Part shown: one piece after another, positions 1 through 64,000 of the stretch
How positions within the stretch are numbered: the first letter of the stretch is position 1
Layout of the letters: each line of letters starts with the position of its first letter
NCBI GenBank assembly: GCA_950097015.1
Contig: CATNEN010000033.1
Coordinates: forward strand, 3,596,001 to 3,660,000
Direction of reading: 5' to 3'
Length of the DNA: 64,000 bases
Origin: Macrostomum hystrix
Taxonomy: Eukaryota > Animalia > Platyhelminthes
Notes under the pieces: generated by a model
The model's database searches: none
The model's input: only the letters and a program-made list of their open reading frames with translations
Told to the model about the DNA's origin: nothing
Translations under genes and position numbers: made by a program

Positions 1-792
1 ACGTTTAATAGGTCGATTAAACGTCTTCAATCCGCACGGTCGTGTCTTTGAAACAGTTTGCTCCGCGTACACCAGAACCTCCTCGGAACCTTCAGTCGTC
101 AGTTGGATTTGTTTGTTGTATTCCAGTTCGTGTAGGTCACGGCCACCTCGAAGTCCAAAGACCTTTCCGACAAGAAAGATTACTGTGACAAGAAGACTTT
201 TTGGTGAATTGTCACCCAGCACTCCACGATTCCAAAGAGAATCCTCGTCCGCAGCAGCAATCGGCGAGGCACTCTTACACCCGTTGAGATTGCCTTCCTT
301 AGCAGTCTCCCGCATAGCGGCATCAAGTGCACGTCGGGTTGCGACAAACTCCGCATCCGTCCAAATTGACATAGTGTAGACGTAGTAGTGTATGCTGGAT
401 CATCGTAATCAGATCCTTAAGAGTTCCCGGGGGAACATCTCGCCATTTTCCTTGCGCACCTCAAAGACGAAAAATTGAAGAAGATGATTTAAATCACTCT
501 TAGTCAGCTCCTCAATAGGCTTTAACAACATCAAGCCGGTAACTTCTCCTTCAAGTTGCAGTTGATTGCAATTTTCCTTCCAAGTTCTGAACACTTTAAT
601 TGCCCACTTTTCCTTCGCGTGGGTAGAGTTCGGCAGACTCTCAGCCAGCCTGCGCTTCAAATCGGTCGAATCAAGCAGCTCACCAACACGGCTTGTCGAA
701 GATAACGATGGACGCATCGCATCAGCAGCAGGTGGATTATCAGATGAATTGAAGAATTCAGAGAAGTCGAAGTCTTCCATAGCGCCAGCCAT
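1..792 (-). mobile_element. Crypton-type tyrosine recombinase (DUF3504-like) pseudogene #1, frameshifted, runs off the window edge
   Basis: ORF 409..792 gives LPNSTHAKEKWAIKVFRTW...LNHLLQFFVFEVRKENGEMFP. After frameshifts, my translation of 1-360 gives LWNRGVLGDNSPKSLLVTVIFLVGKVFGLRGGRDLHEL...SKTRPCGLK, including the first catalytic Arg motif (FGLRG). Confidence 0.85.
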
Positions 793-1596
793 TGCAAAAT
801 GTATTGCCCAAGTACTTGATATAGCACTTAAACAATTTCTTCTCTTAATCGCTCATCTTCTTTTTAGTCTTTCTATGCTGACTGTCTTTTATTCTTAATA
901 TTAATTTTTTCTATGGCCCGAAAGGATGCTATATGGATGTGCGATATTCAAAACTGTATTGGAAAACTACAAATGAAAGTTTGTCTATGGTTAGAATGTG
1001 GAGGCTTCGCCCCACACCCGCTAGCAGCCGCTGTCGAATAGATGGAATACTCTCCAAAATAGGTAATCTGATTTCATATAAAATAATAGCCTTTTAATAA
1101 GCTGTCTAACCACAGAATGCTTATTAAATGGCTATTATCATATACATAAAGCATGATTTTTTAGTCTATAATGCTCGCAATGTATAACTTTGATGCTTTT
1201 TTCGGGCTTTTTATTTACTGCTTTATGTCTGTGGTCGGGAAATAATGTCCGCAAATGTTTATTTCAGTAGAAATTTAACGATTGAACGATTTAACAGCGC
1301 ATTTAATATCAATAGTAAATTATTAGTATACCTTTTTGCGATCTTGTTGGCCAAAACTGCGATAAATTTGGCCAGCCTGGGATAGACAAAAAAGCACAGA
1401 TTGTACCCTTTTGTCTATGGTTTCCGGCATTCATACTTGCGGTAACAATTTAATTGTTTGTCGGCTTTTTTTGATTGTTGCCGGATTTCAGACGAATGTA
1501 TTTGGCTATCAAAACAAGGAACAACAATAGCAACACGGCGAAAGTGTTTCATAGTCACAAAAAGTTCTTAAGAACAAACCGATCGAATCAATTGTT

Positions 1597-3013
1597 TTAC
1601 TTTCCGTAAAAGTTGAATGTGCAGTTGTGGAACTGACCACCACAGAGGCTTCTCGGCAGGTCTTGGCCGCCCTCGGGTGCTTTCATCAGCTCGCCTCTAT
1701 CAGACCCAGTTGTCACACTTTCGATGGTGGATTCCGCATCGTCGTCAATCTTGGTGACTTTGGACCCATAGGCAGCCAGACAAGCGCTCATTCGGGCCAC
1801 ACAGTCCATGTCTCGCCGCTTGTATACATCCACTGAGCTCGAATTCTTGTGTCCCGTCATTAGTGTAATCGCTTGATTATCGAAACCGGCCTTGGCCAAA
1901 CAGTTCACCTAAGTTTCAGCAGTTGGGTAAGACAGTATTCTTACAGTTTTACTGAAGTGAGTAGGCCATGCGATCTTTACTCACCGTGGTTACTCGCACA
2001 CAATGGTTGGTGTACTTCCGCTGCAGAGCCAGACACGCACTCAGATTCTTCATGAAGTCTCCAAGTGAATCTTTGCCGAGTCGTTGGCAGGCTGAGAAGC
2101 CAGACTTATTGAGCCTTGGGAACAACACCTCACATCCATTCGGTAGTTGAGAGACGTACATTTTAAAGGCTTCGACGGGACAAACAGCTTTGTCTTGCAC
2201 GCTGTACATCCGAGCTAACTTGAGATCCTTGAATGCCTTCTCGTTCAACGACGCTTTAACGTTTTTCGACAGCATGGCGACAGCGACGCGTACAAACTCC
2301 GTACCTCCTTCTGACACTATCTCAAAACATCCAGGTGTCAACTCTCTCAGATTTTCTCGGCCTCGCAGTGCGAAATGGAGCAGAACGTTGAAAATGTTTT
2401 CGTCCTGCAGTTTACGAAGGGACGTTCGGTCAAAGTATGCGCGAATTGTTTGCATGTCGTCCTCGGAAATAGCTTCGTATTTGTCTACCTTCTCGACGTG
2501 TCCTTCCATGTACATTTTCACCATGGCGACAAGAACGCCATTGCAACGCTTGAAGGCTTCTCCGGTAACGATGTTCACCTGGCGATTAACGGACGGGGAT
2601 TGCAGGTGGCGTTGAATAGCCGCACGAAAACAGATGAGAGACTTTGGCGCATAGTAAGTTCCATCCTGCTTTCGAAGGGATGAATAGAAAAGCCTCAGAT
2701 AATCGTTCAAAAATCGATCCGGAACACGCTCAAACTCCTGGCAGAGCCCCTTCTCGTTGAGGAACTGTCGGAACCTTGCCACGTGAAGCTTCCGTTGCGT
2801 CTCGGTCGATTTCGGCACTGAGTCACTCTCAAGTCGGTCCAACATTTCCAGATCTTCGCTACGTAGCTCAGGCAGCCCGTTGGAACTGGACGACGCATCC
2901 AGGTTGTCCATCTCCAGAACGTAGCGCGTGCTCGACTCTCGGGTGACAAAAGCCAACTCGTCCGTGGAGAGTCCACATATTTCTCCGCCAGGAATGTTTG
3001 CGTAGCGAATCAT
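1597..3013 (-). CDS. Intact Crypton-type tyrosine recombinase #2, join(1985..3013,1597..1908), 446 aa
   Basis: Removing a 76-nt phase-0 GTGAGT...TTAG intron (1984-1909) joins ORFs 1949..3034 and 1597..1908 into one frame. Catalytic set is complete: ALRGRE, SKN, HCVR, TGH, DVY. ATG at 3013. Confidence 0.88.
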
Positions 3014-3778
3014 AGCTACTTTTCCTATTTGCACTCCGAATAGGAGAATTAAATAAAGCTCAAAATCAACTTGAGAATTAACTCATGGCAGCCAGGCTAG
3101 CTGTCTTCACTGTCCTTTAAATTTGCCATAAACGATTAATTATCTCTACAACCCTTTCATTTAGAGAGCGACTAAATTTGCTCTCCGGCAACATTCCGGC
3201 AACAATCGCATTTCATACTCAGCATCCGCACTATGTCTGGGCCATAGACAAGGGAAGTCAAAAGGGTACAATAATGACATATACCGATTTTTTCGGCAGC
3301 AATTGCTCTACTAAGCTTCAGCCGCTACGCGGCTTCAGCTTACGCAATTGCTGCCGAAAAAAATCGGTATATATCGTTACATTGGCCCAGATTTCACCAT
3401 AGAATCTGCCGCAAACTGCAATCAAATTGGCACAAACTGCGATCAAATTGGCCAGCAGTTAACTTAGCAATCAGTTGCATTGTCATTAACTTTTGCGGGC
3501 ACACGTGTCCCTTTTCGGGGTATCAATGAATGAAATTTCGTCTCGAATTTTCCGTAGTCTATGTTAAAACAGCAGTCCAACCAAGGAGTTCTATAATTAG
3601 TAATTTTATAGAACGATCCTTGATTTTAACATGCAAGTGCAAGTGTATTGTCGTTTTAGAACATAGATAGCAGCATAATGGAAAGATAATGATAACAGTG
3701 CAATAACAATGACGGTAACAATGAAGCGCAATATCAGTTTTGCAAATTCAGTTTGCAACAGTGTTTACTTTCGACGCA

Positions 3779-4953
3779 TTACTGCTTACCATCACCAGCT
3801 AGTTTGAACGTGCAATTCTTGAAAGTCCCATTGAAGTTCACGACGATAGTTGGCACAGCCTCGGTAGACCGCTGCTCTCCAAGCTTGGTTTCCGCAGACA
3901 TAGTCTCGGTAATCGCAACTTCGCCATCCTGGCCAATGCGACGAATACAGACCTGGGAGGAGCTTGTCTCGACGCTCAGTGCTGATGGCATCGCACGGAA
4001 GTCGGCATCGCGCCTCCCTACGCTCTGCGGATTCTTGTGGCCAGTGTTAGATGCGATAGCCGAGTTTGAGAAGCCTCTCTCCTTCAGTACCGTCACGTGT
4101 GTAACTCTAATGCAGTGGTTGGTATAACGCTTAGAGAGGGCAAGTTTAGAAGACAAAGTACTCAATTGAATTTTTGCCTAAATTTCGCGCAGCACAGTAC
4201 CAGCGTTTGTCGGCCAGGCCCTTAGAAAAATTCATACACGGCTTCGGAAAGAGACTTTCGATCCGCAGTTCGTCCAACCGCTGCAGATACAAGCGCATAG
4301 CTGACACAGGACAGTTCGCCGAGCCCTCGGTGGCATACATGCGCACCTTCTTGGCATTCTCGAACTCGCTCGGTTACAACGAAGCCTTGGCATTCTTGCT
4401 GATGATGTCATGACTCAGGGTGAAATACTCTTTGCCTTCCGAGTCCTCTTGAAAGTCGAAGCTTGTCTTAGATAGTAAAGGCAGCGTCTCTCGCCCACGT
4501 AGTCCAAAGTAGTAGATTAGATGGAACTTCACCTCCTGTTGCAGTACTTCGCCGTTTGTCCGATCAAAGTAGTCCATGATTTTGACAAGATCGTTCTTCT
4601 CGATCACTGCGAACTCGTCTCCAGCCTTTGGTTGATTTGCACGCTTGTATTTTTGCACTATGGACACAAGCATCCGATTGGCAGCAGTGAACACAGGGTC
4701 TCCGATAATGTTTACACCTGGACGATTAAGGTTGAAGTACCGATTCAATCCACGTTCCTTCACGTTCAATCTCTCTCAGTTCCTCGAGCGCATCTTCATC
4801 GAGGTCCAGGATTTCTTCCTCATCTAGCCTTCGAGCAAACTCGCCACTTAGTTCCTCCAGATAACGAGTTGCAGATTCCGAAGTCACCCAGTTCAGCTCT
4901 TCAGTTGATAATGCGCTGACCAGTTGATCGGGTAGATTCGCTAAGTTTAACAT
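3779..4953 (-). pseudogene. Crypton-type tyrosine recombinase #3, paralog of #2, with frameshifts, a stop and an internal deletion
   Basis: ORF pieces 4726..4953, 4374..4769 (YYFGLRGRE...SKNAKASL), 4146..4346 (CPVSAMRLY) and 3779..4165 (YTNHCIRVT...TGHKNPQSV) are collinear with #2. The catalytic Tyr position is lost. Confidence 0.88.
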
Positions 4954-5456
4954 TTTAACACTCCTGTATTAAAGATCTGTTGTCCCTCTCCTTCTTATTT
5001 AACGAAGTTCTCTCGCTCCTCACTCTCCTTATAGTCTATGGCGCTTATACCCATCAACCGATTGGAAACAAACTTAGACCATAGACATTCCAACATCTCT
5101 AATATAGGGCCCGCTAATTTCTGCATTGTCGCCCGGAATTTTCTTGCTCAAGTTACTGACAATATGATTAACATAGAATTTTGCTAGTAGTCAATGTAGA
5201 ATTTTGAGGGCGCGCAAGCGCAAACTACAAAATTCTATGTTAATGTAACATTTTACTGAAGGATATTCATTAAGTAAACAGTGCAAGAAACGATAAATAT
5301 GCCTACCGACTACATATTGAACCCAATTCACGCTGATAAGCAGACTTAACCAATATAAATTTTTGCAAGCACAAAAAATGAGAACAAACATCAAAGGCGG
5401 CTGTAAGCGGGTGTCACTGGCAGCACTGAAGAACTTGTCTGCAGCATACATGTCCG

Positions 5457-6524
5457 TCAAGCAAGGATGTCATCCCGCTGTAAGCATCGTTGAAAGTATG
5501 TCTGGTTGTGGTTGCACCACTGAATGCACTTGTGCTGGGTGATGACATCCATGGACGCCTCGACTTAGCGCTTAAGGACAGCCATTCGATGCTGGTCCAT
5601 CGTTACACCCGCAGCTTGTGCCAGGTGTCTGTCCGCGACCTCACGCTGTATGGCAGGTGTCTGCACTCTCTGCTTCACTGCTGCCTTCAGAGCGGATCCT
5701 GCTCGTTCAGCCGGATTGATGAATGGCGAATATGGCGGCAGGAACCAGAAGTCGTGTCCATCTGACATTGTGGGGGCATTGAGGTGAGCCCGAGCTCCGT
5801 CAAAGAGGATCACGAAATCGCCTCCCACCAGCTGGTCAACTTCGGACAGAAATGCGCAGAATTGTTCATTGCGGACGCCTCCCTCCACCAGAGCAAAGTG
5901 AACCAGGCCAATCTCCTGAGAAATCGCCACGCAAATGCTGAGAGATTTCTTCCGCGTTGTCCATTTACAATGGCAACCGCCCGTTCACCCCGTGCAGCTC
6001 GGCCTTGAGTGCGACAAGTGAGGTCCACAAGTTCACTCCAACTCGTCCATGTACAGCAGATGCTTCTGGCTCCCGTCCTCCAACAGCCACTCAACGTGCA
6101 TCCTTCGAGCCTCCTTCGTGACCTCTTCATTTCAATTCTGCGGCACCTGCCTGACCAGCTTGAGGGTGATTAGGCGGCCATCAAGTGCGCGGCTTCTGGT
6201 CGTGAGGTCCACATTTGGAGCATTTGAAAACTCTAGGATGAGATGGCTCTTCATCTGCTGCAGAGTCACTGTCCGATTGCCACCAATGTATGCGCAAATG
6301 CTGTCAAGCATGGCGTCGGTCAACGACTTGCGCTTGTCACCTCCTCGAGGCAGAGGTTCAGTACGACCAGTGGCTGCGAACGTTCCTACGATGTTTCTTA
6401 CTGTTTTTCTAGCGATGCCCATCAGCCGACCCAGATGCTGCCAGTCATCCCCATTCTCAAATGCTTGAATCAACCGATGGCGATCCTGTGTGGAAACTTT
6501 TCTGTATGGACCTCTCTTGGCCAT
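5457..6524 (-). pseudogene. IS630/Tc1-like DDE transposase pseudogene A
   Basis: N-terminal HTH region (RKTVRNIVGTF...LPRGG), then YMDE, VILFDGARAH and FLPPYSPFINPAE motifs, interrupted by stops and frameshifts. Confidence 0.9.
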
Positions 6525-6823
6525 GTCGAAACTCTTCCTTTGGCACTGACATACAGACCTGGGCCATATTGATCGCAGTTTAGGCCAACTTGGTCGCAGC
6601 TAGACAACTTTGTCTATGAAGAAACCTTATTTATGCTGAGCAAAACTTGGGAGAGAGATTTTCGTCTCTACGCTTTTCATGTGGGCCAAATTGATCGCAG
6701 TTTTGGCCAACTACTTCTGCATTCAGGAACTACTTCAGGAATAGATCGCAAAAAGGTATTTAATATTAATAGTAAATATCAATTGTCTTGTCAAATAGTA
6801 ATGTAAATTATCATATATCAATA

Positions 6824-7075
6824 TCAATTGTTGATGACGACGCTACAGTTGTTGAAGTTGAAGTTCGCAGTAGATCCACGGCTTACTGTCTCCCGAACCA
6901 TTTTAGCGTCAACAATGGCTGAACATGATTCCAGTTGAACGTCATATGTGCGCATATACTGTCGCACTCCCACTGTGCTGCGATGACCGGTGCGCTCCAT
7001 GATGAGTTGTTCATCTACTCCAGCGTTGAAAACAGACGTGTGGCGCATGTCGCCTTCAGGCTGTGATTATAGCAT
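6824..7075 (-). mobile_element. Crypton tyrosine recombinase #4, C-terminal fragment
   Basis: With one frameshift: YNHSLKATCATRLF-NAGVDEQLIMERTGHRSTVGVRQYMRT...FNFNNCSVVIN, the HxxR-like/TGH/Y end of DUF3504-type recombinases. Confidence 0.85.
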
Positions 7076-7389
7076 TTTGCGGTCTAGATGGGACAGCGGG
7101 CTTTTAAATTGGACACAGAGTTGTCTGCTGCTCCAAGCCGCGACTGCTGCCTATGGCCTACTCTAAAAGACACACACGGGCTTTTAAATTAGACAGCGGG
7201 CACACATTTAGACACTAAGGCGTAGGTTATAGTCATGTATTTCAGTACAATTCGTTGATACGCTCGGAATAAAATGAAGTAAATTTTTCGTGCATTCTCA
7301 AGAAGTTCACGCCAACAGAAACGTCTTTACAAATCATGAAGCAACCTAACACAACGATTATTTAGAGTTTTGTTTACAGTCATCCACTC

Positions 7390-8400
7390 ATCCTGATATG
7401 TTCACATTGGCCAGGCACTGAGGGATGAGGAGGCCAGGCACCAGGCACTTAGCGCAGGGTGTGCTGATACCACCTCACACATTTCTGCTGGGTGATGCTA
7501 TCGATGGCTTCAACACCGCACCGCTGCAGCACCATGAGTCTCCAGTCCTTGGCGGTGAAGTCAACAGGTACCATGGCGAACTCTTGCTGCACGCCTGGCT
7601 GGCTCATCTGGCGTTTTAAAAGTGCTGTGTGCTAGCTCCACCGGGTTAAGAAATGGTAAATACGGAGGAAAAACTCGAATGCTAATGCGACCCTAGTACC
7701 CCTGCGGAATTTGCAGGCCTTGGTGAAACCGGGCACCGTCAAGCAGAATCACACTGGAGTGACCATCCTGCAGCTGAGCAACAATCCTTGGGCAGATGCG
7801 TTGCACGAACATTTGTACGCGCTCGAGGTTCACATTTCCGATCTCCAGGCTGTAATCCACCAGGCCAGTTGATGGCGACGTAGCCAGAATGAGGTTGACA
7901 GATGTGCTCTTCTGGGTGTGAACGTTCATTCGAACTCGTGTTCCACGAACACTTCTGCCGAAGCCGCGTCGAGTCCAGACTCCGTAGCCGGATTCATCGA
8001 GGTGCACCAGGTCGACGAATGGTGGTAGGTTTACCAACCATTGAGCGAAATCCTGCCTCTTTGCTTTGTTCTCTTCTGTGTTTCGTGCCTCGGGAACGTC
8101 ACCTTCCCTCGAAGGACAGATCATGGTGAAAAGATGTCCATCCAATGATCGTGATATTGTTGAAAGGTCGACACTCTCCAGGGTACCATGAAACCCAGCC
8201 AGCAGGGCAGTGCGCAGCTGCTGCAACGTGAGAAACGGGTTGTCCTCCACCGCAGCTAGCAGAAAGTCATTCATAAGGCTCGGTGAGCTTTCGATTCTTG
8301 GTTCCACCCCTGGGCAGTGCATGGCGTCTCCCTTCCAAATGAAAGGCGTGGCAGATGTTGTACACGGAGGTTCGCTTGATGTCCAGCATTCGAGAAATTT
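7390..8400 (-). mobile_element. IS630/Tc1-like transposase pseudogene B, same clade as A, 5' end truncated by the P remnant
   Basis: HLDESG, VILLDGARFH and VFPPYLPFLNPVE motifs. The C-terminal ITQQKCVRW matches ITQHKCIQW of copy A. Confidence 0.88.
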
Positions 8401-8403
8401 CGC

Positions 8404-10083
8404 TCACTGGCTCACCTCTTTGCCAGGCTTGAATAAGCTTTTTTCTCGAGTTATTTTAGCGTACGCAGGATTCTCCATTCTGAGTCTCTTGATTACGAAC
8501 AGTAAAATGGTGTCAACATGTTTGCGCAGCCATGTTTGAAGTGCATCAGCAGAGGGCTTCGTGAGTCCCGTGAACATTTGTGGAAGCTGCTTCTCTCTGA
8601 AAAAAGCGCCAGACTCGTCTTTCGTCAGTAGTGCCGTTCGGCAGGTGCTGCATACCAGGACGCCACTTTTAAGAATCAAGTAACCTGCTATGTACTCGAC
8701 AATTTCAATCGTAACATCTCCCAGATCAATTTCTGCCATCTCGTCAGTCTCTGGTGCCTCAGCATGAGAATCACGAATCGCTCATGCCGTTGTAGACGGT
8801 GCAGCACCCATCGTCCATCGCCACAAGAGCCGGTGTGTTGCTGGCAACCAGTGTAGGACGAACAGCAGCAACACCGCCATCATCTTCGCAGTTTGTATTT
8901 GATGAGCCTGAATAAGCTAAGCCGCTCGATGCAACAGATCGCAAGGCACCGACAAAGGCAGACAATTCAGGCCTATTATTGAATCAATTTCGACCTCGCA
9001 TAATGCAGAACAAATTCTGAAAGCAGTTGAAAGGAATAGTGCATATTTACTCTTAATTGGCCAGTTTCAAAGAAGACGCCGAGTCGTCTTACCTCAACAT
9101 GGTCCTGGGTAAAGCGCCGAAGATAAACAAACTAAAATCCGTCCGTAGAAATGAGATGCTTTGAAAGGCTGGCCAAGGAGGCAATTGAAACGGACCACAC
9201 GGTCTGGAATTTTATTCTTAATTTGACTGGTCCCCCAGAAATCGGATGAAAGCACCAGCTGCTAATGAATTCGCGCACCTGATCGAGCATCTCGATTTGC
9301 TCATCCGCAGTATCTCAGAAGATTGGCCGGTAGAATCCTTTTGCCATTGCATCCGTAGAATTGAGCAGATCGAATGAGTCGTTCAGTTTCTCAACAAAGT
9401 CAGCCGCCTGCAAACTCTCTTCACTCATCTTGCCATGATGGACTAGCGTTCTGATTCCGGCTGCAACGGAATGGCTGAAAATCTGAGCAGCAAGACTCAC
9501 CTTCATTTTTTCCTAACCTCAAGGTGAAATGCAGTTCACCTAATTTCTTGGCTAGTCTAAGCTCTCTTCCGCATTCATCGTGGTAGAACTTCACCAGATG
9601 CTCCCATTTAGCCAGCTCGCCCTTATCAAACTCTATAGTGTTATTTTAATGAGCTTTTCTGGCATTCTTTAAACAGTGAGGCAAGTCTATCACGATGAAC
9701 ACAGGATCCTTAGTGACGGGATGAGAAATGAACGGCTTGGATGGTGTAACCAGCTTTGACAGAAACGCCCATTGTGTGGTCTCTTGATCAGCCACAAGAG
9801 CTGCTACACGAATTCCAGCTTTATGGCTGGCCACCAGACACTCTTGGATGGCATCATTGAAGCCCTGCTGACCAAGAGTTGAGCGCACTGGGTAGTAGGC
9901 TATCGGTTGCTTCCAATTTGTTGCGACTCCGCGCAAAACAGCCACGACAGCCTCGTCCACTGGTTTATGTTCACCTGTGACTTTGGAGCTGACAAGTCCA
10001 CTGACAACGTATTGGTGCTGATCACAGCGGATGGATCGAGCGAGGCTCATGCCGTCAAAGCATAGGATGGCGATCCTTTCCAT
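8404..10083 (-). mobile_element. P-element/THAP9-family transposase remnant, 5'-truncated and degraded
   Basis: LCFDGMSL, WKQPIAYY, VADQ, DLPHCLKNAR, KMKVSLAAQIFSHSVA, NDSFDLLNS, NCEDD and YIAGY...CSTC motifs appear in the expected order across ORFs 9646..10083, 9315..9506, 8771..8965 and 8404..8739. Confidence 0.92.
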
Positions 10084-10319
10084 CTGTTTTCGCTAGGCCC
10101 CCACAGCCCCGCAAGGGGGCAAGCACCCCCTTGATCCCGCCATGTGGGGGCTCCACACATGCCCCCCCAGCTAACCACCCCTGACCCCTGACCAAATCGT
10201 TTATTCCACAAAAATTCGCTAAAATCGCAAAAAATAAATTTGTTGTTGGCCCGTTTAAAGTTAGGGATACATATCATATTCCTCACTCATATAGTTTTAT
10301 ATAGATAAAAAACCTCGGT

Positions 10320-10830
10320 ATTGACGTCGGACACAGTAACACGAGACTGTTGTATGATACTAACCGCAGAAGCCTCGGTGGCGTCTCCACTCAAAATAGC
10401 ACTTTGGATCTTCTGTCTTGTTGTTGATGGCGCTATGTATTTCTCCAGAGCCTTGGTAGTAGCGTGACCGGTGATCCGAGCAATGTCTCCGCGTTCGACA
10501 CCAGCCTCGTGGAGTTAAGTAGCACATGCTTTTCGCAGGCTCTGATTTGAGAAACGAGCAGTGCTGTTTGGCCGAACTTCAGACACTGCGGCCGTGTCAT
10601 GCTTCTTATTTCTTACCTCAAGGATGAAAAGCTTCAGCAAATAGTTCAAATCGGACCTAGTAAATTCGTCCATAGATTTTAATACCATCAGAGAGGAGCC
10701 GCCATTCTTTGCACAGTCTGCTTTTTCATTTGAGCCACTCTTTAAACGTCGATATCATCCACGAACTCTTCTTGACTGTATTTGGTGGTACTGTTGCTCT
10801 TCGGCGCATCGGCTTCTGCATCCGACAAGA
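10320..10830 (-). mobile_element. Crypton tyrosine recombinase #5, internally deleted derivative
   Basis: My translation: VPPNTVKKSSWMISTFKEW...MDEFTRSDLNYLLKLFILEVR joined almost directly to FSNQSLRKACAT*LHEAGVERGDIARITGHATTKALEKY. Not in the ORF track. Confidence 0.8.
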
Positions 10831-11163
10831 TTTGATGTCGAGCACCAGACTGTCCAGGCATATTTCTTGGCTTATTTGTCGATAAAATCAGCACGTCTCT
10901 CGGTTGTATAAGTGTCCCGGCTTGCTGTGTTGCTGCAAAAATAACTTTACTTCGTCGTACAGTAATTTCTTTCTAGATTAGCTTTCAGCTTTGTGCCATA
11001 GACAAAAAACTTAATTTATACTTTTCATTTTTAATACATCGGGAATCGGGAATCGGCGAATCGGGCTTCGGCGAATCGGGAGTAAACCGTATCCCCCGTA
11101 ATTGTAACGGGCAAACTAGCAAAAAGTAAAGGGAAACTAAAGTACTAAAGAACTAGAAAAAAT

Positions 11164-11662
11164 GGTTTACTCCCGATTCGCCGAATCCCGATTCGCCGAT
11201 TCCCGATTCGCCGATTCCCGATTCGCCGAATCCTGATTCAATACATCTTACTTTATCATAAATTAAAATTAAACCACATAACCATTGCCCTCTTTGAGTG
11301 TTGGTCAAACATTGGAACTCTATTTTTAATGTATTGAAATTAATTAAAAAACTAACTTAAATGAAATGCACTTTCTTCATTCATTAACTTGTAAAATTGC
11401 TTCTAAACTTTATTAACTTTCTGGAACGTAGATTGAGTGAGAAAAGAAGAACATCACACGTACTTCGGAAAAAGCAAAACTTGCTGGACATCCTTGTAGA
11501 GCCGAAAGTAAAAGTGTAATGAGTTACGGTAGCTCAGCAAAAAATGTTCTTAGCAATTTTTTCGCAAAAAGGGAATTCGGCGAATCGGGAATCGGCGAAT
11601 CAGGAATTCGGCGAATCGGGAATTTCGGCGAATCGGGAATTTCGGTGAATCGGGAGTAAACC
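11164..11662. mobile_element. MITE-like element with TIRs and subterminal tandem repeats, plus an orphan end at 11041-11088
   Basis: GGTTTACTCCCGATTCGCCGAA at 11164 is the inverse of 11641-11662 (21/22). Internal CCGATTCG/CGGCGAATCGGG arrays; no ORF; superfamily unassigned. Confidence 0.7.
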
Positions 11663-12089
11663 GGGGGATACATCGGCTTAGCCTTAGTCAATAAACGAGA
11701 CACCTCGAGCCTTTGCCCGCTAGACAACAAAATAAGTGGGAAATATTATGCATTTATTATTAACAGTAATATAGGCTGCGGGCCACAAGGGAAACAACAG
11801 GTCAATGGCAAAAACGAATGCAAACGAAAAACAAAATTTATCGAGTCTCAAAAAAGTTAGAGATTGATAGACAGCCTTAAGCCTTCTTTCTCCAAAACAA
11901 TTAATACCCCTCGTTTTTGGGCAGAAATGTGAGGCCGAGGGCACCGTTAGGTCACACATTGGGTCCATCCTTCTTGTCAAAGCCCCATGAGTCACGCTGC
12001 TTTCTCACTCATGGGGCTTCTCTTTAACTTTTTATGAAAGTCTATGGTTACATTTGGGGCCCCCACACCCCCAGCGGGGCGGGCGATTT

Positions 12090-12344
12090 GCTCATCTCAT
12101 CATCTCCTTGAGCACCATCAGTCCAGATTGCTCGCCAGACGCCCACTGTCTTTTTTTCGTTGTGCCATTCCATGAACGTGACGACCATCCAAGTAGCTTT
12201 CTTCTTAGTAGCTTCTGGCACACAGCCATCGACAACAGCCATGAGCTCTTCCTCCGACGTAAAATCGAAGCGAGGGCAGTTATAGATAGACGACATAAGC
12301 AACCGTTTTGTCACTTCTGTCACATTAAAAAGTGGCAGCCACAT
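12090..12344 (-). mobile_element. Crypton tyrosine recombinase #6, N-terminal fragment
   Basis: RFDFTSEEELMAVVDGCVPEATKKKATWMVVTFMEW is homologous to the N-terminal core of #1 and #5. Confidence 0.75.
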
Positions 12345-12432
12345 TGTCGCTAAACACTTGCAGAGCCAAACAGACTTTCACTTTTTCAAGTTAGATAGGA
12401 AAGATGCTCCGCTTGTAATATAGGGTAACACT

Positions 12433-13622
12433 TTGTGCGCTCACTGTGAGTGAGCAGTTAGGCCTATAGCCCAGTAATTTAACAGATCTACGAGTACAGT
12501 AAACATCTGTAAGTTTTCCCACAAACATTTGGTCACGAAAAATTGCTCCAGAGGCGCATTATTGAGCATAGAATTGTACGTTTGCTTTTCTGCCAAGCTT
12601 TACCATACTCCGCTGCCTTAGACAATCTTTTGCTTGAAAAAATGACGGAGCATAGACTCTGAGACGGTGTGTGGTCAAATACCAGTTTATTTTTAAAAAA
12701 TAGCATAAAGCAAATATGTAACCCTAAGAAGGATAAAAAACGTACAGTCAGTATAACATTATGGTTTTCATGAACTTTTATTTATGCCTCAAATGATACC
12801 AATCATTTTCAATGCACTCACGGAGCCGACCAACGAAGCCATCGACGGCATTGCGGACTGCATCCATCCCGTTCTGCCGAATCCAATCAAAAGCTCAAAC
12901 AATGGCTGCGTTCAGATGATGTAAATTCAAAAAGCCTCCCTGGGCGTAGACCAGCTCACGAGCAAAGCCACAAAGAAAGTAGTCGACCGGATTCAAATCA
13001 GGTGACCTTGCTGGCCAAGGTGTGATAAAACACTTGCTAATCACTCTATCGGCACCGAAAGCGTCACTAAGAAACTGGCGCTTCCCCCTCCAACTCTCTC
13101 ATCACATCAAAATCGCGCTCTTCTGTCCTGCCACTGCGAGGTCTGCCACTGTTTCCTTTATGTGACAACTGTAAGTTCTTTCTTTCAGAAACTTTTGCAC
13201 CAGTTGATGAACATTCTTCGTTTAAAGAGGAATGGCAGCAGCGTTTCGTTGAGCATTTCGCCAAGTGTTCGCGAAGCAGATGTGACGCTCCCTCCATTTC
13301 GGTAATAGCAGTGGATGATTCGAAGACGAGTTTCTTCTTCAAACTTGCAGGCCATTGACGGTTTTCGAACTATGCAGCAGCTATGGTCCATGGGAAATTT
13401 TAACATTATAGCAGTCTCAGAGTCTAGGCATGCTCTGCCATTTTTCTTACGCAAAAGGTTTTCTATGGCCGCCGTCTATGGAAAAGCTTAGCAGAGAAGC
13501 TAGCGTACACTTCTATGCTCAATAATGCGCCTCTGGAGCAATTTTTCGTGACCAAATGTTTACTGTAGACCTTTTAAATTACAGAGCTATAGGCTAACTG
13601 CTCATTCACAGTGAGCGCACTG
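12433..13622 (-). mobile_element. Internally deleted Tc1/mariner element (rosa/DD41D-like) with about 120-145-bp TIRs
   Basis: 12435-12580 is the inverse of 13504-13620. Remnant transposase CYYRNGGSVTSASR...GRPRSGRTEE is fused to PWPARSPDLNPVDYFLCG; most of the catalytic domain is missing. Confidence 0.8.
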
Positions 13623-14000
13623 ATTTCCTCCCTCAACTGGCACGATGTGGCAAATTAAGGAGTCACCTGTGATTATACGCTTCTCAGGCAGCCACTCAAT
13701 CAGCTGTACCACTTAGCGATCCCCGAAGATCGTGCCCATCCGCTTCTTCATCGATGGCACCGTCTTGGCCTTCAGCAGAGTGGGTTCATCAGGGCGCTTC
13801 CACTGTATGCTCTGGGCTTTGGTCTCCGGCTCGTAGAGGGAAATCATGGACTCGTCCCTTGTTACGATGGCATCAAGAAACTCCTCTTTGCGGTACTCAT
13901 GATGTGCAGCAGCTGTTGGCAAGCCCTGTTGCGCTGCATCTCTGCAGTCAGGAGTTTTGGCACCCATCTAATCGCATGAGTTGCTGTTTTCGCTCATTGC
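13623..14000 (-). mobile_element. mariner transposase fragment, cut off by the adjacent element
   Basis: FLDAIVTRDESMISLYEPETKAQSIQWK...KAKTVPSMKKRMGTIF, then LIEWLPEK. Confidence 0.85.
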
Positions 14001-14029
14001 TCGACAGAGTATCTGGTATCTGACGATAC

Positions 14030-14290
14030 CAGAGTATCCGACGCATTGCTTTCACTCTGTCTGCGTCCACTTTAATTCCAATTTGAGAAAGTATGTTGCC
14101 GAGAAATTTTATCTCCTTCAGTCCGACTTTCAGTTTTTTTAGGATTTAAGCGAAAATTCTTCGCACAGCAGCTTCATCGTGTTCTGTAGCAGTCTTGCCC
14201 CAGAAAATAAAGTCGTCAATAAAATTGTTGCAGTTACTGATCCTGTCTGAGATCTCCTCTCGAACCCGGAAGCAGAAGACAGAAGACAGA
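14030..14290 (-). mobile_element. Ty3/gypsy-type reverse transcriptase fragment
   Basis: My translation with one frameshift: NNFIDDFIFWGKTATEHDEA...LNPKKLKVGLKEIKFLGNILSQIGIKVDADRVKAM, a YxDD-type motif plus the downstream KFLG motif. Confidence 0.75.
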
Positions 14291-14586
14291 TATTTTTCCA
14301 AAGTCTGATAATTCTAGCAATGTAAATTCAAGCGTTTTATTATATTGTATATCGCGGTTTGTAGTAAATAATGTATACTGCACATGTCACGCAAAACAAA
14401 CAAAGTCAAACTAAGAATTGTTAGGCTTTGATCCAGAAGGCCATGCAACAAGTGTACAACAAAGAAACTACAAGCTATAAGGATAGCATACAGACAAGGA
14501 ACAATGCAGGCAATCAATGTTAAATATAATAACATAATACTACTTCAGTATACATGCCGATGCAGGAAATTCTATGAATGAAAGTT

Positions 14587-14950
14587 TCAGACCCGACAAG
14601 CACTGCGCAGTTTCACCAAATTACGGTCACGCTCATCACTTGCTTGCTCCGTCGTTTTGCAGCGCTGGACGAGTCCTTTGAAGAAGATGTTGGAAAGGCG
14701 GTGCGCTACAGAAGAGGTGGAAAATTCTTCACCTGGGAAAAAGCAGTCAGCGATCTTGTCAGGAACAGCTGCTGAACTCGAGACGCGAAGCTTGGCGAAT
14801 GCGAAATGAAACTGGCATAGCATGCAGAGACGCAAAAAGTAAAATAGCCAGTCTGGCGAATGCGCTAGCTTGCCCCGAGAGACCATCTCTGTAAATTCGC
14901 ATGCTTTAATGTCTCCAAATCCGGCATCAGTGTTCGTAGGCAGTCCTTCC
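14587..14950 (-). mobile_element. Possible C-terminal remnant of a second P-like or other DNA transposase
   Basis: FTEMVSRGKLAHSPDWLF...RLSNIFFKGLV...LVKLRS resembles transposase C-termini from memory only; needs an HMM search. Confidence 0.3.
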
Positions 14951-15502
14951 TTGGCGGCAATATAACTTTAAAACTGTAAAATAAAACTGTAAAAACGTGT
15001 TTCAAATCGATCGAATTAAGTGTTTCGGTTAAAACTGGTTGCTGAAGGTTGTAAAGGATTCAGATTTGAAATTTTTTGCTCACGTCTCGAAAAAAACTCA
15101 ACTCCCACGAGTAAAATTCTGGTCAGCAGAAAACTTTGAAAATCGGACTCAAAAACTTTTCAGCATAAAATGGCCGTTTCCCGTCCCGAGTATTCAGTAG
15201 TCCCTGCTCTTTTATTTAGTCATGGCAGTCTAGTCCACATATATAAAATAAAGCTCAAAAAGAGAAATATCATCTATCATAACAATAAAAGATGCGTCGC
15301 TCTCGAGCTCAAAGGGCTTGTTAAGGTCGTGTGTTGCCAACATGGAGTTATTCGTTAGCGTGATTTTATAGTGTAAATTAAACAATTTTCTGATATCTCA
15401 TTATTGCAGTCTTTAATGCCCAAATGATTTTTATTTATTTTTCTTCTGTTTCTATATTCATAGCTCTCTTATATATTTAAAAAATTGTTTATCTGTCCGC
15501 TT

Positions 15503-15515
15503 GTTGTTTAGTAAC
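15503..15515. promoter_or_regulatory. RFX X-box-like motif upstream of SAXO
   Basis: GTTGTTTAGTAAC lies about 95 bp before the SAXO ATG. RFX X-boxes are a known feature of ciliary gene promoters. Confidence 0.35.
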
Positions 15516-15609
15516 AGCATTATTGTAATCGATTTAATATGTAATGTCCACTTTTTATTTTATTCCGCGATTTTTCTATCTGCGCTCTTTTAGTAGACCT
15601 GCTGGAAAT

Positions 15610-18600
15610 ATGAAATCGTCACGCCCAGAGCAGTGTATATGCGAAATCTGTAATTGTGGGTAAGTAAATATTTATAGGAAGTGATTTTTATGAATGAATT
15701 ATCACGATATTTACGTGAATGCTCTATACAACATATGAATTCATGTCATGTCATTGAAAAAGAAAAAATAAAGAACCCAATTCATGACTTTTATTTCCAT
15801 TGCCTATTTTATGATTTGCAATAATATTCAATTTAAACTGCCTAAACGGTTGACCCATCAAACCGATCAATTAGCTAGCTGAAAAAAGCAAACATAAAAC
15901 ATAATTCATAAATGTCATCTAGCAATATAAATGTAAGTTTTTTAGACTAGCAACCTTTGTTGTGACTTTCTTAGGTTATACAGCAAGATTTTGTTTTGCA
16001 TTTTAGCAACTAAATTTAATTTCTTAAATCCCAAAGAGTCCATATTAATTTAGCCCACACAATGTACATGTATGATGTATTGTTAAAGAAAAGGTAGGTA
16101 GACCAATAATAATTTTATTCAACTCATTTGATTGACTGCTATTAATATTTTATTATTATATAATATTATATTATAATATTAAAATATAATAATATTATAT
16201 TTTATTATAACTGTTTTAGCAGCCTTTAAATATGTGAGAGTAGAAATATAATATTGTCCAATATTATAGTATATTATATTATAGTATATATTATATTATA
16301 GTATATCTTACATTTTTATAGACTACCTAAAATTCAACTTGGAAAGCGTATGCAAGTAATTCAAGTATAGATTCGTATTTTTTAACATTTTAAATCTTAA
16401 CATATCTATGTAATCTAAATCTAATGCAGTTTACCATTATAGTCATGTTTGTTAAAAAAAACGTGTAAAGTGCTTTTGAAGTTCTCGGTTCTGTTTAAAA
16501 ATAATTGCAAATGAGCGACCTCTTGTTTAGAACTGACCAATCTTCTAAGCGAGAGTTTTATTCAAAAGTATAACCCTGAACCCTGCAATACAGCCGGCAC
16601 CGATGCAAGGTTCATCCGAATCGGCCGTTGCGCGATGGTCCGTGCAACCTGTCCGAGTACAACAACAAATACATCCAACATCCCATGCAGCCTGTGTCTA
16701 GCTTCAAGCCGGCGGCCCGTCCAGCCGCTGGCGATGGCCCGCTGTCGGACCAGACCACTCACCGGGTGGACTACATTCCCCACCCACTGGAACGCCCGCA
16801 CCTGCACCAGCCGGATCAGTACAGGCAGCCGGAGGGTGCTTTCGAGGACACCACCATGTACAAGAAGGACTACACGCAGAAGCAGGGCGGCCCAGCCCAG
16901 CCTATTAAGCGGGACGTGAAGAGAGGCGCGCTTGGCGAGTTCCAGGTAGGCAGCAGTCTAAAGAATTTAAGTTTAATAATAATAATAATACTTTATTACA
17001 CCTGCCAGCTATTCTGTGGTGCATCTGAATGCTGTGTACGTCTTTACAGTCCATGGACTGTGGGGACGCCATACGCACCCTCAATTACCGCAGCTAATGC
17101 TGGCATCCATATCTCAAACAGCTGATTGAGCTGAAACAGAGTTAAATGACACGAAAGGAAACAAATTGTTCCAGCGTAGTAGGGAGTCGAACCCCCGACC
17201 TTCAAGTCATGAGTCCCAACCTCTAACCACTAAGCTACAACCCCACATATTTCTAATAAGTACTTGCATTATTACATACTTTTTTCTCGTTTTCCTCCCA
17301 GGGTGAGCCGACGTACAAGCACGACTACAGGCGCTGGGAGCTGGCCAAGCCGGACCGTGGTGGTCCCCAGAACACCTGGGAGCCGCCGCGCGATCCCTTC
17401 GGCGGCGTCCCGACCTACCAGACCGACTACGTGCCCTACGCTGTCCGGCCCACGGCCAGCTTCAAGCCGAACGAGGCGGCCAAGCTGTCCCAGGCGCCGC
17501 TGGAGGACATGACCGACTATCGGCAGTCCTATGTGCCGCATCCGTTGGAGCGCCGCCAGGAGAAGGAGCGAGCCGGTTGGAATCGGCCGGCTGTGCCATT
17601 CGACGGTATGAGCACTTTCACGCGCGACTACACGCCAAAGGGTGCCGCCCTGCGCGCCTCAATGAAGCCGGACGCTCGACCCTACGCGTCAAATGCGCCG
17701 TTCCACGATGACACCACCCACCGCGTGGACTACAAGCCCTGGGAGCTGTCCCGGCCGTTCGTTCATCAGGCCGGCGCGTACGTACCGCCCGAGGGTGCGA
17801 TCGACGACACGACCACCTACGTGAAGGACTACCCGGTGCATCCGCTGGTCAGGCAGACTTACGCCAAGCGGCCGGACCGCGGACAGCCCAGCGGTCCGTT
17901 CGAGGACGCCACCGACTATAAGTGAGCCTTCCTTGACTCAATTCAGAAACCAAATTTACCTCGCCGGTTAGAGACAGATAATCTGAAATGCGAGAGCCGG
18001 CCGGATTGAATGTGAAGAGACGAGACAACAAAGAATAAATGGTCAAGCGAGAGGAATAGATAAAAAGAGATGAGAGCGACAAGATCAGAGTATGAGAGAG
18101 AAACATACGAGACAGTGGAGAGATGAGACAGTGGAGAGTTGAGACAGTGGAGAGATTAGACAGTGGAGAGATGAGACAGTGGAGAGATGAGACAGGAGAG
18201 ATGAGACAGTGGAGAGATGAGACAGTGGAGAGATGAGACAGGGGGGGAGACGAGATAGTGGAGAGATGAGACAGTGGAGAGATGAGACAGGGGGGGAGAC
18301 GAGATAGTGGAGAGATGAGACAGTGGAGAGATGAGACAGTGGAGAGATGAGACAGGGGGAGACGAGATAGTGGAGAGATGAGACAGTGGAGAGATGAGAC
18401 AGGGGGGGAGACGAGATAGTGGAGAGATGAGACAGTGGAGAGATGAGACAGTGGAGAGATGAGACAGGGGGAGACGAGATAGTGGAGAGATGAGACAGTG
18501 GAGAGATGAGACAGTGGAGAGATAATACATTCGACGTACGAGAGACGAGTGCCAAAGTGCCAATAATTGATCATCTACGATCTGAACAATTGTTCGTAAT

Positions 18601-20294
18601 CGCAGGGACAACTATCGGCAGTGGCAGATGGGCAACCGGGTGCGCGCCGGGCCGAACCAGCAGTACCAGCCGAATCCCGTGCCATTCGAGGGCCAGAGCA
18701 CCACGTCGTCGCACTTTGTGCCCCACCCGTTGGACGTTCGACGCAGCTTCAAGCCGACGCACGGCGCGGCCCAAGCCGACGGGCCGTTTGACGGCACCAC
18801 CCTGTACCGGTGAGCACAGCCAGGCAGCTGGTTTCGATAATGTCAGTATGATGGCGATAATGGCTGATTTCGATATTGACACTACTTGCAGTAGTGTCCT
18901 GGGTCACTTTCCCCTCAAGTCAAGTCTAAGTTTGTGTCGTGGAAGCTCCTGGCGTAAAAGTTTTCAGATAATTTTTTCATTTGAGATTAAGCAATTAACT
19001 TGAAAGATAACTTGACTGCCGGCATGCCTAGACTCGTTTGTGTTGACATTGTGGGGCTTTTATCTTGGAAATGCCACGATGACCTAAGTAAAGATTCTTG
19101 CAACAGAAATCTTACCTTGGCCAGTGCTTATTTCTCCAGTCTCAAATTTCTCAAAAACTAGTTTATTAGACCATAAAAGACCCCACTTTCACCTGCACAG
19201 TCTCGCCATAGTCTAACGTAAGCCTAAATTCAAGTTTTTCGCATCACCTGCTAGCACTGCAGCGATGCCACGGACGCCCGCTTCTCGTGTCCCGGATTTC
19301 ACCTACAGCGACCCCCCCTGCATTTTCCAGATCAGCAAGCTAAATAGGGAAGTAAGCAAGGAGGGGATAGGAAAGAATGCTGCCGCGAAAATAATAATTT
19401 CCCTGCTAGAACAGGCAGGTTGCACTGCCCGGGTGGTCCACGCTTTTTGGCATCTAGGGAGACCAGCCATTTTTCCTCTTCCAATCCCCTACAGCTCGCT
19501 CGGGTCCGTCCTGCTAGCCGCCCCGCCCACTGATCCGTTCATTGATTGTCCTGATTGATGGCTGGGTCTTTGTGACGTGTGGTGGTTGGTAGGGCCAGGT
19601 TGTGCTGTGTCGCCTTTCCACCGACCAGTGCAGCTGTTGCACGGGTGGGCTCTGCAGGGTGGCGGTGGGCCAGTGAGGCGAGGCCTCGCTTGAGAATTTG
19701 CAGCAGATGCAGGCGGGCAATAAATCTGTCTGATTTGTTTTTCTGAGGGGCAGGCTGCCTGGGGCTGCTTAGCTTAGCATGGCTTAGCTTAAAGCACTGA
19801 GCTAAGTAAAAAGTGCGCCGGATTAACGCTCGGAAATTCGATTTAGGCGAACTGGCTGGCCGGCTTTGCGGGGTTGTAAATATTTCAGCATCTCGCCGCG
19901 ACAACTCGCGCGCGTGGCTCATTGGCGACGGAAACGGAATATTTGGAGATCCGGTCGAATTTCTGTGCTTAGCGAGTGTTTTTTATGCACGAAATTGGCC
20001 AATGTCACGATAGGCGCTGTGGGTTGCGGGACGTTTGCAGGTGGTCTATGTGGGATCCTAATCCAGAATTCTTCTGATCCGAAAAACTAGTTTAACCGCG
20101 CCCTTCCTCGCAGCATGGAATACGTGCCCAAGCACTCCGAGCCCTGCCCGGCCGCCACTCTGGAGACGAACGCGTCGCGATTCCGTTACCAGGGCAACGA
20201 CGATCGCGGCCACCAGGTCTACGTGCCCAAGGAGATGTCGCTGGGCACGACCGTCACGGACCTGTCCAACGGTCGAGTTGTTACCGTCAACTGA
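15610..20294 (+). CDS. SAXO: Stabilizer of axonemal microtubules (SAXO/FAM154 family), join(15610..15659,16594..16945,17302..17921,18606..18809,20114..20294), 468 aa
   Basis: N-terminal MKSSRPEQCICEICNCGRHRC, repeated Mn-type motifs (TTHRVDY.P, TTMYKKDY) and C-terminal EYVPK...CPA...GHQVY. All introns are GT-AG with consistent phases; total 1407 nt. Confidence 0.92.
16975..17244 (-). mobile_element. tRNA-derived SINE in SAXO intron 2, antisense
   Basis: 5' head GGGGTTGTAGCTTAGTGG (A box)...GGTTCGACTCC (B box) with a CAT anticodon-like loop but poorly pairing stems; about 200-nt body; AATAAA and a (TAT)n tail. Confidence 0.7.
18109..18522. repeat. 16-bp minisatellite GAGACAGTGGAGAGAT (SAXO intron 3)
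   Basis: Direct inspection. Confidence 0.95.
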
Positions 20295-22425
20295 AAGTCG
20301 GACAGCTCCTGGCATGAACTGCCGGACTTAAGGCTGCAACAGACCTGGAATCACTATAATTGCTTCTATCAATTAGACTCACTGCTTTGTGGCACTGGCT
20401 GCTGGAGTTAATATGACCTCCTGCTGATTGTTCTAATAGCGAGGCCCACAGATTTACTATCCAAGTTGACAGAATCCAAACTCCAGTAGTGAGTGCTGCC
20501 TTAGCTGCCAGTTATACTCGTAGATTACGTTGCTCTTTATATTTAAAAAGTCTATCTTTGTAATCAACAGAGAAGTTCATCACTATACACAGGTAAATCG
20601 TATTTCGTAAAATCCTAACGAACAGTTTTTTGATCCATACTTGTTTATTACTGGATTACTGGACTTTGTTTAAACAGATAAAAATGTGCGGGAAATTTGG
20701 GTGCTGGATTTTATTCCCATTTGCTCCCATCCAACAAGTTTTCTGTCCGTAATTTTTCCCAGGCTACGTACTGCGAGATATAATTAGCTGTGGGTATATT
20801 TGATGAAATCCATGACCTGGCTGCCTTTTTCATACTCGTAAATGCTTCCTAAAATAGTTTTTTTTCCATAAATCCTGTACCGAACCTTCCGTCTAGAATT
20901 TAGTTTCATTTCGCTGAATCGCAGCTGATGATCGTTTTTCTGGCTTCGACATTTTTCCTCCATAAAATCTCAATGGATATTTTTCTTACTTTTTACTCTT
21001 CATTGAGTGGGTGACTCAAACTGGTTTTCTGCGACTCAATCAAATCTATTTTTTATGACTTTTGAAAGTTTTCCAAATTTTTGCGGAGTCCCGAAACAAT
21101 CTCAACGCAGTTTTTTGTCGTTGTCTTTTTTCCCCTTAGCTTCCTCAGCTATCGAGGCCGGCATCGGAGCCTCTCTTAACTTTAAGTTCGAGCGCCGTCC
21201 CTTAAGACAGTTTGTAGACAGGTCTAGCTTAGCACTGCTTTGCATCGATGTTTTCCCTATCCTACAACTTTTTCTACAAGTTTTTGTCCCTATTTTTTTC
21301 TACTAAATTCCAGATGTTAGTTTTTGCTCTTCCACAACACAATAAGGTCGAGCAGACTCAGAAGTTGCTCAGAAGTGTCTGGTGTGCTAGTTTCACTGAA
21401 AAGCTACCGACTGTTACATGGACAGTTGTCCGTTTTCATCTGCATTAGCAGGGGTTGAGTGGCAGAGCGGTCCCTGGGCTCGATTCCGCGGCGAGGCCAC
21501 ATTCATTTGGTGCGCAGTCGCGGAGAGAAGGCTTGGGGGCTTGTCGCGCAATTTACGCCCTTGAGGACCAACCCCCAAGGCACAGTGAAGGTGCACACTG
21601 CCTGCCTATGAGAAACACCTGTATCTGTGTGCGTGTGTGCTCAGGAGACAGCGAAATGGGCAGAATTGATGTGCCATTGATGTACCATTGCCCGCAGCCC
21701 TTCAGCAATTATTATATTATTACCAGCGTTGGCTGGGGTAACTAAGTCTGGTTGTGGCACCGCTCCCACTCATGTCCATGGACCGCATATCAGGCCCAAT
21801 CGAGGCAGGTGTACTTCGACTCGACAACAGTTTAAGCATGTCCTAATTTCTTAGAGAATTTTCAGTCTTGCAGTTTTTCATGTCACCGAAACCAGTTGAG
21901 GGTTTCTCAGACGAAAATGGGACAGGGTGCAAGGTGCAAGACTGACAGGTTGTTATTGATTTGCCAGACAGTTGCTGAATCAGGCTGGATCGACTCGGCC
22001 CTATTTAATAATCTCTTACTTCGCTTGGTGAGCTTAGCGAAGTGAGAATTAGTGGAACGGGTGGAGAGAGGCGAGTGGAGGGGGGAGAGAGAAACAGTTG
22101 AGGGGAGTTACGCTAGTCATGTCGCCCAGAAAGCGAAGGCGAGCCTAGCTTTATTGAAGCCAGTAGCCAAAACTTTTTTGTAATAATCCTAACAAAACTG
22201 AAAAAAGCAATCGGAACTTCGCTTGGTTTTCATGCAAGATCGAAAAAAGTTTGTCAATGCAAACCCGCTCGGCGGACGTGCAAAAGCTGGGCTTTCCCCT
22301 TCGGCTGGCAAAGCTTTTGAGCAAATAAAGTGGCTGAGCTGTGCGAGCAGGTGGCTCGGGAGCGGCTAATCTCGCTGCTGTTTGTTGAATAACAATCTTC
22401 GCCCAATACTGCTGATGCTAGCACT

Positions 22426-22595
22426 GCAGGCAGGCAGGCAGACAGGCAGGCAGGCAGGCAAGGCAGGCAGGCAGACAGGCAGGCAGGCAGGCAAGGCAGG
22501 CAGGCAAGGCAGGCAAGGCAGGCAGGCAGGCAGGCAGGCAAGGCAGGCAGGCAGACAGGCAGGCAGGCAGGCAAGGCAGGCAGGCAAGGCAGGCA

Positions 22596-22629
<34 letters not shown>

Positions 22630-22785
22630 ACAGGCAGACAGACAGACAGACCGGTAGGCAGGCAGGCAAGGCAGGCAAGGCAGGCAGACAGACAGACAGA
22701 CCGGCAGGCAGGCAGGCAAGGCAGGCAAGGCAGGCAGGCAGACAGACAGACCGGCAGGCAGGCAGGCAAGGCAGGCAAGGCAGGC

Positions 22786-22830
<45 letters not shown>

Positions 22831-23279
22831 GGCAGGCAGGCAAGGCAGGCAGGCAGGCAAGGCAGGCAGACAGACAGACAGACCGGTAGGCAGGCAGGCA
22901 AGGCAGGCAGGCAGGCAGGCAGACAGACAGACAGACAGGCAGGCAGGCAGACAGACAGACAGACAGGCAGGCAGGCAAGGCAGGCAGGCAAGGCAGGCAG
23001 ACAGACAGACAGACCGGTAGGCAGGCAGGCAAGGCAGGCAGGCAGGCAGGCAGGCAGACAGACAGACAGACAGGCAGGCAGGCAGACAGACAGACAGGCA
23101 GGCAGGCAGGCAAGGCAGGCAGGCAGGCAGGCAGGCAGACAGACAGACAGGCAGGCAGGCAGGCAGGCAAGGCAGGCAGGCAGACAGACAGACAGGCAGG
23201 CAGGCAGGCAAGGCAGGCAGGCAGGCAGGCTTGCAGGCAGGCAGGCAGACAGACAGACAGGCAGGCAGGCAGACAGACA

Positions 23280-23317
<38 letters not shown>

Positions 23318-23321
23318 CTTG

Positions 23322-23356
<35 letters not shown>

Positions 23357-23392
23357 ACAGACAGACAGGCAGGCAGGCAGGCAGGCAGGCGG
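22426..23392. repeat. Compound (GGCA)n/(GACA)n microsatellite
   Basis: Direct inspection; explains the LPAC/RQAG pseudo-ORFs. Confidence 0.97.
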
Positions 23393-25769
23393 GCAGAAAA
23401 CGGTCAAACTGTGTCCCGCCTGCATCTGGCAGAGATGGACGAATGCGTGTCACTCAGCCGAGCTCAAAGGCAAACCCAGCACTAAAAAAGATCTACAGAG
23501 AAGGCAAACTTGAGAAATGAGCACAAGATGAAGGAGGAGGAGGAGGAAGAGATAAAACACATTCTGCTGACTGACGGCCAGGAAATGGGCGGGACGGAAA
23601 GATGCTGAAGCGCCTGCCGACTGTGTCCGCCCTCTGAGGCCAATTTCATCCGCTTGTGATAGTCGCGAAATGGCGACACGGCATGGCTGGAAAGGGTGGC
23701 AGCGGGAATGGGAGATAGACTCGATCAGTCTTCTAGTCCCGACGGTCTGTAATAACAGTCTCCTAGCTGCTGTGGCAATCTACTTGAGCATGAATTATCC
23801 CCCCTCTCGCTGTCAACTCAAAGCGGATGGCTGGCCAGCATTGTCTAGTCGCTCGGCTGATCAGTAAGCCAAATATCCCTCAGCTAAGTGACTCGTGTTT
23901 TTCCTCTCTCTCCCCACGAAGTTTATCCTAATCCTGTTGAGTGAATTTCTCCTCCTTTTTCTACTTTTTACTTCCACAAGCTGATGTTGTTCGCAAGACT
24001 ATGGCTGACTCTGTAAAACTAGGGGACAATTTTCCTTAGCCTTCTCGGCATTTTATTTCTATCAGGGAGTGGAGACAGATGCGGGCAGATGCTCTTGTAA
24101 GAAGTAGGTATGTGGCAGACGGAGGCTAATAATTGGGCGGGCGGTCAATGGGAAGTTAATTTGCCTACTGGATGATGCGGAGGGTCGGAGAGTCATTGAG
24201 TTGCTCAATAAAATGGCAGAACTGGCTTCCAGGCCTGAGGTAAGAAAACTTGGTGATGAAAGGAGGGAATGGTCGAGAGGTGACGCGGATGACGGATGGA
24301 CTCTGTGGAAGTGGATGCCTCGGAGCTCAGCGGTGCAGCCAAGACGGTCTCTTCTCCAATGCCGCGGAACACTGATTTTGCGTGAATAGAGCTGGCGTAC
24401 GCACTGAGGCATCAGGCCGGTGGGCAAAGTGCAGGCTGAAGAGGGCGCCAGTCGCCCATTCACTCGCATGCAGGCCGGCCGGCCGGCCCTGAATGGCAGC
24501 TGGCAGCCGCGGCCTTATCGCGGAAGGTGAGAGAGCGACTTGGAGAGAGACGGGCGGAGTGGCAGAGATGGAGGCCCGGCAGAAAATTCCTTGGTCTGGG
24601 ATCTCCCCCCCCGTGCGGGAATCAGTGTTGACTCTGCACTCAGTGGGATTGTGTGGATGACGGAGGCTGCGAGAGCCCTCCCACCCATCGTATCCCCTGC
24701 CGTTTCCCGCTCTGTTTGACTAGGGGAGAGCTGCCAGGTAACCAAAGTCCAACCCGACCTCGGGCTCCGCTCTCCACTCAGAACTGGGCTTGGAGCTGGC
24801 TTGGGAAACGCCTCCTGGATCCGGGATGCCCGCCTGCTGCCGCCGCTGCTGCCCAGCAATTTCCCGGGCTTGGCCAGCCGGGGGGCCGTCTACCAGCCTC
24901 ACCCGACTTCCGTAGAAGCAGAGCTTCCGCTCGTCAGCCCACCTCCGCCGAGAAACTCCCGCCAGACTGTGAGCAGCTCCCATAGTTTTGCTTGACGCGC
25001 GCCGGCCTCTCGTTTCTGACTCAAGTATTTTGCGCCAGACTGCGGAATTCGAGAAAAAAATTCATGGCGACGTCACACAATTTCCAGGAAGAACAGATCA
25101 GGGGATATGGGGAAAATAACGGGTCTTTCTCTGCATTTTGTTCCGAATATGAGCTCAGTGGCCAAGGCCGGAATCATGCCGAATTCGACGTCTTCGTTAT
25201 TCAAATCCCGGATTTGCCAAGCTTATCCGTTGGGACAGAGCAGCTACATTTATCCCAAGCATCCAGGTGGGCAGGTGATCGGGAGATCTCAGCCTGCCGG
25301 GCTTTGGATTTCCTATTCCCAAATTCAGAAAGTCGCCGCTCGTGTCCTAATTCGAGCAGATTGACATCGGGATTCTCAATTTCCTCCGCAGGAAAAGGAG
25401 GAGTCTAGTTTTGAGTGCGGCTTCCAGCAGCTTTTTTCTAGAAAGTCAGATTTGAGACTGAAGCTCCGCCGCCTCCCCCAGCGTATCCAGGTAGGACCAG
25501 GCCAATCTTAATTAGCCCTGATTTCCCCGCTAATCTCTTGAAGCCCATTGTTTCCGTGGCTTCCCAGTGCAGGGATGAGAATTAAAGATGGCAGCCCACT
25601 CGCTAATCTACCACGCAATATTGCATTTCCTGGACCCGCCATTCCAGGCTGTACGAGCTACTTGAATTTTTTCTGCATTCTCCCAATTAAAAACGCGCTT
25701 TGTTTCCTAGTTTTTTCCTAACTTCCCTTTCACTTTCTGGGCAATATTGATCCTTTCTCTACCCAACTT

Positions 25770-26250
25770 TCCCCCCTCTCTACCCAACTCTCCCCCGTCT
25801 CTACCCAACTCTCTCCCTTCTCTACCCAACTTTCTACTAATAATACCCTACTCATTCCAACTGTATTTTATTCTCAATACCTGCTCAATACCTGCTCTAC
25901 TCCAATCTACTCCAATCTATTCCAATCTACTCCAATCTACTCCTATCTACTCCTATCTACTCCTATCTACTCCTATCTACTCCAATCTACTCCAGTCTAC
26001 TCCAGTCTACTCTAATCTACTCTAATCTACTCTAATCTACTCTAATCTACTCCAGTCAACTCCAATATACTCCAATCTACTCCTATCTACTCCTATCTAC
26101 TCTAATCTACTGTAATCTACTCTAATCTACTCTAATCTACTCTAATCTACTCTAATCTACTCTAATCTACTCCAGTCTACTCTAATCTACTCTAATCTAC
26201 TCCAGTCAACTCCAATATACTCCAATCTACTCCTATCAACTCCTATCTAC
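25770..26250. repeat. 10-bp tandem repeat TCTACTC(C/T)AA
   Basis: Direct inspection. Confidence 0.93.
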
Positions 26251-27301
26251 TCAAACCAATCTAATCTATTCTCACAATGATTTTGTAATCCTATTTTTGT
26301 CCTCATGCATATTTAATCCCATTTTTTAACAATCGCAGTCACTCTCTTCACACTGAGCTCGTTTGAGTTAAAAAAAAGACTATTTTTTATTTACGAGTAC
26401 CAACGGCCTTTAAAAACACAGCAGGGCCGCCATACAAGGAACGAATAACGCAATCGCGGCTCAGGTCGGGTCAAGCAGCTCGTACGCCTACTCACCACCA
26501 CGCCAGTGCCACTCTCCCCGCTTAGGAGAAATCCCAGTTGGGCTGGGCAGGGGAGCTCGGCAATATTGTTGTCCCAACTAACGGGGCGACGATTTTGAGA
26601 TCACTGCAGCGCCTTGGAGGCTTGCGGGGGTTTGGAACAGGGCAAATACTGACTTGGAGAGAGCTTATTGGAGAGGAAAAACTGAGAACTGGAAGGGGTG
26701 GGCTTCGGCAATCGGGCACACCAACTTGGCAGGCCGCAGCTCGCCCGCCACCCCGCCGCCACCGCTGTCGCCGTTCCGCCCTTCTGCCAGAGGGCTGCCA
26801 GATTCTAGGCGAGGAGCAGGGAGGGGGTGGTTGGGAGGGCTGCGGCCAAAGCCGGGCTGCCGGGTTTCGGAGCACGTAGCTGCCAGGACCTCCAGCGCAG
26901 CCATCAGCCATCGGGGATCAGGGCCCGCGGAGCTAGGAATGGGAGCTAGGGGCATTGAATTGCAACTCCCCCCTCCTCTGCTCCCCTTCCCCGCGTCCCT
27001 CTACCCCTGTCCCGGGACTTCGCATTCTGCTGCTCTCGCACTCCTTTTCTCTAGAGAAGCACTGGCTGAGCTCCTATTGGCTGGCTAATACAGCACAGCC
27101 CCCTCTGGAAGGAAAGGCTTAGTAGAGAGGAGAGAGCCGGCCTGCCTACCCCGGCGCCACTCCCCACACGGTAGCATAAAACGCCCTTCTCGCCCCGCGG
27201 AGACCCCCAGGCGATTCGCTCAGACCAGCCACCTCTCAAGCGGCAATAGAATAAATTAACTAGTTGAGGCAGATTGCCCAGCCAAATCATTCACGCGTTC
27301 A

Positions 27302-30300
27302 ATGAAGGCCTCCGACCTGATCGCTGAGCTGCTCAACGCAGCCGAGAAGTCGGCGGAGGTGGCCCGGGCCATCCGGCGCGAGGAGACCCTGTTCCAGCTG
27401 CTCATCGAGGAGAAAACTGGCGACGACAAGGGCAAGCGGTTCGGCTTCGACTTCAAGACGCTGGCCGATGTGCTCATCCAGGAGATGATCCGGCATGACT
27501 TGGAGAAGAAGGTGAGGCTGAGGCTCCACCCTCGGGCTATTGCCAGACTAAAAATATTCGCGTTGCTAACAAGGCATCCTCGGAGTTTGGGTCTGCAAGC
27601 TCTCGCCTCGGACAAAATCCCAAATTAGAATTATTCAAAAGGCCGGTCTGGCTGATAATACGAGTATGCCACGGTGTGTGTTGCGTACCCCACTTCTCAT
27701 CTTTCTATTCGTCCATCCGCCGCTGCCGCTGCCAAAGAAGTGTCGCCGCCACCGCCGCTGCCGCCGCCGCCGCCGCTGTTGCTGATATCGGATCTCCTCG
27801 CGTCCAGAAATAAGATCGAATGCAGTTCGAAGAGAGCGATGGAAAGAGGAGGCGCTGAAATCTGCTCCAGTCACGTCACTAATCCCCCTTATCGCCCTCC
27901 CCTCAACTCTCGCATCTCTTAATTCCTCATGCCGGCTGTAGCGGGCCATATTTTGGTACAAATATTGTCAAGCCATCGAGCCCCCGGCCATGGCCCGCAG
28001 ATCCCACTGGGAGTTTGAGGAGTTTGAGGAAGCGAAGCGGCGGGAACAGCGAGCGCTGTTGGGGCTGTGGAAACAGGCCGTCGCTCTGTGGCCTTCAGTT
28101 CGCACAGTCCGCATCCCGCCCGTGCCTGACTGATAAGCATAAAGAATCCCAGGCAGACTAATTGATGGCTGGATAGAAACGGGGAATGAGCGTGAAGATG
28201 AGGCGAACTGAGCAGCTATGCACGTTTGAGCTGCTGCAGCAATGCTTTGTTTAAACCGATTTTCTAGTATAGCCCAGCCCGCCCGCCCGTTTCCCTGTGT
28301 CTGCCTCCCCTATGACGACTGAAAAACTCCGAGATGAGCTGCTGGGTCCGTTGCCACCATAATTTCATTGAGCATAGAGCGACTACTGCAAGCTAGGTCT
28401 AAATGGGGCAGAAAACATTGCACTGTTTGTAGCCTAGCGATAAGGGGCTACGGACTTCCGACTGAAATGTCGGGAATTCTTGAGCAAGACACTTCATTAC
28501 CTTGTGCCTCGGTGCACCAAACTGCGACATGGCTACCAGCTAATACCAGCTAATGCTGGTAGCCACGGGACAGATCCTGTCCTCGGAGTCTGTTTTGTGT
28601 TGTCTGTCAGGAACAGACACTGTCCTAGGAGTCTGTCAGGAACAGACACTGTCCTAGGAGTCTGTCAGGAACAGACACTGTCCTAGGAGTCTGTCAGGAA
28701 CAGACACTGTCCTATGAGTCTGTCAGGAACAGACACTGTCCTAGGAGTCTGTCAGGAACAGACACTGTCCTAGGAGTCTGTCAGGAACAGACACTGTCCT
28801 AGGAGTCTGTCAGGAACAGACACTGTCCTAGGAGTCTGTCAGGAACAGACACTGTCCTAGGAGTCTGTCAGGAACAGACACTGTCCTAGGAGTCTGTCAG
28901 GAACAGACACTGTCCTAGGAGTCTGTCAGGAACAGACAATGTCCTAGGAGTCTGTCAGGAACAGACAATGTCCTAGGAGTCTGTCAGGAACAGACACTGT
29001 CCTAGGAGTCTGTCAGGAACAGACACTGTCCTAGGAGTCTGTCAGGAACAGACAATGTCCTAGGAGTCTGTCAGGAACAGACAATGTCCTAGGAGTCTGT
29101 CAGGAACAGACACTGTCCTAGGAGTCTGTCAGGAACAGAAAGAACAAAGTCTGTTCGTTGACCTACTGGGAAATGTAATGTGCTGCAGAGGGAATCAGGT
29201 TTGATAAGTTTTAGCTGAGGCTAGCGCGGACACAGCGGTGGTGGGGTGGCGGTACAGGGATATTCCTGTATCTTGTGCAGGGAAAAGGCTTGCCTTCAGA
29301 TCCGAGGAAATGGCGCAGACGCAGGAAGACTGGCTGACAGACATATTCCCCACACTGAGTGCAATCGGGCCCCGTGAATGATAGCCTGCCCCCGTGTCCC
29401 AGCGGAACAAATGACAACATTCGAGTGCAGATGTGCATTATAGGGAAGAGTGAAAGAAAAAGATTAGCAAAAAGGCAGAGGTCTGGGATGTAGAATAAAC
29501 AGGGCCCGTCGGAGACACGCGCAGAGAAATTGAAGTGCTGACAAGTAAATTGCAGCTCTCGCGGGGACCTTCTGATGGCAATTCAGGCCGCCATATTGTC
29601 CGGCTGCCTCACTCGGCACTGCAATTAAGCCCTCATAGAACAGATTTGAGCCAGATTGGGTCGGATGGGACAGACTGGGAGTAGGGGCCCAAGTCTTGAT
29701 GCCTCAGTCACGAACGGGCCTGTGTACGCGGAGACAGAGGAGAGTGATTGGTGAGGCTGATTAGCGGTTCTGCTGTCTGTCGCAGGCGTGATCTCACGCC
29801 TGCGAGACTGAGCAACACAGATTTTAACTTACGGACAGCTTTTCAAGCTGGTCAGGCTTGGGCAATTTGTGAGGACTAAAGTAATATTTAGCGTGACAAT
29901 AATACTTTGATTATAAAGGCTTTGACTTGCGAATACACTCCGAGACACTCATCTCACCCAGCCACAAATTTCCCATTCTATCTCATCCCGCCAAAAATGT
30001 CCCATTCTTTCTCACCCAGCCAAAAATATCCCATTCTATCTCACCCAGCCAAAAATATCCCATCTATCTCATCCCGCCAAAAATGTCCCATTCTATCTCA
30101 CCCAGCCAAAAATATCCCATCTATCTCACCCAGCCAAAAATATCCCATCTATCTCACCCAGCCAAAAAAATCCCATTCTATCTCACCCAGCCAAAAATAT
30201 CCCATCTATCTCATCCCGCCAAAAATATCCCATTCTATCTCACCCAGCCAAAAATATCCCATCTATCTCATCCCGCGAAAAATATCCCATTCTATCTCAC

Positions 30301-33300
30301 TTAGCCAAAAATATCCCATCTATCTCATCCCGCCAAAAATATCCCATTCTATCTCACCCAGCAAAAAATATCCCATCTATCTCACCTAGCCAAAAATATC
30401 CCATTCTATCTCACCCAGCCAAAAATATCCCATTCTATCTCACCTAGAAAAAACCATTCTATCTCATCACGCCAAAAAATGTCCCATCTATCTCATCCCG
30501 CCAAAAATATCCCATTCTATCTCACTTAGCCAAAAATATCCCATCTATCTCATCCCGCCAAAAATATCCCATTCTATCTCACCCAGCAAAAAATATCCCA
30601 TCTATCTCACCCAGCCAAAAATATCCCGTTCTATCTCATCCCGCAACAAATATCCCATTCTATCTCATCCCGCCACAAATATCCCATTCTATCTCATCAC
30701 GCCAAAAAATGTCCCATTCTATCTCATCACGCCAAAAAATGTCCCATTCTATCTCATCACGCCAAAAAATGTCCCATTCTATCTCACTCAGCCAATAATA
30801 TCCCATTCTATCTCACCTAGCCAAAAATATCCCATTCTATCTCACCTAGCCAAAAATATCCCATTCTATCTCACCTAGCCAAAAATATCCCTTTCTATCT
30901 CATCCCGCCAAAAATATCCCATTCTATCTCATCACGCCAAAAAATGTCCCATTCTATCTCATCACGCCAAAAAATGTCCCATTCTATCTCACTCAGCCAA
31001 TAATATCCCATTCTATCTCACTCAGCCAAAAATATCCCATTCTATCTCATCACGCCAAAAAATGTCCCATTCTATCTCATCACGCCAAAAAATGTCCCAT
31101 TCTATCTCATCACGCCAAAAAATGTCCCATTCTATCTCACTCAGCCAATAATATCCCATTCTATCTCACTCAGCCAAAAATATCCCATTCTATCTCATCA
31201 CGCCAAAAAATGTCCCATTCTATCTCATCACGCCAAAAAATGTCCCATTCTATCTCATCCCGCCAAAAATATCCCATCTATCTCATCCCGCGAAAAATAT
31301 CCCATTTGCTTGATCCAGCCAGTAATATCCCATCCGCCAATTTACTTCTCCCCAATAAGACGCAGGTGGTATATTCAGGCACACTCCAGGGTCAGGCTAG
31401 TCTCCGCTGCAGTTATTTACGAGCCAGCCACTCGCCGTCAATTCAGTGCGGCATCGATCTCTGTTAGCCGTCGCTCTGAATCCCCTTTCTAGGACAGTGC
31501 ATCTTCCCGGCTTATCCAGCATTCAGCTTGACCGCGGCCTCCCGATTCCGAGGGTGACAAGTTCGCTTCCTCAGCTGGGCGGTGGGGATTTCGCTTGACG
31601 CCCGTTACTTACTGATAGCCACCCTTTGGCGCCGGATTTAGATAAAAATGCAAGAGGAAACCTCTAAGCAAGTTGCGAGGCCTTTGGTCGCCTGAGTTGA
31701 AGGGAGATTTCGACTCGGCTTGGCGGCGGCGACGGGGAAAGAAGGAGAAAGGGGAGATAATCAAAGGAAATTCGGACCGCGACCCCGAATATAACACAGC
31801 GATAGTATAGTGCAGACTCACCCACCCGTGTCCGCTTACGGCTTACACGCTTCCTTGCTTAGCCCCTGTCCACCCTGAAATCCCACCTTAATGGCTCGGC
31901 CGCTTTTTCCTACTCATCTGCTGGACGAGTTCTGCAGCTCTCAGCTCGTCAGGTCCGCAGAGCAGATTAGTTTGCTTAGAAAGAAGCTAAAAGCAAATTG
32001 AAATGCGAGAGTGAACTTGGACAGATTGAAGGAAATCCAAGATGGTTGGGCAAAGCGGCGCTCAGCTGAGCAAACGGCTTTCTGAAATCTTCCAAAGGTT
32101 TGTGAGAAGTGGCTACAAGCCTTTGTCCTTTTGTGGTTGACTTGGACGATTGAGTGAGCGGCCGGGGATCGGGGAAGTCGGCCAAACTCCCCTTCCCCCA
32201 ATCGATAATTTTGAGCACTTCTCCCCAGCCCATGCTGTCTCTGCCCGAAACTTTGTCCGGGGCTTCTGAAGTGCCAGCGCGGGCTGGGGGAGGTCCGACT
32301 GGGTCTGCCCGCTCGAATTCTTCAAGAAGCGAGAAGAGAATGGCCGGGACGACATGGGGATAAAACACGGGCCCGTGTTGGGAAAAATATTTCTGTTCTG
32401 ATTATAGCTGATCCTGGAGACTCTTCCCCTGCTTGACTGACTCCGCCGCCGAGGGCCTTGGAGAGGGGGATAGTTCTGCTCATTTCCTGCCAGTCTGGGA
32501 CGGGGGACATTGGAAAAGAAAGCTCAGCCGACTGGGACTTCGGAGAAGGACACGGGAAGGAGGGCGCGGATGGCTGGAGGAACACTGAAATCCATTCAGC
32601 GATAAGGGAGATCTAGAAGGAAGTGTTGAATAATGCTATGAGCAGCAGAGCAGTAGAGACTGAATGAGCGCTTGAGACTCGAAATCGAATTACACTTCCT
32701 GGCCGTATTGTGGACTTAGACAACAAAATTCATTCGCTTTCAGTTCTCCGGTATGGGCAAGCGAGTCACCGGTGAGGAGAACAACAAGTTCACTAACATT
32801 GTGGGCGAGTCCGTCACAGTGGAGATCAAGGACAACAAGAAGAAGACTATGTCTACTCTCTGTGAGTTGGCTTCACTCCTGTGTAAAATTTTTCCATGTT
32901 GGGTAGACTGTTTCCAAGTTGGGTAGACAGTTTCCAAGTTGGGTAGACAGTTTCCAAGTTGGGTAGACAGTTTCCAAGTTAAGTAGACAGTTTCCAAGTT
33001 AAGTAGACAGTATCCAAGTTGGGTAGATAGTTTCCAAGTTGGGTAGACAGTTTCCAAGTTGGGTAGACTGCTTCCAAGCTGGGTAGACAGTTTCCTAATT
33101 GGGTAGACAGTTTCCTAATTGGGTAGACAGTTTCCAAATTGGGTAGACTGCTCTAAAGTTGGGTAGACTGCTCTAACGTTGGGAAGACTGCTCTAAAGTT
33201 GGGTAGACTGCTCTAAAGTTGGGTAGACTGCTCTAAAGTTGGGTAGACTGCTCTAAAGTTGGGAAGACTGCTCTAAAGTTTGGTAGACAGTTTCCAAGTT

Positions 33301-35396
33301 GGGTAGACAGTTTCCAAGTTGGGTAGACAGTTTCTAAGTTGGGTAGACAGTTTCCAAGTTGGGTAGACAGTTTCCCAATTGGGTAGACTGCTCTAAAGTT
33401 TGGTAGACTGCTCTAAAGTTGGGTAGACTGCTCTAAAGTTGGGTAGACTGCTCTAAAGTTGGGTAGACTGCTCTAAAGTTGGGTAGACTGCTCTAAAGTT
33501 GGGTAGACTGCTCTAAAGTTGGGTAGACTGCTCTAAAGTTGGGTAGACTGCTCTAAAGTTGGGTAGACAGTTTCCAAGTTGGGTAGACAGTTTCCAAGTT
33601 GGGTAGACAGTTTCCAAGTTGGGTAGACAGTTTCCAAGTTGGGTAGACAGTTTCCCAATTGGGTAGACTGCTCTAAAGTTGGGAAGACTGCTCTAAAGTT
33701 GGGTAGACTGCTCTAAAGTTGGGTAGACTGCTCTAAAGTTGGGTAGACTGCTCTACAGTTGGGTAGACTGCTCTAAAGTTGGGTAGACTGCTCTAAAGTT
33801 GGGTAGACTGCTCTAAAGTTGGGTAGACTGCTCTACAGTTGGGTAGACTGCTCTACAGTTGGGTAGACTGCTCTAAAGTTGGGTAGACTGCTCTACAGTT
33901 GGGTAGACTGCTCTAAAGTTGGGTAGACTGCTCTAAAGTTGGGTAGACTGCTCTACAGTTGGGTAGACTGCTCTAAAGTTGGGTAGACTGCTCTACAGTT
34001 GGGTAGACTGCTCTAAAGTTGGGTAGACAGTTTCCAAGTTCGGTAGACAGTTTCCAAATTGGGTAGACTGTGATGGAATACTGTTGAGTTCATTCTGAAA
34101 TCATAGCAGAATAGGAAAAAATCGCAGAAACTAATTTCGCAAATGTAGCCAGTGTCTGAGTGAGTAGTTGTGTATTTTTTCACTTTGGATTTGCTTGAGT
34201 CGGCCATGGGAACTCGCCGAATGAGACCGCAGCTGCCCTCGGCATAGTGGTCGATGTCAGTCCAGACACGACCCGCGGTTCCGATTCGTATCGATTTCTG
34301 GGAGAGAAAAAATTCCACTGGGAAAACGACTCGCACGCCATGGATCCCCGCCTCATGGGGTGAGGAATCGAGGAAATCTGCTGCGGCTCCTCTGCTCCAA
34401 GCATTTGGTCCGCGATTGCTGAAATTTGCGATTTGCGATTGCCCCAGTTTGGCCTGCAGTGTCCGCCACCAGGACTCAGAGACACCCCACCCTGACTGTA
34501 GAATACTCAGACACCCCACCCTGACTGTAGAAGACTCAAAGACACCCCACCCTGACTGTAGAATACTCAGAGACACCCCACCCTGACTGTAGAAGACTCA
34601 GAGACACCCCACCCTGACTGTAGAATACTCAGACACCCCACCCTGACTGTAGAAGACTCAGAGACACCCCACCCTGACTGTAGAAGACTCAGAGACACCA
34701 CCCTGACTGTAGAAGACTCAGAGACACCATCCTGACTGTAACAAGACTCAGAGACACCACCCTGACTGTAACAAGACTCAAAGACACCCCACCCGGACTG
34801 TTAGAAGACTCAGAGACACCCACCCTGACTGTAGAATACTCAGAGACACCCCATCCTGACTGTAGAAGACTCAGACACCCACCCTGACTGATAGAAGACT
34901 CAGAGACACCATCCTGACTGTAGAAGACTCAGAGACACCACCCTGACTGTAGAAGACTCAGAGACACCACCCTGACTGTAGAAGACTCAGAGACACCAGC
35001 CTGACTGTAACAAGACTCAGAGACACCACCCTGACTGTAGAAGACTCAAAGACACCCCACCCTGACTGTAGAATTACTCAGAGACACCCCACCCTGACTG
35101 TAGAATTACTCAGAGACACCCCACCCTGACTGTAGAAGACTCAGAGACACCCCACCCTGACTGTAGAAGACTCAGACACACCACCCCGACTGTCCATGCC
35201 TGATATAGACAGCCAATTCTGTCGAGAGCAAATGGACAATAATTGGAGTGAGCAAATCATTCAAATAATGCAGCAGGTCGGCTTTCATCTCGCAGGCGCA
35301 TTAGCAGATTATTTGACAAACTTCATTTGTTGAATTGCTTTTTGCCCAGCGGACTAAACAAAACCTTGGGCTGCTAAGCAGGGAGAAGAAAAGATA

Positions 35397-35455
<59 letters not shown>

Positions 35456-38400
35456 CATATGGAACGAGAATCAAATTAGGCGCAGAGCTTGCAATGCCGG
35501 GTGCAGGTTGGGTCGACAGTTGAGCCATTAGATTCAACAGATGTACAGAGTTCTAGGGGACAATACTGCCCTTTCCTGATCATTGTGGTGTCATGCTTTT
35601 GTTCACGATTTTATGAATAACATTTTTTCCACTCGTCTCCCATTTCAATCTCTCTTTTATTCTCCCAAATCCCAGTGTGAAATTCCCAAAAGAATTATCG
35701 ACCCAGGAATTTTTCTACTTTCCTAAATTCCAAAACTCAAAAATTCCTAAATCCCTAAGTTAAAAAATCCTTAAATCCTAAACTCCGAAACTCCTAAACT
35801 CCTAAACTCCTAAATTCCTAAATTCTTAAACTCATAAATTCCTAAATCCCAAAATACCGAAATTCCTATTCTTACCATTAACGACAGTGAAAATTCTCAG
35901 CGGCAACGATCGCGCAGCCGGCGTTCTGTCCGAACTCGTCCACCAGGACGTGACGGTGCCGCGTCCGCCGGAGCTGCAGAAGTTCGAATCGATCCAGCTG
36001 GACAAGAAGGCCATCGGGGTGTGGATCGACCCCATTGACGGCACGGCTGAGTACATCACGGGCAACAGGGATCCGGAGTTCCGGCCAGGCGAGAACATCA
36101 GCCAGAACGGCCTGCCCAATGTCACCGTGCTCATCGGGGTGTACGAGAAGGCCACCGGCCTGCCAATCATCGGGGTCATCAACCAGCCATTCTTTCAGAC
36201 CACAGACGGCAAGGCGTGAGTTTTGAGCAAAAATAGTCCCAATTTCTAAGAGTCCCCTGATCTTTCTAAACGTTCTTTAAGGGCTCATTAAGTGTGGCAT
36301 CCTGACATATCTTATAGTAGACAAAGGATTTCATTGATGTAAAGCTTATGTAAATTCAAATTACCGTCAATGTACATTAAAATAACCGTCGATGTACATT
36401 CAAACTACCGTCAATGTACATTAAAATAACCGTCGATGTACATTTAAACTACCGTTAATGTAAATTAAAATAACCGTCGATGTACATTCAAGCTACCGTC
36501 AATGTACATTCAAACTACCGTCAATGTACATTCAAGCTACCGCCAATGTACATTCAAACTACCGTCAATGTACATTCAAGCTACCGCCAATGTACATTCA
36601 AACTACCGTCAATGCACATTCAAACTACCGTCAATGCACATTCAAACTACCGTCAATGCACATTCAAACTACCGTCAATGCATATTCAAACTACCGCCAA
36701 TGTACATTCAAACTACCGTCAATGCACATTCAAACTACCGTCAATGCATATTCAAACTACCGTCAATGCACATTCAAACTACCGTCAATGCACATTCAAA
36801 CTACCGTCAATGCACATTCAAACTACCGTCAATGCACATTCAAACTACCGTCAATGCATATTCAAACTACCGTCAATGCACATTCAAACTACCGTCAATG
36901 CACATTCAAGCTACCGTCAATGCACATTCAAACTACCGTCAATGCACATTCAAACTACCGTCAATGCATATTCAAACTACCGCCAATGTACATTCAAACT
37001 ACCGTCAATGCACATTCAAACTACCGTCAATGCATATTCAAACTACCGTCAATGCACATTCAAACTACCGTCAATGCACATTCAAACTACCGTCAATGCA
37101 CATTCAAACTACCGTCAATGCACATTCAAACTACCGTCAATGCACATTCAAGCTACCGTCAATGTACATTCCATTTAAAGTGAATCATGGGAATGCAATG
37201 CACTAACTTGTTCTTAAACCACAGAAATGAACTTTCCTAAATAACCAAACAAGTGCAGTCTGGAATAAAAATGAATTTAGTTAAGAACACGCAACCGAAA
37301 TAGGTCAGATTTCTAAGAAGCACCACCCCCAGAAGCTGGGTACCTGCTCTAAAAGAAATAAAACACCAAACCGCTCTCAAGCAGCGCATCAAAGGACTCA
37401 CCGAAAACTATCGCAAACCTGACGGCTTTGTTTCCCAGCCGTTTTTTGTGTAGTTATTTTTGTCAGGTACAGACAGGCCTTACAAGTCTCATCTACTCTC
37501 CCTGCACGCCGAGAACAGGAGGGCCGCCGCCAAGCCACCCCTTCGGCCTAGATGCATTAGGCGGCAAAGGAGGAAAGAGAGTGCAGGGCCTAGAGCAGCC
37601 GCTAAGGTCTCATGAATTATTCATTTCACAAAATCCTTCTTGTCCCCTGTCTCTCTGCCTGTCTGCCCGCCTGTGCCCGGTAATATACAGCAGGACTCAT
37701 ACAGCAGACCTAGTATCTGTGCTCGCTAGGGGTGAGTCGCATTCTGAGCAGCGGACCAGGGGGCGTGGGGCTGCTGTGCAGGCATGCACACTAAATCCCA
37801 AATCTTCTCAAAAGCCGAAATTTTGCTTTCCGTTACTCGACTTTCATCGCAATGCCTGCCGTTACAGAGCCCTGCACAGCCCTTTCATTTTTGAGCCATT
37901 AAATTCCAAAGATGCTAATTATTCAAAAAGCTTATCGATTCAAGAGCTGAATAGAAAGATAATCTAAAATCGTAAATCCAATCAATAAAAACCCATCTGA
38001 TCAATCAAAACCCATCTGATCAATCAAAACCCATCTGATCAATCAAAACCCATCTGATCAATCAAAACCCATCTGATCAATCAAAACCCATCTGATCAAT
38101 CAAAACCCATCTGATCAATCAAAACCCATCTGATCAATCAAAACCCATCTGATCAATCAAAACCCATCTGATCAATCAAAACCCATCTGATCAATCAAAA
38201 CCCATCTGATCAATCAAAACCCATCTGATCAATCAAAACCCATCTGATCAATCAAAACCCATCTGATCAATCAAAACCCATCTGATCAATCAAAACCCAT
38301 CTGATCAATCAAAACCCATCTGATCAATAAAAACCCATCTACGAGCTAGTCAATCAAAACCCATCTGATCAATCAAAACCCATCTGATCAATCAAAACCC

Positions 38401-39334
38401 ATCTAACCAATCAAAACCCATCTGATCAATCAAAACCCATCTAACCAATCAAAACCCATCTGATCAATCAAAACCCATCTAACCAATCAAAACCCATCTG
38501 ATCAATCAAAACCCATCTGATCAATCAAAACCCATCTGATCAATCAAAACCCATCTGATCAATAAAAACCCATCTACGAGCTAGTCAATCAAAACCCATC
38601 TGATCAATCAAAACCCATCTGATCAATCAAAACCCATCTAACCAATCAAAACCCATCTGATCAATCAAAACCCATCTAACCAATCAAAACCCATCTGATC
38701 AATCAAAACCCATCTAACCAATCAAAACCCATCTGATCAATGAAAACCCATCTAATCAATGAAAACCCATCTAATCAATCAAAACCCATCTGATCAATCA
38801 AAACCCATCAATCAATCAACCACACGCAGCTGGTCTGGCCGCATGGTCTGGGGCGCCTGCATCGGCGACGTCAGAGCTACCTGCCTGCCGATGGCGCGGT
38901 CGGAGCCGCTGCTAGCAGAGGGCAACAAGCACTCGGTCCTGACGTCAATGTCCGACTGCAAAAAGCTTGGCACCTACCTGTGCGAGAACTTCGAGATCCT
39001 CACCGCACCTGGAGCCGGCTACAAGCTGCTGTGCGTTATCGACCGCCTGTGCTCAGCCTACGTGCTGTCCAAGGACAACACCTACCGCTGGGACACCTGC
39101 GCACCTCACGCCATCTTGCGCGCCATGGGCGGCGGCGTGGTGAAGCACAAGCAGACGCTGAGCGCCGACTTCAAGACCAAGCGGGACCAGAGCGTGCGCG
39201 AGCTGCAGATCACCTACCACAAGGCCGAGCCCAAGGCTGCGGGTAGCAACGCCTGGTGCAACATGCAGGGCGTCATTGCCTACTGCGACGAGGAGGTCCT
39301 CGTGAAACTGGCCGAGAGACTGACGCGCAAGTAG
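27302..39334 (+). CDS. INPP1: Inositol polyphosphate 1-phosphatase, join(27302..27511,32744..32861,35888..36215,38830..39334), 386 aa
   Basis: AEKSAEVARAIR...DFKTLADVLIQEMI, GEENNKFTN, metal-binding WIDPIDGT, VTVLIG, GAGYKLLCV, WDTCAPHAILRAMGG. GT-AG introns with consistent phases; total 1161 nt. Confidence 0.95.
28608..29139. repeat. 29-bp minisatellite GTCTGTCAGGAACAGACACTGTCCTAGGA
   Basis: About 18 near-identical units in INPP1 intron 1. Confidence 0.95.
29965..31310. repeat. About 29-30-bp minisatellite TATCCCATTCTATCTCACCCAGCCAAAAA
   Basis: Direct inspection; INPP1 intron 1. Confidence 0.95.
32898..34068. repeat. 20-bp minisatellite with two variants (GGGTAGACAGTTTCCAAGTT / GGGTAGACTGCTCTAAAGTT) in alternating blocks
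   Basis: Starts about 35 nt after the INPP1 exon 2 donor. Confidence 0.96.
34478..35190. repeat. About 26-29-bp minisatellite CACCCTGACTGTAGAAGACTCAGAGACAC
   Basis: Direct inspection. Confidence 0.94.
35400..35453. repeat. (CAG)n microsatellite, intronic
   Basis: Direct inspection. Confidence 0.95.
36355..37170. repeat. 22-bp minisatellite AATGCACATTCAAACTACCGTC
   Basis: Direct inspection; INPP1 intron 3. Confidence 0.96.
37985..38820. repeat. 19-bp minisatellite AAAACCCATCTGATCAATC, ending at the INPP1 exon 4 acceptor
   Basis: Direct inspection. Confidence 0.96.
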
Positions 39335-40947
39335 CGCGGTCTGGTGTGGGCTCCGGACGCGGCACTTGATGACCCACCGATCGTCTCTTCTTGTTTGTCT
39401 TATTAAACTGACAGCAACTGCGCAACATGTTTGAATTTGATTTTTTGTCACCGCGTCTCAACACAGCCCCAGTCTTGCTGCGGCACCGTTGGCCTGTCGA
39501 TAGGTTCCAATGACTTTGTTTGTAACTTTGTTATCCAAACTTTGAGCTTGCTTCAGAATTTCAGTTTGTCAGCCTTTATATCCTGATGCTTGCAGACACT
39601 GGTGTACATTAGGCTAGTTCGCTTGAGACTGTACATGTACACCATTCCTACCCCTTGGTTCAAAATTACCAGTAGCCAACCTCAAATTCGTGCACTAGCC
39701 AGAGCTGCAGATACCTGGCTAAACCTAACCATAAATTGTTTCTCGAAGTGTTTACTCTGTCCAGTAAACTTGCGATGAGTCCATCTGACTGTAACTCAAT
39801 AAGCTCCATTTATTCGCTGTCTACTCGTATGCTACTTGCTTTTGCTTTGAAATGGCCATGTTTTTGCTGCCTAATTCGTTTAATGATTGAAATGTCTACG
39901 TGTACTTTTGAGGCGGAGTTTAATTTAAATTAGGTTTGTCTAATAGACAGATAGCCTCTCCCATGCTTATGCAAGGCTCACGAAAATCTGGAAAATGTGC
40001 CACCCAGAGCAACGGCAGAAATCGCAAAAGCCATTAATTCAAGAAAACGAATTGCCTATCACAAAGAACAAAGACTGCTGTGACTGCTGTGTACCATCTC
40101 ACTAATAAACGAGCTGGCACTTCTCAAGCACCTAATAATCTACCTACCCAATCTCTTCCCTTGTCTCCGCCTGCCTACCTGAACCGTTTTATTGCTGTCG
40201 TTTTGCAAGTAAAATTTATAGGAAAATAAATCAATTTTTATTTGCTCCGTAAAATAAATGATTTGAAAAGCATCGAGACAATCGACTTGCCGCCTTTTGC
40301 GCCCCAGCCTATCAGAATTCTGCTCCTCGGCAAGCTTAGCGAAGGACAGCAGCAGCAACTTTTAGAAAATGGAACTTTTTGTTGGGTTAGATCGGGGCGA
40401 TTCGGGATGGCCCACACCAGTCATGCGAGTTATAATCTGTGCTCTTATTTGCTTGGCAATTATTTATGCAACCAGAGGGTACAGCAGTTTAGGCCGGGCC
40501 AAAACCAGAAAATGATTCGCATTGTTAATTCAAAAATGGCTCTTGATTTGCGCATCGATTTGTTCGATAAACTACGAGCACAGCTTTTATTAGGAGGCAA
40601 CAGGCGGCTGCCATTTTCTGGTTCCATCGGGCGGCCTTCGAATTAATTGCTTGTTTGCATTGGCCTTGAATTGCCAGCCCACTGAGCAGCCACTTGCAGC
40701 CAGGACTGAGCACACAGAGCTGCCATGCAGTTAATTGCATTCGCAGCCTGTTAAATAGCATATTCAGCCTATTAATGAAGCTTGCATAAATGTACATTTC
40801 TACTCTAAGTAGAGTGTCAGGCAAACACCTGGTAAAATTCACCACGCCGAGATAAAAATGTCGCCACAAATGAAAGTCTCGAAAGCGAACTATAAATAGC
40901 AGAACGTGCGCCCGGTGTCAGTTGGCGGGCTAAGCAAAGCGGTTACT

Positions 40948-41020
40948 TCGTTAGTAATCTAATCGGTAAAGATGTTCTGCTTTTAACGGAAAATTGTTGG
41001 TTCGATCCCAACCTAACACT
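40948..41020 (+). ncRNA. tRNA-like cloverleaf (anticodon TTT, Lys-like); pseudo-tRNA or SINE head
   Basis: D stem ATCT/AGAT, anticodon stem TTCTG/CGGAA with loop CTTTTAA, T stem GTTGG-TTCGATC-CCAAC; acceptor stem pairs only 5/7. Confidence 0.5.
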
Positions 41021-41224
41021 CCAATCAACTGCTTGCGCAATCCTGCCTTTTGTCGCCAATCGCTCTTGTTGCCAAGGGCTAGCTGAGTGATCTGACTAAA
41101 AATGTACGCAGCTTTGCTTTTAACAGAAGGCCACTGCGGTATTTGAAAAACTCCAGAACACGGACTGGATATGAGCTAAAAGAACTTCCAGAATCACAAA
41201 ACATCGGCATTGTCGAAGAGTTTA

Positions 41225-41535
41225 AAGAGAAACTACCGAAGAGTTTAAAGATAAACTACCAAAGAGTTTAAAGATAAACTACCTAAGAGTTTAAAGATAA
41301 ACCACCTAAGAGTTTAAAGATAAACTACCTAAGAGTTTAAAGATAAACTACCGAAGAGTTTAAAGATAAACTACCAAAGAGTTTAAAGATAAACTACCTA
41401 AGAGTTTAAAGATAAACCACCTAAGAGTTTAAAGATAAACTACCAAAGAGTTTAAAGATAAACTACCTAAGAGTTTAAAGATAAACTACCTAAGAGTTTA
41501 AAGATAAACTACCAAAGAGTTTAAAGATAAACTAC
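41225..41535. repeat. 23-bp minisatellite AAGAGTTTAAAGATAAACTACCT
   Basis: Direct inspection; lies between the two tRNA-like units. Confidence 0.94.
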
Positions 41536-41622
41536 CGGATAGTCTAAAGATAAAGGAGAACGAGAGATAAATTGTAGGGCCACAGTCCCACGTGCTCAGG
41601 CAGGCTCAGCTCTGCGGCTACT

Positions 41623-41696
41623 TCGTTAGTGTTCCAATTTGGTAGGAAGTTCTGCCCAAGACAGAAAGGTTGTTGGTTCGAGTCCAACCTAACTCT
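41623..41696 (+). ncRNA. Second tRNA-like cloverleaf, paralog of 40948-41020 (loop CCCAAGA)
   Basis: D stem TTCC/GGAA, anticodon stem TTCTG/CAGAA, T stem GTTGG-TTCGAGT-CCAAC; acceptor 5/7; shares flanks with copy 1. Confidence 0.5.
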
Positions 41697-42407
41697 AAAG
41701 CCGCCGGCGCAATCCTGCCATTTTGAGAAACAGTTTTTCCAATTGAAGAGGGGCATCTGAGCAGTAATGTTGTACATTTCCACTGCAATATCATAAATAT
41801 CTCTGCCTTATTATGAAAGGCTTTGTGAAAATTCTGTCGCCGATATGTATCGAAAAAAGGAATAAAGATGATCAAATGGCATTAAGAAAGTTCTATTAAG
41901 TTAACGTACTGCTAGTTGACAACAAACTGACAGCGCTTATTTGAGTGCTAATATATATCTAAAACATGGAGTCGAAATATTGAAAGTAAATCCAGAATAT
42001 TTCGATACAAATGTGCGTTGCGGAATTATATCACAATGGCAATCAGTTCATTTTAAAACATGTGCGTGCGAATGTATATTCTAAAGATCGCATTTACAGT
42101 AAGTAATTTTAGCGGACCAATGCGAAAAGCGAATTTGATACAGGTGTGAATGTATCGCTACGTTTTTTTTGATTAAATCGTGTAGGATGCAACTTTCAAA
42201 GTGGATGTACAGGAAAATAGTTGCTCATTTTTCACGTGAAATCTACTTTAAGTAGCGCAATGAGGATATAAACATAATTACTAGTTTGCTAACTAAAAAA
42301 ATAATACCGATTCAGCTCAGTGTGAGAGAAGACATTGCAAATAAAAGCTTTATTGAAGCAATTTAAATAATTCAGCTTGGAGACTATTGAAATCTAACCT
42401 GGTCCCA

Positions 42408-45375
42408 TCAGGTGTTCTCAGGGGTAAATCCCACACTCAATGACAGCTGGCCAATAATGCCAGCGTTCACCGTCACCTGATGCCGCGGCAGCTGCGGCTG
42501 CCGAGGTGGAGGCTCGACTGCGGCCTCGCCAATGCAGACGACAGTCTCCGAGTGGGCCGCCTCGTTGACACAGCTCTCCCAGCTTGAGCCGAGCGAGCGC
42601 GGTGCCGTTGTCCCGCTGACCTCGGCAACAGTTGCTATGGGAACCAGGTCAGCCGCCTGCACGTACTCGTTGTCACGGCAACGAAGCCGCTGATCTGAGG
42701 ATGTGCGAGACTGCGGCAGAATCCCCGGCTCTGACGCCTTCGGACCTCGCGCTTGATGAGAATCCTCGGCTAACTTCGCGACTTCCTCCGTTGACACCGG
42801 CGCCTTCGTGATGAGGCCCCTCAGCAGGAACCTGCTGGCTGAGGACATCAGACCGGACTCGCTGCCACGCCTTCGAGGACGTCGTTGACTAGTCGAGGAA
42901 GAGGAAGTCGACGAAGTTGACACGGACGACAACGGCTGCTGGTGCGAGGACGACGATGGCGTTGGCAGCGGCGGCCGTTTGCCGCGGCAGGATGCCACGG
43001 AGGAATCGGCGAGGCAGCCGACGCCGATGGCGACTCCGAATAGGAAGGCGATGAGGCTGGCGCCGACCAGGGCGCCGAGGAAGGCGCCGGTGCCGATGCC
43101 TGCGCTGGCCATGCCGTCAGGGGACGCTTCGTCCGACCTCCCGGAGCCGCGGCCACCTACAGAGCTCAGATGACGCGGGTCGTGCTGCACGGCAGGCGGG
43201 CTTAGCGGCAGGCCTCTCAGGCTTGCGACTGCTGTGAGGAGTGAGGTGGTGTTGTAGTCTTTGTTAATGATTTTATTGTCTTTGTTGATGACTGTGTCGT
43301 CTTTGTTAATGTCGGTGTTGTTGTCTTTGCTGATTTCTGTGTTGTTGTCTTTGTTAATGGCTCTGTTGTTGTCTTTGTTGATGGCTGCGTTGTTGTCATT
43401 TGTTGATGGCTGTGTTGTTGTCATTTGTTGATGGATGTGTTGTTGTCTTTGTTGATGGCTGTGTTGTTGTCTTTGTTGATGGCTGTGTTGTTGTCTTCGT
43501 TGATGGCTGTGTTGTTGTCTTCGTTGATGGATGTGTTGTTGTCTTTGTTGATGGCTCTGTTGTTGTCTTTGTTGATGGCTGCGTTGTTGTCATTTGTTGA
43601 TGGCTGTGTTGTTGTCATTTGTTGATGGCTGTGTTGTTGTCATTTGTTGATGGATGTGTTGTTGTCATTTGTTGATGGATGTGTTGTTGTCTTTGTTGAT
43701 GGCTGTGTTGTTGTCTTTGTTGATGGATGTGTTGTTGTCTTAGTTGATGGCTGTGTTGTTGTCTTTGTTGATGGCTGTGTTGTTGTCTTCGTTGATGGAT
43801 GTGTTGTTGTCTTAGTTGATGGCTGTGCTGTTGTCTTTGTTGATGGCTGCGTTGTTGTCATTTGTTGATGGCTGTGTTGTTGTCATTTGTTGATGGCTGT
43901 GTTGTTGTCTTTGTTGATGGATGTGTTGTTGTCTTTGTTGATGGCTGTGTTGTTGTCTTTGTTGATGGCTGTGTTGTTGTCTTTGTTGATGGATGTGTTG
44001 TTGTCTTTGTTGATGGATGTGTTGTTGTCTTTGTTGATGGCTGTGTTGTTGTCTTTGTTGATGGCTGTGTTGTTGTCTTTGTTGATGGCTGCGTTGTTGT
44101 CATTTGTTGATGGCTGTGTTGTTGTCATTTGTTGATGGCTGTGTTGTTGTCTTTGTTGATGGCTGTGTTGTTGTCTTCGTTGATGGCTGTGTTGTTGTCT
44201 TCGTTGATGGCTGTGTTGTTGTCTTTGTTGTTGACTGTGTTGTTGTCTTTATTGCTTACTGCTTTATGCGCTTGCTATGTTGCAAAGCAGGCTTAGAAGA
44301 TTCTATTTGCAAGCTTTTAGAATCTTCTTAGAATTATTTTTTTGCTAGACTATCAGAGATCGTGATACAGTTTCCAGGATCAGCCGCGCCTAAGACGCTC
44401 GGCACTTAAAGTATTTTTAATCCTTAGGTTTGGGATCCACTTTTTAAGGAATGGACAGGTGAACAACAGAAGCGTCCCAGATTACACTGCCACGCTTTCA
44501 CACTCGCCGGAGGGGATTAAGCAAATCCCGAATGAGGATAATTCACGAGGAAAGACGATTAGCGACATTGTAGGAGGGCCTGACCCCGACAGGCGCCAAA
44601 TAATTGATTTCAGGTTGCAGATTAGGACAGCCGAATCTGCCACCTGCTGCACCTGCTGCGCGGCACTTGCGCGGGATTCGGGAATCGAAAAAACTGACGG
44701 GCCTGTTGCATCCGTGGCTTGGGCTGTGATTTTACCCTCGAACTTCGGCAATATCTTAAACCCCAACCCGCGTGTTCTCACCGTATCTCCTTTCCTGTCT
44801 TAGAATCTCCTCTCTCTCTCAGCTTCTCCTCCTCTCAGCTTCTCCTCCTCTCAGCTTCTCCCCCTCTCAGCTTCTCCCCCCTCTCTCAGCTTCTCCTCCT
44901 CTCAGCTTCTCCCCCTCTCAGCTTCTCCCCCTCTCAGCTTCTCCCCCTCTCTCAGCTTCTCCTCCTCTCAGCTTCTCCCTCTCTCAGCTTCTCCCCCTCT
45001 CAGCTTCTCCCCCCTCTCTCAGCTTCTCCTCCTCTCAGCTTCTCCCCCTCTCAGCTTCTCCCCCTCTCAGCTTCTCCCCCTCTCTCAGCTTCTCCTCCTC
45101 TCAGCTTCTCCCCCTCTAAGCTTCTCCCCCCTCTCTCAGCTTCTCCCCCTCTCAGCTTCTCCTCCTCTCAGCTTCTCCCCCTCTCAGCTTCTCCCCCTCT
45201 CTCAAATTCTCCCCTCTTTTAGCCTCTACCAATTGTTCTCTGCTAGTTCAGGAGAAGAATCATAGCAGCCGGTCCAGTTTCGGCTGGACCAATTAGTCGC
45301 CTCCAGGAGACATCCCCTCTCCTAAACTTCCGCTCGAAAAAGCAGTAGGCACGTCGTGATTAGCTTTTTGAAGCT

Positions 45376-45422
<47 letters not shown>

Positions 45423-48400
45423 CAGCTGCCACATTTGCAGAGCGGGTTTCAAATTGTACAACGCGACGCGGTTCGTTCACAAAAAATGAAAATGCTGCTA
45501 AAACTGGGGCCGATAAAAGAAAGGAGTAGACTTTTTCTTGGGCCATAGTTCATAATCTTATTGAATAGCAATAATAATGCTTGCTTTTGTTAAGTACGCT
45601 AAGAAATGTTCTTATATGGCTGACTCAGTTATTCATATCTAGAGAATTATTGCTGTTCAGATTGTATTCCTGGCACCTTCAATCTGTCATTCGCAGCTCA
45701 TTGAGGCTGCGAAATTAGAGAAAATACGAGCGTAAACACCCGATGCTGCAGCTCTGGTGCCTAGAGCTAAACCATCGTCTGCTTCTGCCCCCCCCCGAAT
45801 AAGCAATTGCGAGCTGGTGAGTCAGCGCCCACCCGGCCACCCACCCCAGCTCCGGATGCCGCACTCTGGGAACCAAGTCCCAGGCTAGGCACCCAGCCCG
45901 CTCTTCTGCCTAGTAATAAACAGTGAGATAATCAAAGGTTTAGCCTGTCTACTCAAGAGGGCTCAAATGAATGACTGACGGGGTGTGGCTCAGGCTGAGT
46001 TGCTAACAGAACACTCGGTTCTCGAGATGATGCAGCGGATTAAAAATTGTCTGAAAATATTCTCTCCGAGGAAGAATTGGAGCGAATCAGGTCATCCACA
46101 GGAAAAGATTAGCAATCCATTCTACTTCTTCATCCACAGGAATAGATTAGCAATCCATTCTACTTCTTCATCCACAGGAATAGATTAGCAATCCATTCTA
46201 ATTCTTCATCCACAGGAATAGATTAGCAATCCATTCTACTTCTTCATCCACAGGAATAGATTAGCAATCCATTCTAATTCTTCATACACAGGAATAGATT
46301 AGCAATCCTTTCTAATTCTTCATCCACAGTAATAGATTAGCAATCCATTCTACTTCTTCATCCACAGGAATAGATTAGCAATCCATTCTACTTCTTCATC
46401 CACAGGAATAGATTAGCAATCCATTCTAATTCTTCATCCACAGGAATATATTAGCAATCCATTCTACTTCTTCATCCACAGGAATAGATTAGCAATCCAT
46501 TCTACTTCTTCATCCACAGGAATATATTAGCAATCCATTCTATTCCTTCATCTTCAGGGATAGATTAGCAATCCATTCTATTCCTTCATCTTCAGGGATA
46601 GATTAGCAATCCATTCTATTCCTTCATCTTCAGGGATAGATTAGCAATCGACTCTATTCCTTCGTCTGCAATGATCTCACCCGAGGTGTTTCTTCCACCT
46701 GCCGCAGCCGCAGCGCAGGCAGTTGTCGCAGCCGCAGCATCGGCCACCTCGGCAGCCGATCGACCTCGCAGTGTCGCCAAATCGACGCAGCTGCCGCCGG
46801 AGCCATCGGGGCTGCTGACCCAAGCGCAGAACGGGTCGCCGAGCAATGCGCAGTCCGCGCAGCCGCCGCCGCCGCCGCCACCGCCACCGCATCGAGTCAG
46901 GGGCACCGCGGAGGCGCCATCGGAGCTGAACACCAGCAGGCGCTGGTGCCGGACAATGGCCGAGTCGACTGCCTGACCTGGCGGCAGCGCCTGAAGGGTT
47001 TCAACGGCCGGTGACAGGGCGGTTGCGGCACTGACAACCAGTCTGGTCACCTCGCCTGTGTCTGTAGGAATGATTGACAGGCAGGATTGGTGACTCAGCA
47101 AGAATTGCGCCCAGCCTCTCCAGGCTATCACTATGTCTCCATAGTGATAGCTTTCTTAGAAACTTGATATTTTTTGCGCCCTCCAGGCACTGGTCATTGT
47201 GTAGACCCTAAAAAGCAACCCTCGATGCTATCCCAGGCACGTTGGAAACGGCACATACACATACGATACTGGCATGACAGTTGCAATAAAAGGTTAGGAA
47301 ACTTCCAAACAAACCCGACTCAAACTGCTCAAACCCTGGAACTGCTGATAACAATAGCTCTGCCCGAATAACAGCTTTGCTAGGAGAAGACAGCGCAGAC
47401 GGCAGAGAGATGGTAGACGCTTCTAAAAAACCAGAAAACATTAGACACTCGAAGACCGAGCAGCGAACAAAGCAGGGTGGCCTGAGCATGAGTATGCCAG
47501 TGCTCAGGCAGGGCGTCAGTCTGAGAACTGTTGGCAAAGGAGCAGCACTGACTCATCGAGGCCACGCGTAGGCTCGAAGCGAAAAAATTTGCCAAATTAT
47601 AATGAAATAGTGAGAGATACAGAAAGACAGGGTAAGTTTATCTGGCATGCCATAGTAAAGGACCCGGCGAAATTCAGTTTGGGTGTTGAGCACACAAACT
47701 CAACGAGACCCGGCTAAGAGGAGGGTCGTTACGATGGTCCACCCACCCCTCAGCTATCTCAGAAGTGCTGTGGGTCGCAGGTTAGTGATAAGCTGGGCAA
47801 AAGTGCCATGCCAAAGGCTGCGTGCGTGCCAACCTGACTGTCAGCTCACCCCAACCTGACTGTCAGCTCACCCCAACCTGACTGTCAGCTCACCCCAACC
47901 TGACTGTCAGCTCACCACAACCTGACTGTCAGCACACCCCAACCTGACTGTCAGCTCACCCCAACCTGACTGTCAGCTCACCCCAACCTGACGGTCAGCT
48001 CACTCCAACCTGACTGTCAGCTCACCCCAACCTGACTGTCAGCTCACCCCAACCTGACTGTCAGCTCACTCCAACCTGACTGTCAGCTCACCCCAACCTG
48101 ACTGTCAGCTCACCCCAACCTGACTGTCAGCTCACCCCAACCTGACTGTCAGCTCACCCCAACCGATGATTAGCTGGTCGAGCTTCACGCCGTCCACCAG
48201 GCTAGCGGGCAGGACAGTCAGCGCTGTCGGTCGTCGGCCAGTAGCTGCCTTCGGCGGCAGGACAGTCAGCGCCGCGGACACTACGGGCTGGGCCAGTAGG
48301 GAGGCCGTCCTGCTTATCAAGAGGCTGCTAAATCGATTCAGCTTAGCTTCGTCCGGAGTCCAGACGCAGTCGAAAGGTCGGGAGAAGTCGCTGCGACGCT

Positions 48401-49052
48401 GGAAATCCGCCCTGGACAGCCGGCTAGCCTGCCACGGCGACTGCCAGTTGAGGCGCGACATCTCGATGAAGCCTCTGTCGCCGCCACCGTCGCCAGACAG
48501 CATTCGCTCGGCCTCGGCCAGGCGGAAGCGGCAAATCGCCCGGAAACCATCCGGCGGCGAGTTCTGGCCCGCGAACAGGCCAATGAACTGGCCGCTGAAC
48601 ACCTCAGTGGCCAACTCTGCGGAAGGGTGGGTGGTGGCGCCGGAGTTAGTCGGGTGTCTATGGCTTAACCCGACCAAATTGGCGACTTGATTTGACTTGA
48701 TTGTCAATCATTTAGGCTTTATGACCAAATCTAAAGATTCCATGACTAAATCTAAAGTTTCGAGGACCAAACACAAGGATTAATGATCAGTTAGAATATA
48801 AATTTTACTAGTTATAAAATACGAGAATGCAGGAAAAATCTTAAGTAAAAATTAACTTTAATCCAAACCCAATTCTTTCTCTCCTAGGATCCCAGATCCA
48901 CAAACATTTCATTGCTCAATTTCCTTGAGTTGAGTTGACTGAGAAATAGACAGAGCAGTCAATAGGATTGCGGCTAGTATCTAATTTCCGCTGCCAATAT
49001 CTTTGTAAAGAGACCGGCCCTTCAGATCCCTTCCCATTGGATAGAAAATATG

Positions 49053-49129
<77 letters not shown>

Positions 49130-52100
49130 CCCAGCACAGACAGCCAGCACAGAGACAGACAGACAGACAGTCTAGTTGAGTAGTCCATTGAGAAGTCTTA
49201 CAATTAAGTCGATATTGTTAAGCAGCTACTGAAACTTTCCATTGAGTGTCTGCGTGTCGGTCCCAGAAGCGCACTGACTGCATAGTCATTAAGCAGTTTG
49301 CACGCATGCAGATAGCAGCTACACACACAGACACAGATAAGACAATTTTGAGCAACTGTACACTGTGCTGAGCGAAGCGATTTAAACCGCAAGTCTTATA
49401 GGAGCAAAGAAATTAGACTTAAAAAAAACTTGATTTCTACCTGAAAGAGAAAGACAATTTATTATGTCAATCTAAACTTGCTCCTCATCACGAGGCCTCG
49501 ACTTAATGGTTGAGCACACGACCTCACGGACCGTACAGACACGAACAGACAGGAATTTTTGCCTAATGGACAGACTGGAAGAGGCAGAGGTTCAGGTCAC
49601 GCGGAATCAATGGGCAAGCAGGTTTGGGATTAAATCCTATAGATTGGGGACAGGGGACAGGGGAGAGAAGGCTGACAATCCGACTGGCTGGTTTGGTCAG
49701 TGCTGGGAATTGGGAAATAAACATTTTTACTCCCATTCTGACAGAGTCGGGCTCACACAAACCGTACATCTCAAACACTGCCCTTTAACGCCTGATAGTT
49801 TCTGTGTCTAACAACTAAAATTGTAACTGTAGCAACGAAAAAAATTTTAAGTTAGATAGACAAACGACTAGATTCTATCTCTATTGCCATTTAGCAGAAT
49901 ATAAAAGAATATGAAAGGCCAGCGCACTCACCCAGCACGTCGAAGTCCGCGCCGTCGTGCCGACAGATCAGGCGCATCTTGAAGAATGACGTCAGCACAC
50001 GTGGGCTGGTCTGGTTGTTAATGGTCTGGCCTGGGTCGTTCAGGCAGACTCGAGACAGCCGCGTGAAGATGGGCATCTGGCGGGGTAGATGGGGATTTCT
50101 GGCTGAACAGTGTGTGAATGGGGAATGTGTGAATCGGTAATTCGTGAATGGGGAATGTGTGAATGGGGAATGTGTGAATGGGGAATGTGTGAATGGGGAA
50201 TGTGTGAATGGGGAATGTGTGAATGGGGAATGTGTGAATGGGGAATGTGTGAATGGGGAATGTGTGAATGGGGAATGTGTGAATGGAGAATGTGTGAATG
50301 GGGAATGTGTGAATGGGGAATGTGTGAATGGAGAATGTGTGAATGGGGAATGTGTGAATGGAGAATGTCTGAATGGGGAATGCGTGAATGGGGAATGTGT
50401 GAAGGCGAATGCGTGAATGGGGAATGTGTGAAGTTTAAATATTGAACGGGTGAGAAGGGAATGGGAAGTTTACACAGATTTTATGGCTTCTCATGTTACT
50501 ATTGTTATGTAAAAAAGAGCTCAAAAAGCTTAGTCTCATTAGCCGACACACAATGGGAAGAGAACAATGGACTTGAGTGCGCAGATTTTACAGCTGAAAT
50601 AGGATCCTTCTTATGGGATCCCATCTCGGATTCAATCCAACTTTGAGTGGCACAATCTTCGAAATTGGCACAATGTCTTCTCAAATTGAGAAAAATCTTC
50701 GCCCCTCTGTTTGCCTTCGGCCGGAGAATTTTCCATGGAATATTTACCCACACTTTTTGCTGAGCCACTAAATTACTGCACAGCTTGAGCAACAGCTTGC
50801 AGGGCCTCAGAAAAAAGGGAGAGAATAAGAGAGCGGAAGGAGAGACTGGAAGGAGAGAGCGGCAGGAGAGGGCGGAAGGAGAGGGCGGAAGGGGAGGGCG
50901 GAAGGAGAGGGCGGAAGGGAGAGCGGAAGAAGAGAACCGAAGGAGGAGGCGGAAGGAGAGAGTGGAAGGAGAGAGCGGAATGAGAGAGCGGAAGGAGAGG
51001 GCGGATAGAGAGGGTGGAAGAAGAGAGCGGAAGGAGAGAGCGGAAGGAGAGGGCGGATGGAGAGGGCGGATGGAGAGGGCGGAAGGAGAGAGCGGAAGGA
51101 GAGGGTGGAAGGAGAGGGCGGATGGAGAGGGCGGAAGGAGAGAGCGGAAGGAGAGAGCGGAAGGAGAGAGCGGAAGGAGAGAGCGGAAGGAGAGGGTGGA
51201 TAGAGAGGGCGGAAGGAGAGGGCGGAAGGAGGGGGCGGAAGGAGAGAGCGGAAGGAGAGAGCGGAAGGAGAGGGCGGAAGGAGGGGGCGGAAGGAGAGAG
51301 CGGAAGGAGAGAGCGGAAGGAGAAAGCGGAAGGAGAGGGCGGATGGAGAGGGCGGAAGGAGAGAGCGGAAGGAGAGGGTGGAAGGAGAGGGTGGAAGGAG
51401 AGGGCGGATGGAGAGGGCGGAAGGAGAGAGCGGAAGGAGAGAGCGGAAGGAGAAAGCGGAAGGAGAGGGCGGATGGAGAGGGCGGAAGGAGAGAGCGGAA
51501 GGAGAGAGCGGAAGGAGAAAGCGGAAGGAGAGGGCGGATGGAGAGGGCGGAAGGAGAGAGCGGAAGGAGAGAGCGGAAGGAGAAAGCGGAAGGAGAGGGC
51601 GGATGGAGAGGGCGGAAGGAGAGAGCGGAAGGAGAGAGCGGAAGGAGAGGGCGGAAGGAGAGAATTTCGCTCAGAAAGCGGAACTGGCAAACTCAGATAC
51701 GTGCTGCGCTTTTCGAAGAAAAGCAACCAAAAGCAACAATCACCCTTTCCTTTTCCTTCTCTCTCGCATTTTAAACTCTAGTCAACAAGTGGATGACTCA
51801 GTCAGTGAAGCCAGTAAATTCTTGGTTGCACAGGGTGTGGGGTAAGTGTGCAGTAGACTATAGAGAGAGTTGCACAAGCTTCAATACCACAGCCGCATTC
51901 AATGCTAATGAGCAAAGGTTCTTCTGGGTCAATTCTGACCTTTGTCTTTGTTGGTAGGTGTGTCTTACGTTGCATTCTCAGTATAGATTTACGAGTATTA
52001 AACTGCGTTTAAAATTCAAAGTTTCTTCTTGTAAAGTTTGTCCTACCCAATGCCATAATACAGAACAGGCTGTAGCCCTGTACAAGTGGCAGCATCTTAC

Positions 52101-53635
52101 TATTTTTATGTTGAAAAAAATAGAGAAAAAGAAAGGCAGGGCCTACTATAAATGGAAAGCTCTGAGTAGCGGAGACACGCTGCACACAGCGAAGCAGTGG
52201 AAAGACAGAAAGCAATTAACAGGCAATTATGCAGTGGGGGCGAGTTTCGCCTCTAGCACAGACGAGAACAGAATTTGGCGCATTTGGCCAATGCCGCCGC
52301 GCTCAACCATTGTGTTACATGCAATTATTGGGACCAAGATTGGAGCTTGGCTACATTCCCAGCGATCCGCCGCGCTCAACCATTGTGTTACATGCAATTA
52401 TTGGGACCAAGATTGGAGCTTGGCTACATTCCCAGCGATCCGATCCGAGTCGTGAGATTCTGACTGCCAAGGCCCATTCCTTGTTGCTGATGATCTAAGA
52501 CTCTAAACGACTGCCTTTTAACATCTTCTAAAAGCTAAACTTAACTAGTCAATGGTTCTCTCAGGGTTCCAAACTGAGCTATTATAGCCACTGGTGAGAA
52601 ACTGTTATGCCAGACAGAGAGAGACAGAATGACAGACTTGGCGGACAGACCTTGACCAGGCCGGGTCGCTCTCCGTCGTTGATGCTATCTACATAGTTTC
52701 TGGTTTCAACCGCGGGCTCGGTGTACACTGTGTACAGCCGGTCGCCGGCCTCGTGCATCAGGTGGGCGCGGGCGTCGCGCGCCATCCAGAGTGCCCGACT
52801 TCGGCGCGCGTTCAGATCGGCGGTGGTGAAGCCGATTTTCGCGAAGGCGGGCCCGGTCAGCTCCACCAGGTCCGTTTGGTCTCGTATCGGCGGCAGGGCG
52901 GCGAAGAACACGCAGGAGCCAGCGTCGGCTCGCTTCAGGGACAGCGGCGGTCGCTGCGACTTCCCTGCTGATGCGAACGAAGGCGGCAAGAGGACGGTGC
53001 TGATCTCCCGGCTGACTGGAGTTGTAGACGCGGGCCTCCAGGCATCTTCGCCGCGAAGCCCCCGACGATCAAACTGATGGCAGGCGTGGTTTCCTGAGCC
53101 GACGACGGCGCAGACGAAAACGGTGTCGCTGGAATTTCCTGGAAAGTAGACGCTGCGCACCAGGGCACCGCCTGCGCCGTCGGTTCTGACGAGTCTGGCA
53201 GCTGCCGCGGGCCATTTGGCCACCTTGGCTACCTGGCTGAGGTTGGCAGACAGCACCTGGTACACGGCATCCCTGCAATACAGTTTTCTGTTTCAGCGGC
53301 CGGTTGATGATAACTCAATACTGAATTTTAAAAAATGGAATGACATCATTCACTCACCGGCCGCCAAGGTACAGATGATTGCCGTTCTCAGCCAGCAGTG
53401 ACAAGCCCTGACCAGGCAGTGACAACTGTTCCATGCTGCCTTGTAAATCTGAAAAAAGAGATAGTGGAAATTCTTTACTATATTATCAAATTGCAACTAG
53501 TAAACATTTGGACAGCAGCAATCTGACTTGCCAACCTTGCGCTGTGAAAATTCTCATGCTTCTCATCTCGTAAATCCCGCAAACTGACAGCACAAAGCTG
53601 CCAATTAGAGTGACCATTAGGAGGAGTCGAGACAT
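42408..53635 (-). CDS. Divergent transmembrane semaphorin (signal peptide-Sema-PSI-TM), join of 53536..53635, 53358..53448, 52651..53272, 49932..50076, 48158..48616, 46681..47061, 42408..43231; 873 aa
   Basis: Signal peptide MSRLLLMVTLIGSFVLSVCG; Sema motifs HLYLGGRDAVY, YTEPAVE, RLSRVCLND...TSFFKMRLIC, AICRF and IIGWDTGEV; PSI CADCALLGDPFCAW; TM GAFLGALVGASLIAFLFGVAIGVG. All GT-AG with consistent phases (2622 nt); AATAAA about 55 nt past the stop. Confidence 0.85.
43250..44240. repeat. 24-bp minisatellite GTTGATGGCTGTGTTGTTGTCTTT, adjoining the last semaphorin acceptor
   Basis: Direct inspection. Confidence 0.95.
44810..45205. repeat. About 16-bp pyrimidine-rich repeat CTCTCAGCTTCTCCCC
   Basis: Direct inspection. 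Confidence 0.94.
45374..45421. repeat. (CAG)n microsatellite, intronic
   Basis: Direct inspection. Confidence 0.95.
46105..46645. repeat. 38-bp minisatellite GGAATAGATTAGCAATCCATTCTACTTCTTCATCCACA, next to a semaphorin donor
   Basis: Direct inspection. Confidence 0.95.
47829..48164. repeat. 22-bp minisatellite that contains the semaphorin 5' splice site (minus strand GGTTGGG|GTGAGCTGACAGTCA)
   Basis: About 15 units; the first overlaps the exon end at 48158. Confidence 0.93.
49052..49170. repeat. (GACA)n microsatellite
   Basis: Direct inspection. Confidence 0.93.
50110..50430. repeat. 15-bp minisatellite GTGAATGGGGAATGT, just upstream of a semaphorin acceptor
   Basis: Direct inspection. 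Confidence 0.95.
50820..51660. repeat. 13-bp purine-rich repeat GAGAGCGGAAGGA
   Basis: Direct inspection. Confidence 0.95.
52294..52442. repeat. 73-bp tandem duplication, intronic
   Basis: CCGCCGCGCTCAACC...CAGCGAT begins at 52294 and again at 52367. Confidence 0.9.
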
Positions 53636-55780
53636 GCCCCTCATTCTTCAATTGTTATATTCAGTGGGTTCAACTACCCACGACCTTGTTCAGGGGATTT
53701 TAGCGGTGTTTAACTAATTTAGCCAATGAACAGTTTGTAAACATATGCTGCAAGAGTAGAGAATGGGTTGATTTTTATTTGTTGTTTAACTGAATCACAA
53801 TTGTTTTCATATATACAGGGAATTATTAGCCAATATTTGTAAATGAATTGTTTATTTGAAATGAAAAGTAAGCTATTGTTGGAATAGAATGAGCCTATTC
53901 AATTTTTTAATCAATGTTCTAAGTTTAATCTAAAAATATTAATGAAAAAGGATATTTATTTTTTGAAACCTATTTATTTTACTAATAGATGGAATAGTCA
54001 AATACAGAAGTCTATAATATTTTTAATTTCTGAATGGCTCTACAGACAAAGCTATTCTTAGGACAAACAACATATATTCGTCTTTTCGACAAGCTTACTC
54101 ATTCTTAATAAACCTTTATACTGTGGTTATAGATAAATATCAAAGTTTTTTGATATTGCACTTAAAGATAATTGCACACATAGCTAATATTTACTCAATA
54201 AAATCGATATGAACACTTGAACAGTAACTGTAATATTGAATTAAGTGTTTTAAGGAACGATAAAAATTATTACATATAATTATTGCATATAATATGATCG
54301 TGTATATAATTTTTATATTTAAATGTAATTTTTTTATATCTTACGTTGACTTCGAGAAGTTGTCAAAATACATTAGATTTTCAACATAGATATATACAAA
54401 TAACATTTCACTTAAGTCTAGAGAGCGCACGAGTAGGTCCGAAAGGCGAATCAAATAATGCTTATATTTCATGGTCACTGGACACCGTGCTAATATGTAT
54501 CGCATTAATTATATAGTTACATGCATTTTTATATCGCTTTTCGAGGCTATCCGTATTCTTGAATATATATCACAAGATGTAATCTTATAGAAAATACAAA
54601 ATGTTTTGTTATACTATGGCTCATCTCCGGTATTAAGACCAACAATTTTAGACTGCAGTTGATGTGAGATAACTAGGCGGCATTGAAACACTTTTTGTTC
54701 GCTTGGATTACTGTATCGTTTTGGGTAGCTTTGTCACTCAATGTAAAAATGTAACAATGTTAGTACTGGATCTTCTAGTGGTCCTTGCTGGATCTCTGCC
54801 TGCGACCTGAGCAAAATAGGTTACGGCCCTATCCCATCAAGCGCTGTCTGGAGCTTGTGCTGGGCTGTTGCAGTTGTTTTCGATGTAAATATTATGGCTA
54901 TACGTATCTAAATTGATAAAATATGATATAATTGATGGACGAATAATTCGAAAATATTTTATTATGCATCCGGATTAATCAAAAGACCAACATTGAAGCG
55001 AAATTACGAAACCGTTTTTTTATATTTTTCCGCGAATGATGATTGAAATGGTTAATTATCAAACTGTTTAGTAGGTCAAAAATTACTCGTACCGTACTAT
55101 ATAATTGCATGTTTCACTCGGAACCAAATGGGTGGCAGGCACAGCACGGCTGGAGACTCGAATAAAATTTTTATTTCCAATGATTCTGGCACTGATAAAG
55201 GAGTAATTTTTTCTGAAATCTTTAGCAATGATAGATACGAGCGCGAATTATAGCAAAAACAGTATAGAAGGCAAAAATTTATGATCCAGCTTTCTTCACT
55301 GCTTTCAGTCAATAGTCTCCGCTTAAGCAAAAGAATAAGTTACTTTAACAAAGTAAAAACCATTTGCAATCACATCGTTGACAACACAATTAAATTAGTT
55401 CTTAAGAAATACAAAGTCTGCTTAAATAGGAAACGTGATGATTGTCATATCGTTGTCAAGATTTAGAACCGACGTGTCTAAATCTATTAGAAAAGACGGA
55501 TTTTGCAAGTGGTACAAGTAATTTAAAAAAGTGGTGCGGCTGGGTTGCGGCTAGCGAAACGTGCGTGATTTAGAACACAGAACCGATCATTTTAACAAAA
55601 AGATCAACCCGCAGGCATATGAAATTCATCTTCAGTAAGCTAACCCTTTGATGCATCCGCTTCACTGGAATTTACACTTGGCAAGGATTACAACATGCAT
55701 TCTATAATAAATGTCATAAATCGTGAATCAGTGTATTGCGTGAAGATGTACTTCGTCTGCCATTTAGTGCTTCCGTTCCG

Positions 55781-57225
55781 TCAGCACTGATTGGGGCCAC
55801 GGTCCCCGGACTGACTTTTGTGCACCTCCGAGTAGATTTCATCGCATTCAAGTGACTCAACGGTGGTTGCCTCCGTTGGCGGATCGTACAGGTCCTCGCG
55901 AGACGCCTCCGTCTGGCTAGCAGACTTCGCCGCCTCGCCGATTTCAGTTTCGGCCTGATCGTTGGCGTCGCTATTGGCAGCCTCGTCAGACGAGCTGTTA
56001 GCAATGCTCTCAGCTCCCTTCTGCAACAGCAGCTGGACGCCACAGACCAGGCCGGAGACGTACACAAGGCCCAGAAGCATCCACACCGTCAGCAATATCT
56101 TGTAGGGAATCGATCGAAGCTTCTGCGCTGGATGGGCGGGCGGATGTCAGCGATGCGATAATTATCTATTGCTGGCGGACCTTGTCTGACTTTACACAAT
56201 GACCTCGCGCTCTGGACCATAAATACTGCATTCTCGAAAAAAATCCCGACTTTATCTACTACTGTGCTGTCTACTAGATAGTAGTCTGAAGTGAATATAC
56301 ATTTCTAGGAACAAAATAAATAACTTGCCTGGAATATAGTCGCCAAAGCCGATGGTGGTGAGGGTGATGAGGCAATAGTAGACCCCGGTGCCGAAGTTCC
56401 AGCCCTCCAAAGACTCGAACGCCAGCGAAGGCAGGACAAAGCACAGCAGGGTGCCGAGGGCCACGTACAGGCAGCAGAGCACCAGCTTGGCTAGAAACAG
56501 TCTCTCCTTCCAGTAGGATCGGGCCATGAACCATTCGCCCAGCAGTTTGAGCTGGTCTGCCATCAGTGTGAGCAGCATAGCCATAAGCGGGATGCCTATC
56601 AGGGCGTACAGGCAGCAGAAGCCGCGCCCCAGGAAGGTCACGGGCGCCAGATCTCCGTAGCCAACTGTGGTGATGACGGTCGAGCTGAAGTAGAGAGCGC
56701 TGTCGAAGTCCCACCGGTTTGTGGCGGCCAGAGTGCCGTTGGGAGTCACCCCGGACAGGTCCGACACCAGGCCAGTCATGCCAGACAGGAAACTGGCGAG
56801 ACTGCTCGCGTCCACGCAGGGGAATCTCTCTGCGAGCGGGATTCAATCCAGTGTCATGTTTGAGACTGGGGATCTGAGAACAGGATGGGAGACTGGGGAT
56901 CTGAGAACAGGATGGGAGACTGGGTATCTGAGAACAGAGTAAGAGACTGGGGATCTGGGAACAGGAAGAGAGACTGGGGATTTGGGAACAGGATGGGAGA
57001 CTGGGGATCTGGGAACAGGATGGGAGACTGGGGATCTGGGAACAGGATGGGAGACTGGGGATCTGGGAACAGGATGGGAGACTGGGGATCTTTGGACAGG
57101 ATGGGAGACTGGGGGTCTGGGAACAGGATGGGAGACTGAGGATCTGAAAAGAGAACTGGTTGGTAAATAATCTGCTACTACTACTACTGCTACTGTTACT
57201 ACTACTACTACTACTACTGCTACTG

Positions 57226-57266
<41 letters not shown>

Positions 57267-57279
57267 GCTACTGCTACTG

Positions 57280-57342
<63 letters not shown>

Positions 57343-60300
57343 GTTTATTTAGTACTACTGCTATTGTTGCTACCGCCGCAGTTGAAGTCAACAAATTGTA
57401 ACGCAGTACTCAGTTGTTAAACACTGCCACTGTATCAATTAGCTCTAACATCCTCAGACTAATTGTTTGCCATTAGCAATTCTAGGAGTCTCAATTTTCT
57501 GATAGAAATAGAGAGGAGTAAGCACTTTTAGCAAACTGCATTAGCAATGTGCGAATCTGCCAGCTGTTGATTGACTATTGCCGTGGGCCAAATTTCAGTA
57601 AATATTCATTTGCAGAATGGTGCTAAAGTATGCAGTGACGGACACGACAGCTGCAAGCAAACAGCAGCTGGATTGGGGTTCGTTTATACTGAGCAGACAT
57701 GTGGGGCAGATGTACTAATCCGCGATTATCATAGTAAAGCCTCTGTACCGTTGCCAGTACGGGCTTTGTACTTTGGACTATTCCCTTAGCTAAGCTTGCC
57801 AAATTGTGGAGCTCAACTTATAGGCAGCGATTGTGTGCTCAGCAATAGGGGCCGGCTTTTGCAGCTGAGCAAGCAAACGGGAGAAATTTCTTAAAACGAA
57901 AAACTATTTCCCAAAAATCCCCTTTTGAACCGTTCGCGTCACTTAGCAGAAGCCGAGTAGAAAACAAGTTTAGGGATTTCTCCTTGGGGAAATCTGTTAA
58001 AATCGAACGACCAGACCTCTCAAACCTAATATTAGCTTTGAGTTACGCAAACATTTGCTGCCAGAATTCGGCTCTGCTGATACAGGCTTGGCTTATAGCA
58101 GCCGGCGCTAACTCCATTGGGCGAACTATTGATGGGAGATCATGGTCAGTTGCATTTGTATTTGCTATCTGGATATAGTGTAGCTAAGGCAGGGATGAGT
58201 GTCCTTGAGCTCGCTTCCCTGGCGAAGCCACACTCATTTGGGGCGCAGTGGGGAGTGAAGGCTTGGAGGCTTGTCGTGCAATTGACGCTTGAGGGATTGA
58301 GGGAATGGGAATCAGATCCCATTTGAGGACTTGGGTTTCTATTGGGTGTCTAATCGAATTCGAGAAAAAAAATGGCTTGCGGTTGATCTACGAATGGTGG
58401 ATTTTGCTCAGATTGAGGATTACCTATGGATTGGGGAATCAGCTAACTATTTGGGAGTTATCAAGGGATTGGGAATTGGGAATCGAATCCCAAAAAAGCG
58501 CCACGAAAGCCTCACCGAGGAATTGCGTCAGCAGGAGCTCAGCCGAGCGATGCCGCTCGAGCGCTGCCTGCCGTTCCATGGCCGAGAAAACGGCGGCGCC
58601 TAGAAACGTGTACGCAACCACAGAAGCCAAAAACAGCGCGGCCCGCCGGCCCTGGCTGCTCCGGCCCCGGCAGGTGCGCAGAGCGGCGCCCAGACCGCTT
58701 GAGCACAGCGCGGCGTCCGGCTCCCTGCGGTCGATTGGGATTCTGAATTTGGGATTCCAGTGACTGTATTCTGTGATCCTATTAACTGTTCTAGGATTCC
58801 AGTGACTGTATTCTGTGATCCTATCAACTGTTCTAGGATTCCAGTGACTGTATTCTGTGATCCTATTAACTGTTCTAGGATTCCAGTGACTGTATTCTGT
58901 GATCCTATTAACTGTTCTAGGATTCCAGCGACTGTATTCTGTGATCCTATTAACTGTTCTAGGATTCCAGCGACTGTATTCTGTGATCCTATTAACTGTT
59001 CTAGGATTCCAGTGACTGTTCTAGGATTCCAGTGACTGTTCTAGGATTCCAGTGACTGTGTTCTGTGATCCTATAAACTGTTCTAGGATTCCAGTGACTG
59101 TTCTAGGATTCCAGTGACTGTTCTAGGATTCCAGTGACTGTGTTCTAGGATTCCAGTGACTGTTCTAGGATTCCAGTGACTGTTCTAGGATTCCAGTGAC
59201 TGTTCTAGGATTCCAATGAATGTGCTAGGATTCCAGTGACTGTTCTAGGATTCCAGTGACTGTGTTCTAGGATTCCAGTGACCGTGTTCTAGGATTACAG
59301 TGACTATTCTAGGATTCCAGTGACTGTTCTAGGATTCCAGTGACTGTGTTCTAGGATTCCAGTGACTGTTCTAGGATTCCAGTGACTGTTCTAGGATTCT
59401 AGTGACTGTTCTAGGATTCCAGTGACTGTGTTCTAGGATTCCAGTGACTGTTCTAGGATTCCAGTGACTGTTCTAGGATTCCAGTGACTGTTCTAGGATT
59501 CCAGTGACTGTTCTAGGATTCCAGTGACTGTGTTCTAGGATTCCAGTGACTGTGTTCTAGGATTCCAGTGACTGTTCTAGGATTCCAGTGACTGTTCTAG
59601 GATTACAGTGACTGTTCTAGGATTCCAGTGACTGTTCTAGGATTCCAGTGACTGTTCTAGGATTACAGTGACTGTTCTAGGATTACAGTGACTGTGTTCT
59701 AGGATTCCAGTGACGGTTCTAGGATTCCAGTGACTGTTCTAGGATTCCAGTGACTGTTCTAGGATTCCAGTGACTGTTTTAGGATTACAGTGACTGTGTT
59801 CTAGGATTACAGTGACTGTTCTAGGATTACAGTGCTTGGATTCCGGGACTATAAGTGTATGCAGAGCTAAAGCTTTCACATTGTCGATGCTGCAAGCATA
59901 AAGGTGACTAATGTTTCAAGCAATGCTTCTTCGATCGTAAAATAACTGAAATAAAGGAAAAAATCAAGTACGAGAATGGAAATGAACTTTTATGATTCAA
60001 TGAACTAAAGTCACAATATTTATAATATTATTCAGCCAGGAACACTTCCGCGTGTATGTATGAAGTCTATTTTAGTGCAGGCCGGGCAGTCTGTCTGGAA
60101 TGCTGTGAAATCAAATTGAAGAACAAAAAACGAATTAACGATTCCCTTTGAGTAGTTTGAGATGTTTTTCAACACGCAGAAGAGTTTTTCGCATTGGAAA
60201 TCAAGACTTTAATATAAAACAATGGGTCCCGTTAAGGTCTTCCTCGATTGGAAGAGTTCACAAGAGGAATTGCCCATCGAGATTGGATTCTTAACAGAGT

Positions 60301-62808
60301 AAAGAATTCCTCCACTGAGAAAGGATTCCCCACTGATAAAGGATTCCCCAATGAGTAGGGATTCCCCCACTGAGAAAGGATTCCCTACTGTGATGGGATT
60401 CCCCATCGAGAAAGGATTCTCCACTGAGAAAGGATTCCCCACTGAGTAGGGATTCCCCCACTAAGAAAGGATTCCCCACTGATAAAGGATTTCCCACTGA
60501 GAAAGGATTCCCCACTGATAAAGGATTCCCAAATGAGTAGGGATTCCCCCACTGAGAAAGGATTCCCTACTGAGATGGGATTCCCCATCGAGAAAGGATT
60601 CTCCACTGAGAAAGGATTCCCCACTGAGTAGGGATTCCCCCACTGAGAGAGGATTCTCTACTGGGATGGGATTCCCCATCGAGAAAGGATTCTCCACTGA
60701 GAAAGGATTCCCCACTGAGTTAGGATTCGCAATTAATCCGTTCGCAAAATAAATAAGCAAAGAAAGTATTTCTTGATGTAGAACTGATTTCCCCAGACAA
60801 AATATATTTCCCCGCTTAGAAGGGATTCCCATAAACAAAGGACAGGCAGAAAGGATTCCTCACTTGATAGGAATTCCTGATTAAGAAATGACTCTCACCG
60901 AGAAGGTATTCCCACTTAGAAGGGATTCCCACTGAGAAAAAATTATCCACTCAGAAGGGATTCCCCGTTGAGAAGGAATTCCCTAATGAAAAGGGATTCC
61001 GCACTGAGAAGGGATTCCCGCATGATTTTTGCTCAATTTAGTTCAGGATAATTTTTAGTTCAGGAGTAGGTTTCTAGCAGACTGGGCAGAAGCATGAGCA
61101 AACAATAGGAAACCAGATACAGGAAAAATTTTTGGCTTGGCTGAGAGAATTCAGCAGTGACTAAAGCAATGCAAATACCTGCTTTGTGCTTATTTTTTCA
61201 TTAAACAATGAGACTTAACCTGGGCTCCAACAATCACAGCATGCAACTGTGATTGTCACGGCAACCAGGGTTTCTGGCGTGCAGCAGACTTTAGCATTTG
61301 GTGACACGGCAGAATGTGCTATGAGAAGGACAGGGGACTGAAGCGATGGAAGGCGGGATGTCCGGGCGGCCATTGAGCAAACTCACTGGGTAGAGTAGTA
61401 ACGGTAGCGGACAAGGACAAATTCATTAACACACGGTACTGCGATAGTCTAGTGATTAAATCACACGCATCATTGTGAACATGTCTCATTGTCTGACGCT
61501 TTATCGAAATCAGACAAGAACTGTGACATATAGGACACAGGACACACACAAAGGACACAGGACACACACAAGGGGCACAGGACACACACAAAGGACACAG
61601 GACACACAAGGGGCACAGGACACACATAAGGGGCACAGGACATACACAAGGGGCACAGGACATACACAGAGGATACTGGACACACACACAGAATACTGGA
61701 CACACACAGAGGATACAGGAGACACACAGGACACACACACAGAATACTGGACACACACAGAGGATACAGGAGACACAGAGGACACACACAGAGGATACAG
61801 GAGACACACAGGACACACACAGAGGATACAGGAGACACACAGGACACACACAGAATACTGGACACACACAGAGGATACAGGAGACACACAGGACACACAC
61901 AGAGGATACAGGAGACACAGAGGATACAGGAGACACAGAGGATACAGGAGACACAGAGGACACACACAGAGGATACAGGGGACACACAGGACACACACAC
62001 AGGATACAGGGCACATACAGAGGATACAGGAGACACACAGAGGATACAGGAGACACACAGAGGATACAGGAGACACACAGAGGATACAGGAGACACAGAG
62101 GATACAGGGGACACACAGGACACACACAGAGGATACAGGGGACACACAGGACACACAGGATACAGGACACATACAGAGGATACAGAATGAACACAGAGGA
62201 CAAAGGAATGAGGTTTCTTAAGTGTCTGAAATCCGAATAAAGCTAAAAGTGCAAATCAGAACCAGACTCCATGCAAACCTACCATGCGTTTGTTGGAGGC
62301 ATCTGGGACACCAGAGAGCCAATTGAGGCCTGTGATCTACCACAGAAAAAAGGCAAGAGCTCAAACTAAGCTGCTTCCACCACTGAAGGCAATTGCTCAA
62401 TAAAAGCAGGTAAATACTCGTAGGTGTGAGTTGCAGACATTTGCGCCAATCAGGCAGTCCACTGGCTGCACTGCTGTACGGGTGGCCACTCTGCTCTGAT
62501 CATGGTCTCTGCTCATTGGGATGCGGGCATTGCGATAGGAAATTAACCTCATTTTGGATAGGTTCTGCTCAAAATCCGCCAACTCAGTTCAGTTGATTTC
62601 AAAAGAGCTTTCAGTTGAGCTCTTGTTCAAAGACCGTCTTTTCACGGTTTTAATTCGCAGTCCCTCTGTTCCCGCTGGTGGCAGCCTGACACGGCTGGCT
62701 TCCGACCTTGACCTTGGCTGGGTCAGCCGACTACTTCGAGTAGTGACCTACTTCAAACTGAGCTTTCTCTTACCGCCGATCGAATTCGGCTGATGAAGTT
62801 CTTGCCAT
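55781..62808 (-). CDS. Two-pore-domain (K2P/KCNK) potassium channel, join of 62774..62808 (tentative first exon), 58516..58724, 56329..56829, 55781..56127; about 363 aa
   Basis: TM1 LFLASVVAYTFLGAAVFSAME; P1 WDFDSALYFSSTVITTVGYGD; P2 GVYYCLITLTTIGFGDY; TM4 KILLTVWMLLGLVYV. The intron at 56328 begins GC (CAG|GCAAGT). The first exon is inferred only from an ATG, a GTAAGA donor and the required phase 2, so it is lower confidence. Confidence 0.88.
56860..57140. repeat. 27-bp minisatellite GGGAGACTGGGGATCTGGGAACAGGAT
   Basis: Ends about 30 nt before the K2P acceptor at 56830. Confidence 0.94.
57172..57340. repeat. (CTA)n/(CTG) microsatellite
   Basis: Direct inspection. Confidence 0.95.
58752..59835. 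repeat. 20-bp minisatellite GGATTCCAGTGACTGTTCTA with 42-bp variant units
   Basis: Ends about 25 nt before the K2P acceptor at 58725. Confidence 0.95.
60300..60720. repeat. About 18-bp degenerate repeat CTGAGAAAGGATTCCCCA
   Basis: Direct inspection. Confidence 0.9.
61540..62190. repeat. Degenerate GACACACAGAGGATACAGGA repeat
   Basis: Direct inspection. Confidence 0.93.
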
Positions 62809-63144
62809 TGGAGTTCAACCCCCTCAACCTCATCCGATGGTTCGGCTCGTTACAAACTACGCGAAAAAGTGTACTTCAAAAACTTTACCAAGACTTTAAA
62901 CCAAAATTTGAAAGAGGAAATGGCATGCGCAAAATTTTATTTGATTTACTGTGGTAAATTTACAGCACAAAACAATGAAAACTGAGAAATACACGAATAA
63001 AAAGCTTTTTGAATAAAAATAGTCGAATCACTTAGCTCTATTCATAAATGAAATGATGTAAACATATGATGCATCACGTAATGAGCGTGAAAGAGCACGG
63101 AATTATTGAAACTTTGGATTATGCTTGGATTCGAGGTGCAGGTT

Positions 63145-64000
63145 CACACTTGTGGCTGGGTGTACACCAAGTGTGGGCTGCTGCTGGCTGGGTGTACACC
63201 GAGTGTTGGCTGCTGGTGGCTGGGTGTACACCGAGTGTGGGCTGCTGGTGGCTGGGTGTACACCGAGTGTGGGCTGTTGGTGGGTGTACACCGAGTGTGG
63301 GCTGCTGGTGGCTGGGTGTACACCGAGTTTGGGCTTCTGGTGGCTGGGTGTACACCGAGTGTGGGCTGCTGGTGGCTGGGTGTACACCGAGTGTGGGCTG
63401 TTGGTGGGTGTACACCGAGTGTGGGCTGCTGGTGGCTGGGTGTACACCGAGTTTGGGCTTCTGGTGGCTGGGTGTACACCGAGTGTGGGCTGCTGGTGGC
63501 TGTGTGTACACCGAGTGTGGGCTGTTGGTGGGTGTACACCGAGTGTGGGCTGTTGGTGGGTGTACACCGAGTGTGGGCTGCTGGTGGCTGGGTGTACACC
63601 GAGTTTGGGCTTCTGGTGGCTGGGTGTACACCGAGTGTGGGCTGCTGGTGGCTGGGTGTACACCGAGTGTGGGCTGTTGGTGGGTGTACACCGAGTGTGG
63701 GCTGCTGGTGGCTGGGTGTACACCGAGTGTGGGCTGTTGGTGGGTGTACACCGAGTTTGGGCTTCTGGTGGCTGGGTGTACACCGAGTGTGGGCTGCTGG
63801 TGGCTGGGTGAACACCGAGTTGGGCTTCTGGTGGCTGGGTGTACACCGAGTGTGGGCTGTTGGTGGGTGTACACCGAGTGTGGGCTGCTGGTGGCTGTGT
63901 GTACACCGAGTTTGGGCTTCTGGTGGCTGGGTGTACACCGAGTGTCGGCTGCTGGTGGCTGGGTGTACACCGAGTGTGGGCTTCTGGTGGCTGGGTGTAC
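63145..64000. repeat. About 28-32-bp minisatellite with palindromic GGTGTACACC core, runs off the window end
   Basis: Direct inspection. Confidence 0.95.

What the first reader, a model, noticed from the sequence alone, without database searches (positions are those of the whole stretch)
1..15000. All transposon coding remnants in the 15-kb nest lie on one strand: candidate uni-strand piRNA-cluster-like trap
Seen: 12 confidently identified remnants (six Cryptons, two IS630/Tc1, P, rosa-like, mariner, gypsy RT) plus one tentative are all on the minus strand, mostly fragmented and truncating one another. With independent random orientation, 12/12 has probability about 2x0.5^12, roughly 5e-4. 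Known: uni-strand piRNA clusters such as Drosophila flamenco hold TE fragments antisense to one long precursor. Inference: a plus-strand precursor here would yield antisense piRNAs, unusually from mostly DNA transposons and Cryptons.
Basis: partly seen in the sequence, partly recalled or inferred. Interest (0 to 1): 0.78.

Follow-up and report, generated by a model that had tools for sequence, protein, structure and literature searches.

The report
Strand-coherent transposon nest upstream of a gene
Twelve jumping-gene copies of four unrelated kinds sit in a row on the same DNA strand over about 22 kb, which is non-random and recurs elsewhere in this animal genome, but whether the nest makes defensive small RNAs (piRNAs) cannot be tested from sequence.

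Summary
The core observation holds and extends beyond the stated interval. From 8.8 kb upstream of the window to window position 13475, twelve well-supported transposon coding remnants all lie on the minus strand: seven Cryptons, three IS630/Tc1, one mariner and one P. No plus-strand remnant was found among them.

Several elements are intact and young rather than fragmented. The run ends upstream at a plus-strand mariner (-11.7 kb). It ends downstream about 400 bp before the start codon of a plus-strand SAXO gene.

PIWI-clade genes are present. A pair test on 457 elements elsewhere in the genome shows that neighbours within 10 kb share a strand 32:13 (p=0.007). For pairs of different superfamilies the ratio is 17:3. 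This nest is therefore one example of a genome-wide habit, which other first readers of this scan also flagged at five more loci.

Orientation-specific Crypton targeting is not supported for the one family tested: its target is only 4 bp (ATTG), and that motif is symmetric in the nest. The piRNA-cluster reading remains the leading but untested explanation (about 0.35). The locus is far smaller than flamenco-like clusters and differs from them in composition.

The parts
1..852 (-). Crypton W1, an old tyrosine-recombinase transposon. Its C-terminal part continues upstream of the window to -536.
   Evidence: QRICH1 domain. tblastn to U3, E=2.6e-43. HMM E=1e-87. Only about 71% nt identity to other copies.
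1326..6713 (-). IS630/Tc1-a element, interrupted by Cryptons W2 and W3.
   Evidence: DDE_3 at 5565-5930 and HTH at 6132-6524. An internally deleted copy at C25:6608768-6609403 joins pieces 1326-1403, 3383-3483, 5249-5531 and 6534-6713.
1400..3384 (-). Crypton W2. It is complete, has an intact 377-aa frame and is bounded by a 4-bp ATTG direct repeat.
   Evidence: 99-100% identical copies on C35, C1 and C25. Junctions of 7 copies.
3478..5256 (-). Crypton W3, with a frameshifted ORF.
   Evidence: 91-95% nt identity to C24:5511180-5513209. tblastn E=1.7e-180.
6827..7066 (-). Weak C-terminal fragment of a Crypton.
   Evidence: Crypton HMM E=0.0019.
7066..8540 (-). IS630/Tc1-b element with terminal inverted repeats.
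   Evidence: DDE_3 at 7693-8322. 94-96% nt copies and inverted ends.
9318..10286 (-). Old remnant of a P-element-like transposase.
   Evidence: TNP-like_RNaseH_N E=2.5e-18. TNP-like_GBD E=2.3e-13. No close DNA copies.
10290..10754 (-). Crypton W4 remnant.
   Evidence: HMM E=2.9e-7. tblastn to U3 E=2e-11. Weak QRICH1. 94-97% nt copies.
11164..11663 (.). High-copy MITE with inverted ends. It has no coding strand.
   Evidence: Dozens of copies at about 91-93% identity and inverted termini.
12422..13620 (-). IS630/Tc1-c, an internally deleted copy with inverted ends of about 200-270 bp. Coding remnants lie at 12781-13475.
   Evidence: tblastn to DDE_3-bearing ORFs of the C24 and C7 copies, E=1e-55 and 1e-25. 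Inverted repeats.
13716..13967 (-). Weak mariner-like fragment.
   Evidence: Transposase_1 E=0.039, below the Pfam cut-off.
14292..15210 (.). Non-autonomous element with inverted ends. Its orientation cannot be defined.
   Evidence: 88% nt copy on C9 inserted inside a Tc1. No long ORF..
15611..15660 (+). First coding exon of the SAXO1-2 gene: ATG, a Cys-rich N-terminus, then a gtaagt donor.
   Evidence: Read directly from the sequence.
16592..17922 (+). SAXO1-2 exons 2 and 3 (16592-17122 and 17260-17922).
   Evidence: PF05217 E=3.8e-11 and 8e-24.

Best explanation
The interval from about -9 kb to +13.5 kb is an accretion nest. At least twelve independent insertions from four transposition mechanisms landed there over a long period: tyrosine-recombinase Cryptons, IS630/Tc1, mariner and P. 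All were retained with their coding strand on the minus strand.

The most likely cause is a directional constraint tied to plus-strand transcription through the nest. The best-precedented form of that is a small uni-strand piRNA source locus. There, antisense insertions yield transposon-complementary piRNAs, while sense insertions are lost because they add nothing or truncate the precursor.

Shown: the strand coherence, the independence of the insertions, PIWI genes in the genome, and a genome-wide tendency of neighbouring transposons to share a strand.

Inferred: any plus-strand transcript, any piRNA, and selection as the cause.
For: 1. There are 12 of 12 solid remnants on the minus strand and none on the plus strand within the run.

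2. The insertions are independent. Each element's closest relatives lie at different, unrelated loci. Ages range from 100% identity (W2) and 96-98% (U2, mariner) down to about 71% or no DNA match (W1, P).

3. PIWI-clade genes are present. The best solved-structure match is sponge Piwi-A, E=3e-102, against E of about 5e-15 for Argonautes.

4. Among 457 Crypton, mariner and Tc1 hits outside the nest, adjacent pairs within 10 kb are 32 same strand to 13 opposite (p=0.0066). Heterotypic pairs are 17:3 (p=0.0026). At 10-20 kb the ratio falls to 8:6. Because unrelated mechanisms co-orient, a regional cause is favoured over an enzymatic one.

5. Other loci I held show the same pattern and include retroelement genes. 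On C9, an RT, a Crypton and a Tc1 are all minus. On C7, five Crypton remnants, a Tc1 and a DUF7041 ORF are minus, against one plus-strand Tc1-c.

6. The nest abuts a satellite block of at least 27 kb. This resembles the heterochromatin-border setting of known clusters.
Against: - No small-RNA or RNA data were available.
- The run is about 22 kb, against hundreds of kb for flamenco-like clusters, and no LTR or gypsy content was detected (PMC10643416).
- Across the run (-9 to +10.8 kb) the plus strand carries 7 AATAAA and 7 ATTAAA signals, against 9 and 14 on the minus strand. There is no depletion.
- The putative precursor would run into the SAXO promoter and ATG exon within about 400 bp of the end of the nest.
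- A plus-strand mariner sits at the upstream edge.
- Co-orientation across the genome is detectable only at 10 kb or less, which is shorter than typical clusters.
- Several members are intact, probably active copies rather than dead fragments.
Confidence: 0.35

Rival explanations
1. Orientation is set at integration. Some local polarity, such as the direction of transcription or of replication-fork movement, or an asymmetric target, biases how incoming elements (Cryptons above all) are oriented. Nests then become strand-coherent without any selection or small-RNA function.
For: Co-orientation is a genome-wide property and not special to this locus. It is already present for the youngest insertions: W2 at 100% and U2 at 98%. 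Cryptons integrate by site-specific recombination at a short asymmetric core (PMC9977147, PMC3212892).
Against: W2's target is only ATTG. The flanks of 7 copies are unrelated. ATTG and its complement CAAT are equally frequent on the nest's plus strand, 111 against 108. Crypton-Crypton pairs are the least biased class (11:7), while pairs of unrelated mechanisms are the most biased (17:3). No orientation-biased integration is known for Tc1/mariner or P, as far as I know.
Confidence: 0.2
2. The nest lies inside an ordinary host transcription unit on the plus strand, either an unannotated 5'UTR intron of SAXO or a long non-coding RNA. The well-known purging of sense-oriented transposons from introns produces the antisense bias.
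For: A plus-strand gene starts about 400 bp downstream of the nest. A pyrimidine-rich stretch ending in 'ttttag' lies 17 nt before the ATG. It could be a splice acceptor, which would imply an upstream non-coding exon. Another reader noted an antisense Crypton in an intron elsewhere in this genome.
Against: The ATG-bearing exon lies downstream of the whole nest. A TATA-like stretch at about 15240 allows a nearby start site. No host exon was found between -23 kb and the nest. A same-strand rate of about 0.72 implies that roughly 80% or more of insertions are antisense. From general knowledge, that is stronger than reported intronic bias for DNA transposons. On C24 the transposons share the strand of the adjacent LicD-domain ORF.
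Confidence: 0.2
3. Chance plus ascertainment. With thousands of windows read, a run of about 12 co-oriented remnants will be found somewhere and has no cause.
For: There are at least 3,900 coding TE candidates in the genome. That gives about one run of 12 or more by chance if spacing is ignored. The scan produced 3,900+ notes on this genome.
Against: The independent neighbour test that excludes this nest rejects random orientation (32:13, p=0.0066; heterotypic 17:3). The run here is compact, 22 kb. Other readers flagged similar nests at five more loci (those notes are unchecked).
Confidence: 0.15
4. Head-to-tail accretion. Each Crypton integrates at the recombination site regenerated at the end of a resident Crypton, building a tandem, same-strand chain. 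The DDE elements are bystanders.
For: There are seven Cryptons in a row, all minus. Other all-same-strand Crypton chains lie on C7 and C34.
Against: The Cryptons do not abut each other. W2 and W3 sit inside a Tc1, and a mariner separates U1 from U2. Genome-wide, Crypton-Crypton pairs are only 11:7. The model does not explain five co-oriented DDE elements. Copies of W2 elsewhere are not next to Crypton ends in 6 of 7 cases.
Confidence: 0.1

Closest known systems
Uni-strand piRNA clusters of the flamenco type (Drosophila flam and flam-like loci; PMC10643416, PMC11400887)
   Same: Transposon remnants from many families are packed together and nearly all lie on one strand. Old fragments are mixed with recent insertions. 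The nest sits next to satellite DNA. The host has PIWI-clade proteins.
   Different: This locus is about 22 kb, against 227-1085 kb. It is built of Cryptons and DDE DNA transposons and has no detectable gypsy or LTR content. In flam-like loci the strand bias is driven exclusively by gypsy elements. No promoter, transcript or piRNA evidence exists here. The nest ends at a gene's promoter. Many similar small nests seem to exist in this genome, rather than one or two master loci.
Antisense bias of transposons within introns of host genes
   Same: All elements are antisense to the nearest plus-strand gene (SAXO). The coherence has the length scale of a transcription unit, 10 kb or less.
   Different: The nest lies upstream of the ATG-bearing exon and not between coding exons. 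The bias is far stronger than usually reported for DNA transposons.
Crypton transposons (Goodwin et al. 2003; Kojima & Jurka 2011, PMC3212892; active CryptonF-1_cRei, PMC9977147)
   Same: The members encode only a tyrosine recombinase (QRICH1, DUF3504 and Phage_integrase matches). They lack TIRs and LTRs. W2 is bounded by a 4-bp direct repeat (ATTG), as the recombination model predicts.
   Different: Chains of diverged Cryptons held on one strand together with DDE transposons are not described in the two Crypton papers I read.

Membership tests
Uni-strand (flamenco-like) piRNA cluster | Abundant 24-32-nt, 1U-biased small RNAs mapping to one strand only. | not testable with these tools
   No small-RNA data can be reached.
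Uni-strand (flamenco-like) piRNA cluster | Strong strand bias of transposon fragments across the locus. | tested here: met
   12 of 12 solid remnants are on the minus strand from -8835 to 13475. The direction of transcription is unknown, so 'antisense' is assumed.
Uni-strand (flamenco-like) piRNA cluster | A discrete promoter and a long Pol II transcript spanning the locus. | not testable with these tools
   No RNA-seq or ATAC data. The promoter tool on hand is for bacteria. Plus-strand AATAAA is not depleted, which is uninformative.
Uni-strand (flamenco-like) piRNA cluster | Size of hundreds of kb with gypsy/LTR enrichment (criteria of PMC10643416). | tested here: not met
   The run is about 22 kb and the nest at most about 29 kb (CpG and composition boundary at -14 kb). 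No RT, LTR or gypsy match with Pfam or with a local RT query.
Uni-strand (flamenco-like) piRNA cluster | The host has a PIWI-clade Argonaute. | tested here: met
   Piwi-domain loci. The exons on C30 and C33 match Piwi structures at E=3e-102 and 6e-36, far better than AGO. Named homologues are piwi-like proteins.
Crypton (tyrosine-recombinase DNA transposon) | Encodes a tyrosine recombinase as its only enzyme, has no TIR or LTR, has short terminal direct repeats and occurs in multiple copies. | tested here: met
   QRICH1, DUF3504 and Phage_integrase hits. W2 runs ATTG...ATTG, and 7 copies have unrelated flanks. There are 550-670 candidates in the genome.
   Tested for W2 only. The core is 4 bp and the flanks are unrelated. 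ATTG and CAAT occur 111 and 108 times on the nest's plus strand. Other families were not tested.
Intronic antisense transposon bias | The nest lies between exons of a gene on the opposite strand. | tested here: inconclusive
   The SAXO ATG exon at 15611 lies downstream of the nest. No upstream exon was found. An untranslated 5' exon cannot be excluded.

The most novel reading that the evidence does not exclude
This under-sampled animal lineage keeps many short (10-60 kb) strand-coherent nests built mainly of Cryptons and DDE DNA transposons. They act as a dispersed set of uni-strand piRNA source loci. This nest has captured currently active Crypton and mariner families in antisense. That would be a mode of cluster organisation and a target spectrum unlike the few large gypsy-directed clusters of flies.

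Alternatively, a host-imposed polarity orients integration of unrelated transposon classes.
Probability: 0.2. Interest if true: 0.7.

Novelty: new member of a known kind. Interest (0 to 1): 0.42.

Why it matters
If the nest and its look-alikes are piRNA sources, several things follow. Strand coherence alone could map the piRNA clusters of a poorly studied animal from its assembly. Cryptons, whose control is essentially unstudied, would be shown to be policed by the piRNA pathway. The locus would also be a dated series of captures of families that are still active.

If instead the polarity is set at integration, it would reveal an unknown directional cue shared by tyrosine-recombinase and DDE transposons.

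If it is only intronic purging or chance, the locus is an ordinary transposon pile-up.

Tried and rejected
ANNOTATION THAT FOUND NOTHING
- Pfam on 35 plus-strand frames in and next to the nest gave no transposon hits. So the strand bias does not come from looking at one strand only.
- Pfam on minus frames in 10.3-15 kb gave almost nothing. The gypsy RT could not be found, also not with a local RT query.
- The elements at 11164-11663 and 14292-15210 are non-coding inverted-repeat elements, so they have no orientation.

EXPLANATIONS REJECTED
- Segmental duplication of the nest: each piece matches different loci.
- A paralogous nest on C24: only two families are shared.
- A motif-driven orientation for W2.
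- Split hits or Tc1/mariner cross-hits inflating same-strand pairs: I checked query ranges by eye. One duplicated region (C10/C41) was removed, and the test stayed significant (31:12).

UNINFORMATIVE TESTS
- Adding reverse transcriptases to the neighbour test: the 150 scored hits were dispersed intact copies. By eye I found only 5 pairs, 3 same and 2 opposite.
- CpG observed/expected is about 0.8-1.1 across the nest, so there is no methylation footprint.
- PolyA-signal counts.

NOT ACHIEVED
- Organism identity. The best named PIWI homologues are only about 42% identical (corals, limpet, amphioxus). An unnamed 85% hit comes from a sequencing-run assembly.
- Further fetching and searching of this genome.

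Full report
CONTEXT

The window is G000:C33:3596001-3660000 in a 220-Mb, 42-contig eukaryotic assembly. I fetched the 50 kb upstream as L001-L005. Coordinates below are window coordinates, and negative values lie upstream. From at least -50 kb to about -23 kb there is a purine-rich satellite.

Downstream of the nest the window holds ordinary genes among many minisatellites:
- A plus-strand SAXO1-2 gene. Its ATG exon is at 15611-15660 and ends in a gtaagt donor. Exons 2 and 3 are at 16592-17122 and 17260-17922.
- A plus-strand inositol-monophosphatase exon at about 38.8-39.3 kb.
- A minus-strand two-pore potassium-channel exon at about 56.3-56.8 kb.

The nest is therefore intergenic. It lies between a satellite block and the 5' end of a plus-strand gene.

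CHECKING THE OBSERVATION

Pfam scans of open frames on both strands gave these minus-strand matches in 1-15 kb:
- Crypton recombinase: QRICH1 and Phage_integrase.
- IS630/Tc1: DDE_3 and HTH.
- P-type transposase: TNP-like RNaseH_N and GBD.

Thirty-five plus-strand frames in and next to the nest gave no transposon match. To gain sensitivity I also ran tblastn with Crypton, Tc1, mariner and P frames taken from the nest and from other loci of the genome. A Crypton HMM built from 15 diverse copies was searched against every stop-free segment of the 114 kb. All hits within the run are on the minus strand.

DNA searches against the genome resolved the anatomy:
- IS630/Tc1-a (1326-6713) was hit twice, by Crypton W2 (1400-3384) and Crypton W3 (3478-5256). 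An internally deleted Tc1-a copy at C25:6608768-6609403 joins the four separated pieces.
- IS630/Tc1-b is at 7066-8540.
- The P remnant is at 9318-10286.
- Crypton W4 is at 10290-10754.
- A high-copy MITE is at 11164-11663.
- IS630/Tc1-c (12422-13620) has inverted ends of about 200-270 bp. Its minus-strand remnant at 12781-13475 is 87% identical in protein to a DDE_3-bearing ORF of a C24 copy.
- A non-coding inverted-repeat element is at 14292-15210.
- Weak minus-strand signals are a Crypton fragment at 6827-7066 (E=0.002) and a mariner fragment at 13716-13967 (E=0.039).

I could not reproduce a gypsy RT, a sixth Crypton or the 'rosa-like' label.

EXTENDING THE COUNT UPSTREAM

The same polarity continues upstream, all on the minus strand:
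- Crypton W1 (-536..852).
- Crypton U3 (-3151..-2204; DUF3504).
- Crypton U2 (-5567..-4314; intact 418-aa frame).
- A mariner (-6695..-5757; HTH_48 and Transposase_1; intact 313-aa frame).
- Crypton U1 (-8835..-7012).

The solid run is thus twelve elements over about 22.3 kb. The next coding remnant upstream is a degenerate mariner-like transposase at -11698..-10754 on the plus strand. The evidence is tblastn E=1.6e-26 with 7 stops, and HTH_29/HTH_48. Between -23 and -12 kb I found no transposon or host domain. A change in CpG observed/expected at -14 kb suggests that the nest starts there.

INDEPENDENCE AND AGE

Each element's closest relatives lie at different loci:
- W2 has 99-100% identical copies on C35, C1 and C25.
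- U2 has 98% protein copies on C1.
- The mariner has 96-98% copies on eight contigs.
- U1 has a 96% copy on C1.
- W3 has a 95% copy on C24.
- Tc1-b has 94-96% copies.
- W1 has only about 71% matches, and the P remnant has none.

The run is therefore a series of separate insertions spread over time and not a duplication. Several members are intact and probably active, so 'mostly fragmented' is overstated.

IS THE ORIENTATION FORCED BY CRYPTON TARGETING?

Seven W2 copies share exact ends: ATTG at the left, then the element, then ATTG at the right. Their flanks are unrelated. This fits the short-core recombination model of Cryptons (PMC3212892, PMC9977147), but it leaves only 4 bp of target. ATTG and its complement are equally common on the nest's plus strand, 111 against 108. 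For W2, then, the target does not dictate the strand. The other Crypton families were not tested.

IS THIS LOCUS SPECIAL?

I pooled the genome-wide hits of three Crypton queries, one mariner query and one Tc1 query. That gave 457 elements after merging split hits. I then scored adjacent pairs, excluding this nest.

| Pair class | Same strand | Opposite | p (two-sided) |
|---|---|---|---|
| All pairs within 10 kb | 32 | 13 | 0.0066 |
| Same, one duplicated region removed | 31 | 12 | 0.0054 |
| Different superfamilies | 17 | 3 | 0.0026 |
| Crypton-Crypton | 11 | 7 | 0.48 |
| All pairs at 10-20 kb | 8 | 6 | 0.79 |

Heterotypic pairs come from separate searches, so candidate selection cannot couple them.

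Loci that I held as sequence agree with this:
- C7:4966-4977 kb has five Crypton remnants, a Tc1 and a DUF7041 ORF on one strand, with one Tc1-c on the other.
- C9 has a reverse transcriptase, a Crypton and a Tc1 all on one strand.
- One W2 copy on C25 sits beside a W1-like Crypton and a mariner, all co-oriented.
- C24 is mostly one-stranded, with two weak opposite fragments.

Notes by other first readers report five further nests in this genome with near-complete polarity, and one case of Cryptons in alternating orientation. Those notes are unchecked. The scan has therefore found this pattern before, on other DNA of this genome.

The consequence is twofold. The co-orientation is real and not a look-elsewhere artefact, but this nest is one instance of a genome-wide habit. 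At a same-strand rate of 0.72, eleven consecutive same-strand steps have a probability of about 0.03.

WHAT IT MOST LIKELY IS

Unrelated mechanisms co-orient: tyrosine recombinase, DDE, P and, elsewhere, RT. The effect fades beyond about 10 kb. A regional directional constraint therefore fits better than an enzyme-specific one.

The genome encodes PIWI-clade proteins. Piwi-domain exons on C30 and C33 match sponge, insect and mammalian Piwi structures at E=3e-102 and 6e-36, far better than Argonautes. Named homologues are piwi-like proteins at about 42% identity.

A small uni-strand piRNA source locus is therefore the leading reading. I put it at about 0.35, for these reasons:
- Nothing about transcription or small RNAs is shown.
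- The locus is far smaller than flamenco-like clusters and differs from them in composition. Those are 227-1085 kb and their bias is driven by gypsy (PMC10643416).
- The plus strand is not depleted of polyadenylation signals.
- The hypothetical precursor would run into the SAXO promoter.

The rivals are integration-time polarity (0.2), an unannotated host transcript or 5'UTR intron with ordinary purging of sense insertions (0.2), chance (0.15) and head-to-tail Crypton accretion (0.1).

The intron rival is weakened because the ATG exon lies downstream of the nest. A pyrimidine tract ending in AG lies 17 nt before the ATG, so an upstream untranslated exon remains possible.

VERDICT

In kind, it is a candidate new member of the known class of strand-biased transposon clusters. 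Its unusual features are its composition (Cryptons and DDE transposons) and its small size.

Noticed in passing
window 1400-3384; copies in L007, L008, L009: Crypton W2 is complete, with an intact 377-aa recombinase frame. It has 99-100% identical copies on at least four contigs and exact ATTG...ATTG ends. It is probably an active element with a 4-bp target.
   Followed up: partly
L001-L003 (C33:3546001 to about 3573000): A purine-rich satellite of at least 27 kb (unit like GAGATGGATAGAGGCT). All three minus-strand frames are open and none on the plus strand. CpG observed/expected is about 0.3.
   Followed up: partly
window 15611-17922: A SAXO1-2 (axonemal microtubule stabiliser) gene starts about 400 bp after the nest. 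A possible splice acceptor lies 17 nt before its ATG.
   Followed up: partly
window 18109-64000: The rest of the window is unusually rich in distinct minisatellites with periods of 10-194 bp. About 25 arrays lie between and inside genes.
   Followed up: no
G000:C30:1319151 and 2064508; C33:511872 and 958646: PIWI-clade genes occur as pairs in inverted orientation on the same contig, 450-750 kb apart. Argonaute-like loci are also paired across contigs (C10/C2 and C28/C39).
   Followed up: no
G000:C10:82-116 kb and C41:549-590 kb: Two transposon nests with the same series of Crypton, Tc1 and mariner hits in mirror order. This is a large inverted duplicate or an uncollapsed haplotype.
   Followed up: no
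G000:C32:855980-866174: A palindromic Crypton arrangement: fragment(-), copy(+) ... copy(-), fragment(+). This suggests an inverted duplication or a recombinase-mediated rearrangement.
   Followed up: no
G000:C38:33133164, 33139326, 33145488: Three identical reverse-transcriptase hits spaced exactly 6162 bp apart. This is a tandem array of a retroelement.
   Followed up: no
L009 (C25:672257-676339): A second W2 copy lies directly beside a W1-like Crypton fragment (79% aa) and a mariner, all on one strand. This echoes the W2-W1 neighbourhood of the window.
   Followed up: partly
L029:3483-4622 (C24:5513483-5514622): An intact 380-aa frame with a LicD-family match (E=7e-13) lies just after a Crypton on the same strand. 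It may be a host gene or transposon cargo.
   Followed up: no
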